32,000 bases of DNA from assembly GCF_000981785.2 (NCBI RefSeq), contig NZ_CP011304.1:3720001-3752000 (forward strand), given 5' to 3'. A program made the translations under genes and the position numbers. The stretch's first letter is position 1. Every line of letters begins with the position of its first letter. The stretch comes from Microcystis aeruginosa NIES-2549. Its GTDB lineage: Bacteria; Cyanobacteriota; Cyanobacteriia; Cyanobacteriales; Microcystaceae. Below the pieces are notes generated by a model, which was not told the origin of the DNA, did no database searches, and saw only the letters and a list, made by a program, of their open reading frames with translations. Below, one piece after another: positions 1-32,000 of the stretch.

Positions 1-26
1 ACCCCACTTCCCACTTCCCAGCAAAT

Positions 27-2579
27 CTAAATGTCTTCAGATTCCTCGCCATCACTAGGGGGAACTAGGGCGACAGCAGCGATCGCATCGTCCTCATCGA
101 GTTTTTGTACCCGGATACCTCCGGCCGATCGCGATTGAGGAGTAATCGCATCGACGGATTGACGGATGATAATGCCCCGTTCGGTGATAATCATAAATTC
201 CTCGTTGGGGTTAACAACGTGCAGAGCCGCTAATTTATCGTTCTTTTTGCGGAATTTAATCACTCTGACTCCTAATCCCGCCCGATTTTGCAGACGTAGG
301 AGGGTAACGGGAACCCGTTTTCCTAGTCCTGCCATGGTAATTGCTAACACCCAGGGGCCATTATTAGCCACTTCGGGGTTAATTTCTTCGCTTTCGTCCT
401 CGGTTTCTTCTTGGTTAGATTCAGCGATTTGGGCGACAATTTGACTAGGCAGAATGTCCATACTAATTAATTCGTCACCTGAGCGCAATTTCATCGATTT
501 TACGCCTTTAGTTGCCCTTCCCAAGGAGCGCAATTGTTGACTATCGGCCTTAAAATGAATTGCCATCCCCTGACGAGAACCGATAATGACGCTATCTTCC
601 TCTTTAGCCAAGCGAACCCAACGCAGTTGATCACCGTCTTCGAGAGAAATGGCGATTAAACCGTTCGATCGAATATTACTAAAGGCAGCGAGGGCGGTTT
701 TCTTGATAAATCCCTTTTGTGTGAGCATAATCAGGTAATTATCCTCGCTGAACTCGCTGACTGCCACCACCGAGGTGATTTTCTCCCCTTTGGGAATCTC
801 TAACAGTTGCACGATGGGAACCCCGCGAGCGGTGCGGGAACCGGTGGGGATATGATAGGCATTGAGACTATAGACAACCCCGCGATCGGTGAAAAAGAGG
901 ACGCTATCGTGATCGCGGCAGGTGATAAAGTGATCGATGCCGTCGTCTTCTTTCATTTTTGCGCCAGCTTTGCCCCTTGTCGCCCGATTTTGGGACTCAA
1001 AGGTATTAACGGGCATTCTTTTGATGTAACCCTGTTCAGTGACGAGAATTAAGGCCTGTTCGTTGGCAATCAGGTCAGTTTCGGCGATTTCTCCTTCCCG
1101 TTGTTCAATATGACTGCGACGGGGGGTAGCGTGAATCGTTTTGATCTGTTGCAGTTCTTCCTCGATAATGCTGTCGATCCGTTCTTTTCTGGCTAAAATA
1201 TCCTGAAGATCGCCGATTTTTGTCAGTAATTCCCCGTGTTCTTGCTGAATTTTCTCCGATTCTAGGGCGGTTAACCGTCGCAGCTGCATTTGTAGGATTG
1301 CGTCCGCTTGCACCTCTGAAAGACCAAAATTCTGCACTAATCCCTCTTTTGCACTAGCTGTGTCGGCAGCACTGCGAATCAGGGCAATGACTGCATCGAG
1401 ACTAGCGAGGGCAATTAGTAAACCCTGAAGGAGATGATCTCTTTCCTCGGCCTTGCGGAGTTCATAACGGGTACGACGGGTGATAACTTCTAGGCGAAAA
1501 TCGAGGAAAACCCGGAGAAACTCCCTTAAAGTCAGTAATCTCGGTTCGTTATCGACTAATGCCAACATATTCGCCCCAAAATTGGACTGGAGGGGCGTTT
1601 GTTTATAAAGATTGTTGAGGACGACGCGGGGATAGGCATCTCGTTTCAGTTCGATCACCACCCGGATGCCGTCGCGATCGCTTTCGTCCCGCACATCGGA
1701 AATACCGTCTATTTTGCGATCATTGACCAAATCGGCGATTTTTTCGATTAATGCCGCTTTATTGGTTTGATAGGGCAGTTCGGTGATGATAATAGCATCT
1801 CGATCGGGTCTTCCCCTTTGTTCGATGGTTTCAATGGTGGCCACTCCCCGCAGGGTAATGGAACCGCGGCCGGTGGTGTAAGCTTCCTGAATGCCGTCTC
1901 TACCGAGGATATGTCCCCCGGTGGGAAAGTCCGGCCCTGGGATATAACGCTGTAATTCCGTATCGGTGAGATCGGGGTTATGGATGAGGGCAACGGTTCC
2001 ATCGATAATCTCGGCCAGGTTGTGGGGGGGGATATTGGTGGCCATCCCGACGGCGATACCCGATGAGCCATTAATTAGCAGTTGCGGGACTCTAGAGGGT
2101 AAAACCACGGGTTCCTGTTGGGAACCATCGAAGTTATCGGCAAAATCGACGGTTTCTGACTCGATATCCTGTAGTAGGGCGTTGGTGGCCAGGGTGTGCA
2201 GACGACACTCGGTATAACGCATGGCCGCCGGGGGATCGTTATCGATCGATCCGAAGTTACCATGACCGTTAATCAGGGGATCGCGCATGGAGAAATCCTG
2301 GGCCATGCGGACGAGAGCATCGTAAACGGCAGTATCCCCGTGGGGGTGGTATTTTCCTAATACTTCCCCGACGACTCTAGCGCATTTGCGGAAGGGGCGA
2401 TCGGGGGTTAATCCTAGTTCGTACATCGCGTAAAGAATGCGCCGGTGTACGGGTTTCAGTCCGTCCCTAGCGTCGGGCAAGGCTCGCCCAACGATGACGC
2501 TCATGGCGTATTCTAGGTAGGAACGGGACATTTCATTGCTTAAGTCTGTGGGGACGACATGATCCTGGGCGGCGGTCAT
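27..2579 (-). CDS. gyrA: DNA gyrase subunit A
   Basis: 850-aa ORF with ATG at 2579. It has the N-terminal GyrA signature [14 protein letters not shown], the QRDR-like [17 protein letters not shown] and the catalytic Tyr context AAMRYTE. The repeated C-terminal beta-pinwheel-like segments end in an acidic tail. Confidence 0.97.
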
Positions 2580-2825
2580 AGGGGGGTTAACTCCAATAAC
2601 AAGGCAAAAAAGCGTTTTTGTGATTAAATTCGCTAAAAGTCGGGTTTTTACCCTTTTGATGTGCAGAATATGCCCATTTGTACGACTATTTTACCATAAA
2701 ATCCCTCTTTTTTGGGGTTTGAGGCGGCACTCAAACTTTTGCCGAAAGTCTCTTCCCTCATTCGGGCCCGATCTTGACACTTTGTGGACTATCTGTCACA
2801 ATATTGTTATGTAGGACATTTGTTC

Positions 2826-3155
2826 TTAAAGTAATGGATTTGCAATTGTCATTATTTCTAAATCCTCCAATAAAGTCCGAAAACTATGCACGGGAAAGTT
2901 ATCTTGATTCCGTTTTTTCTCTTGAGGATTGATGATTCTTGCCCCAATCATCGCCACCACTAAGTTTCTGATTCGGGAGGATTTTTCACTGATTATTTTA
3001 TCTAAACCCAATTTTTTAATCGTCTCTAAAATAGCCATCACATGACCATGAGGAAGACTTCTAATCACTTCAAAGTGATCGGGAATGCCTTCATTCATTG
3101 ACAGTTTTGCCCCTTTGAAAGCCAGTTTCAGATTGTTGATATGGCGCTTTTCACG
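2826..3155 (-). pseudogene. IS1634/IS4-like transposase N-terminal remnant (truncated)
   Basis: The frame stays open from 3155 down to the stop at 2826, with no start upstream of the internal ATG at 3098. The segment FEVIRSLPHGHVMAILETIKKLGLDKIISEKSSRIRNLVVAMIGARIINPQ matches the conserved N-terminal region of IS1634-family transposases as I recall it (..RPHGHVAAVLG..LGL..II......LVVAMIVARIINPQSKLAT..). The similarity stops after NPQ. Only about 110 of the >500 aa expected are present. Confidence 0.55.
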
Positions 3156-3495
3156 TTACTGAGGTATCGACAAGTTTTGCCAACAAAGGGTTTAAGCCCC
3201 TTGCCCATGCCTCATTCTGATGAAAACTGCTATAGTCATTTCAATTAAGATTGAGAATATCAATGCCAGAGTTCATAAGGGTTTAACCAGTCTAGAGTGT
3301 ATCAGACTTATCTGGAATGACTATATATGACCGCCATTTTAGCCTAAACTTCTCCCACTTGTCTATTAAGAATTACAATAAACATGGGTACATCAAGAAA
3401 AGTTAATGGGTGTATCCATTGATGGATAAGGGTTTTTGGCTATTGTAGTAGATATGTATGGGGGAAGTTCAGGAATAGTGATAGAAACAAGAATT

Positions 3496-3528
3496 AAGCA
3501 GATTGCACCGTCCGGCAATCTGCTTTTC
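3496..3528. terminator. Stem-loop with flanking T runs (possible bidirectional intrinsic terminator)
   Basis: The stem is gcagattgc (3498-3506) paired with gcaatctgc (3515-3523), around an 8-nt loop. It is followed by ttttc on the + strand and by ttaattcttgttt on the - strand. It lies about 190 nt downstream of the stop of the Tyr-rich gene on the - strand. Confidence 0.35.
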
Positions 3529-3533
3529 ATTAC

Positions 3534-3650
3534 TATTCCTAACCTGAGTTCGGTTTAAGGGAATTTTGCCATAGCTTCCACGAAAGAATAGGAGTTTCAG
3601 GCTACGGTAGCATCAGGGTTTTAGCTTATCCCGAACTGAGGTTATTCCTA
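3534..3650. mobile_element. MITE-like element: 101-bp body, 12-bp terminal inverted repeats, 8-bp direct duplication
   Basis: The direct repeat tattccta occurs at 3534-3541 and 3643-3650. It immediately flanks the inverted termini acctgagttcgg (3542-3553) and ccgaactgaggt (3631-3642), which match at 11 of 12 complementary positions. The body has no coding capacity. Confidence 0.45.
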
Positions 3651-3719
3651 GCTTTTAGAGTTTGAAACCACCTAATCTCAAAGCCTAGTGCTATGCCACC
3701 TTGAAAGTCTATTCTACGG

Positions 3720-4532
3720 TTAGAATACTAGATCGGCCGAGTAGTAGTTGCTAAATAAGGCATCGCTGTTGTTGTAGGAGGAGTTGTAGGCAGAGCCATA
3801 CTCTGACCCTAGACCATAATAACCGCCATAGGATGAGACATTATAGGTGGTTGAGTAACTGGGTGTCCCGACTCCATCATAGTCCCCACCGCCATCATAG
3901 TAGCTGCTGACGTAGATGTTGGTGTTACTGCCACTATAACCCGTATCATAACCATAGTCATAGACGTAGTCGATGGAATAGGAGCCGTAGTTGTAGGTTT
4001 CGTTGTAGTAACCAGTCAGGTACTGTCCACTATAGTAGCCTAGAGAACTGTCTCCATAACCGTAACCCGTATAGGAGTCTCCGTTGCCATAGTAGTAGGT
4101 GTAACTGAAGTATATGTCGTTGCCACCACTGGTATCGGCCGAGTAGTAGTTGCTAAATAAGGCATCGCTGTTGTTGTAGGAGGAGTTGTAGGCAGAGCCA
4201 TACTCTGACCCTAGACCATAATAACCGCCATAGGATGAGACATTATAGGTGGTTGAGTAACTGGGTGTCCCGACTCCATCATAGTCCCCACCGCCATCAT
4301 AGTAGCTGCTGACGTAGATGTTGGTGTTACTGCCACTATAACCCGTATCATAACCATAGTCATAGACGTAGTCGATGGAATAGGAGCCGTAGTTGTAGGT
4401 TTCGTTGTAGTAACCAGTCAGGTACTGTCCACTATAGTAGCCTAGAGAACTGTCTCCATAACCATAACCCGTATAGGAGTCTCCGTTGCCATAGTAGTAG
4501 GTGTAACTGAAGTATATGTCGTTGCCAGCCAT
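3720..4532 (-). CDS. Tyr/Gly/Ser-rich acidic repeat protein of unknown family (two 134-aa units)
   Basis: 270-aa ORF with ATG at 4530-4532 and AGGA 8 nt upstream (mRNA ..ggugAGGAuuuaauauAUG). It is the only ORF of 60 aa or more in the supplied six-frame track across this TA-rich stretch. By hand count it is about 26% Tyr and has no K, R, H, C or W. I see no signal peptide or TM segment. Confidence 0.7.
   Translation of the reverse strand: MAGNDIYFSYTYYYGNGDSYTGYGYGDSSLGYYSGQYLTGYYNETYNYGSYSIDYVYDYGYDTGYSGSNTNIYVSSYYDGGGDYDGVGTPSYSTTYNVSSYGGYYGLGSEYGSAYNSSYNNSDALFSNYYSADTSGGNDIYFSYTYYYGNGDSYTGYGYGDSSLGYYSGQYLTGYYNETYNYGSYSIDYVYDYGYDTGYSGSNTNIYVSSYYDGGGDYDGVGTPSYSTTYNVSSYGGYYGLGSEYGSAYNSSYNNSDALFSNYYSADLVF
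3732..4527. repeat. Tandem direct duplication, period 402 bp (two 394-bp copies joined by 8 bp)
   Basis: Copy 3732-4125 and copy 4134-4527 align base for base at an offset of 402. I found one mismatch (4062 g versus 4464 a), which is a synonymous TAC/TAT Tyr codon on the coding strand. The 8-bp junction is ccactggt (4126-4133). Confidence 0.95.
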
Positions 4533-4816
4533 ATATTAAATCCTCACCAGATAATGAGAAAAGAAAGTTATGAAACAAGAGATGCCGAGCGTTTTTTATA
4601 CTAGCCAGACGCTCCGAATCTCAGAGGGGACAGAGGAGTATTTAGGGTTTGAATTAGGTTAGGGACAATTTTCCTCCCCCTCGTCCTATCCTACACCAAA
4701 TATTAAATGGTAATCTTTAACATTTATGTAGATTATGCTGAAAAAGACTGAAATGCCTATAGGAAAAAGGTTTCGACTCAATAAAGTCTAGAAGAAAGGC
4801 ACAAAAAAGGGTAACT

Positions 4817-4889
4817 GCCGAGGCTGACGGGGTGACAAGCAGATTGAAAGTGAGACACTAGGCTTCAACCTCGTTGTCACCCCTTCGGC
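4817..4889 (+). promoter_or_regulatory. Structured leader upstream of the small ORF and ureD
   Basis: A 10-bp stem pairs ggggtgacaa (4829-4838) with ttgtcacccc (4874-4883). It can be extended by gccgag (4817-4822) paired with ttcggc (4884-4889), leaving a 6-nt bulge and a 35-nt loop. The structure ends 17 nt before the GTG at 4906. Confidence 0.3.
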
Positions 4890-4905
4890 TAGTTTAGTTG
4901 TTCGG

Positions 4906-5088
4906 GTGACGAAACCCCATCTGGTTTATCAAAAATTCGAGCTAAAAAATCCTCTCCTGGTCGGCAAAAAAGCGGAAAGTGAATATATTTTACTGATCAG
5001 GGATAAAGAACAGCAAATAGAAGTTAAAATTAATCTCAGTCCCGAAAATTATCGGCAATTTCTAGAAACCATGACTGAGGAACAATAA
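4906..5088 (+). CDS. Small hypothetical protein translationally coupled to ureD
   Basis: 60-codon ORF with a GTG start. Its composition looks protein-like (..LVYQKFELKNPLLVGKKAESEYILLIRDKEQQIEVKINLSPENYRQFLE..). Its TAA stop overlaps the ureD ATG by 1 nt (TAATG at 5086-5090). I recognise no family. Confidence 0.4.
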   Translation: MTKPHLVYQKFELKNPLLVGKKAESEYILLIRDKEQQIEVKINLSPENYRQFLETMTEEQ

Positions 5089-5900
5089 TGTGGCAGGGAA
5101 ACCTAGAACTAATTTACAAGCAAAAAAATCTCGCAACCGAGATTAATCACGTCTATGCTACCGCCCCTTTAAAAGTACAAAGACCTTTTTATCCCGAAGG
5201 AAAAAACCTTTGTCATACGGTGATTTTACACACTGCGGGGGGAATAGTTGGCGGTGATGTTCTGCAACAAAAAATTCATCTCCAAGCCGCTACTAATGCC
5301 CTGATTACCACTGCTTCTGCTGGAAAAGTTTACCAGAGTAACGGTCAGATGGCACAGCAATTAATCGAGATTAAAATCGATGACAATGCCAGTTTAGAAT
5401 GGCTACCCCAAGAAACAATTATCTTTAATGGTGCGGCATTTCGCCAACATTTACGAGTGGATTTAGGGGAAAATAGCAGTTGGTTGGGATGGGAAATTAC
5501 CCGTTTTGGTCGCAGTGCGCGAGGGGAGAAATTTTTAGCGGGAGAATGGCATTCTAATTGGGAAATTTGGCGCTCAGGACAACCTTTATGGCTCGATCGA
5601 TCCTGCCTGTTGGGTGGTAAAATGATCGAGGGATTTTCTGGTTTAAATGATAGCGCCCTGATCGGTACTTTAGTTTATATCGGTCAACCGGTGGGCAGAA
5701 ATTTAATCGAGAAAGTGAGAGATTTTTCCCTAGAAGGAGAGATGGGAGTTACTAGCACTTTAGGAGATGGTCTTTTATGTCGTTATCGGGGTAATTCTAG
5801 CGGTGAAGTGCGACAATGGTTTCAGCAGGTTTGGCAAATTTTAAGGCGAGAAATGAGCGATCGAGAGGCAATTATTCCGCGAGTTTGGTTATCTTGGTAA
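5088..5900 (+). CDS. ureD: Urease accessory protein UreD
   Basis: 270 aa with UreD/UreH-like motifs: PLKVQRPFYPEG, HTAGGIVGGD and a TTASAGKVY core. No other ure genes are adjacent, which is common in cyanobacteria. Confidence 0.88.
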   Translation: MWQGNLELIYKQKNLATEINHVYATAPLKVQRPFYPEGKNLCHTVILHTAGGIVGGDVLQQKIHLQAATNALITTASAGKVYQSNGQMAQQLIEIKIDDNASLEWLPQETIIFNGAAFRQHLRVDLGENSSWLGWEITRFGRSARGEKFLAGEWHSNWEIWRSGQPLWLDRSCLLGGKMIEGFSGLNDSALIGTLVYIGQPVGRNLIEKVRDFSLEGEMGVTSTLGDGLLCRYRGNSSGEVRQWFQQVWQILRREMSDREAIIPRVWLSW

Positions 5901-6074
5901 AAGCGGCGGCTCTCCCCGGTTTGGTGGGTAAAATGTATTCTAAGATACAGTCTTGCGGGCGAGTGAGTGAAACGAACCACTCCAGACACAAAGGACACAG
6001 AGATCGATCACTACTATATAAGTTAAACTGATCACACAAAGAATAAGAGAGCCGGGCGGTCAATTTTAATTTTT

Positions 6075-7016
6075 TCAAGTCACTTGAATGCCTGTATCGG
6101 TGATTGGCGCTATCCAAAATTGTAGATCGGGAGCGACGAGAATTTCCCGGGCTTTTTTAACGATGGTTTCCGCCACTTCCTGAGATGAACAGAGAGTAAA
6201 AACCGTCGGGCCAGAGCCTGACATCATCGTTCCCAAGCCGCCTAAATCGCCCAGAACCTGTCTTAACTCGGCTACGAGGGGAAATTCGGGTAAAACCACC
6301 TTTTCGAGGTCATTGTGGATAAATTTGCCGATAGCGGCTGGTTTTTTCTGGGCGATCGCTTGTACCAAAGCCCCGGAACTCACCTGCTGACGGCGGTGAT
6401 GAAAGTCCTCTGGAGAAGACAGATAGGTATCTTGAAATTTTTGCCGATAGCTTTGGTAGGCCCAGGGTGTAGAAACGGATAAATGATCGTATTTGGCTAA
6501 AATCACCCATAATCCGGTTAGAGGAGCGATCGGATCGAGAATTTCTCCCCTTCCCGTACAGATAACCGTTCCTCCTGTCACACAAAAGGAAGTATCGGAT
6601 CCCAATCTTGCCGCTAAAGTTTCTAATTCCGGACGGGTTAACCCTAATTCCCAGATTAAATCGATGCCAACTAACACCGCCGCCGCGTTGGTGGAACCCC
6701 CCGCTAAACCGGCAGCCACGGGAATATATTTCTCGATGATGATATCGATGCCGCCGTAATTGGCAAAGAGGCGGGGGAATTCCCTCGCCATCAAAGTGGC
6801 GGCCCGATGGGCGAGATTACTGCTATCTTGGGGGACGAGGGGATGAGAGCAAAAGAGGCGGAATTCCTGCAATCCGTTGGGCCGGAGAGTGATGCGATCG
6901 CATAATGCCACCGTCTGCATCACCATGACTAACTCGTGGAAACCATCAGGGCGATCGCCAACGATTTCTAGATATAAGTTAATTTTAGCGGGGGCTAGAA
7001 GGGTATAACTGTGCAT
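6075..7016 (-). CDS. ispE: 4-diphosphocytidyl-2-C-methyl-D-erythritol kinase
   Basis: 313 aa with an N-terminal APAKINLYLEIVGDRPDGFHEL motif and the GHMP-kinase motif PVAAGLAGGSTNAAA. Confidence 0.95.
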   Translation of the reverse strand: MHSYTLLAPAKINLYLEIVGDRPDGFHELVMVMQTVALCDRITLRPNGLQEFRLFCSHPLVPQDSSNLAHRAATLMAREFPRLFANYGGIDIIIEKYIPVAAGLAGGSTNAAAVLVGIDLIWELGLTRPELETLAARLGSDTSFCVTGGTVICTGRGEILDPIAPLTGLWVILAKYDHLSVSTPWAYQSYRQKFQDTYLSSPEDFHHRRQQVSSGALVQAIAQKKPAAIGKFIHNDLEKVVLPEFPLVAELRQVLGDLGGLGTMMSGSGPTVFTLCSSQEVAETIVKKAREILVAPDLQFWIAPITDTGIQVT

Positions 7017-7033
7017 TTGTCAAGAAAAAAAAT

Positions 7034-7840
7034 CTAAAATTTTGGTAATTGACCTAATTTTTCCGCCAAGTCAATCCATTGCGATAAACTGAGATCTTCG
7101 GCGCGAGCGAGGGGATTAATTTCTAATTGTGTCAGGATTTGGCTTAATCGATCGCTATCCAGACAATTTTTTAGATTATTGCGTAACATTTTGCGCCGGT
7201 TGGCAAAACCCCAGCTAATTAAAGTGGACAAAAAGGCAGCATTACTGACATTATTCGGCAAAACACGGGGTAAAAGCTGAATTACCGCCGAATCCACCTG
7301 GGGAGGTGGGGAAAAGGCCCGCCGGGGGACATCACAAATCCATTGACAATCGGCAAGGTATTGAATGCGGACGCTGAGAGCGCTGTAAGCTTTGGTGGAG
7401 GGGACAGCGACTAATCTTTCGGCGACTTCTTTCTGGACTAAGAGGGTAATACTCTGGTACGGGGGGGTGAAGGGATGGGCGATCGAACCGAGCAGCTTTT
7501 CGAGGATCGGACCGGTGATATTATAGGGAATATTAGCCACTACTTTATTAACCGGCGGCAGTTGCTCCGGTTTAAGGCTAAGAAAGTCGCCCGGGATGAG
7601 ATGAAAGTTATCTTGTTGGCCAAATTTTTTATTTAAAATTGTCCATAGATCTCGATCGATTTCTACAGCGACAACCAATTGAGCGCCATCGAGAAGACGA
7701 CGGGTTAAAATGCCTGTACCCGGGCCGATTTCTAATACCCGATCCTCTGATTGTAAATTAGCGGCTCCGATGATGCGATCAAGTATCGATTCATCTTTTA
7801 ACCAATGTTGTCCAAAACGTTTACGCGGTTGAATTTTCAT
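7034..7840 (-). CDS. rsmA: 16S rRNA (adenine1518/1519-N6)-dimethyltransferase
   Basis: 268 aa with the KsgA/RsmA N-terminus RKRFGQHWL, the SAM motif VLEIGPGTGILT and NIPYNITGPIL. Confidence 0.95.
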   Translation of the reverse strand: MKIQPRKRFGQHWLKDESILDRIIGAANLQSEDRVLEIGPGTGILTRRLLDGAQLVVAVEIDRDLWTILNKKFGQQDNFHLIPGDFLSLKPEQLPPVNKVVANIPYNITGPILEKLLGSIAHPFTPPYQSITLLVQKEVAERLVAVPSTKAYSALSVRIQYLADCQWICDVPRRAFSPPPQVDSAVIQLLPRVLPNNVSNAAFLSTLISWGFANRRKMLRNNLKNCLDSDRLSQILTQLEINPLARAEDLSLSQWIDLAEKLGQLPKF

Positions 7841-7964
7841 ACCTCTATTTTAAAATCAGAGGGTTGTCCTCGACAATAACACCCCTGAAAATATGGGCCA
7901 TGCGATCGATAACCGCATCAATTATCATAGAGCCTAGACAAAGATAGCAAAAAAATTAGATACA

Positions 7965-8354
7965 ATGTCAGATTTGAACGATGTTTTCGCAATTGTAGCC
8001 GGAGCGGTTCCGGGGGCGTTATCTCGTTATCATATTACCGAATGGACAAAAGCAAAATTCGGCTTGCGCTTTCCATCTGGAACCTTTATTATTAACTTAA
8101 CCGGCTGTCTAGCTATCGGTTTCTTTTTGGCTATTTTACCCAGTTTTCCCTTTTATTCCCACGAACTAGATTTAATGGTGAGAACCGGATTTTTAGGAGC
8201 CTATACCACCTTTTCTACCTATAGTTTAGATATCCTGATACTCTGGCGCAATCAACAAAATTTTCTCAGTCTTTTTTTTGCCGTTGCTAGTATCATTTTC
8301 GGATTGATTGCCGTGAGAATTGGGGCAGCTATTGCCCAAGTTTTTCTAGGTTAA
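7965..8354 (+). CDS. crcB: Fluoride channel CrcB/FluC, paralog 1
   Basis: 129 aa with four predicted TM segments and the CrcB motifs GALSRY, GTFIINLTGC and GFLGAYTTFSTYSLD. Confidence 0.9.
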   Translation: MSDLNDVFAIVAGAVPGALSRYHITEWTKAKFGLRFPSGTFIINLTGCLAIGFFLAILPSFPFYSHELDLMVRTGFLGAYTTFSTYSLDILILWRNQQNFLSLFFAVASIIFGLIAVRIGAAIAQVFLG

Positions 8355-8394
8355 TTCTCCAATTTATTGAATATTGAAGGGCAGGAGAGACAGC

Positions 8395-16825: not shown

Positions 16826-18160
16826 ATGTTTAACTGGTTCCGTCGTCAGAAAGTCCAACCCGAACAAGAACAAGCACCCCCCGCACCCGTAGAGGAAACC
16901 GCCAGCGAGGCAACCAGTCAGGAAGAGTATTTAGATTGGGCCAAAAAAGCCTTTAAAAATATTCAAGAGAAAAAAGCCACGGCCGAGGCCGTCGTGAGCG
17001 AAACCCCTGAAACATCTATTGCTGAAACAGAACCTCCGCAAGAGGAAGAACCAGTTAAAGAAGAAGAAACCGAGGATAATACCCCCGCATGGCTGAAAAA
17101 ATCCGATCGCCTCGAAATTCTCAAAGAAACCGCCATCGAAACCCCCACAGAACCAGATGAGGATTTTATCTGGTCGGCCAAAGTTTTAGCCAATCAGGGA
17201 CGACAAGCAGAGGACGTTTCCGAAGAAGAAATCACCTGGTTAAAAAAATTGCGTCAGGGTTTAGGCAAAACGCGTCGCAGCTTGGTCAATCAGCTTAAGG
17301 CCGTGGTCGGTCAGGGTCCCCTCAATCAAGATGCAGTGGAGGAAATCGAAGCTTTATTGCTTCAGGCCGATGTGGGGGTAGATGCCACCGATTATATTAT
17401 CACTACCCTCCAAAATAAGCTAAAACAGGAAGCTCTGCCCCCCGAAAAAGCGATCGAATATCTCAAAGAAATTATCCGCGAGATTTTAGATGCACCTTTA
17501 GCCAATTATAGCAACCCCGGTTTTGAGCCAGAAAAAGGTAAATTAAATATCTGGATGCTCACAGGAGTTAACGGAGTCGGTAAAACGACGACTATCGGCA
17601 AATTAGCTCATTTATCTAAACAATCTGGCTATAGTTGTATAATCGCCGCTGCCGACACCTTTCGCGCTGCTGCCGTGGAACAGGTGAAAGTTTGGGGAGA
17701 GCGATCGCAAGTCGAAGTAATTGCCAACCCGGGCAAAAATACCGACCCAGCCGCCGTGGTGTACGATGGCATCGAAGCCGCTAAATCCAGGGAGGTAGAA
17801 TTACTCTTAGTGGATACGGCGGGAAGATTGCAGAATAAAAAGAACTTAATGGCAGAATTAAGCAAAATTCGCCGCATTATCGACAAAAAAGCCGAGAGTG
17901 CCGTGGTGGAATCCCTTCTAGTTCTCGATGCCACTTTAGGACAAAACGGGCTGCGACAAGCAGAAGTTTTCTCGGAAGCTGCCCAATTAAGCGGCGTGAT
18001 CCTGACTAAAATCGATGGTACAGCTAAAGGGGGTGTCGCCCTTGCCGTAGCGCGTCAGCTTAACCTCCCGATTCGCTTTGTCGGCGCCGGGGAAGGAATC
18101 GAGGATCTGCGGCCCTTTTCCAGTTACGAATTCGTGGAAGCTTTACTGAGTGGCGATTGA
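16826..18160 (+). CDS. ftsY: Signal recognition particle receptor FtsY
   Basis: An acidic N-terminal A-domain is followed by the NG domain with GVNGVGKTTTIGKLA, DTAGRLQNK and TKIDGTAKGG. Confidence 0.96.
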   Translation: MFNWFRRQKVQPEQEQAPPAPVEETASEATSQEEYLDWAKKAFKNIQEKKATAEAVVSETPETSIAETEPPQEEEPVKEEETEDNTPAWLKKSDRLEILKETAIETPTEPDEDFIWSAKVLANQGRQAEDVSEEEITWLKKLRQGLGKTRRSLVNQLKAVVGQGPLNQDAVEEIEALLLQADVGVDATDYIITTLQNKLKQEALPPEKAIEYLKEIIREILDAPLANYSNPGFEPEKGKLNIWMLTGVNGVGKTTTIGKLAHLSKQSGYSCIIAAADTFRAAAVEQVKVWGERSQVEVIANPGKNTDPAAVVYDGIEAAKSREVELLLVDTAGRLQNKKNLMAELSKIRRIIDKKAESAVVESLLVLDATLGQNGLRQAEVFSEAAQLSGVILTKIDGTAKGGVALAVARQLNLPIRFVGAGEGIEDLRPFSSYEFVEALLSGD

Positions 18161-18254
18161 TCTCACCCCGGCTATCTTTCATAATCTTTTCATGGTTGCT
18201 TCATAATTGTCTCATTTTTAGTTATGCTAGAACTGGAGACTCGGGGTAAAAACT

Positions 18255-19055
18255 ATGCAAAGGACAATTACAGTTAGTCATCTAGGAGTATATTATCGCG
18301 GCGTGGAAGCCCTACGGGATATCACCCTGAAAATTCATCCAGGACGATTAACCGGTATTATCGGTCCCAACGGCGCGGGTAAAAGTACCCTGATCAAAGC
18401 CATGCTAGGATTAATTCGCGTACAACAGGGAAGCGTTAACTATCAAGGGCAATCTCTACAGCAACAACTGGATAAAGTCGCTTATGTTCCCCAAAGATCT
18501 CAAATCGACTGGACCTATCCCGTCACCGCTTGGGATGTGGTGATGATGGGGAGAGTCAGAAAAACGGGTTGGTTTCGTCCTTTTTCCCATATTAGTCGTC
18601 AACAGGCTTTAAATGCCCTAGAACGGGTGGAAATGGCTGATTTACGCCATCGTCCCCTCGGTCAGTTGTCGGGAGGACAACAGCAAAGAGTCTTTTTAGC
18701 CAGATCTTTGGCCCAAGAAGCGGAGATTTTCTGTTTTGATGAACCTTTCGTTGGGGTAGATCAAAAAACCGAGGGGATTCTTTTTAATATCTTTGGTGAG
18801 TTAGCCCAAGAAAATAAAATTGTCCTGGTGGTTAATCATGATTTAGGCGAATCTATCACCCATTTTACTGATTTAATCCTCTTAAATAAAGAATTGATCC
18901 TCGCCGATCAACGCTCCAAGGTCTTAACTGATTTTAATCTCCGGCGTGCCTACGGGGGTAAAGTCTCCTTCTACGATGCCATGACACTACCAGATCATCC
19001 CCGATCGAGTCTCGATTATCTCGATCGCTTCTCGAAAAACAATGCGATAAACTAG
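18255..19055 (+). CDS. ABC transporter ATP-binding protein, Mn/Zn/Fe-chelate (ZnuC/MntA/TroB-like) type
   Basis: Walker A GPNGAGKST, signature LSGGQQQRVFLAR and Walker B IFCFDEPFVGVD. The YVPQRSQIDWTYPVTAWDVVMMGR segment is typical of metal-uptake ABC ATPases. Confidence 0.88.
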   Translation: MQRTITVSHLGVYYRGVEALRDITLKIHPGRLTGIIGPNGAGKSTLIKAMLGLIRVQQGSVNYQGQSLQQQLDKVAYVPQRSQIDWTYPVTAWDVVMMGRVRKTGWFRPFSHISRQQALNALERVEMADLRHRPLGQLSGGQQQRVFLARSLAQEAEIFCFDEPFVGVDQKTEGILFNIFGELAQENKIVLVVNHDLGESITHFTDLILLNKELILADQRSKVLTDFNLRRAYGGKVSFYDAMTLPDHPRSSLDYLDRFSKNNAIN

Positions 19056-19094
19056 AAGCGAAGATATTTTGGCTGACTGCCGATAGGGACACCA

Positions 19095-19511
19095 ATGACA
19101 ACTATTTCCCCGCAAGAAGTAACAGGAACGATCGAACTGGCTCCTAACTATCGAATTCCCCTGTTTTTGGTAATTTTATCGCTGCCTTTACTCTTTTTGC
19201 AGGTCTGGCTCGGAATAATTTTCTCCCTGTTGGGGCTATTCTTGATGTTCCAGACTACCCGCATTCGTCTCCAGTTTACCCCCACTTCCTTAGATGTCTA
19301 TCTGTCTGGGCAACAAATTCGCTCCTTTCCCTACCAAGAATGGCAAAATTGGCGGATTTTCTGGAATAAAGTCCCGATCCTATTTTATTTCAAAGAAATT
19401 AACAGCATTCATTTTTTGCCCATTATCTTTGACAGCGCAACCCTGAGACTGTGCCTCGAAAAATACTATCCTTTAGCAGCATCGCAAGCGATCGACTCAG
19501 AAGCGAACTAA
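19095..19511 (+). CDS. Small conserved membrane protein (possibly DUF3119; unverified)
   Basis: 138 aa with two adjacent hydrophobic helices (IPLFLVILSLPLLFLQVWLGIIFSLLGLFLMF) followed by a soluble domain. It has an ATG start and sits 39 nt after the ABC ATPase gene. Confidence 0.65.
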   Translation: MTTISPQEVTGTIELAPNYRIPLFLVILSLPLLFLQVWLGIIFSLLGLFLMFQTTRIRLQFTPTSLDVYLSGQQIRSFPYQEWQNWRIFWNKVPILFYFKEINSIHFLPIIFDSATLRLCLEKYYPLAASQAIDSEAN

Positions 19512-19592
19512 GATTGAGATAAAATTAGATTTGGCTAATAGCTTCTTAATTGCCTGCCTTGGCCCTCTGTTCGCTCTGCATTTCTAAAGCCG

Positions 19593-20876
19593 ATGAATTC
19601 AGAAGATTTTAATGTTTTACCCCTTGACAAAATGACAGACTTACCCAATGAATCTGTCGAAGAATTTAGTTTTGATGATCTCTGGAACGATCGCCAGGTA
19701 GAGAATCCCCTGCCATCGGAAACCGCCCCCGAAGGCGAATTAGTTCCCGCAGCGCAGGCGGAACCCCTACGAGCAGAAATCGAGGCTCTAGAACGGCAAA
19801 AACAGAGCCTAGCGGCAGAAATCTCGGCGTTAAAAGCGGAAAGAGAACGCTTGATCGCCGAGGAACTAGGGGATATCAAAGCTCAAATCGAAAGAATGCT
19901 CAAGGAAGGCGTAAAAGACCTAGAACAACGCAAACAGGCTTTAGAATTGGCGATCGAACAGTTAGAACGCCGTCGTGAGCGCATTCGGCAGGAAATGCGG
20001 AGTAATTTCGCCGGAGTCTCCCAGGATCTAGCCGTGCGGGTTCAGGGATTTAAAGACTATCTGGTGGGCAGTTTACAGGATTTGGCCGCGGCTGCCGAAC
20101 AGTTGGAATTACCCCGTTTTGAAACCCCCGAAAAATCCCCCCGCTCCGTGGAACCTCCCCTGCGGACCGAACGGGAGGAAACCCCGCGTCCATCCCGTGG
20201 CAGTCAAGGCCGGGATTATCGCGAAGAAAGTCCCCGTCCCCCCCGTACCAGTAACCAGGGCCGGGATAATTGGCAAGAACCCCGTCGCTCTAACCGTTCG
20301 GGTTATGAATCGGAACCGGTGGGACAATCCACCCCTAGACAGGGCTTTTCTGACCAAAATCAGCGCATACAAACTCTTTTAGACCGTTATCGCAGTCGCC
20401 CTGACTATTACGGTCCGCCTTGGCAATTACGGCGCACTTTTGAACCAATTCACGCTGAACGGGTGCAACAGTGGTTCTTTAAACAGGGGGGCCGGGGTAC
20501 GGTTCGCGGTATGGGCAGCCGTCTCCAGAATATTCTGGTGGCTTCGGCAATTATCTCGATTATGGCGGAATTACAGGGCGATCGCTTCCGTTCTCTCGTT
20601 CTGGCTAATAGTCCCGAACGTTTAGGCGAATGGCGACGCGGTCTCCAAGATTGTCTCGGCATTTCCCGCGCCGATTTTGGACCGGACCGCGGCATCGTTC
20701 TCTTTGAGTCTCCCGAAGCTTTAATTCAAAAAGCGGAACGTTTAATCGACGATAAGTATTCACCGCTCATTATCATCGATGATACCGAAGAACGGCTGAA
20801 TTTCGCTCTTTTACAATTCCCCTACTGGTTAGCTTTTGCCCCTGAACCCCAACAAACTTCTAGTTATTGGTATTAA
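19593..20876 (+). CDS. Coiled-coil protein with an R/P/S-rich linker and a conserved C-terminal domain (DUF3086-like, from memory)
   Basis: 427 aa. It has an acidic N-terminus and a long heptad-like segment (EIEALERQKQSLAAEISALKAERERLIAEE...IEQLERRRERIRQE). An Arg/Pro-rich low-complexity region follows, then a globular C-terminus (PDYYGPPWQLRRTFEP..). Confidence 0.75.
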   Translation: MNSEDFNVLPLDKMTDLPNESVEEFSFDDLWNDRQVENPLPSETAPEGELVPAAQAEPLRAEIEALERQKQSLAAEISALKAERERLIAEELGDIKAQIERMLKEGVKDLEQRKQALELAIEQLERRRERIRQEMRSNFAGVSQDLAVRVQGFKDYLVGSLQDLAAAAEQLELPRFETPEKSPRSVEPPLRTEREETPRPSRGSQGRDYREESPRPPRTSNQGRDNWQEPRRSNRSGYESEPVGQSTPRQGFSDQNQRIQTLLDRYRSRPDYYGPPWQLRRTFEPIHAERVQQWFFKQGGRGTVRGMGSRLQNILVASAIISIMAELQGDRFRSLVLANSPERLGEWRRGLQDCLGISRADFGPDRGIVLFESPEALIQKAERLIDDKYSPLIIIDDTEERLNFALLQFPYWLAFAPEPQQTSSYWY

Positions 20877-20880
20877 CTAA

Positions 20881-21966
20881 TTAGTCCTTGAGTATTGCGA
20901 TACATTGGGCTAAAGAAGCGTTAGTTTTCACCGCTTGCGGGTTAATATGGGTGGCAGCGGCTCGATAACCTTGTTCTAAGAGAGCCGCAATTAAATCTTC
21001 CCTTTTGGGTAGATCTAATTTGCCCCTTCTCCCAATTTCCCGAAAGCTATAAAAATAGGGAGGAAAATCGTTTTCTTCCCTCATTATTTCTAACAATTTG
21101 ACTACCTTTTTCCACTGCCATTGTTCGGCTAAATCTGCCATTTTTTCTAGATAAAAGCGATCGTGTAAACTGCCTAACCACAAGGGTCCGGTTAAGGTTA
21201 AAGGTTGCCCGTCCCCAGAACAAACTATCTTGCCTAACTTCGGCCAAGGCACTGATTGATATTCCCCGCAGCTATGACAATAACCGAGAAAACCGTAGTT
21301 ATGACTATTTAATTGTCTATTAGCTGTTAACCGCACCATCACCCGATAACTTTGACCAAAAAAGAAGGAAAAAATCGGCGTAATTCCTAAACCTAACCGG
21401 GCCGATTCTAATTGCAAACCGGCGATAATTAATCTTAATCCCTGTTCGTGGGCAGCCGGATGATTGCGAGCAGATGCTCCATAATCAGCTAAACTATTTT
21501 CTAGATTATGACCCGTCAGCGTTCGTCCATCGGTATTAGTCAGATAAATTAAACCACCGATTTTAGTGGCTAAAGGAATAGCACTAAACAGAGATGCAGG
21601 GGAACCAAAAGCATCAATATCAACTAGATCATAATGGTCTTTTTCAAGATAACATTCTAGGAGAACTTCTTGAGCAGATTTATAGGTTATTTTCCCTTGT
21701 TTTTGTTGTAATAAACTCTCTAAATTAGCGGCTAAAGTTGGCTTAATTTCTGGATTCCCATCATTAACCCACAGCCAATCCGCACCACTTTCTAACCAAT
21801 ACCTGAGCGCTCGCACACCAGAGCCGCTCATTACCTCTAAAACCCGCAAACTTCCCCGCTCTTTTTGGGCAATTGCCGCCCCTAAAACTCCTAAATCTCG
21901 GACGATTTTACTCTCCGGTCGATAAAAAGTATTGTTGATATTAAATATCGCTTTTTCTTCCTGCAT
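20881..21966 (-). CDS. trm1: tRNA (guanine-N2)-dimethyltransferase, Trm1 type
   Basis: 361 aa with the Trm1 N-terminus FYRPESKIVRDLGVL, the SAM-binding segment VLEVMSGSGVRALRY, DIDAFGSP and a Cys cluster (CHSCGEY...C). Confidence 0.82.
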   Translation of the reverse strand: MQEEKAIFNINNTFYRPESKIVRDLGVLGAAIAQKERGSLRVLEVMSGSGVRALRYWLESGADWLWVNDGNPEIKPTLAANLESLLQQKQGKITYKSAQEVLLECYLEKDHYDLVDIDAFGSPASLFSAIPLATKIGGLIYLTNTDGRTLTGHNLENSLADYGASARNHPAAHEQGLRLIIAGLQLESARLGLGITPIFSFFFGQSYRVMVRLTANRQLNSHNYGFLGYCHSCGEYQSVPWPKLGKIVCSGDGQPLTLTGPLWLGSLHDRFYLEKMADLAEQWQWKKVVKLLEIMREENDFPPYFYSFREIGRRGKLDLPKREDLIAALLEQGYRAAATHINPQAVKTNASLAQCIAILKD

Positions 21967-22226
21967 CGCTCATCTCATAATTAGCACTCGATCGCTACTT
22001 TTTTTCTTTCCACGATTCCCTAGGAGAGGAAAGGGTCAACCACTGCCAAAACCGATCAGACATCAAGATAGAGGATAAATCTAAAGATAGTGTGAAATTA
22101 GCAAAAATTGCCGATTTTTTTAGTATTATATCTCTGAAAAGCTGATATTTTCTCCGTGGGAAGGGCAAATTAAAGGTGAAAAAATAGTTAGGGACTTGCG
22201 TGGGAATAATATCCCAATCGATCGGA

Positions 22227-22294
22227 GGGCGCAAGCTTTGCGCCCCTACAGTAACGGATTTTGTCCACAATGTATGGGCGAACTGCGTTCGCCC
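22227..22294. repeat. Twin GC-rich hairpins (8-bp stems, 3-nt loops)
   Basis: Hairpin 1 is gggcgcaa-gct-ttgcgccc (22227-22245) and hairpin 2 is gggcgaac-tgc-gttcgccc (22276-22294). Their starts are 49 bp apart, within the 470-bp trm1-tsaE spacer. Confidence 0.6.
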
Positions 22295-22437
22295 AAAAGG
22301 TACATTATCAAAGCGCAGGTCCCTTATTTTTTACATCTTATAGCAGTTTAATCCGATTTGATGGGAGATAACCTGAAAGTAAAATGTTTCAACCTTAGAT
22401 GCGGAGAGTTACCGCTAAAGTTTGATTGCTTAAAGAG

Positions 22438-22908
22438 TCAAGTGCCGATAGCGATTCCTGTGGGGTCGCTATTTTTTTCCTCCCCACCGACAAAATTGAG
22501 CAGCGCTCGTCGTCCCTGCTCACCTCGATCGAGTAAAGTAATCTCTAGATAATTTTCCGGCAAAAAAGTTAAACGTTCTGACCATTCGATCGCCACTATC
22601 CCTAAATCCACCTCGATTCCCTGCCAATAATTTTCTAGGTACAGCGCCTCGATATCTTGACCCTGCAAACGATACAAATCCAAATGATACAAAGGAAGGC
22701 GGCCTTCGCTATATTCGTTAACGAGGGTGAAGGTAGGACTAGCTATCGGCTCTTGAATGCCCAATCCTAAGCCAATTCCCTGTACTAAGGTAGTTTTTCC
22801 CGCTCCCAAATCGCCTTTTAATAAAATTACACTGCCGGGGGCCAGGGTTTGCCCCAGTTTTTTCCCTACATTGACAGTAGCTTCTCGATCAGGCAAGTCG
22901 ATAATCAT
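22438..22908 (-). CDS. tsaE: tRNA threonylcarbamoyladenosine biosynthesis protein TsaE
   Basis: 156 aa with the P-loop GDLGAGKTTLVQGI, then SPTFTLVNEY and LYHLDLYRL, which are diagnostic of TsaE/YjeE. Confidence 0.92.
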   Translation of the reverse strand: MIIDLPDREATVNVGKKLGQTLAPGSVILLKGDLGAGKTTLVQGIGLGLGIQEPIASPTFTLVNEYSEGRLPLYHLDLYRLQGQDIEALYLENYWQGIEVDLGIVAIEWSERLTFLPENYLEITLLDRGEQGRRALLNFVGGEEKNSDPTGIAIGT

Positions 22909-23245
22909 TTTTTCCCGTTAGGATGCCAATTAACCACTGATTCTAATATAGCGATCAGAGCGGGTTTCTGCTTTTTGGCTCTGGGAGACTCAATCTGGTC
23001 TTTATGATCGAGAAAAATAGAAGCAGTTAAACTCATCTCTTATCTCTTAGTCTTGCCTTTGGTCAAATAGTCGCCATCAAGACAGAGACAAGCGATCGGC
23101 GAAACCTTCCGGTAGATTAGACTAAATGGGAGTTGGTTAACTGCTTTTATAAAATTGATTGTTCCCTAACCATCAGCATTGTCTAGGGTCGAAGGGAATA
23201 AAACAACCGAAGTTTAGGACTTTAAGCCAGAAGTTAAGGGGAACA

Positions 23246-24445
23246 GTGAAATTATTATTTTTGAGTAATGGCCACGGTGAAGATGAGATCGCGATCCGGA
23301 TTATTAAAAGACTGCAATCATCTCCCCACTGTCCGGATATTACTGCTTTACCCCTAGTGGGTAACGGTTATGCTTATACTCGTCTGGGGATTCCCCTTCT
23401 CGATCGAGGTCAAAAAATGCCCTCTGGGGGTTTTATAACTAGGGATGTCAAACAATTATGGCGAGATCTACGGGAGGGATTATTAGGATTAACCTCCCGT
23501 CAATACCGTCTGGTCAGAAATTGGGGCCAAGAAGGGGGAAAAATTGTCGCGGTGGGAGATATCTTACCCCTTGCCCTTGCTTGGTTGAGCGAGACAGATT
23601 ATGCTTTTGTGGGAACGGCTAAATCAGAATACTATCTCCGGGATGAGCAGGGATGGTTAGATAGTAGCTCGATGATCGATCGCCTCTGGGGTTCCTACTA
23701 TTATCCCTGGGAACGCTGGTTAATGGCTCATCCTCGCTGTCGGGGGGTTTTTCCCCGGGATAGTTTAACTAGCAAAATTTTACAACAGTGGTCAATTCCC
23801 GTTGTCGATGGGGGTAATCCGATGATGGATGACCTTTTACCCTCGATAACGGGCGATTTTCCCCAAGATTGCCTAAATATTCTGCTGCTACCCGGTTCGC
23901 GCTTTCCCGAATCTCTCCACAATTGGCAGAAAATTCTCGCAGCTGTGGCGGCCATGATTGGACGTTTTCCCGATTATAAGCTGGAATTTTTGGCAGCGAT
24001 CGCTCCTTCTCTCCCCCCGGAATCTTTTACGGCTGCTTTAACTTCCCAGGGTTGGCGAGAACATAGCACAAATAAGTTTATTTGTCAAGAGGTATTTATA
24101 ACTATTTCTCAAAGGGATTACGCCGAATATTTAGGCCGTTGCCATTTAGCGATCGCCATGGCGGGAACTGCCACGGAACAGTTCGTCGGTTTGGGTAAAC
24201 CGGCGATCACAATTGCGGGATCTGGACCACAGTTTACTGCTCATTTTGCCAAACTGCAACAGCGTTTATTAGGCTGTTCAATTCTCTTGGGCGATAGTGC
24301 CGAGTCAGTGGCAGACAAGTTAGAATATTTATTACAAAATCCCCCAAAGTGGCAAGAAATCGCCTTTAATGGTCGTCAGAGAATGGGGGCAGCCGGGGCC
24401 TCCGATCGCATTGCCCAATGGTTACTAGGCAATTTTTGCCCTTAA
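23246..24445 (+). CDS. Lipid-A-disaccharide synthase-related protein (cyanobacterial conserved family)
   Basis: The N-terminus LLFLSNGHGEDEIAIRII and the GT-B-like C-terminus (AMAGTATEQFVGLGKP) match the LpxB-related conserved hypothetical family as I recall it. I prefer the GTG at 23246, which has AAGGGGA upstream, over the TTG at 23159 in the track. Confidence 0.7.
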   Translation: MKLLFLSNGHGEDEIAIRIIKRLQSSPHCPDITALPLVGNGYAYTRLGIPLLDRGQKMPSGGFITRDVKQLWRDLREGLLGLTSRQYRLVRNWGQEGGKIVAVGDILPLALAWLSETDYAFVGTAKSEYYLRDEQGWLDSSSMIDRLWGSYYYPWERWLMAHPRCRGVFPRDSLTSKILQQWSIPVVDGGNPMMDDLLPSITGDFPQDCLNILLLPGSRFPESLHNWQKILAAVAAMIGRFPDYKLEFLAAIAPSLPPESFTAALTSQGWREHSTNKFICQEVFITISQRDYAEYLGRCHLAIAMAGTATEQFVGLGKPAITIAGSGPQFTAHFAKLQQRLLGCSILLGDSAESVADKLEYLLQNPPKWQEIAFNGRQRMGAAGASDRIAQWLLGNFCP

Positions 24446-26022
24446 ACGAAAGTATCGGTCTGATTTTCGCCGCTAGTGGGCCCCTCAAAAATAGTTTCTA
24501 GGGCGATTTTTTGGGCGCTTGGTTGTTGTCCGTAGCTGAAAAGATAGGGAATGTCTCCGCTTTGTTGACGAAACCACTGGAAAACGTAGGGACTACCATA
24601 AACAATCAATGCTTGAATCTGTCCGGTTTTCAGCAAAGCTTGATAAATAGCTTTCGTTTCCTCCCCTAATCCGGCACTACCCCGAAAAGGATTACCACGG
24701 ATAAATACTTGTAGGAGAGTCGTTTCTGGGGAGACGAGGGACTGATTAAAGGTGCTACGGTCGATTATTTGGGTTTGATAACCCCATTGTCGGGGAATTG
24801 TCACCGCCGGACAAGAGCGATCGAGAAAGTCACAGTTGAGCAAATCATCGATAATGATTAAATTGCGGCCTTGAGTGGCTTTAATGGGTAAATTACCGCT
24901 AACTGTTTGGGAATCTTTTAAAATATCCCTGACAATCTCTAGAGCCTGCGGTGCCGCTAAACTGCTTAAGGATTCTAAGGATGGCTGTCTTTGCCCCAAT
25001 TTCTCTTTTGCTCGTTGAATACGTTGCCAAGAATCATTAATTCTCGCTTCGCTAATTGTACCCGCTTGCACGGCACTATACACCGCTTCGATCGCTTCGA
25101 TCGGATCGGGTGGCATTAACAGTATATCGGCCCCCGCCTGTACCGCCCTCACTGCTAGGGCGGCAGCGCTGGCAATTTTGGTTACTCCTCCCATAATCAG
25201 GGCATCGGTGACGATTAAACCCTGAAAACCGAGATTTTGGCGCAGTTTTTCCCCGAGAATTTTCGAGGAAAGAGTGGCGGGAAATTCGGCATCCCAAGCG
25301 GGAATTAACAGATGGCCTGACATAATACTATCAACCCCTGACTCGATCGCTGCTTGAAAGGGCGGCAATTCGATCGCTTCTAGGCGATGATGATCGTGGT
25401 TGATGATGGGAAGATCAAGATGGGAGTCATTGCTGGTGTCACCGTGGCCGGGAAAATGTTTGGCCGTGGTCAAAACTGGATAGGAATCGGCCCCTAAAAT
25501 AAAAGCTTGAGCTAGATTAGCGACGATTTCGGGAGTTTCAGCGAAGGAACGAATATTGATAACGGGATTGTCGGGATTATTGTTCACATCGACAATTGGG
25601 GCTAAAATCCAGTTAATCCCGATCGCTAGGGCTTCCTTAGCGGTAATTGCTCCCATTTCCCTAGCATATTCTGTGGCTTTTGTCAAGCTTTTTTCGGCTA
25701 TTTTTCCTAAAGCCATCGGGGGGGGAAACCAAGTAGCGCCAGAAAACCTTTGGCCGACTCCCTCCTCGATATCGGCAGCAATGAGGAGAGGATTATCGCC
25801 GGACCAACTTTGTAATTGTTGGCTGCGGAGAGCGATTTCGGCGGCGCTGCCTCCTAAGAGAATTACCCCACCGAGGTGGAGGGTTTCTAACCAATGTTTC
25901 AGGGTGGCGTTGACGGGTTCCCAGACAGGATAGCGGATTTGTTGGTCAAAGAGATAGCCGGAAGCGCGGACTACTATCATCTGACCAATACGTTCTTTTA
26001 GGGATAAAATGCGATCGCTCAC
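24442..26022 (-). CDS. Glycoside hydrolase family 3 protein (NagZ-like beta-N-acetylhexosaminidase with a C-terminal extension)
   Basis: 526 aa with a GTG start and the GH3 N-domain motifs LSLKERIGQMIVV, KHFPGHGDTSNDSHLDLP and GLIVTDAL.MGG. Its stop overlaps the convergent upstream gene by 4 nt. Confidence 0.88.
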   Translation of the reverse strand: MSDRILSLKERIGQMIVVRASGYLFDQQIRYPVWEPVNATLKHWLETLHLGGVILLGGSAAEIALRSQQLQSWSGDNPLLIAADIEEGVGQRFSGATWFPPPMALGKIAEKSLTKATEYAREMGAITAKEALAIGINWILAPIVDVNNNPDNPVINIRSFAETPEIVANLAQAFILGADSYPVLTTAKHFPGHGDTSNDSHLDLPIINHDHHRLEAIELPPFQAAIESGVDSIMSGHLLIPAWDAEFPATLSSKILGEKLRQNLGFQGLIVTDALIMGGVTKIASAAALAVRAVQAGADILLMPPDPIEAIEAVYSAVQAGTISEARINDSWQRIQRAKEKLGQRQPSLESLSSLAAPQALEIVRDILKDSQTVSGNLPIKATQGRNLIIIDDLLNCDFLDRSCPAVTIPRQWGYQTQIIDRSTFNQSLVSPETTLLQVFIRGNPFRGSAGLGEETKAIYQALLKTGQIQALIVYGSPYVFQWFRQQSGDIPYLFSYGQQPSAQKIALETIFEGPTSGENQTDTFV

Positions 26023-26026
26023 TATT

Positions 26027-26057
26027 CAGTTATCAGTTATCAGTTATCAGTTATCAG
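26027..26057. repeat. Heptanucleotide tandem repeat (CAGTTAT) x4 plus CAG
   Basis: Perfect copies lie at 26027-26033, 26034-26040, 26041-26047 and 26048-26054, with a partial copy at 26055-26057. A degenerate gttt(t)aa doublet follows. Confidence 0.92.
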
Positions 26058-26090
26058 GTTTAAGTTTTAAGTTGCCAGTTTTGCCTAAAT

Positions 26091-26501
26091 TTAGTTATCC
26101 TCTACTGATAACTGGTCACTGATAGCGGAATCGTCATCTTCTGGGGGTCGATCGCTTTTAATATGATCAAGAAGGTGTAACATTCGATCGCCGCGTTCGA
26201 GGGAAGAATCTTCTAGGAAGACCACTTCGGGGGTACGTCTCAGACGGATGCGTTGACCGAGTTCACGCCGGACGAATCCCGCGGCCGCTTTTAAACCGGC
26301 CATAGTTTCGGCCTTTGCATCTTTGTTGCCGTAGATAGACACAAAAATCCTAGCGTGTTGCAGGTCGTGGGAGAGATCCACATCGGTAACGCTCACCATA
26401 CCGGCACCGACGCGATCATCTTTAATTTCCATTAATAACATTTGGCTGACCTCGCGCTTAATTAGCGAGGACACGCGAGATACTCGACGATCATTGGCCA
26501 T
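26091..26501 (-). CDS. rbfA: Ribosome-binding factor A
   Basis: 136 aa with the RbfA pattern [18 protein letters not shown]...[20 protein letters not shown] and an acidic C-terminal tail. Confidence 0.94.
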
Positions 26502-26542
26502 AATTTTCGTCCCCTAAAAACAGCGAAACCTTTACCATTGTA

Positions 26543-26740
26543 TCAAGCTAATCCGAGCATGGCTTTGAGGGTGAAATAAAGAAAGGCGAAAGTTCCCCCC
26601 AGAAAGCCCACAAGTGCGATCGCTGTGAGGGGATTTTTTAATAAAGGGGCCAACCAGCCGAAAAAGGCGAAGAAAATCCCTAAACTAAAGCTAATCAGAT
26701 AGCGGGGGTAACGGCTCACGTTATCAAAAAAGTCGCCCAT
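26543..26740 (-). CDS. DUF751/Ycf33-like small membrane protein
   Basis: 65 aa with two TM helices. The N-terminus MGDFFDNVSRYPRYLISFSLGIFF resembles plastid and cyanobacterial Ycf33 as I recall it. Confidence 0.65.
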   Translation of the reverse strand: MGDFFDNVSRYPRYLISFSLGIFFAFFGWLAPLLKNPLTAIALVGFLGGTFAFLYFTLKAMLGLA

Positions 26741-27266
26741 AAATTTTATTTATTATCTTTGTCCGTAAGTAATTATAGCAGTAAGCTTCGATGCTGCCAC
26801 CCCGCCCGATTAACGGGACTTTAACAGAACCATAGACTTTTGTACTGTCTAGTAGTGCAGCTATCTAACTAGAGAGAAATAAATTTGTCTTTTTTACTGT
26901 TTTTTGTTGATTTTACTCACTCTTTCCCCTTTTAGAGACACTTCTGGAGAGAGATTAAGTTATTCGGATTCGTCATTATTGTCCCAGCATTGCCAATTTT
27001 ACCAATCACACAAATTCCTCTCGTCTGATTTAGCAGCTCTCTCCATAATTTACAGCGTTTCTCATCAAGATGAAGTGGGGTGCATCTCAATTTTGGAGAA
27101 ATATCTATATTATATTTTGGGCGCAGGCAGTTCGATAAACTCACTGACCACGATGCGCCCCTACCATTGGGAGATAATATAATAGCTTCTGCTGATCACC
27201 ATAAGTGGGAGAGAGTCACAAAGATGAAATGCACCCATCTTGATCGCTGATAATCAGAATTATTTC

Positions 27267-29174
27267 CTAACTTTTAACTGCCGACATCTGCCGCATTTCT
27301 AGATACACTAATAAAGCGTTAATATCGGCGGGATTGACTCCGCCAATTCGCGAGGCTTGACCGATGGTGGCGGGTTTAATTTTTGTTAATTTTTCCCGCG
27401 ATTCCATTGACAAAGTTTCAATTTTCATGTAGTCAATATCGGGGGATAAATGACGGTTACTGTGGCGACTAATTTGGTCAATTTGATTTTGTTGTCGTTT
27501 CAGATAACCGGAATATTTAATTTCAATTTCTACCCCTTCTCTTTCGGCTAAATTTATATCGGGATTACCTAAACCATAACGATCAAGATCGAGATAATGC
27601 AAGCTAGGACGACGCAGTAAATCCGCTAAAGAGAGAGAACCTTTGATTTTTTGTTCCGTATCCTTAACGATGGCAATTGCCACCTGATCCCGTTCTTTAA
27701 TTCTGGTTTCGTGTAGGCGTTCTTTTTCAGCGATAATATTAGCTTGTTTGCTCTGGAATAATTGCCAACGCCGGTTATCAATTAAACCAATTTCTCGCCC
27801 TAAAGGTGTTAATCTTTGATCGGCATTATCCGATCGCAATACTAAGCGATATTCGGAACGACTGGTTAACATTCGATAGGGTTCGCGCAAATCTTTGGTA
27901 CACAAATCATCGACCAAAGTTCCTAGATAACTTTCCTCCCGGGGAAAAACAATTAACTCTTTTCCCAAAGCAAACCGGGCCGCATTAATCCCCGCCACCA
28001 GTCCTTGGGCTGCCGCTTCTTCATAACCGGTTGTCCCGTTAATTTGTCCCGCACAAAATAACCCCTCAATCTTCTTCGTCATCAGGGTTGGATAACACTG
28101 AGTTGCCGGTAAATAATCGTATTCCACTGCATAGGCAGCACGCAACATCACACAGTTTTCTAAACCGGGTAAAGTCCGCAGCATTGCTAATTGAACATTT
28201 TCCGGCAGTCCCGTTGAAAAGCCTTGGATATAAAGTTCGGGAATATCGCGCCCTTCCGGTTCAATAAAAATTTGATGACTTTCTTTATCGGCAAAACGGA
28301 CGATTTTATCCTCAATACTAGGACAATAACGCGGCCCTTTGGAGTCAATAAAACCGCCATAAATGGGGGATAAATGTAAATTATCTCTGATTAATTGATG
28401 AGTTGCCGCCGTGGTGCGGGTGAGATGACAGTTCATTTGTTCTCGTTCGATCCACACCTCCGGATCAAAACTAAACCAACGCACCTCGTCATCGGGCGGT
28501 TGCGGTTCCATACGGGAGTAATCCACCGAACGCTTATCCACACGGGCAGGAGTGCCAGTTTTTAGGCGACCGGTCTCGAATCCGAGACGATTTAGGGTTT
28601 CTGTTAAACCCACCGCCGCAAATTCGCCCGCCCGTCCAGCTGCCATGGATTTGCCGCCGATCCAGATTTTGCCGCCTAAAAAAGTGCCAGTGGTTAAAAT
28701 GACGGCTTTAGCGGCGAAACAAGTGCCGAAATAGGTTTCTACCCCTAAAACTTGCTCATTTGCCCCTAAAATCAGGTCTGTGGCCATGCCTTCCCGAATA
28801 ACGAGATTGGTTTGGGTTTCGACGATACCTTTCATCACCGCCGCGTATTCCCGTTTATCGGTTTGGGCCCGTAGGGCCCAGACTGCCGGCCCGCGAGAGG
28901 CATTAAGAACCCGTTTTTGCAGATAGGTGCGGTCGGCCATTTTGCCAATTTCGCCGCCTAAAGCGTCCACTTCGTGGGTTAATTGGGATTTAGCCGGACC
29001 ACCGACGGCGGGGTTACAGGGTTGCCAAGCGATTTTATCGAGATTAAGGGTGAGGAGAAGGGTACGACAACCGAGACGGGCGCAAGCTAGGGCCGCTTCA
29101 CAGCCGGAATGGCCCGCCCCGACGACGATGACATCAAATTCGTCTTGAAAGTCTGCGGCTGAGGAGAAAGTCAT
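27267..29174 (-). CDS. mnmG: tRNA uridine 5-carboxymethylaminomethyl modification enzyme MnmG (GidA)
   Basis: 635 aa with the FAD motif [17 protein letters not shown]. It also has [11 protein letters not shown] and the [19 protein letters not shown] segment. Confidence 0.97.
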
Positions 29175-29406
29175 ACTCGATCGAGGGGAAAATTAATTAA
29201 TCAGGCTAATATTCTAGCAATTTTTCTGAGTTTTCCCCCCAATATAATACAAGAATACTAACTAAGTCATTGACTAACACCAAAGCGATCGCATAAATCT
29301 AAAAACAATCTGTATAATCCCTATTTACCCTTGCCTTTTCAGGGCATTACTGGCTAAGTATTATAGGTGCTTATCATATCTTCACGATCGTTTAAAGATT
29401 GTAATC

Positions 29407-30834
29407 ATGGATTTACTTGCCAATCCCGTCGCTTTGTCGCGGATACAATTTGCCGTCACCGCTATTTTCCATATGCTTTGGCCGGTGTTAACCACTGGTA
29501 TGGGCATTTATCTAGTCATTGTCGAAGGATTATGGCTAAAAACCCGCAATCCTGACTACTATCATCACGCTCGCTTCTGGGCAAAACTCTACATTCTCAA
29601 TTTCGGCATTGGAGTTGCTTCTGGTTTACCCATGGCCTTCCAGTTTGGCATGAATTGGGCGCCTTTTTCGGAAGCGGTGGGGGACTTTTTCGGAACTATC
29701 CTCGGTTTCGAGGGAACCATGGCCTTTATGCTAGAGGCTAGTTTTCTAGGAATTATGTTGTTTGGTTGGGGACGAGTTCCCCCTTTAATTCACTTCCTAG
29801 CGACAATTCTCGTCGCTTTCGGGGCTAATCTTTCCACTTTCTGGATTTTAACCGCTAATTCTTGGCTGCAAACCCCCGCCGGTGGCATCTTCGTGGATGG
29901 TAAATTTATCGTTCAGGATTACCTACAAGCGATTCTCAATCCCTTCATGGTTAATAGTTTCCTGCATATGTTTTTCGCTACTCTGGAAACTTCTTTATTC
30001 GTCATTGGTGGGATTAGTGCTTGGTATTTGCTCAATAAACGTCACATTAGCTTTTTTAGTCGTTCTCTCAAAATTGTTCTTACTCTAGCGATTGTTATTG
30101 CTCCCTTGCAAATTTTTGTCGGTCATCTTAGTGCCGAACAAGTGTATCACTATCAACCGGCTAAATTAGCCGCCATGGAAGCGCAATGGGAAACTATTCC
30201 TGCGGGAGAAACTGCCGGTTGGAGTTTGGTCGCTTTACCCAAGGATAAAGCGGAGACAAATAGCTGGGAAGTGAAAATTCCTAATGCTTTGGGTTATCTT
30301 TTGGAGTTAAAACCCAAGTTATCGGAACCTGTTCTCGGCTTAAAAACGTGGAAATACGAAGACAGACCGCACATGGTGGGGCTAATCTATTATTCCTTCC
30401 GGATTATGGTCGCTATCGGTCTTTTTCTTGCTTCTTTAATGACTGTAACTGTCGGGCAATGGCTGCGCGGTCAACTGAGTAACGAAAAAATCGACAGTCA
30501 AAAATGGTTACTGCGCGCTTGGGTTTTTGCGGCCCCTCTGGGTTATCTTGCGGTTGAAACCGGTTGGATTGTCCGTTGTGTCGGTCGTCAACCCTGGACG
30601 GTTTACAATCAAATCCGGACAGTGGATGCTGCTTCTAAACTGCCCGCAGGCGAGATTTTAACTTCTTTAATCGGAATTACGGCGATTTATGTCGTTTTCT
30701 TGGTTTCTGCTCTCTATTTCGGTAGTCTTATTATCCGTCAGGGACCCAATCTTAACTTACCACTGCCGGGGACTCAACAGGAAACAGTGACCTCACCAGA
30801 ACTAAATCCTCGTTCCCTAGAAGCGCAACAATAG
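29407..30834 (+). CDS. cydA: Cytochrome bd quinol oxidase subunit I
   Basis: 475 aa, polytopic, with the CydA N-terminus LSRIQFAVTAIFH and the GWIVRCVGRQPW motif near the C-terminus. Confidence 0.95.
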   Translation: MDLLANPVALSRIQFAVTAIFHMLWPVLTTGMGIYLVIVEGLWLKTRNPDYYHHARFWAKLYILNFGIGVASGLPMAFQFGMNWAPFSEAVGDFFGTILGFEGTMAFMLEASFLGIMLFGWGRVPPLIHFLATILVAFGANLSTFWILTANSWLQTPAGGIFVDGKFIVQDYLQAILNPFMVNSFLHMFFATLETSLFVIGGISAWYLLNKRHISFFSRSLKIVLTLAIVIAPLQIFVGHLSAEQVYHYQPAKLAAMEAQWETIPAGETAGWSLVALPKDKAETNSWEVKIPNALGYLLELKPKLSEPVLGLKTWKYEDRPHMVGLIYYSFRIMVAIGLFLASLMTVTVGQWLRGQLSNEKIDSQKWLLRAWVFAAPLGYLAVETGWIVRCVGRQPWTVYNQIRTVDAASKLPAGEILTSLIGITAIYVVFLVSALYFGSLIIRQGPNLNLPLPGTQQETVTSPELNPRSLEAQQ

Positions 30835-30842
30835 GAGGAACT

Positions 30843-31856
30843 ATGGAACCGTTACAGTATTTTTTGCCACAAATTTGGTTTTTTATTCTGGGTTTATTCC
30901 TGTTTCTCTACGTCCTCCTCGATGGTTTTGACTTGGGGGTGGGAATTCTTTCCCTGACTTCCTCCTCCGAGAAGCGTCGCAGTATTTTAATGACCAGTTT
31001 GGGCAATGTTTGGGATGCTAACGAAACTTGGATTGTTTTGATGGGTGGTTCCCTGTTTGGGGCGTTTCCCCTAGCTTACGGGACAATTTTAAACGCTTTA
31101 TACCTGCCAGCAGTGATTATGGTGGTGGGGCTGTTATTTCGGGCTGTTTCCTTCGAGTTTCGTGAACATTCTCGTCGCAAGTTGTTCTGGAATTATGCCT
31201 TCGGACTCGGCAGTTTTTTGGCCGCTTTGGGGCAAGGATTCGCCCTCGGTGCGGTTTTTGAGGGCATTAAAGTGGATGAATTGGGTCATTTTGCCGGCGG
31301 CCCCTTTGATTGGTTAACATGGCGATCGATTCTAGTGTCTCTAACTTTAATCCAAGCTTATGTTTTAGTGGGTTCCACTTACCTAATTTTGAAAACTACG
31401 GGTAATTTACAGGAAGTTCACTATAAAACGGCAAAAATTGCCGCTATTACCACTTTTATCGGTGCTATCTTTATCACCATCAGTACGCCGCTGCTTTCTG
31501 ACCATATCCGTCAGCGTTTATTTGACCCTCGACTAATTTACATCTTTATCCTCATCCCGATTCTAGCTGTGGTCTTACTGGGTTTATTACTGCGGAGTTT
31601 GCAACTAAAGGAAGAAAACACCCCGATGGTCTGGACAGTATTGCTGTTTATGCTCTCTTTTATCGGTTTGGGATTGTTGATTTTTCCCGATATTATTCCC
31701 CCGTCCGTGACAATTTATCAAGCGGCGGCCGCTCCCAGTTCTTTGGTGTTTATGCTGACTTTTGTGGGTTTTTTAATCCCAATTTTACTAGCCTATACGG
31801 TTTATAATTACATCGTTTTTCGGGGGAAAATTACTGCTGAATCCTACGGAGAATAG
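30843..31856 (+). CDS. cydB: Cytochrome bd quinol oxidase subunit II
   Basis: 337 aa, polytopic, starting 8 nt after cydA. It has CydB-like LDGFDLGVG and WDANETW motifs. Confidence 0.94.
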   Translation: MEPLQYFLPQIWFFILGLFLFLYVLLDGFDLGVGILSLTSSSEKRRSILMTSLGNVWDANETWIVLMGGSLFGAFPLAYGTILNALYLPAVIMVVGLLFRAVSFEFREHSRRKLFWNYAFGLGSFLAALGQGFALGAVFEGIKVDELGHFAGGPFDWLTWRSILVSLTLIQAYVLVGSTYLILKTTGNLQEVHYKTAKIAAITTFIGAIFITISTPLLSDHIRQRLFDPRLIYIFILIPILAVVLLGLLLRSLQLKEENTPMVWTVLLFMLSFIGLGLLIFPDIIPPSVTIYQAAAAPSSLVFMLTFVGFLIPILLAYTVYNYIVFRGKITAESYGE

Positions 31857-32000
31857 AGGACGTTGCCGATTTCAGATATGAATCTTCTTTGGTGGGATTT
31901 TTAAAGGGAAACTCTCTACCTCTGATGCTAAACTGAATTTACTCTAGGAGGTCTTTGGGTGTAATTAACTCGTAACGCTCGAAGGGTTGATGAATCCAAG

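What the first reader, a model, noticed from the sequence alone, without database searches (positions are those of the whole stretch)
3720..4532. Tyr/Gly/Ser-rich acidic protein with no Lys, Arg or His and no family I can name
This is a 270-aa minus-strand ORF with an ATG start and an AGGA Shine-Dalgarno core 8 nt upstream. It is the only ORF of 60 aa or more in the supplied six-frame track across 813 nt. The DNA here is saturated with TA dinucleotides that close the other frames, which argues for selection on this frame. By hand count each 134-aa unit has about 35 Tyr, roughly a quarter of its residues. The rest is mostly G, S, N, D and T. There is no Lys, Arg, His, Cys or Trp, and Met occurs only at position 1. 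The sole positive charge is therefore the N-terminus, while D and E make the protein strongly acidic. Dense [GS]Y[GS], YY and YxY motifs recall eukaryotic FUS-like low-complexity or tyrosine-rich structural proteins rather than any bacterial family I recognise. I see no signal peptide, lipobox or TM segment. The gene sits in an IS- and MITE-scarred islet between the core genes gyrA and ureD. Possible roles, by inference only, are a self-assembling, amyloid or phase-separating protein, a dityrosine-cross-linkable sheath or colony-matrix component, or a cation-binding protein.
Basis: partly seen in the sequence, partly recalled or inferred. Interest (0 to 1): 0.8.

Follow-up and report, generated by a model that had tools for sequence, protein, structure and literature searches.

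The report
Tyrosine-rich secreted repeat-domain protein, undescribed family
This is a real Microcystis gene whose product is two copies of a conserved, confidently folded, tyrosine-packed acidic domain that no database describes. The domain otherwise sits in large secreted surface proteins, so the product is probably an exported cell-surface or colony-matrix protein rather than a disordered, FUS-like one.

Summary
Window 3720-4532(-) encodes 270 aa with 26% Tyr and no K, R, H, C or W. It consists of two 402-nt units that differ at one internal base.

This is not a low-complexity region. Each unit is a ~125-aa domain conserved at specific positions: F/Y-x-F/Y-T-Y-x-Y-G-N-G-D … NETG..GYY.I … V.V.SYYD … GLGSE.G … (E/S)AD.

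- **Family size:** a profile search of 1.84 billion protein representatives found 367, mostly cyanobacterial.
- **Fold:** AlphaFold2 gives an all-β fold at pLDDT 89.9. It has no match in PDB, BFVD, Pfam or NCBIfam.
- **Location:** relatives carry Sec signal peptides or RTX C-termini and are fused to cadherin, Calx-β, Big_9, VWD, subtilase and dockerin-like modules. In Azotobacter and Pseudomonas the domain-only gene lies beside a complete type I secretion operon.
- **Selection:** dN/dS against strain Chao 1910 is 0.16-0.25.
- **Copy number:** Microcystis alleles keep the same start and stop with 1, 2, 3 or about 15 units.
- **Genomic setting:** the gene sits in a strain-variable islet of M. 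aeruginosa NIES-2549. NIES-843 has a methylase cassette there instead.

Best reading: an exported, multivalent surface or matrix protein, probably Ca2+-stabilised. Function and export in Microcystis are inferred, not shown.

The parts
3720..4532 (-). CDS of the 270-aa Tyr/Gly/Ser-rich acidic protein (stop codon included). It starts MAGNDIYFSY and ends YYSADLVF*.
   Evidence: The same N- and C-termini occur in Microcystis alleles with 1, 2, 3 and ~15 units.
4134..4514 (-). Domain copy 1 (residues 7-133) of the undescribed Tyr-rich 'YGNGD...GLGSE...EAD' β-domain.
   Evidence: Family HMM domain E = 7e-43. Predicted strands at residues 5-13, 19-27, 37-42, 48-58, 70-79, 93-95, 98-101, 111-114 and 125-127.
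3732..4112 (-). Domain copy 2 (residues 141-267). It is a near-identical recent duplicate of copy 1.
   Evidence: (one internal nucleotide difference).
4541..4544 (-). AGGA Shine-Dalgarno core, 8 nt upstream of the ATG.
   Evidence: Read directly.
4533..4701 (-). 5' leader and putative promoter region. It is conserved upstream of both Tyr-rich genes of strain Chao 1910.
   Evidence: blastn: window 3732-4701 aligns with L001 14018-13006, and window 3732-5904 aligns with L001 6384-4171. The promoter function is inferred.
3496..3525 (-). Terminator-like hairpin followed by a T-rich tail, about 195 nt downstream of the stop codon.
   Evidence: This is a consensus match only, and the number found is not above the shuffle expectation.
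2859..4887 (.). Strain-variable islet that carries the gene. It replaces the methylase/HTH cassette and the 5' part of a 174-aa gene found at this site in NIES-843.
   Evidence: blastn against NIES-843 (L029): homology at ~97.8% stops at window 2858 and resumes at 4888.
2826..3098 (-). 90-aa transposase fragment inside the islet, annotated 'Mobile element protein' AKE66089.1.
4906..5088 (+). 60-aa ORF (AKE66091.1). It is the 3' remnant of a 174-aa conserved hypothetical gene, truncated at the islet edge.

Best explanation
The ORF is a genuine protein-coding accessory gene of Microcystis aeruginosa NIES-2549. Its product consists only of two tandem copies of an undescribed, conserved, ~125-aa all-β domain.

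**Domain character.** Its core is built from alternating aromatic residues. It has five near-invariant acidic positions (D18, E44, D79, E110, D133) set in Gly-rich turns.

**Where it acts.** The domain is an extracellular module. The domain-only proteins have no Sec signal. They are most likely exported in one step by an ABC-transporter (type I-like) pathway and fold outside the cell, probably stabilised by Ca2+ at the conserved acidic turns.

**What it does.** Outside the cell, the head-to-tail domains would form a multivalent rod that binds or cross-links surface or mucilage components. Its length is reset by unequal recombination between units (1 to ~15 or more copies among strains). The Microcystis lineage has additionally covered the variable positions with Tyr and removed all basic residues.

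**Shown:** coding and selection, domain family, predicted fold, extracellular family context, secretion-gene linkage in relatives, and copy-number polymorphism.

**Inferred:** export route in Microcystis, Ca2+ binding, and the matrix or adhesion role.
For: **Coding and under selection**
- Homologues at 40-85% identity keep the frame.
- dN/dS is 0.16-0.25 against Chao 1910 units.
- NNC codon preference is 60% against 37% in 14 neighbouring genes, p = 6e-6.

**A domain, not a low-complexity region**
- 13 invariant and 15 near-invariant columns in 41 units.
- 590 domain hits in 184 proteins.
- 367 family representatives with E <= 1e-3, of which 83 have E <= 1e-30.

**Folded**
- AlphaFold2 two-unit model: pLDDT 89.9, all five models at 87.9 or higher, nine β-strands per unit.

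**Extracellular**
- Fusion partners are Cadherin, Big_9, Calx-beta, VWD, Peptidase_S8, Dockerin_1, HemolysinCabind (RTX), Lectin_C and CARDB.
- Many members carry N-terminal signal peptides.

**ABC/T1SS linkage**
- Azotobacter chroococcum and Pseudomonas oryzagri share the order domain-only gene, 89-aa gene, ABC transporter, AprE-type MFP, S8 peptidase, OEP.
- Chlorogloea and one metagenome contig have a C39-ABC transporter plus a PPIase next to the gene.
- The product has pI 4.05, no Cys and no N-terminal signal. Acidic pI and an uncleaved C-terminal rather than N-terminal signal are general T1SS-substrate traits, and lack of Cys is noted there for RTX S-layer proteins (PMC3034196).

**Copy-number alleles**
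- Intact alleles share identical termini: 143 aa (1 unit), 270/272/285 aa (2 units) and 427 aa (3 units). Chao 1910 has about 15 and at least 9 units.
- The NIES-2549 assembly is PacBio at 123x coverage, so two units is not a short-read collapse.

**Lineage-specific Tyr enrichment**
- Only 9 of 35 Tyr per unit sit at family-aromatic positions, and 20 sit at positions that are under 50% aromatic in the family.
Against: - No T1SS genes lie within the 32-kb window.
- Most homologous loci also lack an adjacent transporter.
- The protein has no RTX nonapeptide repeats and no recognisable anchor or ligand-binding domain.
- Both Chao 1910 copies contain frame breaks as assembled, so the gene may be decaying in some strains.
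- No transcript, peptide or biochemical data were available.
- The exact protein is absent from a 15-billion-protein collection, so it may not even be annotated in this form.
Confidence: 0.55

Rival explanations
1. One reading: an intrinsically disordered, FUS-like low-complexity protein that self-assembles by phase separation or as an amyloid through [GS]Y[GS] motifs.
For: Composition only: 26% Y, 17% G, 17% S and many GY/YG/SY dipeptides.
Against: - AlphaFold2 predicts ordered β-domains at pLDDT 89.9.
- Non-Tyr positions are strictly conserved at fixed sites (G22, I53, D79, L107, S109, E110, A132, D133).
- The family median Tyr content is only 16%, and most members do contain K, R or H. The fold therefore does not depend on the extreme composition.
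- The domain is embedded in ordinary secreted multidomain proteins.
Confidence: 0.06
2. A decaying remnant. The two-unit gene is a contracted, non-functional leftover of a once giant repeat gene, sitting in an IS-scarred islet and neither expressed nor needed.
For: - The islet contains a transposase fragment and truncates a neighbouring gene.
- The Chao 1910 copies carry -2, -2 and -1 nt frame breaks.
- The locus is absent from NIES-843.
- The exact protein is not on record in the collections.
Against: - Start codon, SD, frame and stop are intact here and in the 1-, 2- and 3-unit alleles of several strains.
- dN/dS is well below 1.
- NNC codon bias is stronger than in housekeeping neighbours.
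- The Chao 1910 frame breaks may be long-read consensus errors in a 27-copy array. This could not be tested.
Confidence: 0.2
3. A lectin-like carbohydrate-binding module array. The aromatic-rich surface binds extracellular polysaccharide, so the protein is mainly a glycan cross-linker rather than a structural rod. This is a specific sub-mechanism of the best explanation.
For: - 20 of 35 Tyr per unit lie at variable positions, which are presumably on the surface.
- Relatives are fused to Lectin_C, a weak below-threshold match to the GH123 N-terminal domain, and dockerin-like modules.
- The size (~125 aa, all-β) is typical of CBMs. This point is from general knowledge.
Against: - No structural similarity to any CBM or lectin in the PDB.
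- No sequence match to Pfam CBM families.
- No glycan-active enzyme is consistently adjacent.
Confidence: 0.2
4. A cytoplasmic protein, such as a cation buffer or storage protein. It has no signal peptide, so it stays inside the cell.
For: There is no Sec/Tat signal, lipobox or TM segment, and no transporter in the window.
Against: - Every informative family context is extracellular.
- T1SS operons are adjacent in distant domain-only homologues that also lack signal peptides.
Confidence: 0.05
5. Not a gene: a chance open frame in a tandem DNA repeat.
For: It is a near-perfect 402-nt tandem duplication, and the exact product is not in the protein collections.
Against: Frame-preserving homologues occur across cyanobacteria, Proteobacteria and Verrucomicrobiota MAGs. 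dN/dS is 0.16-0.25.
Confidence: 0.02

Closest known systems
Giant repeat adhesins secreted by type I systems (RTX adhesins such as SiiE, MpIBP, LapA) and cyanobacterial RTX surface proteins
   Same: - Head-to-tail arrays of ~100-130-aa β-domains.
- Acidic, Cys-free, with no N-terminal signal.
- Some family members end in RTX repeats (P0033, P0038).
- T1SS operons are adjacent in Azotobacter and Pseudomonas.
- Copy number is variable.
   Different: - The repeated domain is not an Ig-like BIg or cadherin fold by Foldseek.
- The window protein has no RTX repeats, no retention module and no ligand-binding tip domain.
- No T1SS genes lie nearby.
FUS-like / prion-like [G/S]Y[G/S] low-complexity domains
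   Same: Gly/Ser/Tyr-dominated composition with few charged residues other than acidic ones.
   Different: Predicted ordered β-fold, position-specific conservation, bacterial extracellular context, and a 134-aa unit rather than degenerate short motifs.
Carbohydrate-binding modules and bacterial lectin domains
   Same: Small all-β extracellular modules, aromatic-rich, often Ca2+-dependent, often tandem and fused to dockerins, peptidases or Ig-like domains.
   Different: No sequence or structural match to any CBM or lectin. Glycan binding is untested.
Functional amyloid subunits (CsgA, FapC)
   Same: Secreted, repeat-built, β-rich, Gly/Ser/Asn/Tyr-enriched matrix proteins.
   Different: - Those repeats are ~20-35 aa strand-turn-strand units, and the subunits have a Sec signal and dedicated csg/fap secretion genes.
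- Here the unit is 134 aa and is predicted to be a globular domain.
- There is no Sec signal, and no csg/fap-family hits among the window ORFs that were scanned.

Membership tests
Undescribed Tyr-rich 'YGNGD-GLGSE-EAD' β-domain family (defined here from 41 to 329 units) | The full set of conserved blocks in order: [FY]x[FY]TYxYGNGDxYxG, NE(T)G..GYY.I, V.V.SYYD, GLGSE.G, (E/S)AD. | tested here: met
   Both window units match the family HMM end to end, each with E = 7e-43. Invariant columns are listed and per-position conservation.
Undescribed Tyr-rich 'YGNGD-GLGSE-EAD' β-domain family | Predicted all-β fold of about nine strands per unit. | tested here: met
   pLDDT 89.9 for the two-unit model. 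The same strand order appears in the single-unit model at pLDDT 70.7.
RTX / type I secretion substrates | Gly/Asp-rich nonapeptide GGxGxDxUx repeats (Pfam HemolysinCabind). | tested here: not met
   No HemolysinCabind hit in the window protein. It is present in relatives P0033 and P0038.
RTX / type I secretion substrates | No N-terminal signal peptide, acidic pI, few or no Cys. | tested here: met
   pI 4.05, no Cys, maximum hydropathy -0.19. The general properties are taken from PMC3034196.
RTX / type I secretion substrates | Genetic linkage to an ABC transporter, MFP and outer-membrane factor. | tested here: not met
   None in the 32-kb window. Linkage is present for the domain-only homologues of Azotobacter chroococcum and Pseudomonas oryzagri.
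RTX / type I secretion substrates | Functional uncleaved C-terminal secretion signal. | not testable with these tools
   T1SS signals have no reliable sequence consensus. The tail ...SADLVF is conserved among Microcystis alleles, but that is not proof.
FUS-like prion-like low-complexity domains | Intrinsic disorder, with no stable fold. | tested here: not met
   No residue has pLDDT below 50, and there are 18 predicted β-strands.
FUS-like prion-like low-complexity domains | Composition-level conservation without positional conservation. | tested here: not met
   13 invariant columns across genera. E110 is 99% conserved, D133 100% and G22 99%.
Ig-like (BIg/cadherin) extender domains of repeat adhesins | Ig-like or cadherin β-sandwich fold. 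| tested here: not met
   Foldseek against the PDB: best E = 0.64 and TM <= 0.15 for the pLDDT-90 model. There were no Pfam Big_*/Cadherin hits on the units.
Ig-like (BIg/cadherin) extender domains of repeat adhesins | Ca2+ bound by acidic residues at inter-domain junctions. | tested here: inconclusive
   Near-invariant D18, E44, D79, E110 and D133 lie in turns or at strand ends.
Carbohydrate-binding modules | Sequence or structural similarity to a CAZy CBM or lectin fold. | tested here: not met
   Binding itself is not testable here.

The most novel reading that the evidence does not exclude
The unit is a previously unseen protein fold: it has no PDB or BFVD neighbour even at pLDDT 90. Cyanobacteria would use it as an extracellular building block. 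In Microcystis it has been pushed to an extreme, with 26% Tyr and no basic residue, and forms a domain-only polymer. On this reading, the strain-variable unit number (1 to 15 or more) would tune mucilage or colony cohesion through Ca2+-bridged or oxidative dityrosine cross-linking, or would vary a phage or grazer target on the surface.
Probability: 0.2. Interest if true: 0.85.

Novelty: new variant of a known kind. Interest (0 to 1): 0.62.

Why it matters
- **An uncurated family.** At least 367 clusters at 50% identity, with proteins up to 3,677 aa, carry an extracellular domain that Pfam, NCBIfam and the PDB do not cover. The confident predicted fold has no structural neighbour. It is a good target for structure determination and for a new family entry.
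- **A testable link to bloom biology.** Microcystis blooms depend on colony and mucilage formation, and the protein components of that matrix are poorly known. A secreted, multivalent, trypsin-proof, Tyr-coated protein with strain-variable length is a concrete candidate to test.
- **A practical warning.** The gene is hard to assemble from short reads, since many homologues are 'partial' at contig ends. Tryptic proteomics cannot see it. It has probably been overlooked systematically.

Tried and rejected
- **Pfam on the ORF:** the only hit was Ribosomal_S5 at 21.8 bits, below its 27.1 cut-off. I rejected it as compositional noise.
- **NCBIfam:** nothing for the ORF. A sub-threshold choice_anch_D hit fell in the non-repeat part of P0016.
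- **PDB sequence profile search:** 0 hits at E <= 1.
- **Foldseek:** three searches (single-unit model against PDB, two-unit model against PDB and BFVD) gave no hit with E <= 0.001. The best hits were LolA-like or β-barrel chains with TM <= 0.19. AFDB was not available.
- **Rfam around the locus:** only a noise-level mir-6302 match. Across the whole window, only one tRNA.
- **Mobile-element sources:** no homologues in viral contigs, GenBank phages or PLSDB plasmids.
- **Literature:** five full-text searches on tyrosine-rich, Microcystis, T1SS, exoproteome and Chao 1910 found nothing about this domain.
- **Double-glycine leader for C39-ABC export:** only P0002 has an N-terminal ...SSGG. The others start directly with the domain, so I rejected this as a general feature.
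- **The D + hydrophobic C-terminal tail (ADLVF) as a T1SS signal:** members that have Sec signal peptides also end right after EAD. The tail therefore marks the end of the domain and is not evidence for a signal.
- **Short-read collapse as the cause of two units:** rejected, because the assembly is PacBio with a 20-kb library at 123x coverage.
- **Exact-sequence look-ups of the 270-aa protein:** not on record. Whether AKE66090.1, the only unassigned accession between AKE66089 and AKE66091, is this ORF could not be verified.
Full report
**1. The observation**

The ORF at 3720-4532 (-) exists as described. It is 270 aa with an ATG start and an AGGA core 8 nt upstream.

- Composition is Y 25.9%, G 17.4%, S 16.7%, N 8.1%, D 8.1% and T 7.0%. 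There is no K, R, H, C or W, and Met occurs once.
- It is a tandem duplication of a 402-nt unit (TRF: 2.0 copies, 99% matches). Apart from the ends, the two units differ at one base.
- pI is 4.05, MW 29.9 kDa, and the most hydrophobic 19-residue window scores -0.19. There is therefore no signal peptide or TM segment.
- No other ORF of 60 aa or more overlaps it.

**2. Source organism and locus**

The neighbouring proteins are identical to Microcystis aeruginosa NIES-2549 entries: GyrA AKE66088.1, a 90-aa 'mobile element protein' AKE66089.1, a 60-aa hypothetical AKE66091.1, UreD AKE66092.1 and IspE AKE66093.1.

That genome was assembled from PacBio reads of a 20-kb library at 123x coverage (PMC4447913). 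The two-unit count is therefore not a short-read collapse.

Compared with strain NIES-843, homology at about 97.8% stops at window 2858 and resumes at 4888. NIES-843 carries a DNA methylase, a 241-aa gene, an HTH gene and an intact 174-aa gene at this site.

The Tyr-rich gene therefore lies in a 2-kb strain-specific islet. The insertion left only a 60-aa remnant of the 174-aa gene.

**3. It is a gene**

A word-indexed search of 5.8 billion proteins returned 27 homologues, all unnamed. The named ones among them come from Microcystis, Synechococcaceae and Sphaerospermopsis.

In strain Chao 1910 the syntenic locus (crcB-crcB-ksgA-ispE-ureD-60aa) holds a 27.5-copy array of 420-429-nt units.

- One gene starts MAGNDIYFSY and ends YYSADLVF after about 15 units.
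- A second copy of at least 9 units follows, beyond an IS fragment.

Between window units and Chao 1910 units, dN is 0.076-0.083 and dS is 0.32-0.47, giving dN/dS of 0.16-0.25.

Other Microcystis alleles keep the same first and last residues with 1 unit (143 aa, strain MC19), 2 units (272 and 285 aa) and 3 units (427 aa, BLCCF158).

A caveat: the first Chao 1910 gene is split by -2, -2 and -1 nt frame changes, and the second also shifts frame near its end. I could not tell assembly error from real decay.

The ORF prefers NNC over NNT codons far more than 14 other genes in the window (60% against 37%, p = 6e-6). That fits either high expression or foreign origin.

**4. It is a domain, not low complexity**

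I aligned 41 units from different proteins.

- Thirteen columns are invariant: Y8, Y10, Y16, G18, Y47, I49, Y73, D75, L103, S105, E106, A128 and D129 in unit numbering.
- Fifteen more are at least 90% conserved.
- A profile of this alignment was scored against every one of 1.84 billion representatives. It found 367 proteins at E <= 1e-3 and 83 at E <= 1e-30, up to 3,677 aa long and with up to 16 units.
- A genome scan placed the family mainly in cyanobacteria: Chlorogloea, Dolichospermum, Anabaena, Snowella, Geminocystis, Calothrix, Leptolyngbya and Coleofasciculaceae.
- There are outliers in Azotobacter, Pseudomonas, Methylobacter, Sulfuricaulis, an alphaproteobacterial MAG and a Terrimicrobiaceae MAG.

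Across 329 full units the median composition is 16% Y, 3.5% K+R+H and 11% D+E. The window units are the extreme of the family.

Only 9 of their 35 Tyr sit where the family is at least 80% aromatic. Twenty sit where the family is under 50% aromatic. The Microcystis lineage has therefore specifically 'tyrosinised' variable positions and purged basic residues.

**5. Fold**

| Model | Alignment depth | Mean pLDDT | pTM |
|---|---|---|---|
| One unit | 41 sequences | 70.7 | 0.72 |
| Full two-unit protein | 48 two-unit rows | 89.9 | 0.70 |

- All five models of the two-unit run scored 87.9 or higher, and no residue fell below 50.
- Each unit has five long antiparallel strands followed by four short ones.
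- The conserved GNGD and NETx motifs form hairpin turns.
- D79 ends strand 5 and E110 precedes strand 8.

Foldseek found nothing in the PDB for either model (best E = 3.5 and 0.64, TM <= 0.19) and nothing in BFVD. A PDB sequence-profile search, Pfam and NCBIfam were also empty. AFDB was not available. 'No known fold' is therefore limited to solved structures and viral models.

**6. Where the domain works**

Family members combine the domain with Cadherin, Cadherin_4, Big_9, Big_13, Calx-beta, VWD, DUF4114, Peptidase_S8, Peptidase_C2, CARDB, Lectin_C, Dockerin_1-like EF-hand pairs and RTX nonapeptide repeats.

Many have classical N-terminal signal peptides, for example P0036, P0046, P0050-53 and P0058-59. 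Others, including all domain-only proteins, start directly with the first strand (M[ST]DL[FY]xFTYxYGNGD) and stop a few residues after EAD. Every informative context is extracellular.

**7. Export route**

In Azotobacter chroococcum DSM 2286 and Pseudomonas oryzagri the gene order is conserved. A domain-only gene is followed by an 89-aa gene, a 704-720-aa ABC transporter with an N-terminal extension, an AprE-type membrane-fusion protein, an S8 peptidase and a TolC-like OEP. Identity between the two genera is 56-71%.

In Chlorogloea CCALA 695 and one metagenome contig, a Peptidase_C39-ABC transporter and a PPIase lie within 3 kb.

The product's acidity, lack of Cys and lack of an N-terminal signal fit what is described for type I substrates (PMC3034196).

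Against this, the window protein has no RTX repeats. The 32-kb window encodes only housekeeping genes such as glycogen phosphorylase, MoaA, FtsY, MnmG and cytochrome bd. Most other loci show no adjacent transporter. I therefore rate ABC/T1SS export as the most likely route, at about 45%, but unproven.

**8. Mechanism proposed**

*Shown:*
- A selected gene made only of two folded copies of an extracellular domain.
- Hypervariable unit number.
- Five near-invariant acidic residues in Gly-rich turns.

*Inferred:*
- The chain is exported unfolded by an ABC system and folds outside the cell, probably on binding Ca2+ at those acidic turns.
- It acts as a short multivalent rod that binds or cross-links surface or mucilage components.
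- Unequal recombination between near-identical units changes its valency.
- The absence of Lys and Arg would make it immune to trypsin-like proteases.
- The Tyr-coated surface would suit glycan stacking or oxidative dityrosine cross-linking. These last two points are speculation.

**9. Rivals**

- **FUS-like disorder, LLPS or amyloid:** contradicted by the fold prediction, the positional conservation and the family context (about 6%).
- **Decaying remnant:** remains possible (about 20%) given the IS-scarred islet and the Chao 1910 frame breaks. Intact alleles, dN/dS and codon bias argue against it.
- **Lectin or CBM-like role:** a plausible sub-mechanism without direct support.
- **Cytoplasmic role, or not a gene:** unlikely.

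**10. Novelty and verdict**

The general kind is known: secreted proteins built from tandem β-domains, often exported by type I systems. The repeated domain itself is not described in Pfam (2025 copy), NCBIfam r20, the PDB or the searchable literature. Its predicted fold has no solved neighbour.

I classify it as a new variant of a known kind, with interest 0.62. Its 'no family, extracellular matrix or cation-binding' suggestions survive as hypotheses. Its FUS-like, phase-separation framing does not.

Noticed in passing
window 2859-4887, compared with L029 (NIES-843 AP009552.1) 5577-8324: The gyrA-ureD intergenic site is a swap hot spot. NIES-843 holds a DNA methylase (387 aa), a 241-aa ORF and an HTH protein, which looks like a restriction-modification-type cassette. 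NIES-2549 and Chao 1910 hold the Tyr-rich gene(s) and IS debris instead.
   Followed up: partly
window 4906-5088 (+): The 60-aa 'hypothetical protein' AKE66091.1 is the 3' remnant of a 174-aa conserved Microcystis gene (for example BAG00272.1 in NIES-843). It was truncated at the islet boundary and is still annotated as a gene.
   Followed up: yes
window 4823-4889: A 26-nt inverted repeat (81% complementary, 15-nt loop) ends exactly at the right edge of the islet (4887/4888). It could be a MITE end or a recombination scar.
   Followed up: no
L001 (Chao 1910 CP097576.1) 5545-17239: A 27.5-copy array of 420-429-nt units forms two Tyr-rich genes separated by an IS fragment (12311-12640). The first gene has -2, -2 and -1 nt frame breaks and the second has a late frameshift. 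These are either real decay or long-read consensus errors.
   Followed up: partly
L027/L018 (Azotobacter chroococcum) 9366-16818 and L014 (Pseudomonas oryzagri) 124-6961: A conserved operon: Tyr-rich domain-only gene, an 89-91-aa unknown gene (84-90% identical between the two genera), ABC transporter, AprE-type MFP, S8 peptidase and OEP. The small conserved protein and the embedded subtilase are unexplained. The Azotobacter gene contains an assembly gap (run of N) inside the repeat.
   Followed up: partly
L025 6219-9487 and L004 3782-7062: An 837-aa ABC transporter with a Peptidase_C39 domain and a long N-terminal extension, plus a PPIase (Rotamase), is conserved next to domain-only Tyr-rich genes in two cyanobacterial genomes.
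   Followed up: no
window 7965-8354 and 8374-8799 (+): Two tandem crcB (fluoride channel) genes. No fluoride riboswitch or any other Rfam family reached threshold upstream. The only RNA hit in the whole window is a tRNA at 11927-12000 (-).
   Followed up: partly
window 23159-24445 (+): A 428-aa ORF with a TTG start has no Pfam match at E <= 1e-5. Its neighbours are ordinary housekeeping genes.
   Followed up: no
window 3809-3961, 4040-4201, 4211-4363 (-): Same-strand, out-of-frame ORFs of 50-53 aa inside the gene translate to Thr/Met/Pro/Val-rich strings. They are by-products of the Tyr-codon-rich repeat and not separate genes. Similar shadow ORFs appear in the homologous loci.
   Followed up: partly
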